Below are positions 1 to 43,631 of a stretch of 43,631 nucleotides of DNA, in pieces. Under the pieces are notes generated by a model. That model saw nothing but the letters and a program-made list of their open reading frames with translations. It was not told the DNA's origin and did not search any database. Source of the DNA: a virus (lineage: Duplodnaviria > Caudoviricetes); the IMG/VR virus record IMGVR_UViG_3300038393_001615, positions 1 through 43,631 of that record. The stretch is one strand, 5' to 3'. Each line of letters starts with the position of its first letter. Positions within the stretch are counted from its first letter, which is position 1. A program made the translations under genes and the position numbers.

Positions 1-127
1 TGCCTCTTTTGAATCGCAACCAGTTGCTCGACGTCAACGACCTCCCCCACAAGGAAGTGGAGGTTCCCGAGTGGGGCGGCGCTGTCCGCCTCATCACCCT
101 CGGCGCGCGGGATCGCGTCGAATGGGA
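1..127. repeat. Terminal overlap identical to 43505-43631 (circular assembly overlap)
   Basis: Exact 127-bp duplication of the window start at the window end, interrupting an ORF; typical of a k=127 assembler closing a circle. Confidence 0.95.
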
Positions 128-386
128 ACGCGCGGCCTTCCCCGAAGGCAAAGATGTCGACGTCGAGCAGTACGTGGCAGGCCTCCTGCTTCGCACCATC
201 GTCGGGGAGGACAACAAGCCCCTGCTGATGGCCGAAGACCTGGACGTCCTGGCCAACCGTAACCCGGTGATCCTGCGCCGGCTGCAGTCCGAAGCGCTGG
301 CCTTGAATGGCCTGGGTCCGGCGAAGGCGAAGGAGCTTGAAAAAAACTCCGAAGCCACGCCGGCCGACGTAAGCACTTCGAGTTAG
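1..386 (+). CDS. Tail assembly chaperone (lambda gpG-like); true start ATG at 43504 across the circular junction, 128 aa
   Basis: Lies between tail tube and tape measure genes; MPLLNRNQLL...VEVPEWGGAVRL; slippery A AAA AAC near the 3' end. Confidence 0.85.
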   Translation, partial: PLLNRNQLLDVNDLPHKEVEVPEWGGAVRLITLGARDRVEWERAAFPEGKDVDVEQYVAGLLLRTIVGEDNKPLLMAEDLDVLANRNPVILRRLQSEALALNGLGPAKAKELEKNSEATPADVSTSS

Positions 387-565
387 CGCAACGACTCGGC
401 TATGCGCACCCCGACCTGATGTACGCCCAGCTGACGTCTCTACAGCTGGCCGAGGTCGAAGCGTATAGCCGAGTCGAAGCTGACCCGGAGGGTGAGGAAG
501 CCCGCGTGGCGAGAATCGCCGCCGCACAGAAAGCTAGGTTCCGAGGGTTCGGCAAACAGGGGTAG
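341..565 (+). CDS. -1 frameshift extension of the tail chaperone (gpGT/gpT portion)
   Basis: Heptamer A AAA AAC at 341-347; the -1 frame is open to TAG at 563-565 (LRSHAGRRKHFELAQRLGYAHPDLMYAQLTSLQLAEVEAYSRVEADPEG...), has no RBS-ATG at its 5' end, and ends 3 nt before the TMP start. Confidence 0.8.
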   Translation, partial: KKLRSHAGRRKHFELAQRLGYAHPDLMYAQLTSLQLAEVEAYSRVEADPEGEEARVARIAAAQKARFRGFGKQG

Positions 566-568
566 GGC

Positions 569-3500
569 ATGACGACTGTAGCGACCCTCGACACGGTACT
601 CCGCCTCAACTCGGCGGCGTTCCGGCAAGGGATGATCGGGGCGGCGGCGCAAGCCAACGCCTCGCTCTCCAGCATCCAGAAAAAGGCCGCCGAGACTGCG
701 AGCGTTCTGCTCCAGCTCAAGCGCGCGGCCAACACTTTCGGCAGCTTCTACCTGGTCAAGGAAGGCGTCGCCTCCCTGATCGAAGCGCAGAAGCAGCTCC
801 AGTCGATCCAGTACACGCTCCAAGCCGCCACGGGTTCCTCCACCGTGGCTGCCGACGCGCTCGCGTTCGTGCGCAAAGAGGCCGCGCAGCTCGGCTTGGT
901 GATCCCCGACGCGGCCGAAGGCTTCGCCAAGCTCTCCGCGTCGGCGACCGCCGCCGGCGTGAGCATGAACGACCAGAAAGAGCTGTTCGACGCCTACGCC
1001 AAGTCGTCGGCCACGCTGCACCTGTCCGCCACGCAGAGCAGCCGCGCGCTGCTCGCGCTGGAGCAGATGTTCGCCAAGGGCAAGATCCAGGCCCAGGAGC
1101 TGCGGCTGCAGCTCGGCCAGGCGATCCCAGGTGCCGCGCAGCGGTTCCAGAACGCCGTGATGGAGATGACCAAGGGCACGAACCTGGCCGGCAAGTCGTT
1201 CGACCAGCTGCTCGAAGCGGGCGACCTCACGACCAGCAAGTTCCTGCCCGCGCTCGTCTCCGCGCTGCGCGACTCCGGCCGCGGCTGGCAGGATGCGGCG
1301 CACGGCCTCAACGCCGAGCTGAACCGCGTGCAGACGGCGTGGTTCAACCTCAAGAGCGAAGTGAGCGGCGGCCTGTTCGGCGACGCCGTGACCGTGGGCG
1401 CCCGGCTGCTGGCCAACAACCTCGACAGCATCGCCTCGTCGATCACGCTGATCGGCGGTGGTGCGCTGGCGCGCGTGCTCGGCACGCAGTTGGCCTCCGG
1501 CGCCGGCAAGGTGCAGCGGCTGGCCGAGGAAGTGCGCGGCTCGCAGATGGCAGCGGCCGCCGAGGCGCAGTACACCGAGAAGACTCTGGCCGCCGCCTCG
1601 GCTTCGACGGCGCATGCGGAAGCCGCGGCGCTGGAGAACCAAGTCGTCAAGGATCTCGCGGCCGACGCGCTCGCGGATGCCAAGGCGCGCGAGATCGAGG
1701 CGTTCGGCATCAAGGAAGTCGCGCTGGCGGAAATGCAGCGCCTGGAGGCCGCCGCCGCGCTGAACGAGACGCTGGCCACCGGCACCGCTGCGAAGCGCGC
1801 GCAGGCCGAGATCGACGCCCGCCTGGCCGCCACCTCCGAAGCGCTGGTCATGGCCGAGCGGCAGATGACCAAGGCGGTCATCGAGCAGACGGCCGCGCGC
1901 AACACGCTGGCGATGGCCGAGGAACGCGAGGCCGCCCTGCGTGCCGGCGTCACCGTGGCCGCCGAGACCGAAGCGGCCGCACAGGCAGCCGCCACCGCCG
2001 CGAAGGAAGCCTCGCTCGCACTGGGCGGCGTGGGCGCGGCCGCGTTGCGCGCAGCCAAGTCGTTCGGCAGCTTCGCGCTCGGCCTCGTGGGCGGCCCGTG
2101 GGGCGCGGCGGTGCTCGGCATCGGCGCCGTCAGCTACGCGATCTACGAGGGCATCAAGGCGCACCAGGAGTACGAGCGCGAGACCCAGAACGAGGTGCAG
2201 TCGCTCGTCAACCTGCGCACCGAGCTGCAGGCCACCGCCGAGGACTACGGCAAGCTGCACGCGGCCAAGAATTACTCGCAGGCGCTGGACGTCTACAACG
2301 GCAGCGCCGACCAGGTGCAGAAGCTGCGCGATGAGCTGGACAAGCTGACCGCCGACCGCGACGCGCTCGACAAGGCGATGGCCAGCGGCCACGCTGGCGC
2401 GCTGGCGGGTCAGAACATGGACGACCTCAACGCGCGCATCAAGGCGTTGCAGGAGCAGCTGCAGCCGACCGAAGCGCAGTTGCAGAGCCTCGGCGCCGAG
2501 CTGTCGACCAACTTTGTCGTGAGTGTGGATGCCGCCAAGGCCGCTCTGGAGCGCTTCAAGCAGGGCGCGACGATGGCGGACGTGCTGGGCGCGTTCGGCG
2601 ATGCAGTGGACGCTGGGCGCAAGCAAGCCGACGATCTCAAGGCGACGATCGACAGCGACAGCGCAGCGCTGCAGGCGATGGGCAAGTCTCTCGCCAACAA
2701 GATCCTGACCGACGGCAAGACCAACGAGCAGATCGCCCAGGCTCGCCTCGACCAGCAGCTCGCCACCATCAAGCAGCAGAAGCTGGGCCAGGCCCAGATC
2801 AATGCGCAGCTCGCGGCGGCCACGCAGGAGGCCGCGCCGATCCTCGACAAGGCCCGGCAGGCGGACGCCGCGGACGCCGCCAAGAAAGCGGCCGAGGCGG
2901 CGAAGTCGGCGGCCAAGCAGCAGAAGGAAGCCTACGACTCGGTAGTCAAGTCGGCGTTCGAGAAGATCGCCACCGAGCGCGAGCAGTTGGAAGGCGAGTC
3001 GAAGCTGACCGACGCTGAGAAGTTTCGCGCGAAGGTGCTGTCGGACATCGACAACGGCAACCTCAAGGTCTCCGGCTCGGCCAAGGCCTACCTGCTGGCG
3101 CTGCTCGATACCGGCGTGGCGCTGGCCAAGGCCAACAAAGAGGAAGCCGAGCACCAGCGCTCGCTCGCGCTGACGGCTGCGCTCGAAGACCAGCTCGCCT
3201 CGCGCCTGCAGAATCGCCGCGACCAGAACGCGATCAACGCGGCTGGCTACGGGCTGGGCACCGAGGAAGTCCAGCAGATGCAGGATGAGCTGCGCATCAA
3301 GCAGGACTACCAGCGCCAGATCGACCAGCTCAACAAGCAGGCGAACAAGGAACCGCAGGGCTCGACCAACGCGATCGGCGGCGCCGACTACAAGCAGCGC
3401 CTGGCCGACATTCAGCGCGCGCAGGCCGAGGAAACTGCGCTCTATCGCCAGGGCGTGGACGATCGCCTGAAAGCCGAGGCGGACTGGAAAAACGGCGCCG

Positions 3501-4186
3501 AGGCCGCGTGGCTGGACTACCGCGACAAGGCGCGCGACGTGGCCAGCCAGGTGCGCGATCTGACCACGACCGCTTTCCAAGATATGGAAGATTCGATCGT
3601 CAACTTCGCCACCACGGGCAAGTTCCAGTTCAAGAGCTTCGCCACCGACGTGCTCAAAGAGATCGTGCGCATCGAGACGCGCATCCTGATCTCCAAGGCG
3701 GTGAGCGCGATCCTCGGCATGTTCGCGGGCAGCACCGCCCCCTCGGGCGCGGGCGACTCGTTGAACGGCGGCGCCAACTACACCGGCCCCGGCTCGCTGT
3801 CGACGAGCTGGGGCGGCGGCCGCGCGCTCGGCGGCCCGGTGCAGTCGAACACGATGTACGAGGTCGCCGAGGGCGGCAAGCCCGAGCTGTTGAGCATGGC
3901 GGGCCGCACGTACCTGATGACCGGCCAGAGCGGCGGCCACGTCACGCCGGCGAGCGCCGCGGGCGGTGGCGGCAGCGCAGGCGGCGCCAACGTGAGCGTC
4001 GCGGTGAACGTGCAGGTGACCCAGCAGAGCGACGGCAGCACCAGCTCGAAGACCTCCACCGATAGCAACAAGGCTGCCGGCAAAGAGCTGGGCGACATGA
4101 TGGCGTCGGTCGCCGAGCAGGCAATTAGCAAGGCGATGCGGCCCGGCGGCCAGATCTGGAAATTGACCGTGGGAGGCACGCGCTGA
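569..4186 (+). CDS. Tape measure protein (lambda-type)
   Basis: 1205 aa, Ala-rich and helical; N-terminal tape-measure motif (ALEQMFAKGKIQAQELRLQL); C-terminal lambda-type region (DWKNGAEAAWLDY...TGKFQFKSFA...GGPV...YEVAEGGKPEL). Confidence 0.95.
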   Translation: MTTVATLDTVLRLNSAAFRQGMIGAAAQANASLSSIQKKAAETASVLLQLKRAANTFGSFYLVKEGVASLIEAQKQLQSIQYTLQAATGSSTVAADALAFVRKEAAQLGLVIPDAAEGFAKLSASATAAGVSMNDQKELFDAYAKSSATLHLSATQSSRALLALEQMFAKGKIQAQELRLQLGQAIPGAAQRFQNAVMEMTKGTNLAGKSFDQLLEAGDLTTSKFLPALVSALRDSGRGWQDAAHGLNAELNRVQTAWFNLKSEVSGGLFGDAVTVGARLLANNLDSIASSITLIGGGALARVLGTQLASGAGKVQRLAEEVRGSQMAAAAEAQYTEKTLAAASASTAHAEAAALENQVVKDLAADALADAKAREIEAFGIKEVALAEMQRLEAAAALNETLATGTAAKRAQAEIDARLAATSEALVMAERQMTKAVIEQTAARNTLAMAEEREAALRAGVTVAAETEAAAQAAATAAKEASLALGGVGAAALRAAKSFGSFALGLVGGPWGAAVLGIGAVSYAIYEGIKAHQEYERETQNEVQSLVNLRTELQATAEDYGKLHAAKNYSQALDVYNGSADQVQKLRDELDKLTADRDALDKAMASGHAGALAGQNMDDLNARIKALQEQLQPTEAQLQSLGAELSTNFVVSVDAAKAALERFKQGATMADVLGAFGDAVDAGRKQADDLKATIDSDSAALQAMGKSLANKILTDGKTNEQIAQARLDQQLATIKQQKLGQAQINAQLAAATQEAAPILDKARQADAADAAKKAAEAAKSAAKQQKEAYDSVVKSAFEKIATEREQLEGESKLTDAEKFRAKVLSDIDNGNLKVSGSAKAYLLALLDTGVALAKANKEEAEHQRSLALTAALEDQLASRLQNRRDQNAINAAGYGLGTEEVQQMQDELRIKQDYQRQIDQLNKQANKEPQGSTNAIGGADYKQRLADIQRAQAEETALYRQGVDDRLKAEADWKNGAEAAWLDYRDKARDVASQVRDLTTTAFQDMEDSIVNFATTGKFQFKSFATDVLKEIVRIETRILISKAVSAILGMFAGSTAPSGAGDSLNGGANYTGPGSLSTSWGGGRALGGPVQSNTMYEVAEGGKPELLSMAGRTYLMTGQSGGHVTPASAAGGGGSAGGANVSVAVNVQVTQQSDGSTSSKTSTDSNKAAGKELGDMMASVAEQAISKAMRPGGQIWKLTVGGTR

Positions 4187-4524
4187 TGGCCACGCAGACG
4201 TTTACTTGGATTCCGCTGATCGGCCCGACTGGCTCGGCGAAGCTGCGCACGCGCAAAGCGCAATACGGCGAAGGCTACCGGCAGGTATTGCGCGACGGCC
4301 CGAACAACAAGGTGCAATCGTGGCCCTTCACGTTCCGCGGCAAAGGGGCGGACATGCAGGCGATCGTCGACTTCCTCGACGCGCGCGGCGGCGACGAGTC
4401 GTTCTACTTCACCCCGCCGCTGGGCGTGCAGGGCTACTTCAAGTGCGAGGAATACACGATGGTGCCCGAGGGTAATGGCGTGTTCACCGTCTCGGCGACC
4501 TTCGAGCAGGACTTCAAGCCATGA
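4186..4524 (+). CDS. Minor tail protein M (distal tail, lambda gpM-like)
   Basis: TFTW...AQYGEGYRQ...DGPNN...FLDARGGDESFYFTPP...ATFEQ; directly follows the TMP. Confidence 0.9.
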   Translation: MATQTFTWIPLIGPTGSAKLRTRKAQYGEGYRQVLRDGPNNKVQSWPFTFRGKGADMQAIVDFLDARGGDESFYFTPPLGVQGYFKCEEYTMVPEGNGVFTVSATFEQDFKP

Positions 4525-5216
4525 CCGGCAAGCTCTTTGCGGACGTCCAAACGTTGGAGCCGGGCGAGGACGTCTACCTGTTCGATCTCGATGCGCGTCC
4601 GATCACCGGCGGCGGAGCGGGCGACGTGCTGCACTTCCACGGCTACACGCAGGTGGGCGACATCATCTGGCAAGGCATCACCTTCAAGGGCTGGCCGTGC
4701 CAGATCCAGGGCGTGCAGAAGACCAGCGACCAGCAGCCGACGCCGACGTTCTCCGTGGGCAACATCGACGGGTCCATCAGCGCAATGTGCCTGGCCTACG
4801 AGGATATGGTCGGCGCCAAGCTGACGATCCACCGCACGCTGGGCAAGTACCTCGACGGGCAGCCTGGCGCGAACACCACGCAGGAGGCGTTGGACGTCTG
4901 GTACGTCGAGCGCAAGGCGCTGGAGACCAACACCGACGTGCAGTTCGAGCTGTCCAACGCGATCGACTTCGCCGGCGCGCAGCTGCCCGGCCGCCTGATC
5001 GAGTCGAGCCAGTGTGGCTGGTTGCACATCAGCGGCTACCGCGGCCCGGACTGCGGCTACACCGGCGGCCCCGTGGCCGACAAGAACGATGAACCCACGA
5101 GCGATCCGTTGCTCGACGACTGCGCGGGCCTCGTGCGCTCGTGCAAGTTCCGCTTCGGGACCAACGGCCAGCTCCGTCACGGCGGCTTCCCAGCAGCAGG
5201 CCTGGTGCGCTCGTGA
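4521..5216 (+). CDS. Minor tail protein L (lambda gpL-like, four conserved Cys)
   Basis: LFDLD...FH...PTPTFSVGNIDG...VQFELS...LPGRLI; C-terminal CGW..YRGPDCGYTG..DDC..SCKFRFG..GGFP. Confidence 0.92.
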   Translation: MTGKLFADVQTLEPGEDVYLFDLDARPITGGGAGDVLHFHGYTQVGDIIWQGITFKGWPCQIQGVQKTSDQQPTPTFSVGNIDGSISAMCLAYEDMVGAKLTIHRTLGKYLDGQPGANTTQEALDVWYVERKALETNTDVQFELSNAIDFAGAQLPGRLIESSQCGWLHISGYRGPDCGYTGGPVADKNDEPTSDPLLDDCAGLVRSCKFRFGTNGQLRHGGFPAAGLVRS

Positions 5217-5986
5217 GCCTCGAACCGCAGGTGCTGGCGGATTTCAAGGCGCATGCCGTCGCAGAGTATCCGCGCGAGTGCTGCGGTCTTGCCGTGGTGT
5301 TCAAGGGCCGGCAGATCTACGTGCCTTGCCGCAACCAAGCGGAGACGCCGGCGGAGCATTTTATCTTGCACCCGGAAGACTATGCAGCGGCCGAGGACCG
5401 CGGCGAGATCATCGCCGTGCTCCACTCGCATCCCAACGTGCCGGCGCGCGCCAGCGAAGGCGACCGGGTTTCCTGCGAGGGCTCTGGGCTGCCCTGGTAC
5501 ATCGTCAGCGTGATGCCGAGTGAGACCGAGGGCCAGCCGCCCGAGCCGCGCGAGGTGAACAGCATCGTGCCGGAAGGCTACGAGGCGCCGCTGGTCAACC
5601 GGCCGTTCGTGCACGGCATCCTCGACTGCTACTCGCTCTGCCGCGACTGGTACAAGCGCGAGCACGGCCTGGTGCTGCCGGACTTCGAGCGCCGCGATGC
5701 TTGGTGGAACGACGGCAGCTCCAGCCTCTACGAGCAGCACTTCGCCGAGGCCGGCTTCGAGGTGGTGACGCGCACGATCAAAGAGAACCTGGACGTGCTG
5801 CGGCCGGGCGACGGCATCCTCATGCAGATCGACGCCCGCAACCAGGTGCCCAACCACGCGGCGATCTACCTGGGCGACGGGCTCATGCTCCATCACCTCT
5901 ACAACAGGCTTTCTTCACGCGACGTTTACGGTGGCCCGTGGCTCGACTACACTCGCGCCATCGTCCGGCACCGGAACCTCAAGTGA
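5213..5986 (+). CDS. Tail assembly protein K (JAB/MPN metalloprotease + NlpC/P60)
   Basis: GTG overlapping the gpL stop; YPRECCGL and HSHPxxxxxxSxxD JAB motifs; DCYSL and HAAIYLGDGLMLHH NlpC/P60 motifs. Confidence 0.92.
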   Translation: MSLEPQVLADFKAHAVAEYPRECCGLAVVFKGRQIYVPCRNQAETPAEHFILHPEDYAAAEDRGEIIAVLHSHPNVPARASEGDRVSCEGSGLPWYIVSVMPSETEGQPPEPREVNSIVPEGYEAPLVNRPFVHGILDCYSLCRDWYKREHGLVLPDFERRDAWWNDGSSSLYEQHFAEAGFEVVTRTIKENLDVLRPGDGILMQIDARNQVPNHAAIYLGDGLMLHHLYNRLSSRDVYGGPWLDYTRAIVRHRNLK

Positions 5987-7062
5987 CTGCCCGTACCGTT
6001 CGGCTCTATGGCGAAATGGGTTCGCGCTTCGGGCGCGTGCACCGCTTCCACCTCGATTCCGACAGCCCTGCCGAAGCCGTCCAGGCGCTCATGTCGCAGG
6101 TGCCCGGCGTGCGCCAGTACCTGATGAGCGCCAAGAAACGGGGCGTCGGCTTCACGGTATTCGCCGGCCGCCAGAACCTGGCCGAGAATGAGCTGACGCT
6201 ACCGGCGGCCGCTAACGACGATGACATTCGCATCGCTCCGGTGCTGATGGGTTCCAAGAAAGGCGGCGTGCTGCAGGTGATCGTGGGCGTCGTGCTCGTG
6301 GCCGCCGCGGCGATCCTGTCGTTCACGCCCTACGCTGCCGCGTCGCCTTACTTGTACGCGGCCGGCATCTCGATGATCGCCGGCGGCGTCGTGCAGCTGC
6401 TCACGCCCCTGCCGAAGGGTCTGCACTCGAAAGACAGCGCCGGCAACATGCCGAGCTACAGCTTCAACGGGCCGGTCAACACGCAGGCCCAGGGCAATCC
6501 GGTGCCGCTGCTCTACGGCGGCCCGCTCAAGGTCGGCAGCGCGGTCATCAGCGCCGGCATCGACACGCTCGAAACCGTCTACGCCCAAGGCGGCCTGACC
6601 GTCGGCCATATGGGCGGTGGCGGCGGTTGCCCGGAGTTGAACATGCCGGTGCGCGTCGTGCGCAACGAGCGCGAGGTCGAGATCCCAGCGTGCGAGGTCC
6701 GCGCGGGCGACGTGCTGGTGACCGCCGATCCGGTGACGCTCGCGCCCGGCCGCGCGGTGGTGCGCTACAGCGAGCCGAAGCTGCAGCCCTGCGTGGGCGT
6801 GGTGCTGGCCGATCGCAGCCTGCATTGCTCGCGCAGCGCGCCGCTGCCGACGCCTACGGGCCTCTCTGACGCGCCGGACGTGGAAGGCTTGGCCGTGGCC
6901 GCCCTGCACGACGGTGAGGCGCGCTGGGACCGCGTGCTGGGCGTGTACGACCGCGGCATGCGCGAAGTCCAGCACATCGACATCGACAACGGCTGCTTCT
7001 GGGCCGGCGGCGTTCTGCACCACAACAAGCAAGCCAACATCACCGCACAGGACGGTCGCTAA
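5983..7062 (+). CDS. Tail assembly protein I (ubiquitin-like N-terminus) fused to a C-terminal Hint/intein-like domain
   Basis: GTG overlapping the gpK stop; VRLYG..FGR..SPAEAVQAL..IRIAPVLMGSKKGG, hydrophobic hairpin, SYSFNGPVNTQAQGNPVPLLYG..VGSAVISAGI; then GGGGG-C216...HHN348. Confidence 0.9.
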   Translation: MTARTVRLYGEMGSRFGRVHRFHLDSDSPAEAVQALMSQVPGVRQYLMSAKKRGVGFTVFAGRQNLAENELTLPAAANDDDIRIAPVLMGSKKGGVLQVIVGVVLVAAAAILSFTPYAAASPYLYAAGISMIAGGVVQLLTPLPKGLHSKDSAGNMPSYSFNGPVNTQAQGNPVPLLYGGPLKVGSAVISAGIDTLETVYAQGGLTVGHMGGGGGCPELNMPVRVVRNEREVEIPACEVRAGDVLVTADPVTLAPGRAVVRYSEPKLQPCVGVVLADRSLHCSRSAPLPTPTGLSDAPDVEGLAVAALHDGEARWDRVLGVYDRGMREVQHIDIDNGCFWAGGVLHHNKQANITAQDGR

Positions 7063-10000
7063 TGAACGCTGTGCTCAAAGGCGCGAAGGGTGGCGGCAGC
7101 CAGCCGCAAGGCTCGACCGAAGCGCCCGATACCCTCACCTCGACTGCGCGAGCGCGCATCCTCGACCTGGTGAGCGAGGGGCCGATCCTCGGCTTCCGCA
7201 ACGGCGGCACGAACCCGCTGCAGGACGTCTATCTCAACGAGACGCCGGTCGCCAACCCGGACGGGTCGCTCAACTTTTCGGACGTCTACATCGACTCGCG
7301 CTCCGGCACGAACACCCAGGATTACATGCCTGGCTTCCCGGCGGTCGAGAACGAGTTTGGCGTGGGCACCGAGTTGAAGTCGACGGCCCCGTGGGCGCAG
7401 GCGATCAACAACCTCGACCTCACCGCCGTGCGCATCCGCCTGTCGGTGCCGTCGCTGCAGCAGAGCAACGCGTCGACCGGCGACATCACCGGCTACCGGA
7501 TCGCGTACACCATCGAGCTGTCGACCGACGGCGGCGCGTTCGTGCAGGTAGTCAGCTCGGCGTTCTCGGGCAAGACCTCTAGCAAGTACGAGCGCACGCA
7601 CCGCATCCCGCTGCCGGCCGCCACGACCGGCTGGACGGTGCGCGTGACGCGCCTCACCGCGAACAAGAACCTCGCCACCGTGGCCGACACGACGACGGTC
7701 GAGAGCTATACCGAGATCATCGACGCCAAGCTGCGCTATCCCAACAGCGCGCTCGTCGGCATCATCATCGACGCCCAGCAGTTCTCGAATATCCCCACGC
7801 GTGCCTACGACCTCTACGGCCGCATCGTCAGCGTGCCGAGCAACTACGATCCGACCACGCGTGCGTACACCGGCGTCTGGGATGGCTCGTTCAAGCCCGC
7901 GTGGACGAACAACCCGGCGTGGATCTTCTACGACCTGGCCACGCATCCGCGCTACGGCCTCGGCCGCTACGTCACCGCGGCGCTGATGAACAAGTGGGTG
8001 CTCTACTCGATCGCCCAGTATTGCGACCAGCTCGTGCCGGACGGCCGCGGCGGTCAGGAGCCGCGCTTCACCTGCAGCCTCTACATGCAAACGCAGGCCG
8101 ACGCGTACAAGGTGCTCAACGATCTCGCCTCGGTGTTCCGCGGCCAGATGTACTGGGCCGGCGGCGCGATTCAGGCGGTCGCGGACATGCCTGGCGACCC
8201 GGACTACGACTACTCGCCGGCGAACGTCATCAACGGCGAGTTCCAGTACGCCGGCAGCGGCCGCAAGACCCGCTACACCGTCGCGCAGGTGAGCTGGAAC
8301 GACCCGGACGACTTTGGCCGCGCCAAGGTCGAGACGGTCATCGACCGCGACGGCTTGAAGCGCTACGGCTTCCAACCGACGCCGATCATCGCGGTCGGCT
8401 GCACCTCGAAGGGCCAGGCCCAGCGCCTCGGCCTCTGGGTGCTCTACACCGCGCGCCTGGAGACCGAGACGGTCGTGTTCAAAGTCGGCGCCGACGGCAT
8501 CGTGGCCAACCCCGGCCGCATCGTCCGCGTGTTCGATCCGGCGCGCGCCGGCAAGCGCCAGGCGGGCCGCATCCACTCGGCAACGACGACTTCGGTCGTG
8601 GTCGACCAGATGCCCGACCTCGTGGCGATCGGCGACACGATCTCGTGCACCACGTCAGACGCGGTTACCGAGACGCGCACCATCAGCGCGATCGACGGCC
8701 CGAGCAAGACCATCACCGTCAGCAGCGCGTTCTCCGAGGTGCCGGCGGCCGAGACGATGTGGGGCGTGGAGAGCATGTCGCTTGTCGCGGCAACCTACCG
8801 CGTGTTGAGCGTGGCCGAGCCTGCGTCGACCGACGAGGCGCTGGAGTACACGATCACCGCGCTGCGCCACAACGCAAGCAAGTTCGACGCCGTGGACATC
8901 GGCGCCGCGATCGAAGACCCGCCGATCACCACCATCCCGCCGCCCTCGCAGCAGGGGCCGGCGCAGGTAGTGCTGTCCGCCGCGCCGGTCAAAGGCGCCG
9001 TGCTGGTCTCGATCCAGCTCAACATTCAGTGGCTCCCCGCGCTGGGCGCGGTGAAGTACCGCGTCGAGTGGCGCCGCGACAACGGCAGCTGGAATGAGCT
9101 GGCCCCGCAAACCGGCCTGTCGGTGGATCTGCCCAACGCCGACCCAGGCTCCTACGAGGCCCGAGTGTTCGCGATCGGCGCCGGCGGCAACAGCTCGCTC
9201 CCGGTGTACGCCGACGCCCTCGCGGTCGACGACCCGACGACGCTGCCAACGACGGTCGAGGCGATCCAGACCCAGGCCAACGAGGCGGCAACCGACTCGT
9301 CGAACGCGCTCGCGCAGCTGGCCTACATCGCCAGCGACAACACGCTCGCGCAGGGCGAGAAGTCGCTGGTGCTGCGTGACTACTCGGTCATTACCACTGA
9401 GCAGGCGGGCATCGACGCCGAGGCCGCGCGCTACAACATCACCACCGAGAAGACCGCCTACGACAACGCGATCTCGGCGTGGTCAGCGTACCTCGGCACG
9501 CTGACCACGCCGACGCTGTGGAGCGACATCAGCGGGGATACCGACATCGTGGGCGCGACGTGGCGCGCGAAGTGGACGGCCGTCTATACGGCTCGACAGA
9601 CGCTGCTCAACAAGATCCTCGCTTCGGCCAAGGCCAACGGCGACTACGCGGTGAACCTGGGGCTTAGCGCACCCGTGGTCAACCCCACTTTCCGCAACGG
9701 GCTCGACAGCTGGACGTTCGACACGGCCGGCGCTGGCGAGTGGGCGACGGGTTCCGGCGGCAACACCCCGGACTCGGCGCAGACGACGTTCCTGCAGCAC
9801 ACGGGCGTTGCCGGGCAGGTGACGACGTGCGCGCACAACACGGGTGGCGGCATCCCGGTCAAGGTCGGGCAGACGGTCACCGCGATGGTGGCGCTGCGCG
9901 CGGTCAACCCCAACGCCACGGCACGAGCCTACGTTCGCATCGGTTGGCGCAATAGCGCCGGCGCGCTGTTCAGTAACTCGACGCAAGGCGTGACGATCTG

Positions 10001-11561
10001 CACGACGACTGCCGGGTCCAACTACTTCGTCCAGGGCGTCAGCCGCGTCTACGGCACGGCGCCTGCGGGGGCGGTCAGCGCCTGCGTGGAGATCGAGTTC
10101 GACAGTCACACTTCTGGCTTCTATACCGCCACGTCCGCCTGGATCGCCGCCGGCCACGCCAGCGCCGACGAGATCCCCGAGTCGGACGTGCGCAAGTGGG
10201 CGGCGGAGAGCGGCGCAGACGTGACCGCCGGCAAGAGCCTCGACGTCCTCGTGGACGGCACCTACGTGCGCCAAATGATGCCTACGGGCACGGGCTACGC
10301 GTGGCCGATCGACAACGCTACGATGGCGGCGCAGGCAGCCTGGGGGGATGGGGGCAACGGGCATGCGTACTACCAAGGCGCTGGCCCCGCGCCGGCTGTC
10401 GGCAGCCAGTACCTGGTGCTGCAGGCGACGGCCGCCGGCGGGTATATCCAGTACTACCGAATGTTCCCCGTTGTTCCAGGCGACAACATTTCGGCCACGG
10501 CGCTCATTTATGCGGCGTCGGGGATCAACTGCTATCTAGCCGTCAATTTTCTCAACGCTGCGGGCAGCTATATCGGTCGCTTTACGACCCAAGGTTCCAC
10601 ATCGGTAGCGTGGCTTACCCGCCAGGGCAGCGGCGTGGTTCCCGTAGGAGCAGTAAAGGCGTACCTCACGCTGGGCATGGACGCGGCGGGTTACGCGGCG
10701 CTCAACTTTCTATCGGTAGCGACGAACGATGTTCGGGTCGCTGGCAGCGGCGCGCGCCTCGGTGATCTGCGCAACCAGGTGATGGTCGGCGTGGGCAACT
10801 ACGCCTCGGGCTGGACCGGCGGCGGCATCACGTACAGCGCGACCACGACCAGCGCGACCATCAGCGTTGCCGCCGGCACGCTGCAGATCGGCAGCGCCTC
10901 GCTGACCTACAACGCGTCCAGCACGACGGTTAGCGGCTCGGCCGGCGCGACCCGCACCTACTACCTCTACTACGACGACGGCGGGTTCACCGGCGGCGCC
11001 AAGACCCTCAACGCCACGACCAGCACGATCACCGCGCTGGCGGCAGACGGCCGCGTGTTGATCGGCAGCGTGACCTTCACCTTCCCGACCAGCGGCACGG
11101 GCTCTGGCGGCGGCGGCACGAGCTGCCCCAGTGTGGATGCGTGGGTGATCCGCCGGGTCGAGGACTCGGAGGGCGACTACGAGCACGTCCGCGCTGGCGA
11201 GATCGAAGTCGACGACTACCTGCTGCTCACCAGCGGCGCCTGGGGCCGGGTGACCTACTCCAACCGCGTGCTGCAGCCGGGCGTTCGCGTGTACGATCGC
11301 GACGGCCACACGCTGACGTGCTCGCGCAGCGCTCCGCTGGAGCTGGCTGGCGGCGCTGGCATCACGGCCGCGCATGCCAAGGGTCATTCGGTTCGAGTCC
11401 GCCACGCCGGCGCTACGCGGCTGGCGCAGATCGCCCAGACAGAGGACGTCGGTGCACTATGGGTCCAGCACATCACCTGCGAGAACGACTACTTCTGGAC
11501 GGGCGACTTCCCGACGTTCCTGTTCGCGCATCACAATCTCAAGCCGATCGGCAACAACTGA
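7062..11561 (+). CDS. Central tail fibre / tip attachment protein J with C-terminal carbohydrate-binding-like modules and a terminal Hint domain
   Basis: GAKGGG..PDTL, LVSEGPI, KLRYPNSA, WDGSFKPAWTNNPAWIFYDL, QYCDQLVPDGRGGQEPRF, FN3-like segment; GSGGGGTS-C1355...HHN1492. Confidence 0.95.
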   Translation: MNAVLKGAKGGGSQPQGSTEAPDTLTSTARARILDLVSEGPILGFRNGGTNPLQDVYLNETPVANPDGSLNFSDVYIDSRSGTNTQDYMPGFPAVENEFGVGTELKSTAPWAQAINNLDLTAVRIRLSVPSLQQSNASTGDITGYRIAYTIELSTDGGAFVQVVSSAFSGKTSSKYERTHRIPLPAATTGWTVRVTRLTANKNLATVADTTTVESYTEIIDAKLRYPNSALVGIIIDAQQFSNIPTRAYDLYGRIVSVPSNYDPTTRAYTGVWDGSFKPAWTNNPAWIFYDLATHPRYGLGRYVTAALMNKWVLYSIAQYCDQLVPDGRGGQEPRFTCSLYMQTQADAYKVLNDLASVFRGQMYWAGGAIQAVADMPGDPDYDYSPANVINGEFQYAGSGRKTRYTVAQVSWNDPDDFGRAKVETVIDRDGLKRYGFQPTPIIAVGCTSKGQAQRLGLWVLYTARLETETVVFKVGADGIVANPGRIVRVFDPARAGKRQAGRIHSATTTSVVVDQMPDLVAIGDTISCTTSDAVTETRTISAIDGPSKTITVSSAFSEVPAAETMWGVESMSLVAATYRVLSVAEPASTDEALEYTITALRHNASKFDAVDIGAAIEDPPITTIPPPSQQGPAQVVLSAAPVKGAVLVSIQLNIQWLPALGAVKYRVEWRRDNGSWNELAPQTGLSVDLPNADPGSYEARVFAIGAGGNSSLPVYADALAVDDPTTLPTTVEAIQTQANEAATDSSNALAQLAYIASDNTLAQGEKSLVLRDYSVITTEQAGIDAEAARYNITTEKTAYDNAISAWSAYLGTLTTPTLWSDISGDTDIVGATWRAKWTAVYTARQTLLNKILASAKANGDYAVNLGLSAPVVNPTFRNGLDSWTFDTAGAGEWATGSGGNTPDSAQTTFLQHTGVAGQVTTCAHNTGGGIPVKVGQTVTAMVALRAVNPNATARAYVRIGWRNSAGALFSNSTQGVTICTTTAGSNYFVQGVSRVYGTAPAGAVSACVEIEFDSHTSGFYTATSAWIAAGHASADEIPESDVRKWAAESGADVTAGKSLDVLVDGTYVRQMMPTGTGYAWPIDNATMAAQAAWGDGGNGHAYYQGAGPAPAVGSQYLVLQATAAGGYIQYYRMFPVVPGDNISATALIYAASGINCYLAVNFLNAAGSYIGRFTTQGSTSVAWLTRQGSGVVPVGAVKAYLTLGMDAAGYAALNFLSVATNDVRVAGSGARLGDLRNQVMVGVGNYASGWTGGGITYSATTTSATISVAAGTLQIGSASLTYNASSTTVSGSAGATRTYYLYYDDGGFTGGAKTLNATTSTITALAADGRVLIGSVTFTFPTSGTGSGGGGTSCPSVDAWVIRRVEDSEGDYEHVRAGEIEVDDYLLLTSGAWGRVTYSNRVLQPGVRVYDRDGHTLTCSRSAPLELAGGAGITAAHAKGHSVRVRHAGATRLAQIAQTEDVGALWVQHITCENDYFWTGDFPTFLFAHHNLKPIGNN

Positions 11562-11575
11562 CGGGGAAACGCGCC

Positions 11576-12088
11576 GTGACCTACCAGAAAACCACCCTCG
11601 CCCTGGCCAACCCCGAGCAAGCGATTGCGCTCGCACTCGCGCAGTTCTCGGTCGTGGACGCCTCGCTGGCGCAGGAGCTGCAAGCCGCGGGCGCAACAGT
11701 GCTGCTCGATGACGGTACGCGCGTGTGGGCCTCCTGCGTGGTGCACGATCGACCGGAGACGCCGCAGATCGACTTCCTCACCGCGGCCATCGCGTGCAAC
11801 GCTGACGGCACGCCTTGGCTCAAGGCGAATGGCCAGATGGTCTGCTCGGTGTTCTGGAGCGCCGTGTCGCCTGACCGCCTGGCCGAGTTGAGCATCGGCG
11901 TGGTGCGCAAGGCGCTGCTGATGGTGGTTCTCGGCGAGCCGCAGCCGCAGGTGCCGATCCCGGTGCCGGCCGAGGGTGGCCCGACGGAGCAAGATGCGCT
12001 GCCGGGCGTCCACGCGGACTCTCATTCGATCCGCACGGCGATCACCGCGGCCAACGAGCTGACCGCGCCGCTGGTCGACGTCCTCTAA
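11576..12088 (+). CDS. Hypothetical protein (170 aa), last gene of the tail operon
   Basis: GTG after a GGGG RBS-like site; phage-like codon usage; no motif recognised. Confidence 0.7.
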   Translation: MTYQKTTLALANPEQAIALALAQFSVVDASLAQELQAAGATVLLDDGTRVWASCVVHDRPETPQIDFLTAAIACNADGTPWLKANGQMVCSVFWSAVSPDRLAELSIGVVRKALLMVVLGEPQPQVPIPVPAEGGPTEQDALPGVHADSHSIRTAITAANELTAPLVDVL

Positions 12089-12089
12089 C

Positions 12090-14504
12090 TCACTTGCGGT
12101 AGCGGCGGCCGCGCCACGCGCCGGCTGCCTTGATCGGCCACGGTCCCTTCGCGTCGCACGCCCAGGGCGGCATGCGGCCCATGATCGCGGTGTATTCCTC
12201 GCACGACCCGAAGCCGACCGGCACCTCGCTGACGTTCTCGTCGTACACGTGCAGCACCAGCGGATAGCCGGCCGCTTCGAGGTTCACCTGGCTGTAGCGC
12301 AAGATGTCGTTGGCCACGGCCTGGCAGGCGTTCTCCAGCAGCTTGCCGGCGTAGGTGTAGAGCGTCACCCAGCCCTTCGCGCCCATCTTCGGGTTCGTGT
12401 TGTAACCCTCGTAGCTGATCGAGAGGCCGCGCCAGGAGTCCTTGGCGGGGCGCAGCCGTGGATGGTGATAGAACAGGCACCGGCCGCTGGGCAGGCGCAT
12501 ATGCAGCACGTCCTGGTAGACGAACATCGTCAGGCCCGAGTGCGTGCCGTCGAGGCGCATGACGGGAAACTCGAAGCCCGGCTGCTGGATCGCCGCCACC
12601 GCCATGCCTTCGAGCCCGTAGAGGTGCGGCCGGCGCTGGTAGCCGCGGCCGATCGACTGGCCGCCGCCCAGGTGCACGATGGCCGGCGAGGCGTTACGCC
12701 AGGCGATGCACAGCTCGCGCGCCTCATCGTCGGTGCCCTGGTAGCCGCCCATGTCGCGCAGGGCTCCAATCCAGCCCAGATAGCCCAGCGCCAGCTCGGC
12801 GACCTTGCCTTTCTTGCGCAGCGGGTGGTGGTTGCCGGTGTCGGTCTTGTACTGCAGCAGCTCCGACAGCTGCATGTTGAACATCGCCGCGGCCGACGCC
12901 TCGTAGATCTTGCCGTGGGTGCGAAACACCTCCAGGCGCCATTGCTCGCCGGCGAGCGCCGCATTGACCACAGCCTCGATCGCCGAGAAGTCCGCGCAGA
13001 TGTGCTCGTGCCCGTCGTCGGTGCAGAACAAGCCGCGCAGGCAGCCCGCCATTGTGCGCAGCGCGTCGCCCCAGATCGCCTCGACCTGATCGAGCGAGCC
13101 GGTGCGGACGGTCGCCAGCGCGTCTTCCATCGCGTCGGCGTTCCACTCGTGGGCCTTGGCGTTCGGCGCGCGCACGCTGCGGCACCACGGGCACACGAAC
13201 CGATCGCTGGGGAACCAGTGATGGCACGCGGCGCAATGGAACACCTCGGGGCCGGAGTTGGGCAGGTTCGTCGGCTGCGGGCCGTTGCCGGTCGGGCGGC
13301 CGGTGCGTGCACCGTGGAAGGTAAAGAGGTCGTGTAGTCGGTCAGCGCGGGTGAGTTGGTTGCGGATGGCGAAAACCTTTTTCACCGAGGCGCTGCCGAC
13401 GGCTTGACGGATCTCCAGCGCGCGGCGCACCGCCGGCCGGTTCTCGATCGTGCGCAGGTTCTCGTACTGCAGCGCGAGGTCTAGGCCCGATTCCGGGTCG
13501 ACCCATTGCGTCGCTTCGAGCTTGTCGGCGAGATCGAGCTGCGCGAGCGCGTCGTCGACCTGTTCCTCGTCGAGCCCGTTGAGGTACATCTTGTGCCCGC
13601 CGATCCACTCGACCAGCTTCTCAACCTCGCTCGCCCGCGCGACGGTGCCGCCGGTCAAGACCGCCAGCTCGCCGTTGTAGCGCTCCAGCACCTGGTTCAC
13701 GACGGCGCAGCAGGCCTCGGTGCTGGCCCGGTCGATGTGGACGCCACGCGTGTTGATCGCCTGGTCGATGAACCAATACTGCAGCTCCGGCGCCGGCAGA
13801 TCCGGCACGCGGCTGGAGATCTCCGCCTCGGCCTCGATGTCGCGCACGTTGTAGGCGTAGAGCTTCGGGCCGTCGACCGGATCTTCCTCGGGCCGGATGC
13901 GCCGGCGCGCGTCGGCCTTGGTCGGCTTGCGCGGCATCGAGAACAGCTTGAGCAGGCGTTTGCCGTCGGCGTCTTTCTTGGCGTCGATGTTCAACACGTC
14001 GCCCACGTCGCCCAGCGACGGCGGCAGCGCCCACGCGCGGCACTTGGCCATCGAGCAGCGAAACTGCGCATCGAGCATCGGCGGCCAGCCGAGGCGCTTG
14101 ACCATGACGTTGCGGTAGATCCAGCGCTCGAAGCCGGCGTTGTGCGCTTCGAGGATGCCACCGGAGACGATGTGCACCACGAGGTCGACCGGCATCGGCA
14201 TCGGCATGCCAGGCCGCCACCAGCGCTTCCCCAGGCCGTCCTTGAGGTCGTAGGCGAGGCTAAGCACCTCCGTTGACGGGTGCTCGCTGTAAGCGGCCGC
14301 ACCGATCACGGGGAGGCCCGCCTTGCCCTTCGGCGCACCCTCCGGCCCGGTCCACTTCTGCTGGCCCTCCAACCAGACGTAGCCGGCCTCGCTGTAGGTC
14401 TCGAAGTCCCAGTCGGGATAGACGGTCGCGACGCCAAGGCCGGCACGGAGCTGGTAGCCGGCGGGCAGATCCGCCAGGCGTGGAGGGGGAGGTGCAAGGA
14501 TCAC
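12090..14504 (-). CDS. Family A DNA polymerase with 3'-5' exonuclease
   Basis: ExoI DFETYS, AHNAGFER, GARTGR, motif A ADFSAIE, motif B RKKGKVAELALGY, ENACQAVANDIL, motif C LHVYDE; probable GTG start overlapping the upstream stop. Confidence 0.93.
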   Translation of the reverse strand: MILAPPPPRLADLPAGYQLRAGLGVATVYPDWDFETYSEAGYVWLEGQQKWTGPEGAPKGKAGLPVIGAAAYSEHPSTEVLSLAYDLKDGLGKRWWRPGMPMPMPVDLVVHIVSGGILEAHNAGFERWIYRNVMVKRLGWPPMLDAQFRCSMAKCRAWALPPSLGDVGDVLNIDAKKDADGKRLLKLFSMPRKPTKADARRRIRPEEDPVDGPKLYAYNVRDIEAEAEISSRVPDLPAPELQYWFIDQAINTRGVHIDRASTEACCAVVNQVLERYNGELAVLTGGTVARASEVEKLVEWIGGHKMYLNGLDEEQVDDALAQLDLADKLEATQWVDPESGLDLALQYENLRTIENRPAVRRALEIRQAVGSASVKKVFAIRNQLTRADRLHDLFTFHGARTGRPTGNGPQPTNLPNSGPEVFHCAACHHWFPSDRFVCPWCRSVRAPNAKAHEWNADAMEDALATVRTGSLDQVEAIWGDALRTMAGCLRGLFCTDDGHEHICADFSAIEAVVNAALAGEQWRLEVFRTHGKIYEASAAAMFNMQLSELLQYKTDTGNHHPLRKKGKVAELALGYLGWIGALRDMGGYQGTDDEARELCIAWRNASPAIVHLGGGQSIGRGYQRRPHLYGLEGMAVAAIQQPGFEFPVMRLDGTHSGLTMFVYQDVLHMRLPSGRCLFYHHPRLRPAKDSWRGLSISYEGYNTNPKMGAKGWVTLYTYAGKLLENACQAVANDILRYSQVNLEAAGYPLVLHVYDENVSEVPVGFGSCEEYTAIMGRMPPWACDAKGPWPIKAAGAWRGRRYRK

Positions 14505-14770
14505 AGGTACACTCGATGGCCGGCGGCGAAGATGCAGCACGCGGGGTACTGCGTGCCCGTGAGGAAAGTCCAGCCCGTCGCGCGGTGCACCTCATGGCAA
14601 CTCGGGCACATCCAACGGCCGCGGTCCTTGCGCCACTCCGTCGTGTGCGTGTGCAGCACGTTGTACTCGCGGGCGATGCGTGCCTTGCGCTCGGCCAGCT
14701 TGCGCGCGGCGCGGCGCGTGCGGGCCTTGGCCAGCATCTCGCCGGCGACAGCGATGAGATCTCGGATCAT
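14501..14770 (-). CDS. Small basic hypothetical protein with CxxC
   Basis: MIRDLIAVAGE...WMCPSCH...PACC; stop overlaps the polymerase start (GTGA). Confidence 0.65.
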   Translation of the reverse strand: MIRDLIAVAGEMLAKARTRRAARKLAERKARIAREYNVLHTHTTEWRKDRGRWMCPSCHEVHRATGWTFLTGTQYPACCIFAAGHRVYL

Positions 14771-14772
14771 CG

Positions 14773-15675
14773 TCAGGCGTCCTGCGGCCGGGGGAGACCG
14801 AACCACATCTCCAGGTAAATGAACAGCCGCTGCAGCTCCAGAATCGCCAGCGTCGCGCGCTGGTCGTAGGTGGCGTCATCGGCCGAGTCGTCGAACACGC
14901 AGTCGTCGAAGGCGAGCTTGCGGATCACCAGATCCTCGCCCAGCACCATGCGCATCTTGCCGTCGAAGTCGACCCCGAGGCGGTAGACCTGTTTGCCGTT
15001 GCGCAGGTTCTCCTGCACGTCGTCGGCTGCGAGATCCTGCCGGCGGAAGCGCGCGATGGCGCCCGTGTTGCTCGCCGGGTCGCGCAGCTCGCACTCGTCG
15101 CCGAGGGTCAGCTGCGTCGGCAGATGATCCCGTGAGTAGAGCCAGTCGGTCAGCAGCACGCGCGGGCCTTCCTCGGGCGCGAGCGGCACGGCCGGGAACG
15201 ATCCCAGTGCCTCGCGCAGCTCGGTCAAGACCAGCTCGCCGCGCTTGCGGCTGGACGTGTCGATGACCAGGTAGCCGTTGGCCAGATCCACGTAGCCGTC
15301 GGTCGGCATGTAGCGCACCGGCGCGTGGGGCAGCATCTGGGTGATGACGTCTTCCTTGATCCTCTTGCGCTCGCGGCCGCCGACCTTCCGGCCTTCCTCG
15401 TCGGCGATGGCGCGCACGCGCTTCTCGACCTCTTGGTTGACCGAGGCCGTCGGCAGCAAGCGATCGTGGGTGCCGACCCGGAAGATGATGCAGCCGGACA
15501 CGTCGCGCGTCATGGCCGGGTCACCATGTAGCGGTTGCGCGAAGCCGCTGGTGTGCAGCTCCTGCGGGCCGGGGGAGCGCACGGGGCGCTCGGCGACCAC
15601 GCCGGGCAGGTTCACCATCAGATCCGCCGCGACGGCCGCGGAGAAACGAAACAGGGTGAGGTTGCGTGGTTTCAT
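14773..15675 (-). CDS. rdgC: Recombination-associated protein RdgC
   Basis: RNLTLFRF...EGRKVGGRERKRIKED...DTSSRKRGE...LGSFPAVP...LGDECELRD...GKQVYRL...RKLAF. Confidence 0.9.
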   Translation of the reverse strand: MKPRNLTLFRFSAAVAADLMVNLPGVVAERPVRSPGPQELHTSGFAQPLHGDPAMTRDVSGCIIFRVGTHDRLLPTASVNQEVEKRVRAIADEEGRKVGGRERKRIKEDVITQMLPHAPVRYMPTDGYVDLANGYLVIDTSSRKRGELVLTELREALGSFPAVPLAPEEGPRVLLTDWLYSRDHLPTQLTLGDECELRDPASNTGAIARFRRQDLAADDVQENLRNGKQVYRLGVDFDGKMRMVLGEDLVIRKLAFDDCVFDDSADDATYDQRATLAILELQRLFIYLEMWFGLPRPQDA

Positions 15676-15980
15676 TGGGCGAGGCTCTGCACGCAAGTGT
15701 CGTAGCTGGCCGCCAGCACGTCGCCGGCGTCAAGCCCGTGGGCGTTCTGCTCGGCGACCTCGCGCGTGTTGCGGGTCAGCGGCAGCATGTCGAGCGCGCG
15801 CATCTTCGCCTCGATCTCCGCGTCCGATGCGCCGGCGTTGGTCTCGGCGACCACGAACGAGGTCGAGTCGGCCAGCAGGCGGCAGAAGTGCGCGTCGCGC
15901 TGCTGGGAGTGGGACAGGTAGCTTTGGGCGTTGGCGGCCAGCGGCAGCGCGAACGCGATGAGCACGAGCATCTTGCGCAT
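15672..15980 (-). CDS. Exported hypothetical protein (Sec signal peptide)
   Basis: MRKMLVLIAFALPLAANA-Q: basic N-terminus, hydrophobic core, AxA cleavage site; two Cys; AGGAG RBS. Confidence 0.75.
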   Translation of the reverse strand: MRKMLVLIAFALPLAANAQSYLSHSQQRDAHFCRLLADSTSFVVAETNAGASDAEIEAKMRALDMLPLTRNTREVAEQNAHGLDAGDVLAASYDTCVQSLAQ

Positions 15981-15993
15981 GACGGATCTCCTG

Positions 15994-16033
15994 AAAAAGC
16001 CCGCGGCGTGCTCTGGGGAGACAGCGCCGCGGG
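15994..16033 (-). terminator. Putative intrinsic terminator after the SSB-like gene
   Basis: Minus strand CCCGCGGCG...CGCCGCGGG stem followed by CTTTTT. Confidence 0.6.
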
Positions 16034-16054
16034 AAGTGGCCCCGGTAGCGGGGA

Positions 16055-16984
16055 TTACGCGGCCAGCAGGCCGTGTTGGATGAGCTGCGCGTCGGTCCAG
16101 CCGTTCGCGATGTAGCTCTCGTAGGGCACGCCGTTGGCCGCGGCGGTCATCACCTTGGCCGGCGGAGCGGCCGGGGCTGCGGGAGCCCCAGGCGCAGCCG
16201 GAGCAGCCAGGATCGCCGGGTTCGGCGCGACGGGCGTCGGAGTCACCGGAGCAGCCGGCGTCACCGGGGCGCCCGGCAGCGGCGCAGCGCCACCAGCAGG
16301 AGCACCCGGAAGCGGGGCGCCCGGCAGCGGAGCACCACCGGCCGGCGGGGTCATGGTCGTCACCGGCACGGAGCTGGCGCCGGCGGGCAATGCCTGGTTG
16401 CCGAAGCCCACGGCCGATGCATCCGGGCCGACGGTGATCTCGGGGCCGAAGCCCGAGTGCGCCACCATCCCGTGGTTGATGAACATGCCGGGCTTCTGCG
16501 TCGACTCGTTGCTACCCACGGTGCCGAACACCTGCACGTAGTGGCCCAGCTTGATCGCGGCCGCGTCGACCGTGGAGGTGCCCTTCGCGTCGAAGGTCTT
16601 GGGCGCGAAGCCGCTGGAGAAAAAGACGATCCAGTGACCCGGCCAGCCCTCGTTGTCGCAGGGCTTCTTACCCTTGAGGTTCGGAATCTGGCTGTCGCCG
16701 TCCTTCACCTTCCACGCGAATTGCGGACTGTTGTACTGACCCTGCGGCCAGCAGCGCAGACCCTCGGCGTAGATCTTCTGGCCCCACTCCGTCTGCGCCC
16801 ACGACTGCTCGCCGGTCTTCGGGATCGCGACGGCAAAGAAGTAGTCGACGCGCGGCTGGCCAGCCGAAGGGCCGGACTTGATGGTGAGGGGGCGACCTTC
16901 CGCATCCTTGTCCTGCGGCTTGGTCAGGGAGCCGGCGACCAGGCGGCCGATCGGAAACAGGACTTCAATTTTCTGGGTGCTCAT
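16055..16984 (-). CDS. Putative single-stranded DNA-binding protein with a Pro/Ala linker and short C-terminal domain
   Basis: Beta-rich N-terminal domain (FAVAIPK, KVKDGD, PGMFINH) in the usual SSB position next to the Cas4-like nuclease and polymerase; the function is inferred from synteny. Confidence 0.6.
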   Translation of the reverse strand: MSTQKIEVLFPIGRLVAGSLTKPQDKDAEGRPLTIKSGPSAGQPRVDYFFAVAIPKTGEQSWAQTEWGQKIYAEGLRCWPQGQYNSPQFAWKVKDGDSQIPNLKGKKPCDNEGWPGHWIVFFSSGFAPKTFDAKGTSTVDAAAIKLGHYVQVFGTVGSNESTQKPGMFINHGMVAHSGFGPEITVGPDASAVGFGNQALPAGASSVPVTTMTPPAGGAPLPGAPLPGAPAGGAAPLPGAPVTPAAPVTPTPVAPNPAILAAPAAPGAPAAPAAPPAKVMTAAANGVPYESYIANGWTDAQLIQHGLLAA

Positions 16985-18111
16985 TTGGCAAATACCTTTC
17001 GGGCTTGGGTGACGTCCGCGGGCACCAGTTTGAGCGAGCCGCGTGGACGGAAAGAGTATTGACTAATGACGGTTTCGTCAATACCGAGTTTGATTGCTTG
17101 CGTCGGAGTGATGGGCTCCGGCGGCTTGGTCAGCGACTTCCCGTAGAGCTGCCCGAGCGCGATCACGTCTTCGATCGGGCGGTTCCACGTCAGATGCGGC
17201 TTGGTCTCACCGAGACCCCAGTGCGGCACGTACTCGCCACGCCGCAGCTGCTCCATCGCCTGCGTTTCGAGCCCGTCGACGCGCGCCTTCAATGCGTCGT
17301 AGGCCCGGCGCAGCCGCTTGAGTTCCGAGCCGGTCTGCGAGGCGGTGAGGTCGAAGGGCACCGGCGCCGATGCGATGGCCGCGGCGTCGTAGGCCGACTG
17401 CTGGAGCGCCGTGCACGCGTGGCGAGCCTTGCAGTCACGGCACCACGCGCCGACGGTGCATTGCGCGTCGTCCAGCACCGCACGCTCGGCCGCCGCGCGC
17501 AGCTCGTTGAAGTAGGGCAGGAGATCCTGCGCCCGGATCTCCCAGGTGCGGATCGGCCCTTCGCGGCGGTAGCTGCGTGGCTGGATGATGTGCATGCGCA
17601 CCAGCATGTCGGGGCTGGCCAGGTGGAGCGGCAGATCCCCGATGATGTCCGCGACGTAGCAGAGCAGCTGCTGGTTCTCGAACACCTCGACGTAGCGGAA
17701 CCCGTACTTGTAGTCCCACACGTCGAGCACGTTGTTCCAGAGCGCCCAGCCATCGGGCGTGCCGTACACCTGCGGGTGAATCGTCCGCCGGGTTGTGGCC
17801 AGCTCGACGCGCAACGCCTGGGGGATCGCGCGGATCGCCTCGGCGCCGAAGCGTTCGAGGACGTGGTTCGAGTAGAGGTTCGCGCCTTCCTGCATGTCGT
17901 GATCGATCACCACGCCGTTCGGAGCGGCCACGCCGACGTCGAGCAGCACGCCTGTGAGCAGGAGGGTGCGAGCGACCCAGTGGGCCGCATCGCCTTCCCG
18001 CGCTTCCTCGCCGTCCGTGTCGGGGTACAGCCGCTCCAGTTGCGGAGAGCCTGCGCACCAGCGCCAGCGACCCGCGCTGCTCGGCGCGAGCGGAGCATGC
18101 ACGCCGCTCAC
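16981..18111 (-). CDS. Cas4-like PD-(D/E)xK exonuclease (DUF2800-like)
   Basis: HAPLAPSSAGRWRWCAGS, EGDAAH, YGTPD, DYKYG, NQQLLCY, IIQPR, WCRDCKARHAC. Confidence 0.85.
   Translation of the reverse strand: MSGVHAPLAPSSAGRWRWCAGSPQLERLYPDTDGEEAREGDAAHWVARTLLLTGVLLDVGVAAPNGVVIDHDMQEGANLYSNHVLERFGAEAIRAIPQALRVELATTRRTIHPQVYGTPDGWALWNNVLDVWDYKYGFRYVEVFENQQLLCYVADIIGDLPLHLASPDMLVRMHIIQPRSYRREGPIRTWEIRAQDLLPYFNELRAAAERAVLDDAQCTVGAWCRDCKARHACTALQQSAYDAAAIASAPVPFDLTASQTGSELKRLRRAYDALKARVDGLETQAMEQLRRGEYVPHWGLGETKPHLTWNRPIEDVIALGQLYGKSLTKPPEPITPTQAIKLGIDETVISQYSFRPRGSLKLVPADVTQARKVFAK
17053..17081 (-). promoter_or_regulatory. Sigma70-like promoter for the SSB-like gene, overlapped by a TGACG-N4-CGTCA palindrome (17067-17080)
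   Basis: Minus strand TTGACG-17 nt-TACTCT in an AT-rich patch. Confidence 0.65.
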
Positions 18112-18974
18112 AGAACGATCTCGCAGCAGGCGGCCGGAATGTGCCAGTCGCCAACCTTGACCGTCGCCGGGTGCGTGCGCATCGCTTCGACGCGTTCCTC
18201 GACGATGTAGATGTTGCCGACCAGCTTGCCCATCGCCGGCACCCAGCCTTCCCACTCCGGCGCCGACTGGAACACCCGCACGCGCAAGCCGACGCGGATC
18301 TGATCGGGGCTGCAGCGCGCCGGCGGCTGCTCGACCAGGGCGTGCGCGGTGAAGTGCACGTCTCCTACCGATGCGATCTCGGCGCCCAGCGTGCAGTCGA
18401 CGTCGTGCGTGTCGATGTTGCCGCATTGCACGCACGGGTCGCCGAGCGCGGTGACGGTGCCGGTCGGCGCGCAATACGGGCCGGCGGCGATCTTCGCGCG
18501 GATCAAGCGATCCATCTCGGCGGCGATGAGCTGGCCAGCCTTCGACAGCTCGCGCAGACGGTCGCCGGGCTTCCACCACGCGTCGTCCCACGTCGACGGC
18601 CAGCCCTCGGGTGAGAGGCCGCAGTAGCTCCGCTCATCTTCGGGCATGGCGTAGCACGCCGCGGCAGACGCCAGCTCGCCGCGGACGTACTGATCGTCGC
18701 GCTCCGTCGAGAACCCTTCGACATCGCGCACGCGCTCGCACTCCAGCTCGATGAGATTGAGCCCCGTGGTCGTCGGCGCCAGGTGCTGCTCACCGGGCTT
18801 GGGCATCCACGCCTGCATCGCGGCGGTGATAGCGACACGGCCCTTGAGTTTCAACAGGATGGCGCCGGCCAGCGCCTGGCCGCGCGCCTCCGATTCGGCG
18901 TCGGGCGTGTCGTCGAGCTGCAGGATGCCCAGCAGCCAGGTGAGCATTTCAGTATCGGTGCGCTGCATGGTCAT
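18108..18974 (-). CDS. Multi-domain hypothetical phage protein
   Basis: The central segment (EGFSTERDD...GELASAAACYA...WWKP...AGQLIAAEMDRL) resembles a common uncharacterised phage domain; stop coupled to the next gene. Confidence 0.7.
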   Translation of the reverse strand: MTMQRTDTEMLTWLLGILQLDDTPDAESEARGQALAGAILLKLKGRVAITAAMQAWMPKPGEQHLAPTTTGLNLIELECERVRDVEGFSTERDDQYVRGELASAAACYAMPEDERSYCGLSPEGWPSTWDDAWWKPGDRLRELSKAGQLIAAEMDRLIRAKIAAGPYCAPTGTVTALGDPCVQCGNIDTHDVDCTLGAEIASVGDVHFTAHALVEQPPARCSPDQIRVGLRVRVFQSAPEWEGWVPAMGKLVGNIYIVEERVEAMRTHPATVKVGDWHIPAACCEIVL

Positions 18975-18980
18975 CGCCCC

Positions 18981-19826
18981 TTACGCCGGCAGGCGGTCGA
19001 CGAACGACTGGAACAGCTCGGGGTGCCGCGCGAGATCCGCGAAGGCGGCAAGGCCGATTGCGGCAGCGTGGGCGGTGAGATCCGTCTGGGTCAGCTTGCC
19101 CTCGCCCTGCAGCTTCACGACGCGCGTGACGATGCCGGGGAAGTCGAGCGGCGCACCACTGGCGGCAGGTGCCGGCGGGGCAGCAGGCGCAGCGGCGGGT
19201 GCGGGCGGAGCCTCGGGCGCCGGCGGGGCAGGCGGCGCGGCAGGCGCAGCGGCGGATGCCGGCTGGGCGTTGGCCATGCCCTCGCGCAGCTCGCGCTCGA
19301 CCGCCTTCACCGTCATCTCGGCGACGCCCTTGCGCAAGCGCCAGGTGCCGTCTTTGTTCTGGGCGCGGCTGCCGGAATGGATGCGCTCATCCCAGGGCAG
19401 GCCCGTCTTGTCCAGCGCAACCGCGCCGTTGGCAGGGGCCGGCGCCGCAGCGGGTGCACCAGCCGTCGCGGTAGCCGGGGCAGGCGGGGCCGCGTTCGAG
19501 GCGGTCGAAGTATCCGTCGGAGCCGCGGGGGCAGTCGGAGACGCCTCGGCAGCGGCAGGCGACGGGGCACCGGCCAAAGGGCCGCCACCGAACACCTGGG
19601 CCGGGTCGGGCATCGACTCGCCCGCGGTGACAACGGTCGAGCCGGGCAGGGTCGTGGCGCCGGTCACGACGGGAACGCCCGCCTTGTCGGCCGCAGCGAT
19701 GAGGTCGGCGACCACCGCGCCGCCAGGCCGCGAAACCGCGAAACCGTAGATCTCGCCGATGGCGGAAAGCAGCGGCGCGACTTGAGCGCGAGACTCGGTG
19801 CCGTCCAGTTCAATTGTCAATTTCAT
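18981..19826 (-). CDS. Pro/Ala-rich hypothetical protein
   Basis: AGGAG RBS; core LDKTGLPWDERIHS...DGTWRLRKGV flanked by low-complexity linkers. Confidence 0.8.
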   Translation of the reverse strand: MKLTIELDGTESRAQVAPLLSAIGEIYGFAVSRPGGAVVADLIAAADKAGVPVVTGATTLPGSTVVTAGESMPDPAQVFGGGPLAGAPSPAAAEASPTAPAAPTDTSTASNAAPPAPATATAGAPAAAPAPANGAVALDKTGLPWDERIHSGSRAQNKDGTWRLRKGVAEMTVKAVERELREGMANAQPASAAAPAAPPAPPAPEAPPAPAAAPAAPPAPAASGAPLDFPGIVTRVVKLQGEGKLTQTDLTAHAAAIGLAAFADLARHPELFQSFVDRLPA

Positions 19827-19849
19827 GCGTTGCTCCTGTGAAGGGTGTG

Positions 19850-19892
19850 TTGACGCGCCGGCACTCTAAACGCATACTGTCGGCCCCGTCAA
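19850..19892. promoter_or_regulatory. Overlapping divergent sigma70-like promoters
   Basis: Plus: TTGACG(19850)-17-CATACT. Minus: TTGACG(19892)-18-TAGAGT. Near-palindrome TGTCG-GCCC-CGTCA at 19878-19891; lies in the gap between divergent operons. Confidence 0.7.
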
Positions 19893-19905
19893 TAGGGATT
19901 TTCAG

Positions 19906-21711
19906 ATGCCGACGCTTCGCCCATACCAAGCTCAACTGGAACACGGCATTTACTCCGCGTGGGCCGAGTTGGAAGCCGCGAATCCGGTGCCTCCGCCGGG
20001 CGGCCACGTGGTAGGCATCCAAAGTCCGACCGGCTCGGGCAAGACGGTCACGTTCTGCGACGTGATGAGCGCCCACAACTGCGCCAGCGCCGCCATCGCG
20101 CACCGCAAAGAGCTGGTCAGCCAGATGTCGATTGCCCTCGCGCGCAACGGTGTGCGCCATCGCGTCGTCGGCCCCGATGCGCTGCGCCGCGAGATCACCA
20201 GCCTCCATATGGCCGAGCTGGGGCGCAGCTACTACGACCCGAGCGCCCGCTGCGGCGTGGTCGGCATTGACTCGCTTCCGGGTCTCAGCGATTGCGACCC
20301 CTGGCTCAACCAGGTGCAGCTCTGGATCGGCGACGAGGGCCATCACTTCCTGCGCGAGAACAAGTGGGGCCAAGGCGTCGCGAAGCTGCGCAACGCGCGC
20401 CGCGGGCTGCTCGCTTCCGCAACGTGGTTCCGCGCAGACGGCAAGGGTCTGGGCCGCGGCGTGTTGTTGCCCGACGGCAAGTGGAGCAACGACGGCATCG
20501 CCGATCGCCTGGTGCTCGGCCCGTCGATGCGCGACCTCATCGACCAGGGCTATCTCACCGACTACAAGCTGATCGCGCCGGAGTCGGACATCGACTACTC
20601 GCAGGTGCCGGTCACCGAGAGCGGCGATCTCTCACCGGCGAAGCTGCGCGCGGCCGTGCACAAGTCGACGCGCATCGTTGGCGACGTGGTGGAGCACTAC
20701 CTCAAGTTCGCCGCGGGCAAGGTCGGCGTGACCTTCGCCGTGGACATCGAGGCGGCCACGGAGATCGCCGCCGCGTACCGCGCCGCGGGCGTGCCGGCCG
20801 AGGTCATCAGCTCCAAGACGCCGCCGGCGCTGCGCGCGCTGCTGCTGCGCCAGTTGCGCAACCGCGAGATCCTGCAGCTGGTCAACGTCGATCTGTTCGG
20901 CGAGGGCTTCGATCTGCCGGCGATCGAGGTCGTGTCGATGGTGCGCAAGACCGAGAGCAAGTCGCTCTACGACCAGCAGTTCGGCCGCGGCCTGCGCCTG
21001 ATGATCTCGAAGGATCTGCAGGATCGCTGGGATACCTTCACCGACACGGAGCGCCGCGCCCACATCGCCGCGAGCCCGAAGCCCTACGCCATCATCATCG
21101 ACCACGTGGGCAACTGGGAGCGCCACCTGCCGCCCGACGGCCCGCGCTTCCATACGCTCGATCGTCGCGAGCGCCGCGCACGCACGCTGCCGGTCGACGC
21201 CATCCCGCTGCGGGCGTGCTTGAACAAGAATCCGCTGTGCCTGCGCACCTACGAGCGCGTGCTGCCCAAGTGCCCCTACTGCGGCCATAAGCCGGTGCCG
21301 ACGGAGCGCTCCGCGCCGGAGCTGGTCGACGGCGACCTGGCCGAGGTCGATCCAGCCGTCATCGCCGCGCTGTGCGGCCGCGTGGCCAAGGTCGACGGAG
21401 CGTTCTACGCGCCGGCCGGGCTCGAAGGCGCCGCGGCGCAGGCGGCCAAGAATCGCCACGTCGAGCGCCAGCATGCGCAACGCGAGCTGCGTGGTGCCAT
21501 CGCCCTCTGGAGCGGCTACCAGACCGTGCTGGGCCGCGAGATGGCCGAGCAGCACCGCCGGTTTTTCCATATGTTCGGCATCGACGTGCTGACCGCCCAG
21601 TCGCTCGGGCGCCCGGAAGCCGAGGCGCTGCACGCTCGAATCACAGAACGCTTGACTGCTGACGGTATCGTCAGTAGTGTTGGCCACGCTCAACTACCGG
21701 AGTTTGCTTAA
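19906..21711 (+). CDS. Superfamily 2 DNA helicase with C-terminal zinc finger
   Basis: LRPYQ, PTGSGKT, DEGHH, SAT, DLFGEGFDLP, YDQQFGRGLR, IIDHVGN, C..C/CPYCG. Confidence 0.92.
   Translation: MPTLRPYQAQLEHGIYSAWAELEAANPVPPPGGHVVGIQSPTGSGKTVTFCDVMSAHNCASAAIAHRKELVSQMSIALARNGVRHRVVGPDALRREITSLHMAELGRSYYDPSARCGVVGIDSLPGLSDCDPWLNQVQLWIGDEGHHFLRENKWGQGVAKLRNARRGLLASATWFRADGKGLGRGVLLPDGKWSNDGIADRLVLGPSMRDLIDQGYLTDYKLIAPESDIDYSQVPVTESGDLSPAKLRAAVHKSTRIVGDVVEHYLKFAAGKVGVTFAVDIEAATEIAAAYRAAGVPAEVISSKTPPALRALLLRQLRNREILQLVNVDLFGEGFDLPAIEVVSMVRKTESKSLYDQQFGRGLRLMISKDLQDRWDTFTDTERRAHIAASPKPYAIIIDHVGNWERHLPPDGPRFHTLDRRERRARTLPVDAIPLRACLNKNPLCLRTYERVLPKCPYCGHKPVPTERSAPELVDGDLAEVDPAVIAALCGRVAKVDGAFYAPAGLEGAAAQAAKNRHVERQHAQRELRGAIALWSGYQTVLGREMAEQHRRFFHMFGIDVLTAQSLGRPEAEALHARITERLTADGIVSSVGHAQLPEFA
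21652..21680 (+). promoter_or_regulatory. Sigma70-like promoter with a TGACG-GTAT-CGTCA palindrome in the spacer
   Basis: TTGACT-17-TAGTGT upstream of the 21711 gene cluster. Confidence 0.6.
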
Positions 21712-21947
21712 TGATCCGCGTTCCCGTACTACTCGGCTTCAACCACGCGCAGCAGATCGGCACGCTGGAGGTCGACGAGAAACAACTGCCTCCTGGCGCC
21801 GGCTATCACTTCGCGCTCGGCTATCGCGTGCTCGAACACAACGGCGCGTTCGCGGAGAAGATCGAGCTGCTGTGCGTGGGCCTCACGCCCGACGACCAAT
21901 TCCGGCCCGAGACGCTGCCGCGGCCTTTCGACGGGAGCGCCGCATGA
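21711..21947 (+). CDS. Hypothetical protein
   Basis: TAATG coupling, GGAG RBS. Confidence 0.7.
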   Translation: MIRVPVLLGFNHAQQIGTLEVDEKQLPPGAGYHFALGYRVLEHNGAFAEKIELLCVGLTPDDQFRPETLPRPFDGSAA

Positions 21948-22423
21948 GCCTCGAAGTCATGCGCGAGTGGGCTGCCTCGTGGGGTATCTCCCCGGCCGCG
22001 CTCATCGACCTTCGCGCCCGTCTCGGCGCCGGCGACGCTCCGCCGCTGCAGTCCGGCACGAGCGAGGCGGCGGTGCAGAGCCAGGTGCGTCTCGAAGGGA
22101 GCCGTAAGGGCATCCATCTGTTCCGCAACAACGTGGGCGCGATGTACGACGAGGCGGGCAACTTTGTGCGCTTCGGCCTGGCCAACGACTCGGCGGCGAT
22201 GAACAAGGTCGTCAAGTCTGGTGATCTCATCGGCATCCGCCCGGTGCTCATCACGGAGCGGCACCTGGGCTCGGTGATCGGCCAGTTCGTCAGCCGCGAG
22301 ATCAAGGCCGGCGGTTGGCGCTACGCTGGCACCGAGCGCGAGCAGGCGCAGCTGGCGTGGGCGCAACTCATCATTGCTAACGGCGGCGACGCATCGTTCG
22401 CTTCCGGGGAGGGAACGCTGTGA
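21944..22423 (+). CDS. VRR-NUC-like nuclease
   Basis: SEAAVQ, LFRNNVG, VRFGL, SGDLIG, EIK, EQAQ..W..GG. Confidence 0.8.
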   Translation: MSLEVMREWAASWGISPAALIDLRARLGAGDAPPLQSGTSEAAVQSQVRLEGSRKGIHLFRNNVGAMYDEAGNFVRFGLANDSAAMNKVVKSGDLIGIRPVLITERHLGSVIGQFVSREIKAGGWRYAGTEREQAQLAWAQLIIANGGDASFASGEGTL

Positions 22424-22683
22424 GGTACTGGGACTGGACAGACTGGTTGTTCGCCGCGTTCATCGCCGTGGCGTCGGTCGCCATCGTGGGCGGCTTGGCC
22501 ACCGCGATCGTCGTTCTCGTGCAGCGGGAGCGCAGCCCGACGTTCGAGTTGCGCAAGGCCGACTGGCATTGCACCGCGCATCACCAGGAGACGCGCCTCT
22601 TGCCGATCCATAGCGGCAAGACCACGATCATCGTGCCGCAGTCGGATGACGTGTGCGACACCTACGTGAGGGTCGGTCGATGA
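22420..22683 (+). CDS. Single-pass membrane hypothetical protein
   Basis: N-terminal hydrophobic helix, two Cys; GTGA coupling. Confidence 0.7.
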   Translation: MRYWDWTDWLFAAFIAVASVAIVGGLATAIVVLVQRERSPTFELRKADWHCTAHHQETRLLPIHSGKTTIIVPQSDDVCDTYVRVGR

Positions 22684-22919
22684 GCACCACGATTACCGTC
22701 GCCGCCATCGATGGCCAGCGCGTGCGGATCGACGTCGACTCGATCAAGGGCACGAAAGGCTACGCCATGCACGGCGGCCGCGCGCACCACACGGACATCA
22801 CCTACGAGCATCCCGACGGGCAGCTGCGCCTGGTGCGCATTGCCGAGCGGGAGGTTCGGTTTCTGGACTTGGTTCGGAGACTCAAGCGATGCACCGCAAA
22901 GCCCGACAACTCGCCCTGA
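22680..22919 (+). CDS. Hypothetical protein
   Basis: ATGA coupling with the upstream gene. Confidence 0.6.
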   Translation: MSTTITVAAIDGQRVRIDVDSIKGTKGYAMHGGRAHHTDITYEHPDGQLRLVRIAEREVRFLDLVRRLKRCTAKPDNSP

Positions 22920-23011
22920 CCCTACCCAATGGCAAGCACACGTCGCCGGCGTTCGAGCGCGCCAAGCGCGAGGCCGCGGCGATGGGTCTCTACGTTGAAC
23001 CCAAGCCTCTA

Positions 23012-23040
23012 TTGACGCCATCGTCGGTTCCGGCTACCGT
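23012..23040 (+). promoter_or_regulatory. Sigma70-like promoter of the TetR-like gene, with near-palindrome TGACG-CCAT-CGTCG
   Basis: TTGACG-17-TACCGT, 27 nt before ATG 23068. Confidence 0.6.
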
Positions 23041-23067
23041 GCCACCGACCCATTCTGGACCCAAGAA

Positions 23068-23388
23068 ATGAAACGCATCCGACTCGAAGCCGACGTCCGC
23101 AAGCAGGTGATCCTGGCCCGTGCCATGACCCTCGCGGCGAAGCACGGCTACACGAACATCACCCGCCAGCAGATCGCCGAAGCCGCCGGCGTGGTCGAGG
23201 CCACGGTCTCGCATCACTTCGGCACGATGGTGCAGTTCCGCCGCGCGCTGATGCGGGCCGCCGTGGACGATGCCGGCAAGACCCCAGCCGCGCTCAAGGT
23301 CGTGCTGCAGGGCTTGGCCGACAAGAATACCTACGCCGCCAAGGCGTCTGACGATCTCAAGGCCCAGGCCGCCGCGGTGCTGGCATGA
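23068..23388 (+). CDS. TetR-like helix-turn-helix regulator
   Basis: RKQVILARAMTLAAKHGYTNITRQQIAEAAGVVEATVSHHFGT matches the TetR N-terminal HTH. Confidence 0.85.
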   Translation: MKRIRLEADVRKQVILARAMTLAAKHGYTNITRQQIAEAAGVVEATVSHHFGTMVQFRRALMRAAVDDAGKTPAALKVVLQGLADKNTYAAKASDDLKAQAAAVLA

Positions 23389-23597
23389 GCCTGCCCGACG
23401 AGCTGGAGCGCGTGCAGCAGCTGACCGGCGCTCCGGCGTCGGCCATCGAGATGCTAGGCAACCCGGTGCTCAACGGGCAGATCGCCCTCAACGAGACGGC
23501 CGTCCGTTACGACGTCCAGATGCGCCCCGGCGAAGCCCGCCTCTATGGGGCGAATGGCCAGTGCGTTAGCATCACGAATATCGCCGTCGACGAGTGA
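23385..23597 (+). CDS. Hypothetical protein
   Basis: ATGA coupling; fills the gap before the primase. Confidence 0.65.
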   Translation: MSLPDELERVQQLTGAPASAIEMLGNPVLNGQIALNETAVRYDVQMRPGEARLYGANGQCVSITNIAVDE

Positions 23598-23603
23598 CCC
23601 CGC

Positions 23604-26033
23604 ATGCAGCAGCTCCCGCTGCCGCTGGCGCCTTTGGCCGCCTACCGGCAATTCATCGTCTACGTGCTGACGCCGAGCACGCGCAAGCCGGGGAAGCTGG
23701 ATAAGCTCCCAGTGCACCACGCAACCGGCGTCGTGGCCGATGCGCACGACCCGGATCTGTGGACCGACTTCGCCACGGCCGCCGCGAGCGCTGCAGCGCG
23801 CGGTCAGGGCTATGGCGTCGGGTTCGTCTTCACCGAGGCCGATCCGTTCTGGTTCTTGGATATTGACGGGTGCTTTGTCAACGGCGCGTGGACGGATACC
23901 GCCCAGCAGATGTGCGCCGCGCTCGAAGGCTGCGCGGTCGAGGTGAGCGTCAGTGGCACCGGCATGCACCTCATCGGCACGGGCGCGGTGCCTGACCACG
24001 GCACGCGCAATGTTCCGTTGCATATGGAGTTCTACCATCGTCGGCGGTTCATGGCGCTGGGCGGTCGTGACGGCGCGATCGGTGACGCCAGCGTCGCCCC
24101 GCCGCGGCTGGCCGAGATCGTCACCACGTACTTTCCGCCGGCCGCGAGCAAGGGCGAGATCGACGACGAGTGGTGGAGCGCCGAGCCGGTGCCGGAATGG
24201 CGCGGCCCGACCGACGACGGCGTACTGCTCGATCGCGCGATGCGCTCGGCCTCGGCGCGCTCGGCCTTTGGCCAGGGCGCTCGGTTCGTGGATCTGTGGA
24301 CCGCCGATGCGACCGTGCTGGGCCGCGTGTGGCCGCCGGACAACGCCACCGACGCCTACAACGCCTCGCACGCCGACGCCGCGCTCGCGCAGCACCTGGC
24401 GTTCTGGACCGGCAACGATGCGGAACGCATCTTGCGGCTGATGCAACAAAGCATGCTTTCGCGTCCGAAGTGGGAGCGCCCCGACTACCTGCCGCGCACG
24501 ATCCGCAACGCCTGCAGCATGCAGCGCGAGTGGCTGATCGACGCACCGGCGCCCCTGCCGCCTACGACCGCCGCGGTGGCCCCGCCAGCGCCCGCCACGG
24601 GCCTCCAGGCGCCGCCGGCGCCATCTGCCGGCCCAGCGGTCGTCGCCGAGCCTGCGCAAGCCTCCGCGGTCGTGGATGCCACGTTCCTGACGCCCGAGCA
24701 CCAGGCGGTGTTTTTCGCCGGCTGCGTCTACATCAAGGACGCCCATCGCGTGCTGCTGCCCGACGGCATGCTGGCCCGGCCCGAGCAGTTCAAGGCGATC
24801 TATGGCGGACGCTCGTTCGTCATGGATCGCGGCAACGAGCGCGTCGTGCGCAACGCCTTCGAGGCGTTCACGGAGAACCAGGCCGTCCGCTTCCCCAAGG
24901 CCGACACGACCTGTTTCTCGCCGAAGCACGCGGCCAGCACCATCATCCACGAGGGCGGACTGGCGCGCGCCAACACCTACGTGCCGATCGCCGTGCCCCG
25001 CGTGCCGGGCGACGTCGCGCGCTTCTGGCGCCATATGTCGCTGCTGTTCCCGATCGAGAGCGATCGGCTGCAGGTGATGGCGTATATGTCCGCCTGCGTG
25101 CAGCACCAGGGCGACAAGTTCCAATGGGCGCCGCTGATCCAGGGCGTGCCGGGCAACGGCAAGACGTGGCTGGCCGTGTGCGTGCAGCGCGCGATCGGCA
25201 AGCGCTACGTCGAGTGGCCCAAGGCCGACAAGATCGGCGACGGCTTCAACGCGTGGCTGGAGGGCAAGGTCTTCTACGCAGTCGACGAGATCTACGTGCC
25301 CGAAAAGCGCCTCGATCTCATGGAGACCTTGAAGCCGATGATTACCGGCGACGAGGGTATCCAAGTGACGCCCAAGGGCGTCGATGCGCGCTCGCGCGAC
25401 ATCTGCGGCAATTTCCTGTTCCTCACGAACCACCAGGACGGCCTGCGCAAGCAGCGCAACGATCGCCGCGTGGCGCCTTACTTCACGCCGCAGCAGACCA
25501 AGGAAGACCTGGCGCGCTGCGGCATGGGCGAGGCCTACTTCGCCGACCTGATCGACTGGTGCAAGGGCCGCAACGCCTACGCCGGCAAGACGCCCGGCTA
25601 TCACCACATTGCCGAGCTGCTGTGGACGTGGGAGATCCCGCACGACCTCGATCCGCGCTTCCACGTTCGCGCGCCGATGACCAGCAGCACCGAGGACGCC
25701 ATTCAAGCCGGCCTGGGTTTCGTCGAGCAGCACGTGGCCGAGGCCATCGCGCAGCAGGAGGTCGGCTTCAAGGGCGGCTGGGCATCGTCGACGGCGCTCG
25801 AACGCGTGCTCGATCGCATCCGCCGACCGATGGCGCCGGCCAAGTACCGCGACATCATGCAGGCGCTGGGCTACGACTGGCACCCGGCGCTGCCCAACGG
25901 CCGCGTCAACAACCAGGTGATGCCCGACGGTACGAAACCGCGCCTGTTCGTTCTGCGTGGCCACGCATCGCTGGCGCTCAACTCGCCGGCGGACGTGGCG
26001 CGCGCTTATTCCGCTGCACAGATGGAGGCCTGA
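23604..26033 (+). CDS. Primase-polymerase/helicase (NrS-1-like AEP + helical bundle + SF3/D5-type helicase)
   Basis: GVGFVF..LDIDGC, EVSVSGTGMH, EFY..RF; ADAALAQHLAFWTG..KW..DY..RTI; Walker A GVPGNGKT, VDEI, FLTNH, DRR. Confidence 0.88.
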   Translation: MQQLPLPLAPLAAYRQFIVYVLTPSTRKPGKLDKLPVHHATGVVADAHDPDLWTDFATAAASAAARGQGYGVGFVFTEADPFWFLDIDGCFVNGAWTDTAQQMCAALEGCAVEVSVSGTGMHLIGTGAVPDHGTRNVPLHMEFYHRRRFMALGGRDGAIGDASVAPPRLAEIVTTYFPPAASKGEIDDEWWSAEPVPEWRGPTDDGVLLDRAMRSASARSAFGQGARFVDLWTADATVLGRVWPPDNATDAYNASHADAALAQHLAFWTGNDAERILRLMQQSMLSRPKWERPDYLPRTIRNACSMQREWLIDAPAPLPPTTAAVAPPAPATGLQAPPAPSAGPAVVAEPAQASAVVDATFLTPEHQAVFFAGCVYIKDAHRVLLPDGMLARPEQFKAIYGGRSFVMDRGNERVVRNAFEAFTENQAVRFPKADTTCFSPKHAASTIIHEGGLARANTYVPIAVPRVPGDVARFWRHMSLLFPIESDRLQVMAYMSACVQHQGDKFQWAPLIQGVPGNGKTWLAVCVQRAIGKRYVEWPKADKIGDGFNAWLEGKVFYAVDEIYVPEKRLDLMETLKPMITGDEGIQVTPKGVDARSRDICGNFLFLTNHQDGLRKQRNDRRVAPYFTPQQTKEDLARCGMGEAYFADLIDWCKGRNAYAGKTPGYHHIAELLWTWEIPHDLDPRFHVRAPMTSSTEDAIQAGLGFVEQHVAEAIAQQEVGFKGGWASSTALERVLDRIRRPMAPAKYRDIMQALGYDWHPALPNGRVNNQVMPDGTKPRLFVLRGHASLALNSPADVARAYSAAQMEA

Positions 26034-26034
26034 G

Positions 26035-26223
26035 ATGCCACCGCTCAAGCCTGACGTCTGTGTGCTGCAGGATCGGCTCGCCGTGTTCATCGGCGCCGAC
26101 TACAAGCTCCTGTCGCTGGAGGTCGCCGACAAGTTCGTGCGCGATGCGCAAGGCGCGTTGGCCAAGCTCCGGCGGCAGGAGAAAGCTCGACTGCGCAAAC
26201 TGCGCAAGGCCTTGGCTGGTTAA
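26035..26223 (+). CDS. Small hypothetical protein
   Basis: GGAGG RBS, ATG just after the primase stop. Confidence 0.6.
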   Translation: MPPLKPDVCVLQDRLAVFIGADYKLLSLEVADKFVRDAQGALAKLRRQEKARLRKLRKALAG

Positions 26224-26269
26224 CTGTCGCGCTTGCTTGGCTCATCACGCCCCGGTCACACTCAGGGCC

Positions 26270-26452
26270 ATGAGACTCCTACTGCAGATCGCGATAGACC
26301 TCGACCGCACGACCCCGCCCGATCGCTGGCACCAGGCCATCGAGAAGCTGCCGCACGAGGCGCGCGAGGCGGTGAAGGCCTACCTGCACACGCACAGCAT
26401 GCGCCGCGCCATCGAGCGCGAGGCGTTCGACCTAGACGCAGATCCGGCCTAG
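26270..26452 (+). CDS. Small hypothetical protein
   Basis: MRLLLQIAIDLDR..., phage-like codon usage. Confidence 0.55.
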   Translation: MRLLLQIAIDLDRTTPPDRWHQAIEKLPHEAREAVKAYLHTHSMRRAIEREAFDLDADPA

Positions 26453-26728
26453 CCCGACTCGGGGCTCGACGCACATTTGGTTTTTGGTCTGGGCCAGCGC
26501 GGCTCGGGGCTCGATCGGATTTTGGATTCCGGGTCTATCGGGTCGGGGCTCGACGCACATTTGGTTTTTGGTCGTGGCGTAGTAGGTCCGCACGGCCTCG
26601 GTCAGCGTCGCGAAGGCCTGGGGCTGGCCATCGTCGGCGCGCAGCGGCTCCCCGTCGACCTCGCAACGGTACGGGCGGCCAGGCGCCGCGGCGAATATGT
26701 GCACGACAGGCATACGCGTTGCGTCCAT
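26432..26728 (-). CDS. Hypothetical protein whose 3' end runs through the direct repeats
   Basis: MDATRMPVVHIFAAAPGRPYRCEVDG...; TKNQMCVEPR occurs twice. Confidence 0.45.
   Translation of the reverse strand: MDATRMPVVHIFAAAPGRPYRCEVDGEPLRADDGQPQAFATLTEAVRTYYATTKNQMCVEPRPDRPGIQNPIEPRAALAQTKNQMCVEPRVGLGRICV
26459..26573. repeat. 31-bp direct repeat (26459-26489, 26543-26573) with a degenerate middle copy (26504-26535)
   Basis: TCGGGGCTCGACGCACATTTGGTTTTTGGTC occurs twice exactly; TCGGGGCTCGATCGGATTTTGGATTCCGGGTC lies between. Confidence 0.9.
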
Positions 26729-26941
26729 TCCGTGAAAGCGGCCGCAGACTGGCGCCGCGCACGTGACGGCCGCGTCACGGCCGGCTCGCGCGCCGGCGCG
26801 TGCAATACCATGCGGCCGCACGTGCCAGCGCCAAGCGCTCCGGCGCTTTGCTGCGACGGTCCCACTGCGCCAGCACGTGCCGCCAGAAACGCGCCTCCCG
26901 CGCCATGAGGCGCCGGAATCGGATTGGATCGGATCGGCGCG

Positions 26942-27178
26942 TCACGCGGGCAGTACCGGGCGCGAGACATACGGCCGCGCATCACCAGCGCCAGGCGCGA
27001 GCACGACCGCCCATTGCTCCGGGTCCGCAGCGATGCGGAACGCGCGCACGTCGGCCGCGTCGCGGTTCAACTCGCGAGCCTTGCGCGCCATCGTGGCGTG
27101 CGCCGGCATGCGGTCGCACCGGGCGCCCGTGTCAACGTATCCGGCCGCGACAAGGCGCGGCAGGCTATGGCAAAGCAT
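26942..27178 (-). CDS. Hypothetical protein
   Basis: GGGAG RBS before ATG. Confidence 0.5.
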   Translation of the reverse strand: MLCHSLPRLVAAGYVDTGARCDRMPAHATMARKARELNRDAADVRAFRIAADPEQWAVVLAPGAGDARPYVSRPVLPA

Positions 27179-27513
27179 GGGTTTTGCTCCCGTTGTGAGT
27201 CACCAGTGCGCCCGGATGGCCAGGCGCACCAGTCACGCGCAGCGGATCAATCGCGCAACGCGGCCTGCAAAGCGAGCTCTGAATCGGCGCACCAGTACCC
27301 GAGAAGTCCGGGACGAATAACACGCGCCCAAGGCGCCGCGGTGCGCGCGACGGTTTCTAGATCGGTTGGAACAAAAATAACCATTGTCTCAGTCTCCCCG
27401 GCGCACGCGGCGCCGCTTGTGGATTGACCAACCGGCCGGCACAAGCGCCAGCGGCCCTATGTACGTGATGAATTGAAGCGCCGGCCCATGCTGGCGCACT
27501 AGGCGCGCGCGGA

Positions 27514-27738
27514 TCACGGGCGCACCATCGCGCGGCAAAAGGCGCGCATGCGACGCGCCGCGGCCGCCCATTCATCGCCCCGGGGATTCCTCGCGCGCCA
27601 TTCCTCGCGCGCTTGCGCGTATCCAGTGAGAAACGCGCGCTGTTGCCAGGTATCGCGCCGCGACGGGCGCCCCGGGAATAGCAGGCGCCCGCGCGCGTAG
27701 TCGGCGCGGCCGGCTCGAATGTAGTCGGCGCGGTTCAC
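27514..27738 (-). CDS. Small Arg-rich hypothetical protein
   Basis: GTGA coupling with a 31-codon upstream ORF (27735-27830). Confidence 0.5.
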   Translation of the reverse strand: MNRADYIRAGRADYARGRLLFPGRPSRRDTWQQRAFLTGYAQAREEWRARNPRGDEWAAAARRMRAFCRAMVRP

Positions 27739-27816
27739 TTCAGCCGCTCCACGTCATGGCGGTTTGCCGCGCGCAACGCTTCGGCGCGCGTGGCGCGCAG
27801 CGCCGCGGCGAGTTGG

Positions 27817-28026
27817 TCAGTTGTCGACATATGGAATCTCCGCGAAGTGTTTAGGATGCGAGCGCAGAAAGCCCGCGATGATGGAAGGCAGGCGCGACGC
27901 ATCCACGATGCGAGCACGCGGCGCCCAAATGCCGGAGTAGCGGAACCGATCCGGCGCGATGCGCCGGGCCTCTAGCCCGGTGTTGCCTTTGTTCGTCAGG
28001 TACTGGGCGACCACGTTAGCGCGCAT
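27817..28026 (-). CDS. Hypothetical protein
   Basis: MRANVVAQYLTNKGNTGLEARR...; overlaps neighbours in a tight leftward array. Confidence 0.55.
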   Translation of the reverse strand: MRANVVAQYLTNKGNTGLEARRIAPDRFRYSGIWAPRARIVDASRLPSIIAGFLRSHPKHFAEIPYVDN

Positions 28027-28444
28027 CGTTCGGCGCCCCCGTGGCCACGCCGCACGCGCGCAAGATGTCGCACGCGTCGGCATTGCTCCAGCCTTCCCAG
28101 TGCGGCGCCTTGCCGTCAAGCGTGGCCGTCACATACTGGACAAGGCGCACGCGGCCAAGCGGCAACGCCAGGCGGTCAAGGTAGTCCGGCGCGATGCCCA
28201 GCTCACACGCGGCGCGCTCGCGCGAGCCGGCACGCGTGAATTGTTGGAAGCCGGCGCCGTCGGTTGCGCACCATAGCGCGATGCCGTGACCCCAGTACGC
28301 GCCGCCGTCATCGTATCCGCCACGGTCTAGGCGCACTTGGAACAGGCGCAGCGTGCGCGGCTCCACATTCTCCAGCGTGCCGGACGCGTGTCGTCCTATA
28401 GGTGCGCCGTAGCGGCTCGCGACCATTTCAAATTGGCGAGTCAT
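28016..28444 (-). CDS. Hypothetical phage protein
   Basis: GGAGG RBS; distinctive YGAPIGR and LDRGGYDDGGAYWG segments. Confidence 0.75.
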   Translation of the reverse strand: MTRQFEMVASRYGAPIGRHASGTLENVEPRTLRLFQVRLDRGGYDDGGAYWGHGIALWCATDGAGFQQFTRAGSRERAACELGIAPDYLDRLALPLGRVRLVQYVTATLDGKAPHWEGWSNADACDILRACGVATGAPNDAR

Positions 28445-28447
28445 CGT

Positions 28448-29386
28448 TTAGGCCTCCCCAGCGCCGGGCGTCCACGCGAAGCCGGCGCCCGTTATTGCAG
28501 CCTGAAAATCGGCGAGTAGGCCAGGCAAACGCGCCTCCAGCATCGCGCGCAGCTCTGCCGGCTCTGCCGTGAGTTGTGCGTCGGTCGCGTCCGGCCAAAT
28601 AGCGGCATTGCGTGCGCCGTTCAAGTCGCGCGGTTTGCCGCTGCTAAACAACGTCGGGACCGCCAGAAACTCCACGCTGATGCGGGGATCGTTAAGCGCA
28701 TCCGCCCATTCTCGCGCGACTTCGGAATCTTTGAACGGCGCGTCTGCCCATGATTCATCGGCATAGCCCACGAAGGTGTAACGCGGCGCGTAGTCATACG
28801 TTTCCCCGGCGCGCTTGCGATGGTGAACCGACTGCAAAAGAAACTCCCCGTCTGCGCGCGGGTCGCGGTATTCCGGCATACGCGCCTTGAGCCATTCCCA
28901 AAAGCTCTTTTTAATCCGGTGCGTAATGGGAGAATTGCCGATCTTAACGGCATGGTCCCATGACCAAGGCTCGCCGGCGCGCTTGCCGTTGTGGTCGCGG
29001 TCGCCGGCCAGGTAAACCGTATTAGCGATGTAATGCAGCGGCCCGTCAGTGCTGCACAAATGCCAATTAATCAGCGGCTCCAGTTCGGGGAAAATCCGCG
29101 CAATTTCGTCATGCATGCAGCCGCCGGCCGCAATGTCACGCCGGCGCCGGCTTTCGGTCGTGGTGATGTCGGCGGTGATCGAAAACGTGTTGTGCCCATT
29201 TTTGCAGTTGTCGTCAAACCGCATTTCTACCTGCATTTCTCCGCCGGCGCCGTAGCCTTTAATCGGCCGGCGCTCGCTTATCCATTTCTGCGTGCTCCAG
29301 CGGTTCACGTCCCACGCGTGCGCCGGATAGAAGCGGCCCGGAACATTTAGGACCGCGCCGACGTGTTCGTTAATGGAAAGGTTCAT
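28448..29386 (-). CDS. Hypothetical phage protein (312 aa)
   Basis: GGAG RBS; DDNCKNGHNTFSIT, GGCMHDEI, WHLCS..GPLHY Cys/His cluster; lower GC than the core genes. Confidence 0.8.
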   Translation of the reverse strand: MNLSINEHVGAVLNVPGRFYPAHAWDVNRWSTQKWISERRPIKGYGAGGEMQVEMRFDDNCKNGHNTFSITADITTTESRRRRDIAAGGCMHDEIARIFPELEPLINWHLCSTDGPLHYIANTVYLAGDRDHNGKRAGEPWSWDHAVKIGNSPITHRIKKSFWEWLKARMPEYRDPRADGEFLLQSVHHRKRAGETYDYAPRYTFVGYADESWADAPFKDSEVAREWADALNDPRISVEFLAVPTLFSSGKPRDLNGARNAAIWPDATDAQLTAEPAELRAMLEARLPGLLADFQAAITGAGFAWTPGAGEA

Positions 29387-29404
29387 TGCGTTAGCTCCAG
29401 ATGA

Positions 29405-30199
29405 TTAGCGTTCAACATCGGCGAATTGTTCAAGCTCCGCGCGCACGCTGCGCACGTCTTCCATTGCATCGGCGAAGCGGCCGCCGTGCCTTTCCATTGC
29501 GTCGAAACAGGTAGCGGCGGCCACGTCGGCGCCGTGCGCCTTCGCGTCGATCCAACCGCGGAGCGCGACATGCCAGGCAGCACGCGCGAGCCGCAAATGG
29601 TCGAGCGCGTCGGCCTCTTTCTCGTCCAGCTCGCGCGCAGCGTTCCAGCGTTCGGAGTACTCGCGCTCGCGTTCGGCATAGATGCGCGCGGTTTCCGCGG
29701 CGTCGGTCGCGGCGTCTTCGGCGCTGTCGTGGATGGTGCGATTAATGACGATTCCGTCAGCATCGGACCACGTAATGTACGCCAGCCATTGCTCACGGCC
29801 GCCGCGTGCCGGTAGCTGGCAAACGTGCGCGTCGATCGTTTCGGACTGGTCCGCGTCGCAATACCAGCGCGTCTCTTTGGCGGCGTAGTGGCGGCCAGCC
29901 TCACGCAGCACGTCGGCGGCGTCTTTCGTGCGCAAGTGATCGAGCGCGCCGGAATCGGCATACCAGACTTTGCCGTCATCGCTGGCGCGGAATCCGCCGG
30001 CCGGCGCGTTGAAGCCCAGCCCGCTCGGCGTGATGTAGCGCTGGCGTTGCCACGTCGCATAGCCGGCCGCAAGCAATAGCGCGGCGCTTTCCGGGGAATG
30101 GTTCGCGCGGATCGTGGCCAGCGACTTTGCAGCCTTCGCGCGATAGTTGGCGAGACGGCCGCGGGCTCCGCCGCGTAAATTGTCGAATCGGCTAGGCAT
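29405..30199 (-). CDS. Hypothetical protein with C-terminal coiled coil
   Basis: GGAG RBS; 264 aa. Confidence 0.75.
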   Translation of the reverse strand: MPSRFDNLRGGARGRLANYRAKAAKSLATIRANHSPESAALLLAAGYATWQRQRYITPSGLGFNAPAGGFRASDDGKVWYADSGALDHLRTKDAADVLREAGRHYAAKETRWYCDADQSETIDAHVCQLPARGGREQWLAYITWSDADGIVINRTIHDSAEDAATDAAETARIYAEREREYSERWNAARELDEKEADALDHLRLARAAWHVALRGWIDAKAHGADVAAATCFDAMERHGGRFADAMEDVRSVRAELEQFADVER

Positions 30200-30202
30200 G
30201 GG

Positions 30203-30370
30203 TCAGGCTCCGAAGTGATGCGCGGCGGCCAGGCAGGCGGCCACGGTAGCAGCGATGGCGAGCGCGAGGCGCAGAATGGACGGCCATACGCTGCGCGGTT
30301 GCGGACGGGGAGCAACCGGCGCGGAGCATGAGAAAGCCGGGCGGCGGTTGCGTAAATCTTGGCGGGTCAT
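30203..30370 (-). CDS. Small membrane protein (55 aa, not in the ORF track)
   Basis: MTRQDLRNRR...WPSILRLALAIAATVAACLAAAHHFGA; AAGG RBS; fills the gap exactly. Confidence 0.55.
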   Translation of the reverse strand: MTRQDLRNRRPAFSCSAPVAPRPQPRSVWPSILRLALAIAATVAACLAAAHHFGA

Positions 30371-30389
30371 ATAGCTACCTTGGGTTTAT

Positions 30390-30432
30390 TGACGGCGGCG
30401 TCAGTATAGCGTCAGGCGCGGCGGACGTGCAA
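30390..30432 (-). promoter_or_regulatory. Sigma70-like promoter with TGACG-N4-CGTCA (30390-30403) over the start site
   Basis: Minus strand TTGCAC-18-TATACT, immediately followed by the palindrome. Confidence 0.6.
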
Positions 30433-31122
30433 CACGTCGCCGTGCACGATGCCGGCGGCCTCCAGACGGCGCAGCGCTTCGGCCTGCGCATCGTCGGCAC
30501 ACTCCGCCATGACGCGCACGCTATGCGATGCCCAGCGGCCGCCCAGCTCCGCGCGCAACGTGACGTCATAGGCCACGCGGCAATGGACGTGCTCGGCGGC
30601 CGCTTCGGCATCTTGGATGGCCAAGCGCGCGGCGGTAACGGCGGCCGTGGCCGCTTCGGCGCGGTCGGCGACGTGCTCGCCGGCGACTGCCTGCGCCGCG
30701 TTGGCGATGGTGCGCAGTTGTCCGGCGGCGTGCTCGGCAAGCGGCAGCACGGCGCGCAGCGCGGCCAGCGTGGCGGATTCGCTGGCCAGCGCGTGCGATA
30801 GCTCGCGCCGCTTGTCGCAAAGCGCTTGCCATTCCGGCGTACCGGCCGGCGTTTCGCCCATCGCGCGCCGCGTGCTGTCTTCGGCATGGCCAAGCGCAGC
30901 GCGGCGGCCGGCTTCGGTAAGTGCAACGTGCCGCGTGATGACGGCCAGGCCGCCGACCTCGCTGCGGTCCGCTTCACGCGTGCACGTCACCATGCCGGCG
31001 TCTATCAACTCCACGACGGCCGGGTTAGCACACGGCACGTCTGCTGCGCCGGTGTTGGCCATCGTGGCGGCCAGGTTGAGAAACAGGAGATGCGCGCGAG
31101 CGCTAACGGTGGGCGTGTTCAT
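30412..31122 (-). CDS. Hypothetical protein, possible N-terminal winged-helix
   Basis: VVELIDAGMV...VALTEAGRRAA resembles a wHTH wing; Ala-rich helical middle. Confidence 0.65.
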   Translation of the reverse strand: MNTPTVSARAHLLFLNLAATMANTGAADVPCANPAVVELIDAGMVTCTREADRSEVGGLAVITRHVALTEAGRRAALGHAEDSTRRAMGETPAGTPEWQALCDKRRELSHALASESATLAALRAVLPLAEHAAGQLRTIANAAQAVAGEHVADRAEAATAAVTAARLAIQDAEAAAEHVHCRVAYDVTLRAELGGRWASHSVRVMAECADDAQAEALRRLEAAGIVHGDVLHVRRA

Positions 31123-31494
31123 GGTGTGCAGTCCAGTGCCCGGCCGTTGTGGCGGGCTTCGCTGGAGCTAATGCAGAGGCCGTGCCAACCGCAGCGAACC
31201 GCACAGCTGCGCCATTCCTGGCCACGATGCAGCGCGGCCAGGCCGTCGCGTTACGTCATTCCCTGCCCTGTTGCGTCACTTGTTGCCCGTGGGCGACAGG
31301 CCGCGCCGTGCGCGTCAATTTCTAAACTCAACGTTTAGTTGCGTTCAGTTAATCATCGTCAGGCGGCCAGGCGCACCGCGGCTGGGGGAGGGCGGGTCGA
31401 AAGTTCAGACGATCATCGCTGCGGACCGCGCGGGCAGCCGTATTCTCGCATCCTCAAAATGGGCACTTATGGCGAAAAGGCTGTTTTCGGCGCA

Positions 31495-31518
31495 ACAAAA
31501 AGCCGCCCGAAGGCGGCT
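31495..31518 (-). terminator. Intrinsic terminator
   Basis: Minus strand AGCCGCC-TTCG-GGCGGCT followed by TTTTGTT, about 20 nt after the 31541 stop. Confidence 0.8.
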
Positions 31519-31540
31519 GCGCGGTGGAATGTTGCGTGTT

Positions 31541-31957
31541 TCAGCCCAGCTTGCGGGCCGCGCATAGCGCCTGGTACAGCGCCTCCAGCGGCGCGACGTC
31601 AGCTTTGTGCACGAGGCGGCGGAACATCACCTGGCCGTTCGAGGCGCGCGTCGAGGCCTGGCGGACGCAGGACGTGCAGCCGCTGTCGCGCGTGTTGCGC
31701 TTGGCCATGTGGCCGTGCCGACAGGGCTCGCCGGTGTAGAAATGCTTGCTCCCCATAGCCAGGGCGGTCTTGCGATCCTTCGGCAGCTGGTCGATCGGCA
31801 GGATCGCTTTCGGCTTCGGACGTCCGCGGGCGGCGATCTTCGAGCACTCAACGCAGCCGTTGTTGGCGACGTATCGAATGTTTCCGTGGCCGTGCGGACA
31901 AGGACGATCGCTGTCGTACTTTTTCAGCCCAGCTTGTTGAGCAGCGCTCCAGTCCAT
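31541..31957 (-). CDS. Protein with two tandem C-x-HGH...CxxC putative zinc-binding repeats
   Basis: GLKKYDSDRPCPHGHGNIRYVANNGCVEC and GSKHFYTGEPCRHGHMAKRNTRDSGCTSC; GAGG RBS. Confidence 0.8.
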   Translation of the reverse strand: MDWSAAQQAGLKKYDSDRPCPHGHGNIRYVANNGCVECSKIAARGRPKPKAILPIDQLPKDRKTALAMGSKHFYTGEPCRHGHMAKRNTRDSGCTSCVRQASTRASNGQVMFRRLVHKADVAPLEALYQALCAARKLG

Positions 31958-31974
31958 AATAAGTGCCTCGTGCA

Positions 31975-32260
31975 GGGATTGTGAAAGGCTTATCTCGGCG
32001 TAAGTCGCAGAGTCTGGGTATCCGGCAAACGAGGCTACACAAGGCCTTCACGAATGTCAAAGGCTTATCACAGAGAAGCCACGGTTTGCCGACAAATCTA
32101 TGGTTGTGTGGTAAGGCTTATAAGTGCATAAGTCTTTTCACTACCCTATTCTATCCTATTAACTTTCTTTAGAGGTAAAGAGGTAAAGAGTTAATAGGGG
32201 GCCGAATGGTAGCCGAATCAATGACTTAGGATTGCCAAAGACTTACCTTACTGACACCCG
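31975..32260. repeat. AT-rich non-coding region with AAAG(G/A)CTTA-type repeats and tandem AGAGGTAA
   Basis: Copies at 31984, 32059, 32113, 32237 and an inverted copy at 32128-32141; AGAGGTAA AGAGGTAA AGAGTTAA at 32171-32194. Confidence 0.75.
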
Positions 32261-32343
32261 TAGTTACCCCAACTCGAAATTGCCCTCTGGCACCGTGGAT
32301 GACCCGCCGTTCACGTACCGTCGACCCCGCCTCCACCCGTGGT

Positions 32344-32393
32344 TGACCCCTCCGTCACGCCCCGTTGACGCCGCGTTAAGGTCCGGCTACGGT
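32344..32393 (+). promoter_or_regulatory. Putative promoter of the lysis/morphogenesis operon
   Basis: TTGACG(32365)-17-TACGGT, preceded by TGACC-CCTC-CGTCA (32344-32357). Confidence 0.65.
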
Positions 32394-32433
32394 GTGCTCG
32401 ACTACACCCGAGCCCGCCCAGGGGATGCGCGCC

Positions 32434-32604
32434 ATGACCGACGACCTCGAAACGACCTCCACGCCGCCTCCGCTGCCGGCGAATGACGCCACCCGCAAGC
32501 GCCACGAGGCGTTGGCTGCGGTGGAACGCGAGATCACGGCGATGTACGGCACTCGGGTGCGCAACCTGCCCCGGTTGATCGCCGAGCTTCGAGCGCTGCT
32601 GTGA
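32434..32604 (+). CDS. Small hypothetical protein
   Basis: GGGGA RBS; stop overlaps the endolysin GTG. Confidence 0.55.
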   Translation: MTDDLETTSTPPPLPANDATRKRHEALAAVEREITAMYGTRVRNLPRLIAELRALL

Positions 32605-33167
32605 ACCCGTCGCTGCTGGTGAAGGCGACCGGCTGCGCGCCGGACGTCGCCGCGCGCTGGGTCGGCCCGCTGACCGCCGCGGCCGCCGAGTTCGAGATCA
32701 CGATGCCCAAGCGCTTCGCCGCGTTCGTCGCGGTCGTGGCGCAGGAGAGCGGCGACTTCCGCTACGTCCGCGAGCTGGGCAGCCACGACTACCTCTCGCG
32801 CTACGACGTCGGCGCGCTGGCGATGCGACTGGGCAACACGCCCGAGGCTGATGGCGACGGCGAGCTGTACTGCGGCCGCGGGCTCATCCAGATCACCGGG
32901 CGGACCAACTACGTCGCATGCGCCGCGGCGCTCTGCCTGCCGCTGATCGACCATCCCGAGCTGCTGGAGCAAACCGAGAACGCGGCGCGATCCGCGGCCT
33001 GGTATTTCCGGCGGCACGGGTGCAACCACTTCGCTGACATCGGCGACTTCCTGGCCATCTCGATCGCGGTCAACGGCAAGATGCCGGACGGCTACCCGCG
33101 CGACTGGCCCCGCCGCAAAGCGCGCTGGGATCTCGCGCTCAAGGCCTTCACCGGAGCCTCGGTATGA
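32601..33167 (+). CDS. Endolysin, glycoside hydrolase family 19
   Basis: AAFVAVVAQESGDF..RE, LGNT..GDG..YCGRGLIQITGRTNY, HPELLE, AAWYF, VNG. Confidence 0.92.
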   Translation: MNPSLLVKATGCAPDVAARWVGPLTAAAAEFEITMPKRFAAFVAVVAQESGDFRYVRELGSHDYLSRYDVGALAMRLGNTPEADGDGELYCGRGLIQITGRTNYVACAAALCLPLIDHPELLEQTENAARSAAWYFRRHGCNHFADIGDFLAISIAVNGKMPDGYPRDWPRRKARWDLALKAFTGASV

Positions 33168-33445
33168 GCCCCGCACGCCGCGCCGAAGACAACGCCACGC
33201 CGTTCAACTGGCGCAACCTCCTGCAAGCCCTGTTGCTCGCAGGCATCCTCTGGCTGATCCGCAGCGTCAACTCGCAGAACGAGGTGCTGATCGATCTCAA
33301 GGCGCGCTTCGACAGCTTGACCGTGAACGCCAACCAGGTGCCGGATCTGCAGAAGTCGTATAGCCGTCTGGACGTCCGAGTCTCGAACGACGAACGCCGT
33401 CTCGACATTCTCGAATCGCGAACCGTTCGTGGAGGTGCCCCGTGA
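33164..33445 (+). CDS. Single-TM coiled-coil protein (holin/antiholin candidate)
   Basis: LLQALLLAGILWLI helix; located in the lysis cassette. Confidence 0.6.
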   Translation: MSPARRAEDNATPFNWRNLLQALLLAGILWLIRSVNSQNEVLIDLKARFDSLTVNANQVPDLQKSYSRLDVRVSNDERRLDILESRTVRGGAP

Positions 33446-33636
33446 TCGCTCATCTGCGCAAGTGGTTCCGCGAGTACATCGTCGCGACGGTCAGCCTGTT
33501 CCCGGTGGTCTGGTTGGCCACGCCGCAGCTGCAGACGCTCCTGCCGCCCAAGGCGGTCAGCGTGCTCGCCTCGATCGCCGGCGGCATCCTGCTGGCCAAG
33601 AGTCTCATCGCGGCGCGTAAGGCCCAGCAGCCGTGA
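33442..33636 (+). CDS. Putative holin (2 TM)
   Basis: 64 aa, two hydrophobic helices, basic C-terminus. Confidence 0.65.
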   Translation: MIAHLRKWFREYIVATVSLFPVVWLATPQLQTLLPPKAVSVLASIAGGILLAKSLIAARKAQQP

Positions 33637-34112
33637 TCCGCGTCTACGTCGGCGCCGTGCTGCTGGTGCTCGCCGGACTGGGCATCTGGGTTTACGGGCA
33701 TCACCAGTACGACGCCGGCGTAGCTTCCGTGCAGGCGCAGGACAACGCGCTGCGCGCGAAGTGGGCTATCGAGGTCATGCGTGACCAAGAGGCCAAGGGT
33801 GCCGCGCTCGACGCCGCGGCGCAGCAGTATCACGAGGATCTTGCCCATGTCCAAGAGCAAACTGATCGCACTCTCGCTAGCGAGCGCGCTGGCACTATCC
33901 GGTTGCGCCAGCGTTGGCTGTCCTGTACCGCCGAAGCAGCCGCCGCTGCCCGCGGTGGACCCAGCGCTGATGGAACCGCCGACCGGGGCGCAGGAATTGC
34001 GCTCGATCTTTTTCGAGCCGTCGACCCCCTCGTCCAGCGACAAGACGCAAAAATCCGCGGGCTCCAAGCCGCGTTGAGGGCCGATCGTGCCCACACGCCC
34101 GCCTCGCCATAA
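33633..34112 (+). CDS. Inner-membrane spanin (Rz-like)
   Basis: N-terminal TM, coiled coil, GTIRLR..C..., DAKIRGLQ. Confidence 0.85.
   Translation: MIRVYVGAVLLVLAGLGIWVYGHHQYDAGVASVQAQDNALRAKWAIEVMRDQEAKGAALDAAAQQYHEDLAHVQEQTDRTLASERAGTIRLRQRWLSCTAEAAAAARGGPSADGTADRGAGIALDLFRAVDPLVQRQDAKIRGLQAALRADRAHTPASP
33847..34077 (+). CDS. Outer-membrane spanin lipoprotein (Rz1-like), embedded in Rz
   Basis: GAGGA RBS; MSKSKLIALSLASALALSG-C lipobox; Pro-rich mature part; +1 frame inside Rz. Confidence 0.85.
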   Translation: MSKSKLIALSLASALALSGCASVGCPVPPKQPPLPAVDPALMEPPTGAQELRSIFFEPSTPSSSDKTQKSAGSKPR

Positions 34113-34464
34113 GCCACCTGGCTATCGTCGCACCGCGCCCGGCCCGGAGCCGCGGCCGCCGATCCGCAAGCACCAGCCGCGCGAGTCGGCGCACCGCCGC
34201 GGTTACACCCGCGCCTGGCAGAAAGCGCGCGAGGGCTACTTGCGTAAGCACCCGCTCTGCGTGCATTGCCTGGCGAAGGATCTGGTCGTGGCCGCAACCG
34301 TGGTCGACCACATCGTTCCGCACCGGGGCGACGAGAGACTGTTCTGGGATAGTGTTAACAATTGGCAAAGTTTATGTGAAAGCTGCCACAATCGGGCTAC
34401 GGTACTTTTCGACGGTGGTTTTGGTAATGAGCGTAAGGAAGGGAAAACTGACGGCCGCTGGTGA
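34087..34464 (+). CDS. Terminase-associated HNH endonuclease (HK97 gp74-like)
   Basis: RGYTRAWQKAR..HPLCVHC..ATVVDHIVPHRGD..LFWD..NWQSLCESCHN. Confidence 0.92.
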   Translation: MPTRPPRHKPPGYRRTAPGPEPRPPIRKHQPRESAHRRGYTRAWQKAREGYLRKHPLCVHCLAKDLVVAATVVDHIVPHRGDERLFWDSVNNWQSLCESCHNRATVLFDGGFGNERKEGKTDGRW

Positions 34465-34987
34465 GCCTCGGTGCTACGACTGCTCGCAGCCGGCAGCGCC
34501 AGGCCGCACTCGATGCGCCACGCATTTCGCCCTGTCCGCAGAGCGAGCCAGGCAATGGCGCGAGCGTCATCCGGACCGATTGCAGGAGCTTCGGCGGCAG
34601 CAGTACCAGCGCCGCCAGGAGGAAGTGAAGGCGCGTAGCCGTCAGTGGTCCGCGGAGAACCGTGAACGGAAGCGCGCGACGGGCAAGGCATGGGCGCTTG
34701 CGAACCCCGATCGGGTACTCAACAGCCGGATGAAACGCTTTGGCATTACCGCCACGCAGTACAAGCAACTTCTGGCGGACCAAGGCGGCGTTTGCGCGAT
34801 CTGCGGCTCGGCCGATCCGAAGGGCCGAGGTCGTTTTGCGGTCGACCACGATCATGCCGCCGAAGCCTCCGGAGAGCTTGTCGTACGAGGGCTCCTTTGC
34901 AGCCCGTGCAACCTCGGCCTTGGGTACTTCTACGACGACCCCGAAAAACTGCGTGCGGCTGCTCGGTATCTGTCGGAGGCCGAGTAA
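34427..34987 (+). CDS. Endonuclease VII-family (His-Me) free-standing endonuclease
   Basis: FGITATQYKQLLADQGGVCAICG..FAVDHDH..VRGLLCSPCNLGLG; N-terminal CYDC..CATH. Confidence 0.88.
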   Translation: MSVRKGKLTAAGEPRCYDCSQPAAPGRTRCATHFALSAERARQWRERHPDRLQELRRQQYQRRQEEVKARSRQWSAENRERKRATGKAWALANPDRVLNSRMKRFGITATQYKQLLADQGGVCAICGSADPKGRGRFAVDHDHAAEASGELVVRGLLCSPCNLGLGYFYDDPEKLRAAARYLSEAE

Positions 34988-35415
34988 TGGCTCGGCCGCG
35001 CACGCCCAACAACGTCATCGCGCTCTCGACCAGCTTCGCGCACAACAAAGGGCGCTACGAGGATCGAGTGAAAAACACGCCGACCGACACCCGTGACATC
35101 GGCGAGCCGTTCGAGGAAGGCGTCATCTCGATCGCCGAGGCGTGGAAGATCGTGGTCGACCAGTGCCCGCCCGGCGTGCTCGCCGCGCGCGACCGCATCC
35201 TGGTCAACAAGGCCGCGGTGCTGACGATGGACACGCACAACTTCGAGGTCTGCTGCCGGCTGGAGGGCAAGTTCCCATCGGCGTTCCCGTTCTACATGAA
35301 AGCTGCGCGCGAGTTGAGCCTGCTGATGTCGAAGCTGGGCTGCTCACCGACCGACGCAAGCCGCGTCGCGCCCACACCTAAACCGGCTGCCGGCAATGCC
35401 TTCGACGACGACTGA
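34987..35415 (+). CDS. Terminase small subunit (P27-like)
   Basis: MARPRTP...AW...KLGCSPTDASRV; directly upstream of TerL. Confidence 0.8.
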   Translation: MARPRTPNNVIALSTSFAHNKGRYEDRVKNTPTDTRDIGEPFEEGVISIAEAWKIVVDQCPPGVLAARDRILVNKAAVLTMDTHNFEVCCRLEGKFPSAFPFYMKAARELSLLMSKLGCSPTDASRVAPTPKPAAGNAFDDD

Positions 35416-37093
35416 CTTTCCGCACGTCGCGAAGATGGACGCCTACATCGAGGGCGTCCTGTCCGGCAAGATCCCCGCGTGCAAGTGGATTCGCAAGGCG
35501 TGCGAACGCCATCGGCGCGACCTGGAGCACTCGGCCAACTCCGTGTGGCCCTATCGCTTCGACCCGAAGCTCGCGGAGAAAGCCTGCCGGTTCGTCGAGC
35601 GCTTCCCGCACGTCAAGGGCCGCTGGGCGCGCAAGCGCGAGCTGTTCGAGGCCGAGGGCTGGCAATGCTTCTGGTACGGATCCCTGTTCGGCTGGGTGCA
35701 CAAGGTCACCGGCAAGCGCCGCTTCAACAAGGCGCGTTGCTACGTGCCGCGCAAGAACGGCAAGTCGCTGATGGTCGCGCCGCTGGGCCTCTACATGCTC
35801 ACCGCCGACGGCGAGCCGGGCGCGGAGGTCTACAGCGGCGCGACCAACGAGAAGCAGGCGTGGGAGGTCTTCGGCCCAGCGAAGCAAATGGCCGCGAGCC
35901 GCCCGGACTTCTGCGAGAAGTACGGCCTGCAGATCAACGCCAAAGGTCTCGTCATCGCCGGCACGATGGCCAAGTTCGAGCCCGTGATCGGCAAGCCCGG
36001 TGACGGTGCGAGCCCGCATTGCTCGATCACCGACGAGTATCACGAGCACGACACCGACGACCAGTTGGCCACGATGGAGACGGGCATGGGCGCGCGCGAG
36101 CAGCCCCTGTCGATCGTGGTCTCGACCGCCGGCGACAACCTGGCCGGGCCGTGTCGTGACGACTGGCTAGAGTGCCAGCGCATGCTGGAGGGCACGATCG
36201 AGGATGACCGTCTGTTCGCGCTGATCTTCACGATCGACGCTGACGACGATTGGACGTCCGAAGTGGCGTTGCGCAAGGCCAACCCCAACTACGGCGTCAG
36301 CATCCAAGCCGACTGGCTGGAGGCGCAGCAGCGCGACGCGATCAACAACCCGCGCAAGCAGGGTCACTTCAAGACCAAGCACCTCAACCTCTGGGTGCAG
36401 GCGCGCGACGCGTACATCAACCTGGAGCGCTGGCGCAACACGGCCGACCCGAGCCTGGTGATCGAGCAATTCCAGGGCCGCCGGTGTTTCATGGGCCTCG
36501 ACCTGGCCAGCAAGGTCGACTTGTGCGCGATCGAGTTCTTGTTCCCCGAGCCCGACGGCACGTTCGTGCGCTTCGGCCGGTACTACCTGCCCCGCGAGAC
36601 CGTGGATGCCCCGGAGAACGAGCACTACCGCGGCTGGGAAAAGGAAGGCCTGCTCACCGTCACCGAGGGCAACCTGACCGACTACTTCCAGATCTTCGAC
36701 GACCTCAAGGAGGCGGCCAGGGTCTACGAGGTCGGCGAGATTGCATACGACCCTCACAATGCTACGATGTTGGTGACGGCGTGCATGGATGAGGGTCTGC
36801 CGATGGTCGAGTTCGGGCCAACGGTGCTCAATTTCAGCGAGCCGATGAAACAGATCGAGGCGTTGGTCAAGGACCGCAAGATCCGGCACAGCGGCGACAA
36901 GGTGATGGAGTGGGCCATGTCCAACGTCGTCGCGAAGCCCGATCGGAAAGACAACGTGTTCCCGAACAAGGAACGCGCTGAGAACAAGATCGACCCGTTC
37001 GTCGCGCTCTGCATGGCGATGGGCCGATACATGGCGGGAGGCGAAGGCAACGACGACTTCTCTGGGTTTATCGCATCGGCGGTGGTCGCATGA
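35396..37093 (+). CDS. terL: Terminase large subunit
   Basis: WQCF, VPRKNGKS Walker A, TDEYH Walker B, STAG, ANPNYG, GLDLAS, YDP, KIDPFVA. Confidence 0.97.
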   Translation: MPSTTTDFPHVAKMDAYIEGVLSGKIPACKWIRKACERHRRDLEHSANSVWPYRFDPKLAEKACRFVERFPHVKGRWARKRELFEAEGWQCFWYGSLFGWVHKVTGKRRFNKARCYVPRKNGKSLMVAPLGLYMLTADGEPGAEVYSGATNEKQAWEVFGPAKQMAASRPDFCEKYGLQINAKGLVIAGTMAKFEPVIGKPGDGASPHCSITDEYHEHDTDDQLATMETGMGAREQPLSIVVSTAGDNLAGPCRDDWLECQRMLEGTIEDDRLFALIFTIDADDDWTSEVALRKANPNYGVSIQADWLEAQQRDAINNPRKQGHFKTKHLNLWVQARDAYINLERWRNTADPSLVIEQFQGRRCFMGLDLASKVDLCAIEFLFPEPDGTFVRFGRYYLPRETVDAPENEHYRGWEKEGLLTVTEGNLTDYFQIFDDLKEAARVYEVGEIAYDPHNATMLVTACMDEGLPMVEFGPTVLNFSEPMKQIEALVKDRKIRHSGDKVMEWAMSNVVAKPDRKDNVFPNKERAENKIDPFVALCMAMGRYMAGGEGNDDFSGFIASAVVA

Positions 37094-37251
37094 ACGCTCT
37101 CATCCTGGCTGGACTTCTCGTGCTCGGTGGCCTCGCGGTCATCGTGGCCGGCATTGCGCTGCTGGCCGGCGCACCGTGGGCGCTGATCGCGAGCGGCGTC
37201 GCGGCATTGATCCTCGCGCTCGTCATGCTGCGAGGGGTACGCCGTGTCTAA
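37090..37251 (+). CDS. Small two-TM membrane protein between TerL and portal (53 aa, not in the ORF track)
   Basis: MNALILAGLLVLGGLAVIVAGIALLAGAPWALIASGVAALILALVMLRGVRRV; coupled at both ends. Confidence 0.7.
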   Translation: MNALILAGLLVLGGLAVIVAGIALLAGAPWALIASGVAALILALVMLRGVRRV

Positions 37252-38512
37252 GTCGATCGCGACCTTTTTCACCCAGCTCGGCGGCGTGCTCGGCACCGTG
37301 GGCGCTGGCTGGTATCCCAGCGGCGCCGCGCAGGGCATGGCCCCCTTCCGGTCGGTCGGCTCCGAAGCGGGGCAGACGGTCAGCCCCGGCACCGCGCTGC
37401 AGCTCTCGACCGTCTGGGCGTGCGTCCGCCTGATCGCCGAGACCATCGCCTCGCTGCCGATCAAGCTCTACCAGTTCGACGCCGACGGCAAGCGCGTGGC
37501 GCTGACCTCCGGCTCGATCTGGCGCATGCTGACCTACTCCCCGAATGCGCTGATGACCGCCGTCGAGTTCTGGGAGATGATCGTCACCTCCCTGTGCCTC
37601 TGGGGCAACGCCTACGCCCTCAAGCAGCGCGTTGGCGGCCGCGTGGTCAGTCTCGACCCGTTGCGGCCCGAGTACATGACGGTGGTCCGCCGCAACGGCG
37701 TGCTGTCCTACGTCTACACACCGGCCGGCGCCGTGGGCCTGTCCACGATCGAGTACACCGCCGACGACATTCTGCACATCAAGGGCTTCGGCGTTGACGG
37801 CCTCGTCGGGCTCTCGCCGATCGCGATGGCCCGGCAGACGCTCGGCCGCGCGATTGCCACCGACCAGGCCAGCGGCAAGGTCTTCACGTCGGGCCTGACG
37901 GCGAGCGGTTTCATCAAGTACGAAAAGGCGTTTGTCACGCCCGAGCAGCGCGAGGCAGTCCGCGCCACGATCGAGCGTTTCACCGGCAGCTCGAACATCG
38001 GCAAGACGATGGTGCTGGAGAACGGCATGGAGTACGTGCCGATCACCATGAACCCGTCGGATGCCCAGATGCTGGAGAGCCGTGAGTTCAACGTCGAGGA
38101 AATCTGCCGCTGGTTCGGTGTGCCGCCGCAGCTGATCGGCCACATCAACAAGGCCTCGTCTTGGGCAAGCTCGCTGGAGAACACGACCCTCGGGTTCGTC
38201 AAGTTCGCGCTGCGCCCGTACCTTACGCGCATCGAGCAGGCGGTCATGCGCTCGCTCGGCATGGCGCCCAGCAGCGGCCAGATCAAGTTCAACCTCGAAG
38301 CGCTGCTGCGCGGCGACAGTGCGGCCCGCGCGGCGCTCTACGCCAGCTCCGGCCAGAACGGCTGGCAGACCCGCGACGAGATCCGTGAGCACGAGGACAT
38401 GGAGCCGATGGGCGGCAACGCTGGCGTGCTGACCGTTCAATCGAACCTCGTTCCTCTCGACAAGTTGGAAGAAATGGGCGGCAAGCAGCCCGTACCGGAG
38501 CCAAGCAAATGA
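37244..38512 (+). CDS. Portal protein, HK97 family
   Basis: VWACVRLIAETIASLP, LWGNAY, ILHIKG..GLSPI, DAQMLESR..EICRWFGVPP, LLRGD. Confidence 0.97.
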   Translation: MSKSIATFFTQLGGVLGTVGAGWYPSGAAQGMAPFRSVGSEAGQTVSPGTALQLSTVWACVRLIAETIASLPIKLYQFDADGKRVALTSGSIWRMLTYSPNALMTAVEFWEMIVTSLCLWGNAYALKQRVGGRVVSLDPLRPEYMTVVRRNGVLSYVYTPAGAVGLSTIEYTADDILHIKGFGVDGLVGLSPIAMARQTLGRAIATDQASGKVFTSGLTASGFIKYEKAFVTPEQREAVRATIERFTGSSNIGKTMVLENGMEYVPITMNPSDAQMLESREFNVEEICRWFGVPPQLIGHINKASSWASSLENTTLGFVKFALRPYLTRIEQAVMRSLGMAPSSGQIKFNLEALLRGDSAARAALYASSGQNGWQTRDEIREHEDMEPMGGNAGVLTVQSNLVPLDKLEEMGGKQPVPEPSK

Positions 38513-39168
38513 AAACCAAGTTCCTCTCCGTCCCGCTCGCGCTCAAGGAAGGCGGCCTCCAGCCTGACGGCACCTTCACCGGCTACGGCTCCGTGTTCGG
38601 CAACGTCGACTGCTACAACGAGATCGTGCCGAAGGGCGCCTTCGCCAAGTCCCTCAAGACCTGGGCCAAGCGTGGCGGCCTGCCGGCCCTGCTGTGGCAG
38701 CACAACCCCAGCGAGCCGATCGGCGTCTACACGAGCATGGTCGAGGACGATCATGGCCTGCTCGTCACCGGCCAGCTGTCGCTGGACACGACCCGCGGCA
38801 AAGAGGCCTACGCGCTGCTGAAAATGGGTGCATTGAACGGCCTCTCGATCGGCTTCGTGGCCACGGAATGGACGACCAACAAGACCTCCGGCGTGGTGAC
38901 GCTCGACGTCATCGACCTGTGGGAGATCTCGCTGGTCACGTTCCCAGCTAACTCCGAGGCGCGTGTAGACGTGGTGAAATCCGCGTTGAAAGCTGGCACA
39001 CTTCCTTCACTTTCGGATTTTGAGAGCTTCCTGCGCGAGGCAGGGTTCTCGAAAAGCGAGGCTACTGCGATCGCAAGCAAGGGTCTCGGACAACTGCGCC
39101 GGCGTGAGGCTGGCAACCAAAGCGACCTCAACCTGGCCGACATCATGGCCGTCATTTCAGGAGCATAA
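38509..39168 (+). CDS. Prohead protease, HK97 family
   Basis: FTGYGSVF, LLWQH, GLSIGF, LWEISLVTFPAN. Confidence 0.96.
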   Translation: MKTKFLSVPLALKEGGLQPDGTFTGYGSVFGNVDCYNEIVPKGAFAKSLKTWAKRGGLPALLWQHNPSEPIGVYTSMVEDDHGLLVTGQLSLDTTRGKEAYALLKMGALNGLSIGFVATEWTTNKTSGVVTLDVIDLWEISLVTFPANSEARVDVVKSALKAGTLPSLSDFESFLREAGFSKSEATAIASKGLGQLRRREAGNQSDLNLADIMAVISGA

Positions 39169-39170
39169 CC

Positions 39171-40502
39171 ATGAACGCTCGCAAGACCTTGGCGGCCGCC
39201 ATCGGCGCCACCCTGGCCCTGGTAGGGCTCGGCAAGTCCGACTCGAACCTCGTCAAGCACTACGGCCAGCGTCCCGGCCGCAAGGATGGCGTGGATCCCG
39301 AACAGCTCAAGTCCGCCCTGGCCATCGCGCTGCAGCAGCGTGATGCTGACCTCCGTCGCCTGATCGAAAAGGCCGAGGCCGACATCAAGAGCACCGGCGA
39401 GATCGCCACCGAGACCAAGACCTCGCTGCAGAAGCTCTCCGCCGACGGCGTGAAGCTGCAGGAACAGCTCGCCGGCATCGAGCAGGAGATCGCCGCGCTC
39501 AAGTCGTTCGGCCAGGACCGCAGCCAGGCGCAGAAGTCCATCGGCATGCAGTTCACCGACGGCGACGAGTTCAAGGCGCTGCAGAGCCGTGGCGTGTCCG
39601 CGTTCAAGGGCACCATCAGCATGAGCTTGAAGGCGGTGACCAACGTCACCAGCTCGACTGGCGGCACCACCGGCGACGCCGGCGCTGCGGTCGCCCCGGA
39701 CCGCCTGCCCGGCATCCAGGGTCCGGCGCTGCGCCAGTTCACCATCCGCGACCTGCTGCTGCCGGGCCGTACCAGCTCGAACCTGGTGCAGTACGTGCAG
39801 GAGACCGGCTACCAGAACAACGCTGGTCCGGCCGCGGAAACCACGCTCAAGCCGCAGTCCGACATCAAGTTCACGCTCAAGGACAGCCCGGTTCGCACCC
39901 TGGCGCACTGGCTGCGTGCGTCGAAGCAGATCCTGGCCGATGCGCCGATGCTGCAGAGCTACATCGACACCCGTCTGACCTACGGCCTCAAGTACGTCGA
40001 GGAAGCCCAGCTGCTGTCGGGCGACGGCACCGGCGAGAACCTGCTGGGCCTCATCCCGCAGGCGACCCCGTACAACGATGCGCTGCGCGTGGCGGGTGAC
40101 ACCAAGATCGACACGATCCGTCGTGCGATCCTGCAGGTGCGCCAGGCCGAGTACCGCGCTAGCGCGGTCGTGCTGAACCCGGCCGACTGGGCGGACATCG
40201 AGCTGACCAAGGACGCCAACGACCGCTACATCTGGGTCAACGTCGGCACCGGCGCGTCGCCGCAGCTGTGGCGTCTGCCCGTGGTCGACTCCAGCGCCCT
40301 GCCCGCCGGCCATTTCATGGTCGGTGCGTTCAACATGGCGGCCCAGGTGTTCGACCGCGAAGATGCCAACGTCTCGGTCTCGACCGAAGACGGCGACAAC
40401 TTCGTCAAGAACCTGGTGACGATCCGTGCCGAGGAACGCCTGGCGATGGTTGTGTTCCGGCCGGAGTCGTTCGTCTACGGTCCGTTCGTGCAGGCCACCT
40501 GA
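39171..40502 (+). CDS. Major capsid protein, HK97 fold, with delta domain and an extra hydrophobic leader
   Basis: AGGAG RBS; coiled-coil delta domain; ASKQILADAPML, LLSGDGTGENLLG, VLNPADW, DNFVKNLVTIRAEERLA. Confidence 0.97.
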   Translation: MNARKTLAAAIGATLALVGLGKSDSNLVKHYGQRPGRKDGVDPEQLKSALAIALQQRDADLRRLIEKAEADIKSTGEIATETKTSLQKLSADGVKLQEQLAGIEQEIAALKSFGQDRSQAQKSIGMQFTDGDEFKALQSRGVSAFKGTISMSLKAVTNVTSSTGGTTGDAGAAVAPDRLPGIQGPALRQFTIRDLLLPGRTSSNLVQYVQETGYQNNAGPAAETTLKPQSDIKFTLKDSPVRTLAHWLRASKQILADAPMLQSYIDTRLTYGLKYVEEAQLLSGDGTGENLLGLIPQATPYNDALRVAGDTKIDTIRRAILQVRQAEYRASAVVLNPADWADIELTKDANDRYIWVNVGTGASPQLWRLPVVDSSALPAGHFMVGAFNMAAQVFDREDANVSVSTEDGDNFVKNLVTIRAEERLAMVVFRPESFVYGPFVQAT

Positions 40503-40516
40503 TCGACGTAGTAACC

Positions 40517-40546
40517 GCGGGGCGCCTTCGGGCGCCCTGCTTCTCT
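40517..40546 (+). terminator. Hairpin/terminator after the capsid gene
   Basis: GCGGGGCGCC-TTCG-GGCGCCCTGC followed by a weak TTCTCT tail. Confidence 0.7.
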
Positions 40547-40556
40547 GGAGCGTGAC

Positions 40557-40757
40557 GTGAAGCATCTGGTGCTCAAACCCTTCCACCTCGACGAGGCCGG
40601 GCGCATCGTCCAGCGCGGCGAGATCGTGACCTTGGACGACCAGGTTCGCAGCATGGATCTCTGCCGCCAGCCGGACGCGTTGCTCATGGTGCTGCCCGGC
40701 GAAAGCCGCTCGGCGCCCCAGAACCGGAACGCTGCTCCGCAGCGCCGCACGAAATGA
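40557..40757 (+). CDS. Small hypothetical protein after the capsid gene
   Basis: GGAG RBS, GTG start; stop coupled to the next gene. Confidence 0.65.
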   Translation: MKHLVLKPFHLDEAGRIVQRGEIVTLDDQVRSMDLCRQPDALLMVLPGESRSAPQNRNAAPQRRTK

Positions 40758-41290
40758 TCTATCACCTGACCGCGTGGAAGACCGGCGACATCGGCGGCGG
40801 ACTCAACGCGGCCATCGAGCCCTTGCCGGATGACGCGTGGATCTGCGCGCGCGACGGCGACACCCTGTTTCTTACCCCGACGTGGGGCAAGTTGGTCGAG
40901 CAGATCGTCGAGCAGAACGGCGACGACTACGCGGTGATCGGTTGCATGACCAATCGCCTGCGCGCTCCCTACCAGCTCCACGGCGGCAAGTTGAGCGAGG
41001 AAGCCGACATCGGCGTCCACGTCCAGATCGCCCAGCAGCGCCAGCAGACCTACGGCGCCTCCGTGCAGGCCGTCAGCGGCCCGGTCGCGGGGCTCTGCCT
41101 GATCTTCCGCAAGGCGACGTGGGCGCGGCATCCGTTCGTGACGCGCTCGATCTACTTCGACCAGTTTTTCTGTGACGCCGCGCGGAGCAACCACGGCCGC
41201 GTCGGCGTGGCCCTCGGGCTCTACCTGTTCCATCTCTACCGTTGGGGCAAACCCAACCCTGTCGGCTACGTGGGGCACCTCTCGCCATGA
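40754..41290 (+). CDS. Putative glycosyltransferase (GT-A / family 2-like)
   Basis: GGGLNAAI..DAWICARDGDTLFL (DxD after a beta strand), AVIG, VAGLCLIFRKATW, YFDQFFC, LYLFH. Confidence 0.65.
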   Translation: MIYHLTAWKTGDIGGGLNAAIEPLPDDAWICARDGDTLFLTPTWGKLVEQIVEQNGDDYAVIGCMTNRLRAPYQLHGGKLSEEADIGVHVQIAQQRQQTYGASVQAVSGPVAGLCLIFRKATWARHPFVTRSIYFDQFFCDAARSNHGRVGVALGLYLFHLYRWGKPNPVGYVGHLSP

Positions 41291-41772
41291 GCATCATCAC
41301 CCTCGACACGGCCAAGGCCCAGGCGCGCGTGACGCAGACGGGCGAGGATGAGCTGCTGCAGCAGATCCTCGACGCTGCCGAGCTGCACGCGGGCCACTTC
41401 CTCAACCGCAACCTGTACGCCGACAACAACGCGCTCATCGCGGCGATCGAGACGGCGGCGACTGCGATGGCCGAGGCAGAGACCGCCTACGCCGCGGCCG
41501 AGACGACCTGGCTTGCGGCCGACCAGACCAGCGTCGCCGCGCAGCTGGCCTGGGAGAAAGCCCAGCAGGATCTCGCCAACGCCACCGCGGAGACGCGGCG
41601 CACGTACAACGGCATGGTGCTGACCGACACGGTGAAGCGCGCGGTGATGCTGCTGTTCGCGCACTGGAGCGTGAACCGCGAGGCCGTGGTCACCGAGACC
41701 GGCGATGCGATCGAGCTGCCGTTCGGCGTGACCTCGCTGCTGGAGCTGGACCGCTCTCGGATGGGAGTCTAA
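41287..41772 (+). CDS. Head-tail connector (HK97 gp6-like) with a helical insertion
   Basis: ITLDTAKAQARV..EDELL..AA..FLNR; VKRAVMLLFAHWSVNRE..LPFGV..LL. Confidence 0.9.
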   Translation: MSIITLDTAKAQARVTQTGEDELLQQILDAAELHAGHFLNRNLYADNNALIAAIETAATAMAEAETAYAAAETTWLAADQTSVAAQLAWEKAQQDLANATAETRRTYNGMVLTDTVKRAVMLLFAHWSVNREAVVTETGDAIELPFGVTSLLELDRSRMGV

Positions 41773-41776
41773 GGCC

Positions 41777-42121
41777 ATGCGCGCGGGCAAGCGGCAGCAC
41801 CTGCTCTCGCTCCAAGTCAAGACCGCTGGCGCGGCCAACGCCTATGGCGAGAAGCCGGTGACGTGGACCGAGTTCGGCAAGGAATGGGCCGCCGTCGAGC
41901 CGTTGAGCATGACGTCGCTCGCGCGCGCCAAGGAAGCGATCTTGGCTGGCGCCGAGACGAACGTCGACCTGGTGGTGCTGACCATGCCGATCCGTACCGA
42001 CGTGACGCCCCAGTGCCGCGCGGTGGAAGGCTCGCGGATCTATGACATCGTGGCCGTGCGCCCGACTAACCGTGCCGACGAGCTGGTGTTGATCGCCACC
42101 GTGGGCGCGAACAATGGATGA
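41777..42121 (+). CDS. Head closure protein (SPP1 gp16-like)
   Basis: MRAGK.., W..WAAVEPL, RIYDIVAV. Confidence 0.85.
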   Translation: MRAGKRQHLLSLQVKTAGAANAYGEKPVTWTEFGKEWAAVEPLSMTSLARAKEAILAGAETNVDLVVLTMPIRTDVTPQCRAVEGSRIYDIVAVRPTNRADELVLIATVGANNG

Positions 42122-42536
42122 CTTCACGTTCGCGGTGCCAGGCCTCGCCGACTTCGAGGCGAAGCTGCTGGAGCTGGGCACGGCCGGCGCGCGGCGCGTA
42201 GGCCGCAAGGCGCTGCGCCAAGGCACGAACGTCATCACCGCCGAGGCGCGACGGCTAGGCGCGGCCGGGCACCCGGCATTCCCGAACAAGATCACCGGGC
42301 GCATGGTGCGCTCGATCTACACCCACGACCGCGGGGTCATGGGCGACAACATCGTTTTCAGTGTCGACGTCAAGCGCCTTGCGTTCTACGCGCGGTTCGT
42401 CGAGTTCGGCACCTCCCGCTCGCGCGCGTATCCATTCATGCGCCCGGCGGCCGAGGGCAAGGCTCGTGATGCCGTGGACGCGATCGTCGCCGTGCTTGGG
42501 CCTGGGATCGAGCTGGAGTGGAGCCGCAAACGATGA
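42114..42536 (+). CDS. Tail completion protein (HK97 gp10-like)
   Basis: TGRMVRSI..FYARFVEFGTS..AYPFMRPA. Confidence 0.9.
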   Translation: MDDFTFAVPGLADFEAKLLELGTAGARRVGRKALRQGTNVITAEARRLGAAGHPAFPNKITGRMVRSIYTHDRGVMGDNIVFSVDVKRLAFYARFVEFGTSRSRAYPFMRPAAEGKARDAVDAIVAVLGPGIELEWSRKR

Positions 42537-42874
42537 GCGCTGAAACCGACGTCACTACCATCCTCTCGGCCCTCGCGCCGACCACGCCGTTCGCTTCGGC
42601 GGATGCCGCCGCGCGGCCGCGGATCACCTACCAGCGCGTTACCGGCAGCGACAACGGACACCTGGCCGGCGCCGGCCCGGAGCGGGTTCGTCTGCAGATC
42701 GACGCCTGGGCCGACACATACGCGGCAGCGCGTGGCATTGTGGATCAAGCTAAGTTAGCATTGCGTGCAGGATTGGTCGTCGGCTCCATCACGGACAATC
42801 CTGACGACTACGAGGCGGATACCAAGCTCCACCGCTGCAGTTTCGATGTCGCCCTTTGGCCTACCAGCCCCTGA
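42533..42874 (+). CDS. Tail terminator (DUF3168-like)
   Basis: PRITYQRV, RLQIDAWADTY, YEADTKLHR. Confidence 0.85.
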   Translation: MSAETDVTTILSALAPTTPFASADAAARPRITYQRVTGSDNGHLAGAGPERVRLQIDAWADTYAAARGIVDQAKLALRAGLVVGSITDNPDDYEADTKLHRCSFDVALWPTSP

Positions 42875-42889
42875 TCCCAGGAGAACGAG

Positions 42890-43480
42890 ATGAAATACCT
42901 GACGCTGTTTGGCCAGCTCCTGATCCTCGCGATCGTGGCGCTGGTGACCTTCCCCCGCCGAGTGCTCAGTGCCACCGTGCGAGTCATCGCCCGCGTGGCG
43001 GCGTACCTGCACGGCAACCAGAAGCACTACGGCCTGCGCTACGGCTACAAGGCCGGCAACGGAGCCGTGACCGCCCAGGGCTTCAAGCTCGAAGTGTCGG
43101 TCGACGACGGCACGACCTACGTCGAGGTGAGCAACATCACCACGATCCCCGACGTTGCCGGCGAAGCGTCCGATCTGGACGTGACCAACCTGTCGAGCAC
43201 GCAGAAGGAATACATCGCCGGCCTGCGGGATACGCAGTCTGCCTCGATCGAAGGCCAGCGCGTGGCCACCGATGCGGGCCAGAACATTCTGCGCGACAAC
43301 GCCGGCGCCACGCAGCCGCTCAAGTTCAAGAACACCTACGCCGACGGCGCCATCCTCACCTACGCAGCCACGGTCAAGAAGTTCTCCGTGACTGGCGGCG
43401 TGGATGCCGTCGAGATGTTCAGTGCCTCCATCCGTGCCTCGGGTGACGAGGTGTGGACTGGCACCGGCGCCCCGACCTGA
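42890..43480 (+). CDS. Major tail tube protein with an N-terminal hydrophobic leader
   Basis: AGGAG RBS; LDVTNLSSTQKEYIAGLRD, DAGQ, GGVD..SIRASG; sits between tail terminator and chaperone. Confidence 0.9.
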   Translation: MKYLTLFGQLLILAIVALVTFPRRVLSATVRVIARVAAYLHGNQKHYGLRYGYKAGNGAVTAQGFKLEVSVDDGTTYVEVSNITTIPDVAGEASDLDVTNLSSTQKEYIAGLRDTQSASIEGQRVATDAGQNILRDNAGATQPLKFKNTYADGAILTYAATVKKFSVTGGVDAVEMFSASIRASGDEVWTGTGAPT

Positions 43481-43504
43481 TCCTCAACCTGGAGCATGCC
43501 CAGA

Positions 43505-43631
43505 TGCCTCTTTTGAATCGCAACCAGTTGCTCGACGTCAACGACCTCCCCCACAAGGAAGTGGAGGTTCCCGAGTGGGGCGGCGCTGTCCGCCTCATCA
43601 CCCTCGGCGCGCGGGATCGCGTCGAATGGGA
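43505..43631. repeat. Terminal overlap identical to 1-127
   Basis: tgcctcttttgaatcgcaac...gtcgaatggga matches 1-127; the ATG of the tail chaperone is at 43504-43506 after a GGAG RBS. Confidence 0.95.

Follow-up and report, generated by a model that had tools for sequence, protein, structure and literature searches.

A Hint domain without the block B histidine as an optional C-terminal cassette of the phage tail-tip protein gpI, and its possible self-excision through a conserved lysine

What is a Hint domain doing at the end of a phage tail plug? In the window analysed here (the whole stretch of 43,631 nucleotides of IMG/VR record IMGVR_UViG_3300038393_001615), the tail-tip protein gpI begins with a ubiquitin-like domain (Ubl) and ends with an intein-like segment that runs from Cys to Asn and is followed by lysine. 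An earlier note on this DNA had suggested that gpI could be cut twice, by the gpK JAB domain after the Ubl and by the Hint domain, leaving an activated poly-Gly C-terminus reminiscent of ubiquitin conjugation. Here we ask whether the Hint domain leaves gpI, what becomes of the ends, and whether it has any dealings with the Ubl.

The gpI gene and its neighbours in the tail tip

The window, 43.6 kb of GC-rich siphophage DNA, codes for terminase, portal, maturation protease, major head protein, and its own DNA polymerase and primase, with a lambda-type tip cluster in the order H-M-L-K-I-J by Pfam and PHROG matches; a glycosyltransferase gene (40754-41290; phrog_14179, E 2e-58) lies between the capsid and head-closure genes. 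The runs containing the sequence are soil and rhizosphere metagenomes, with no RNA runs among those listed. Contigs of three further runs have 0 differences from the Hint gene region (Table 1), so the Hint-bearing sequence is not an assembly artefact; none of the contig joints listed removes the Hint precisely, and contigs can show presence only. Among the Hint-less gpI relatives the top scorer comes from Dyella (64% identity), and genome loci carrying the domain belong to Rhodanobacteraceae, Lysobacteraceae, and Betaproteobacteria; the phage host is therefore likely of such a kind.

gpI (5983-7062) is 359 aa long, and the layout proposed in the earlier note (Ubl, hydrophobic hairpin, core, five Gly, Hint, and a tail starting with Lys) holds at every coordinate, including the Cys216 codon at 6628 after the five Gly (G211-G215, 6613-6627) and the HHN (346-348) ending at 7026. 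The tail, KQANITAQDGR (7027-7059), is followed by a TAA stop codon (7060-7062) that overlaps the gpJ ATG. In the full-length structure model the hairpin helices span residues 91-112 and 118-139, and the plug core matches both phrog_32 tail assembly protein (E 2e-62) and lambda gpI (8iyk_I, E 1.5e-17). Cryo-EM of the lambda virion resolved only gpI residues 134/135-222/223, with a hydrophobic N-terminal stretch, as a luminal tripod joined to gpJ by beta-augmentation, and no gpK was detected in the virion (PMC10721106; PMC12617516); the resolved part, in the tip lumen, reaches the C-terminus (PMC10721106).

Table 1. Features of the window around gpI and contig cover of the Hint gene region
Feature	Residues	Window position	Strand	Remarks
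gpK, JAB metalloprotease fused to NlpC/P60		5213..5986	+	
gpI Ubl (MoaD/SAMP-type beta-grasp)	1-91	5983..6255	+	VIA structure match
gpI hydrophobic helical hairpin	92-139	6256..6399	+	
gpI plug core	140-197	6400..6573	+	
gpI Gly-rich linker		6574..6627	+	ends in five Gly; insertion site of cassette
gpI Hint domain, 133 aa	C216-N348	6628..7026	+	predicted from fold model
gpI C-terminal tail, 11 aa, then stop	from Lys349	7027..7062	+	
gpJ central tail fibre, 1499 aa		7062..11561	+	FNIII-A_GpJ, Phage-tail_3; phrog_31 E 8e-272
gpJ Hint, second and paralogous	C1355-N1492	11124..11558	+	CSRSAP, HHN
Contig cover, X2		5900-8286		
Contig cover, X3		5900-8286		
Contig cover, X4		6310-7317		

The pair resembles the lambda gpK-gpI checkpoint in gene order, in a JAB+NlpC gpK, and in the Ubl-hairpin-core arrangement of gpI; lambda gpI (223 aa), unlike that of the window, has no Hint. 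The beta-grasp N-terminus of gpI has a conserved C-terminal Gly, and the adjacent gpK (Prok-JAB, E 6e-16; NLPC_P60, E 1e-13; both Pfam) has an intact JAB motif (E18, H71-S-H73, S81, D84) and intact NlpC/P60 residues (C139, H215, H227). Because release of the gpI Ubl by the gpK JAB was predicted in 2006 (Iyer et al., PMC1779556) and cleavage of the lambda gpI Ubl by gpK, after gpI has come together with other proteins of the tip, is reported in a 2025 conference summary (PMC12908700, where no position is given for the cut), this cut is known biology and not new. By analogy with lambda we would confidently expect it in the window phage, and the suggestion of a JAB cut after the Ubl is to that extent supported.

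The end of the Ubl, placed earlier at the GG of MGSKKGG (G94-G95), has to be moved. VIA matches the Ubl to SAMP1 (4hro, Z 10.1) and MoaD (1fm0, Z 8.4), and the C-terminal residues of MoaD (1fm0, 2q5w), Urm1-like 1xo3, and CysO align to gpI residue 91, so that the diglycine equivalent is G90-S91; G94-G95 is ruled out, the structural alignment ending at residue 91. The later GG is part of a conserved G-[SA]-K-x-G-G junction, found in lambda as well, with its K in 114/117 and its last G in 112/117. The gpJ N-terminus (window 7062-7100) contains G-A-K-G-G-G, which fits the same motif; it may descend from an ancestor fused to a Ubl, serve gpK as a second site, or be fortuitous.

A family of Hint domains without the block B histidine

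Hint models of Pfam, NCBIfam, and PHROG match neither of the two window domains (Pfam: none at E<=1), and a single-sequence PDB search gave only E>=0.13. An AlphaFold2 model built on a 74-row alignment (pLDDT 92.8) has inteins and BILs as its top Foldseek matches (E 8e-8, TM 0.78), with Npu DnaB and the second-ranked Tetrahymena BIL2 both at E 8e-8; in VIA, the full-length model gives a best intein match of Z 18.9 (rmsd 1.8 A, 134 residues), and gpI 216..348 covers several inteins from residue 1 through the last residue. As modelled, then, the C-terminal domain of gpI has the Hint fold and belongs to the HINT superfamily. Its 133 aa leave no space for an endonuclease, and with Lys at +1 the earlier description of a BIL-like, endonuclease-free domain that is not a canonical intein is borne out.

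Aligned to the gp41-1 intein (E 3e-5), a profile built from 49 domains of the family puts CSxxAP on CSEEHL and a His on the F4 Asp, with no His at F13 and an extra His two residues ahead of the terminal Asn (block names as in PMC4031507). In gpI, block B reads C282-S283-x-x-A286-P287, in which Ala (6838) takes the place of the His B10 of inteins; His331 occupies F4, normally Asp, and the domain ends in His346-His347-Asn348. Measured against class 1 inteins, gpI thus has the Cys at position 1 and the terminal His-Asn (C216, H347-N348), with K349 in place of Cys/Ser/Thr at +1 and, in the gp41-1 profile register, S283-x-x-A286 in place of Thr-x-x-His. A 2014 review lists just two inteins that lack the block B His, and one of the two is a pseudogene (PMC4031507). 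Rescue of the lost His by Gly(-1) is ruled out, as the opposite is described for the Ssp DnaB/M86 intein, where His-to-Ala with Gly(-1) blocks thioester formation and the N-S shift (PMC6333167).

The second Hint, on gpJ, also lacks the block B His and has a 7-aa tail with Lys at +2. It is 34% identical to the gpI Hint (E 6e-17), and the two fall in different clades of the Hint tree, which rules out a recent duplication between them.

Relatives were collected from 1.84 billion representatives (297 matches at E<=0.001, 150 of them listed); the listed 150, four further sequences, and the two window copies, after removal of a self match (P0002) and a spurious match (P0143), make 159 domains in 154 proteins. 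Among the matches listed, Cys1 is present in 151/152 domains, the Cys282 equivalent in 157/159, Ser/Thr at B7 in 159/159, Ala at B10 in 157/159, His at F4 in 130/158, His346 in 154/157, and His347 and Asn348 in 153/157, with Gly(-1) in 88/151; the conservation of Cys216 and Asn348 that the earlier note had asked of homologues is therefore seen, and the lysine is kept too. Over the 153 domains with a terminal Asn, again among the matches listed, Lys stands at +1 or +2 in 137 (28 at +1 only, 104 at +2 only, five at both), compared with 21 of 957 positions (2.2%) from +3 to +10; 16 have no Lys at +1/+2, and only seven have Cys/Ser/Thr at +1. Tails of 10 residues or fewer are found in 70 of these 153, C-flanks of more than 20 in 62, and of more than 100 in 14. 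In the Hint tree the Lys swaps between +1 and +2 about 10 times, yet is kept, which fits a long flexible nucleophile.

None of the 74 members scanned matches PT-HINT (PF07591) in Pfam, and one has a weak Hom_end_hint match (E 4e-4); ESM Atlas neighbours at 0.90-0.93 carry PT-HINT/Intein_splicing, a lead only. A degenerate motif scan found the family domain in 22/23 viral and 16/27 genome loci, and nine cultured phage records, mostly of Xanthomonas phages, have a member, as do prophages of the soil bacteria Dyella marensis (L027), Rhodanobacter glycinis (L051), and Frateuria terrea (L048). Most of the 116 carrier proteins scanned have no Pfam family; those assigned are tail-tip, PKD/repeat, DUF4815, Gly-zipper, and RHS proteins. 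Values of dN/dS between 0.06 and 0.33 in all 10 pairs of relatives, none of which includes the window's own copy, rule out a decaying remnant.

Several members depart from the common form. Tandem Hints with Lys-containing spacers of 4-7 residues occur in five proteins (P0019, P0021, P0053, P0105, P0114), and in P0114 block B is a canonical TxxH in the first Hint, the second being His-less. Large-phage members (L004, L006, L008, L012, L021; P0016, P0017) have a short Cys-rich peptide after HHN-x-K and are usually the second of two adjacent Hint genes. In P0129 the Hint is N-terminal to DUF6531 and RHS repeats, with ~1000 residues after it, and a Burkholderiales MAG (L045 2-3826, minus strand) has the same junction sequences. 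An outlying branch (L055 6001-6447, L056 5001-5426, and L062 8358-8783, from phages DLP6 and LucasX and an IMG/VR contig) has Thr at B10, lacks the F4 His, has its Lys no earlier than +3, and is possibly further degenerated or cleavage-only. In Duganella aceris (L031 6513-7234) the domain is split across two frames, by a broken copy or a sequencing error.

Occupied and empty alleles

gpI was compared over the best 120 of its 1518 relatives, a score ranking that enriches Hint-bearing ones at the top; 16 of these, the window's included, carry a Hint and 104 do not. A Gly run followed by a short tail is present in 71/104 Hint-less proteins (75/104 by a looser pattern), so the run belongs to the host protein, and poly-Gly as a Hint-specific ubiquitin mimic is ruled out by its presence in empty alleles. 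The lysine behaves otherwise: all 16 Hint-bearing gpI proteins have Cys1, CSxxAP, HHN, and Lys at +1 (13) or +2 (three), against a Lys in the two residues after the Gly run in 1/71 Hint-less proteins, and the Lys thus belongs to the cassette. With the Hint subtracted, the length from core to end is 37 in the window and has a median of 36.5 (n=16), compared with a median of 37 in 103 empty alleles.

In a core-only gpI tree, a quick tree with many open forks, the Hint label changes 12 times, at least four of them forced by branches of support >=95 (mean of 15.3 with labels shuffled), and close pairs differ in the Hint, for example P0161 compared with P0202/P0247 (support 100). The Hint is repeatedly gained or lost at the gpI Gly run, and its removal restores ordinary gpI length. 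In some parts of the Hint tree (132 columns, weak resolution), copies from gpI, hub, and fibre genes are mingled. The N-terminal part of gpI, used as query in a locus search, found nothing in viral contigs.

At the fibre end the picture is different. All 12 loci found with the fibre-end domain have a Hint behind it, three of them near copies and one a divergent member without the +2 Lys; set against the mixed gpI, the Hint is thus a constant element of this fibre end, whereas gpI carries it optionally, as a mobile passenger. Two of the 12 (L058, L059) have a Hint-less gpI beside a Hint-bearing gpJ, and Hints are found on two adjacent tip genes in the window and in nine other loci (L001, L004, L006, L008, L012, L013, L025, L040, L051). 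A variant tip of two adjacent genes each ending in a Hint is seen in L001 (5520-10735), L027, L013, L025, L040, and L051; in L001 the upstream gene seems to encode a fusion of gpI and hub, and its downstream neighbour the fibre.

Possible fates of the Hint domain

The reading that we place first, tentatively and somewhat short of calling it probable, is that the gpI Hint excises itself in cis with Lys349 capturing the N-terminal part, because the Lys is tied to the cassette and sits at the place of the +1 nucleophile, and because excision restores the empty-allele length. As an optional cassette, residues 216-348 interrupt the Gly-rich C-terminal linker of what is otherwise an ordinary lambda-type tail plug. 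Cys216 would form a thioester with Gly215, aided by Ser283 (B7), with His331 (F4) and His346 standing in for the missing B10 His; an amine of Lys349 would then take the N-terminal part, be it the epsilon-amine, with an isopeptide as product (as in Tetrahymena BIL2), or the alpha-amine that the third step sets free, as proposed for type A BILs; and His347/Asn348 would cyclise to release the domain. The product would be a gpI of normal length with its 11-residue tail rejoined via Lys349, and the gpJ copy would act alike at the fibre end. Separately, gpK would sever the Ubl near G90-S91 while the tip assembles, in line with the report on lambda; the cut and the excision would be independent, the Hint not activating the Ubl.

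Both forms of capture have parallels, as BIL2 forms a Lys isopeptide (PMC8616854) and type A BILs splice or ligate by aminolysis (PMC4031507). The exact C1-to-Asn boundaries of the Hint fold count for excision, and, as lambda gpI lies in the tip lumen and is resolved to its C-terminus, a retained 14-kDa domain per subunit would look awkward. The strongest objection is the pairing of Ala at B10 with Gly(-1), the combination that is dead in Ssp DnaB/M86; the family would need the F4 and G-block His to compensate, a role that we infer for His331 and His346 from the sequence register. The 16 of 153 listed domains without Lys at +1/+2 and the outlying branch without the F4 His also count against it. 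Any clean insertion, with or without splicing, would also give the length match; the gpI tail overlaps the gpJ start signals and could be kept for non-protein reasons; and the tails of the fibre copies are 3-10 residues long, so ligation gains little there.

The main rival, which we consider possible but unlikely, is cleavage without ligation: the Hint would be a removable cap, thioester hydrolysis and/or Asn348 cyclisation would leave gpI ending in free Gly, and Lys349 would assist catalysis (oxyanion or base). Cleavage products outweigh splicing in type A BILs (PMC4031507), a point against ligation, and in the His-less Tko CDC21-1 intein a Lys replaces the function of the B10 His (PMC7765530); the many short tails among the matches listed and the constant Hint of the fibre-end loci, as expected of a fixed maturation cap, point the same way. 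However, in P0114 the first Hint, which is His-bearing, has a Lys at +2 too, and Lys is therefore not simply a His substitute (n=1); the C-flanks of more than 20, and even more than 100, residues and the agreement of gpI tails with the tail length of empty alleles also count against this reading.

It is more doubtful that the N-junction is silent, the domain being retained (in a structural, adhesive, or metal-binding role through Cys/His) or only the tail being shed by Asn cyclisation. The dead Ssp DnaB/M86 combination (PMC6333167) would fit, the F4 Asp and F13 His are missing too, and the conserved C216, C282, H331, H346, and H347 could be metal ligands; but Cys1 and the B7 Ser/Thr are kept among the matches listed as if the N-S shift were selected, and the near-obligate Lys beside the junction is left unexplained.

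Ligation in trans, in which the thioester at the Gly end of gpI is captured by an amine on some other protein of the tip (such as gpJ at its N-terminus, or an adjacent subunit), stitching the tip covalently, seems to us improbable. gpI and gpJ form one chain in other phages (PMC1779556; phrog_31 covers both), Hints often lie on two adjacent tip genes, and BIL2 can conjugate to other substrates (PMC8616854); however, a conserved cis Lys by the junction would probably outcompete a trans nucleophile, Hint-less gpI occurs beside Hint-bearing gpJ, most gpI relatives are Hint-less, and the cassette passes between gpI, hub, and fibre genes and sits on unrelated carriers (PKD, DUF4815, RHS). We give equally little credence to the wider proposal that a phage family of ~300 clusters ligates via a rewired Hint (no block B His, an F4 His, a Lys amine), the gpI copy stitching the plug covalently to gpJ or a neighbouring subunit in trans, as an ATP-free conjugation of the ubiquitin-like kind that would accompany the JAB cut in virion assembly. 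Ubiquitin-like conjugation in trans by gpI is unlikely and the activated poly-Gly end envisaged earlier a weak proposal, as the Gly run is a linker of the host protein at the end of the plug core, 125 residues past the Ubl, where the Hint could not activate the Ubl, and as the block B His is missing, a loss that together with Gly(-1) blocks the thioester in Ssp DnaB/M86 (PMC6333167); after the JAB cut the Ubl would end in an ordinary carboxylate, with the Hint a further 125 residues downstream, and the conserved cis Lys favours intramolecular capture over transfer to another protein.

Among known systems, the best structural matches to the gpI Hint are class 1 mini-inteins (Npu DnaB, gp41-1) and Tko CDC21-1 (Z 18.9 and 18.2). 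Like class 1 inteins it has occupied and empty alleles at one site; unlike them it has no +1 nucleophile and lies in a variable linker, not in a conserved enzyme motif, and Tko CDC21-1 has a bulky Leu(-1) where the family mostly has Gly(-1). With type A BIL/PT-HINT domains (C. thermocellum BIL, PDB 2lwy, Z 15.8) it shares the Hint fold, Cys1, a terminal His-Asn with no +1 Cys/Ser/Thr, no endonuclease, and a variable host region, as type A BILs are defined in PMC4031507 and PMC7765530; it differs in Ala for His B10, the F4 His, the extra His before His-Asn, the near-obligate Lys at +1/+2, the occurrence mainly on phage tail-tip proteins, and the lack of membership in PF07591 or another Hint Pfam family. 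Tetrahymena BUBL1 BIL2 (PDB 6y75/6tmm, Z 16.9) is the precedent for Lys-isopeptide splicing and also has a Ubl within the same polypeptide, but its Ubls flank the domain directly and it has a catalytic H69, whereas the gpI Hint is His-less with Lys at +1, its N-flank is the plug core, and the Ubl lies 125 residues upstream (ending at 91, the Hint starting at 216). The gpI Hint would work like a type A BIL or BIL2, yet it falls outside inteins, PT-HINT, and BUBL domains in sequence and block B.

In the literature searched, which is largely open access, we found no description of Hint domains at phage tail-protein C-termini; the sources cited concern terminase and reductase inteins or homing endonucleases (PMC3556154, PMC5259590), BIL types (PMC5874633, PMC7765530), and, in a Bil-system preprint, the conjugation of a host Ubl to the central fibre, which is a different process (10.1101/2023.09.04.556158). 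What is new from the gpI locus is the His-less subfamily and the comparison of occupied and empty alleles.

At least 157 natural Hints lack the block B His, mostly with Gly(-1), a dead context in an engineered intein, and yet are under purifying selection. If the Hint merely cleaves or stays silent, the significance is modest. If they are reactive, the His-less Hints achieve the N-S shift by a new catalytic route and may be natural examples of Lys-directed splicing, of use in isopeptide or branched-protein ligation tools. Excision rejoined through Lys would, if true, be an unusual form of protein splicing and add a self-processing step to phage tail-tip maturation, and the occupied and empty gpI alleles are a clean comparison for examining such processing.

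What the first reader, a model, noticed from the sequence alone, without database searches (positions are those of the whole stretch)
39171..39290. Capsid and tail tube share a hydrophobic N-terminal leader ending in KHYGxRxGxKxG
Seen: the capsid starts MNARKTLAAAIGATLALVGLG...KHYGQRPGRKDG (motif 39255-39290). The tail tube starts MKYLTLFGQLLILAIVALVTFP...KHYGLRYGYKAG (motif 43022-43057). Eight of 12 positions are identical in otherwise unrelated folds, and both ATGs have AGGAG RBSs. Established: the HK97 capsid and typical tube proteins have no signal-like leader; HK97 maturation cleaves after Lys; some Firmicutes phages share a cleavable N-terminal motif between structural proteins (Prp-processed). 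Inference: a common leader tethers the two most abundant virion proteins to the membrane or marks them for one protease or modifying enzyme.
Basis: partly seen in the sequence, partly recalled or inferred. Interest (0 to 1): 0.82.

Follow-up and report, generated by a model that had tools for sequence, protein, structure and literature searches.

The report
Lysine-ended leader on capsid and tube
In a group of uncultured phages the head protein and the tail-tube protein both begin with an add-on segment ending in the same ten-residue tag, which is likely clipped off at its last lysine, possibly by the phage's own head protease, and if so would tie tail building to head maturation.

Summary
Confirmed and conserved. 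The motif [KR]-H-x-G-x-R-x-G-x-K ends an N-terminal extension in 32 of 33 tube proteins and 44 of 120 capsid homologues; those 44 form one lineage. All 6 relatives whose capsid and tube starts were both read on one contig carry it on both. A tube-trained profile picks the capsid leader as best non-tube hit in 7 of 7 loci. Leaderless tubes put Met1 on the motif Lys, so the leader is likely removed there. The capsid Lys matches an older Phi-x-R-K site in 71 of 75 sister capsids. The phage's S78 protease is the best candidate enzyme, but the fit is only moderate, and a host protease remains possible. 'Hydrophobic' holds for tube leaders (26 of 32) but not capsid leaders (0 of 44). Separately, capsid and tube share a C-terminal Thr, beside a glycosyltransferase gene. 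It works like the Prp/L27 leader system but is not a member. The scan earlier noted shared virion leaders with other motifs on other DNA, not this motif. No cleavage has been measured.

The parts
39171..39284 (+). Capsid N-terminal leader, residues 1-38, ending in the motif Lys38 (motif KHYGQRPGRK at 39255-39284)
39159..39163 (+). AGGAG ribosome-binding site of the capsid gene
39171..40502 (+). HK97-type major capsid protein (leader, delta domain, capsid). Predicted delta junction Lys154 at 39630-39632; ends in Thr
42890..43051 (+). Tube N-terminal leader, residues 1-54: predicted helix 2-40, then a low-confidence coil with motif KHYGLRYGYK at 43022-43051
42879..42883 (+). AGGAG ribosome-binding site of the tube gene
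42890..43480 (+). Lambda gpV-type tail tube protein; ends in Thr
38509..39168 (+). Prohead protease, family S78 (His65 and Ser113 invariant in 23 aligned proteases); candidate processing enzyme
40754..41290 (+). Putative glycosyltransferase (PHROG 14179; relative of phi92 gp166), the only member of the clade's three-gene cassette found in this phage; likely linked to the C-terminal Thr, not to the leader

Best explanation
Capsid and tail tube of this phage lineage carry an N-terminal add-on ending in the same ten-residue tag, [KR]-H-x-G-x-R-x-G-x-K, which is likely a propeptide cut off at the final Lys, most likely by the phage's own S78 prohead protease. Shown: the tag is in frame, conserved and shared by both proteins, and it ends where leaderless homologues start. 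Inferred: the capsid tag grew out of an older Phi-x-R-K site at the start of the delta domain, and the tube gene later gained a copy. Inferred: the tube's hydrophobic helix holds the precursor in a membrane- or chaperone-bound, non-polymerising state until it is cut, so one enzyme would release both bulk subunits. The cut itself, the exact bond (after or before the Lys) and the enzyme are untested.
For: 32 of 33 tubes and 44 of 120 capsids carry G-x-R-x-G-x-K, with His at P9 in 43 of those 44 capsids. The upstream segment varies freely in length (leader 28-55 aa in tubes, 14-38 in capsids). Of 150 profile hits, 109 align from profile positions 40-50; Met1 falls on the Lys position (42) in 46 of them and on 41-45 in 90. 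Codons of the fixed residues vary synonymously, and no start codon near the Lys is conserved. AlphaFold puts the tube motif in a low-confidence coil (residues 42-60) outside the tube fold. HK97 is cut at K103/S104 (PMC10275583, passages), and the matching Lys154 is invariant in 19 aligned capsids. 71 of 75 sister capsids have Phi-x-R-K, with the same modal spacing of 18 residues to the delta R-D (40 of 71, against 34 of 43 in the clade), and their named hosts span several beta- and gammaproteobacterial genera. Predicted delta junctions outside the clade can read R-I-G-R-K|A (L121) or Q-F-G-T-K|A (L011), like the leaders. S78 is the only protease that BLAST finds shared by the window and the relatives G001, G002 and G004.
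Against: The clade's own predicted S78 sites (I-L-Q-L-K|A at the delta junction, L-D-L-K|D in the protease) lack the His, Gly, Arg and Gly that the leaders keep, which suggests another reader. Profiles of predicted S78 sites rank the leader Lys only moderately among 470 Lys sites: medians 0.75-0.92 for tubes and 0.48-0.92 for capsids over nine settings. Tails normally assemble apart from heads, and in SPN3US the reported prohead-protease substrates are head proteins (PMC10052503, passages). That HK97 gp4 works inside the prohead is recalled, not checked here. Other capsids of the same family with S78 genes carry leaders without a fitting Lys (L013, L018, L024). A cut inside a delta domain that is digested anyway would not need so strict a motif.
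Confidence: 0.5

Rival explanations
1. The tag is a propeptide removed by a host protease, as Prp does for 80alpha capsid and scaffold; the phage protease only digests the delta domain.
For: The strict H-x-G-x-R-x-G determinants are absent from the clade's own S78 sites. There is precedent for one host-cut motif on non-homologous proteins, including the phi13 major tail protein (PMC5744158, passages). A cytoplasmic enzyme reaches tube precursors easily.
Against: No L27-like host carrier of the motif was found: 65 of 201 genomes sampled from the phylum of the Devosia-labelled genome G006 have no match, and 28 of 29 inspected matches were out of frame with my gene calls. Prp and long L27 are described as absent from Proteobacteria such as E. 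coli (PMC9405229, passages). The host is unknown, so this test is loose.
Confidence: 0.27
2. The tag is mainly a binding address for a chaperone, the glycosyltransferase or another phage factor, read before the leader is lost; cutting is secondary.
For: For 80alpha scaffold the N-terminal sequence is needed but its cleavage is not (PMC5744158, passages). A glycosyltransferase gene lies between capsid and tube in every clade locus that covers the interval. P8 is identical in capsid and tube in 6 of 15 pairs against 2.5 expected (p 0.012, relatedness ignored).
Against: The same glycosyltransferase family sits in head modules whose capsids lack the motif (L123, L125) and in phi92. The leader persists in pairs whose capsid and tube have both lost the terminal Thr. 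No other variable motif position co-varies.
Confidence: 0.13
3. The leader is a membrane anchor common to both proteins, and the basic motif only sets the topology (positive-inside).
For: 26 of 32 tube leaders have a strongly hydrophobic segment, and all leaders tested are net positive (+3 to +9).
Against: 0 of 44 capsid leaders reach that hydrophobicity, and one is only 14 residues long. Fixed His and Gly positions are not needed for charge.
Confidence: 0.08
4. Chance likeness or mis-called starts.
For: 3 of 1891 gene pairs in this genome reach 8/12 identity.
Against: The motif is conserved in both families and shared in every pair read. A Shine-Dalgarno-like site precedes the upstream ATG in the 23 genes listed. 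14 of 15 IMG/VR matches to the capsid pattern are these leaders.
Confidence: 0.02

Closest known systems
Prp (MEROPS C108) processing of L27, Staphylococcus phage 80alpha capsid and scaffold, and the phi13 major tail protein
   Same: One short motif at the end of an N-terminal extension on non-homologous virion proteins, in front of the normal start (PMC5744158, PMC9405229; passages).
   Different: The motif here is basic, Gly-rich and Lys-ended, not LQ(F/L)F|A. The leaders are longer (14-55 aa) with a helical, often hydrophobic front part. The phage has a delta domain and its own S78 protease. No Prp-like gene or host carrier of the motif was found.
HK97 gp4 (S78) removal of the delta domain at K103/S104
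   Same: Same capsid and protease families, same gene order, conserved junction Lys, and a Lys at the predicted leader cut.
   Different: HK97 gp5 aligns only from residue 52 of this capsid, so it has no such leader. My searches found no tail-tube substrate for this protease family.
Mycobacteriophage virion glycosylation (Freeman et al. 2023)
   Same: Glycosyltransferase genes in tandem; capsid and tail tube modified at their C-termini (seen only through citing passages in PMC11600133 and PMC12619734). Here capsid and tube share a terminal Thr.
   Different: This bears on the C-terminus, not the leader. The host group differs and glycosylation is untested here.
T4 gp21 / SPN3US gp245 multi-substrate prohead proteases
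   Same: One phage protease removes N-terminal propeptides from several virion proteins (PMC10052503, passages).
   Different: Their reported substrates are head proteins; here the second substrate would be the tail tube.

Membership tests
Prp/L27-type leader system | Cleavage motif MLxx(D/N)LQ(F/L)F|A(S/H)KK-like | tested here: not met
   Motif in PMC9405229 against [KR]HxGxRxGxK
Prp/L27-type leader system | Prp cysteine protease in phage or host | tested here: inconclusive
   No Prp hit among the 18 late-region proteins scanned or the 8; the early region was not scanned against families; host unknown
Prp/L27-type leader system | Same motif on a conserved host protein | tested here: inconclusive
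   No universal carrier in 201 sampled genomes; the true host may not be among them
Prp/L27-type leader system | Shared motif on non-homologous virion proteins, placed before the normal N-terminus | tested here: met
HK97-type head maturation (S78) | Portal, S78 protease and delta-domain capsid in order | tested here: met
HK97-type head maturation (S78) | Intact His/Ser catalytic pair | tested here: met
   H65 and S113 invariant in 23 proteases; their assignment as catalytic is recalled from HK97 gp4
HK97-type head maturation (S78) | Leader Lys fits the protease's site preference | tested here: inconclusive
   Moderate percentile ranks against predicted, not measured, sites
HK97-type head maturation (S78) | Measured cleavage of the leader by the protease | not testable with these tools
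   Needs virion proteomics or co-expression
Signal peptide or membrane signal-anchor | Hydrophobic helix of about 19 residues on both proteins | tested here: not met
   Tube 26 of 32, capsid 0 of 44
Virion C-terminal O-glycosylation | Glycosyltransferase genes plus terminal Ser/Thr on capsid and tube | tested here: met
   phi92 is an exception
Virion C-terminal O-glycosylation | Glycan detected on virion proteins | not testable with these tools
   Needs mass spectrometry

The most novel reading that the evidence does not exclude
An HK97-family prohead protease has been recruited as a tail-maturation enzyme. The tube gene captured the capsid's Lys-ended propeptide, so one phage protease unlocks both head and tail subunits and couples two assembly lines normally treated as independent. 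The membrane-seeking tube leader may also hide free tube monomers from the cell until release.
Probability: 0.35. Interest if true: 0.8.

Novelty: new variant of a known kind. Interest (0 to 1): 0.57.

Why it matters
The role of shared N-terminal leaders on virion proteins is still unclear even for Prp and 80alpha (PMC5744158). This lineage gives a second, sequence-unrelated case with a sharp motif, a natural leaderless outgroup and a small set of candidate enzymes, so the question can be tested by co-expressing three genes. If S78 cuts the tube, a head protease acts outside the head and links tail assembly to head maturation. The shared terminal Thr beside a glycosyltransferase cassette also points to virion glycosylation outside the mycobacteriophages.

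Tried and rejected
The complex prediction of protease (1-165) with tube residues 36-70 gave no answer (score 0.02) and is not used as evidence. The AlphaFold capsid model is low confidence (mean pLDDT 48) and is not relied on. A search with capsid residues 1-90 found only the window protein. The single tube query found nothing in viral contigs. The tube DNA pattern gave 4 clade tubes among 11 matches, the rest unrelated. No solved structure matched the tube profile by sequence. No cultured close relative was found: tube hits in GenBank phages are 27-36% among the 40 listed of 45, and the two checked (L119, L121) are leaderless. An RNA or DNA element is rejected because synonymous codons vary, although the two window copies share 28 of 36 nt. 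Downstream starts are rejected because none is conserved. No third substrate was found in the window or in G001-G004; gene calls were my own simple ones, and genes cut at stretch borders were missed. A prepilin-type G|F site was considered by eye and dropped because QGF belongs to the tube fold. Ten literature searches found no description of this motif; the library lacks most subscription papers, Freeman et al. 2023 was not held, and no supplements were read.

Full report
Setting. The window is a complete circular phage contig (127-nt terminal overlap, 67% G+C) with an HK97-type head module and a lambda-like tail. No cultured close relative exists in the GenBank phage set: best terminase 51%, best DNA polymerase 50%. 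The host is unknown. Clade proteins sit in genome bins labelled Telluria, Burkholderiales and Devosia, and sister capsids come from Pseudomonas, Achromobacter, Caballeronia and others. A proteobacterial host is therefore likely but not shown.

The observation. In one genome the 8/12 identity is only suggestive, since 3 of 1891 gene pairs reach it. Relatives settle it. Of 33 tube proteins, window included, 32 carry G-x-R-x-G-x-K at the end of a 28-55 residue extension; the one exception starts directly at the tube fold. That search was seeded with the leader-bearing query and may favour leader-bearing hits; in the unseeded profile search only 4 of the best 150 representatives carry the motif. 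Of 120 capsid homologues, 44 carry it, 43 of them with His at P9 and 43 with Asp after the Lys. In a quick tree these 44 and one truncated call lie on one side of a branch with SH-aLRT 99, and the other 75 lack the motif. All 6 distinct relatives whose capsid and tube starts lie on one fetched contig have it on both, one tube with Ser for the first Gly. Eight more pairs, inferred only from equal contig lengths, agree. A profile built from 31 relatives' tube motifs picks the capsid leader as best non-tube 10-mer in 7 of 7 loci (16.7-19.6 bits against at most 7.9). The reverse profile is weaker: the tube is best non-capsid hit in 6 of 7, by narrow margins over a terminase segment in three. Across IMG/VR, 14 of 15 matches to the capsid pattern are these leaders, several of them near-duplicates.

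Anatomy. The shared element is ten residues, [KR]-H-x-G-x-R-x-G-x-K. What precedes it differs: strongly hydrophobic in 26 of 32 tubes, in none of 44 capsids, and nearly absent in one capsid. AlphaFold models the tube leader as a helix (2-40) followed by a low-confidence coil holding the motif, outside the gpV-type fold. Synonymous codons vary at every fixed position and no downstream start is conserved, so the constraint is on the peptide and the leader is translated. Among 109 of 150 representatives that align from profile positions 40-50, Met1 maps on the motif Lys in 46 and on positions 41-45 in 90. The leader is thus an add-on in front of the normal N-terminus, which is the main reason to infer removal. 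Whether the cut falls after or before the Lys cannot be told from this.

Origin. Of the 75 sister capsids, 71 have Phi-x-R-K near the N-terminus, with the same modal spacing to the delta-domain R-D as the clade's motif Lys. No gene of the non-clade loci among L001-L080 carried the motif as a leader (1426 called genes; the other matches were small reverse-strand ORFs, after I excluded an internal neck-protein match). I infer that the capsid site is old, was elaborated in this lineage, and was then gained by the tube.

Which enzyme. The S78 protease is intact and is the only protease BLAST finds shared by the window and G001, G002 and G004; G003 is incomplete there. The window's tail-tip JAB/NlpC-P60 protein and Hint-like domains are not shared by BLAST. 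HK97 is cut at K103/S104 (PMC10275583, passages), the matching Lys is invariant in 19 capsids, and two outside junctions read like the leaders. Against this, profiles of predicted S78 sites (25 junctions, one of them mis-picked, and 31 protease N-termini) rank the leaders only moderately. The clade's own sites lack the His, Gly and Arg, and a head protease would have to act on a tail precursor. A host enzyme has precedent: Prp cuts 80alpha capsid and scaffold, and the same motif is noted on the phi13 major tail protein (PMC5744158, PMC9405229; passages). No universal host carrier of this motif appeared in 201 sampled genomes, of whose 298 matches I inspected 29. I put removal of the leader at about 0.8 overall, S78 at 0.5 and a host enzyme at 0.27.

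A second shared tag. A glycosyltransferase gene lies between capsid and tube; relatives have a three-gene cassette homologous to a phi92 cassette. Only 2 of 62 called window genes end in Thr, and capsid and tube both do. Thr ends 33 of 44 motif capsids and 0 of the 76 others, and 26 of 33 clade tubes against 23 of 150 representatives. All 11 distinct glycosyltransferase-bearing loci with a capsid end in Thr, two of them unrelated leaderless phages, against 7 of 78 non-clade loci. The class of the last residue (Thr, Ser, other) agrees in 15 of 15 capsid/tube pairs (p 0.001, relatedness ignored). phi92 does not fit: its capsid ends Thr-Thr-Ala and its tube Gln. Mycobacteriophage capsid and tube are glycosylated at their C-termini (Freeman 2023, seen only through PMC11600133 and PMC12619734 passages). 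Because the leader persists where the Thr is lost, and the enzyme occurs without the leader, the two tags look independent.

Comparison and verdict. It works like the Prp leader system but fails its motif test. It is an HK97-type head with two additions that ten library searches did not find in print: this motif, and its presence on the tube. The scan's earlier notes describe shared virion leaders with other motifs in other genomes (unchecked), and none for this sequence or its relatives. The phenomenon therefore seems to recur, and this is a new variant of it. Interest 0.57.

Noticed in passing
window 40502 and 43480 (gene ends); 40754-41290: Capsid and tube both end in Thr and a glycosyltransferase gene lies between them. 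The last residue co-varies across capsid/tube pairs: candidate C-terminal virion glycosylation outside mycobacteriophages.
   Followed up: partly
window 5983-7062 and 7062-11561: Tail assembly protein I and tip protein J both end in a related domain of about 145 residues (33% identity, E 2e-14), with a Gly-rich linker, Cys and a terminal His-Asn. By eye it is Hint/intein-like; no Pfam hit.
   Followed up: partly
L013, L015, L016, L018, L021, L024, L035 capsid starts; P0222, P0300: Capsids of the same family carry several other leader classes: hydrophobic ones ending near A-x-G, G-x-R-I-x-F, and R-Y-M-R-A-P-D. Leaders seem to be swapped repeatedly.
   Followed up: no
P0161, P0174: Two distant tube proteins have long hydrophobic N-terminal extensions without this motif, ending at a Met that could be the true start.
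   Followed up: no
window 4186-11561 against G001-G004: The window has a lambda-like tail tip, whereas its relatives with the same head and tube have a different tip module: a module swap.
   Followed up: no
L123 7840-11672: An unrelated leaderless phage with the same glycosyltransferase family ends capsid, tube and two connector proteins in Thr-Thr.
   Followed up: partly
G002 20936-21825 and 63188-64077: The 87-kb record holds a 93% identical 0.9-kb repeat about 42 kb apart and may be two related phages joined.
   Followed up: no
window 34087-34987: An HNH nuclease gene and an endonuclease VII-like gene lie in tandem before the small terminase.
   Followed up: no
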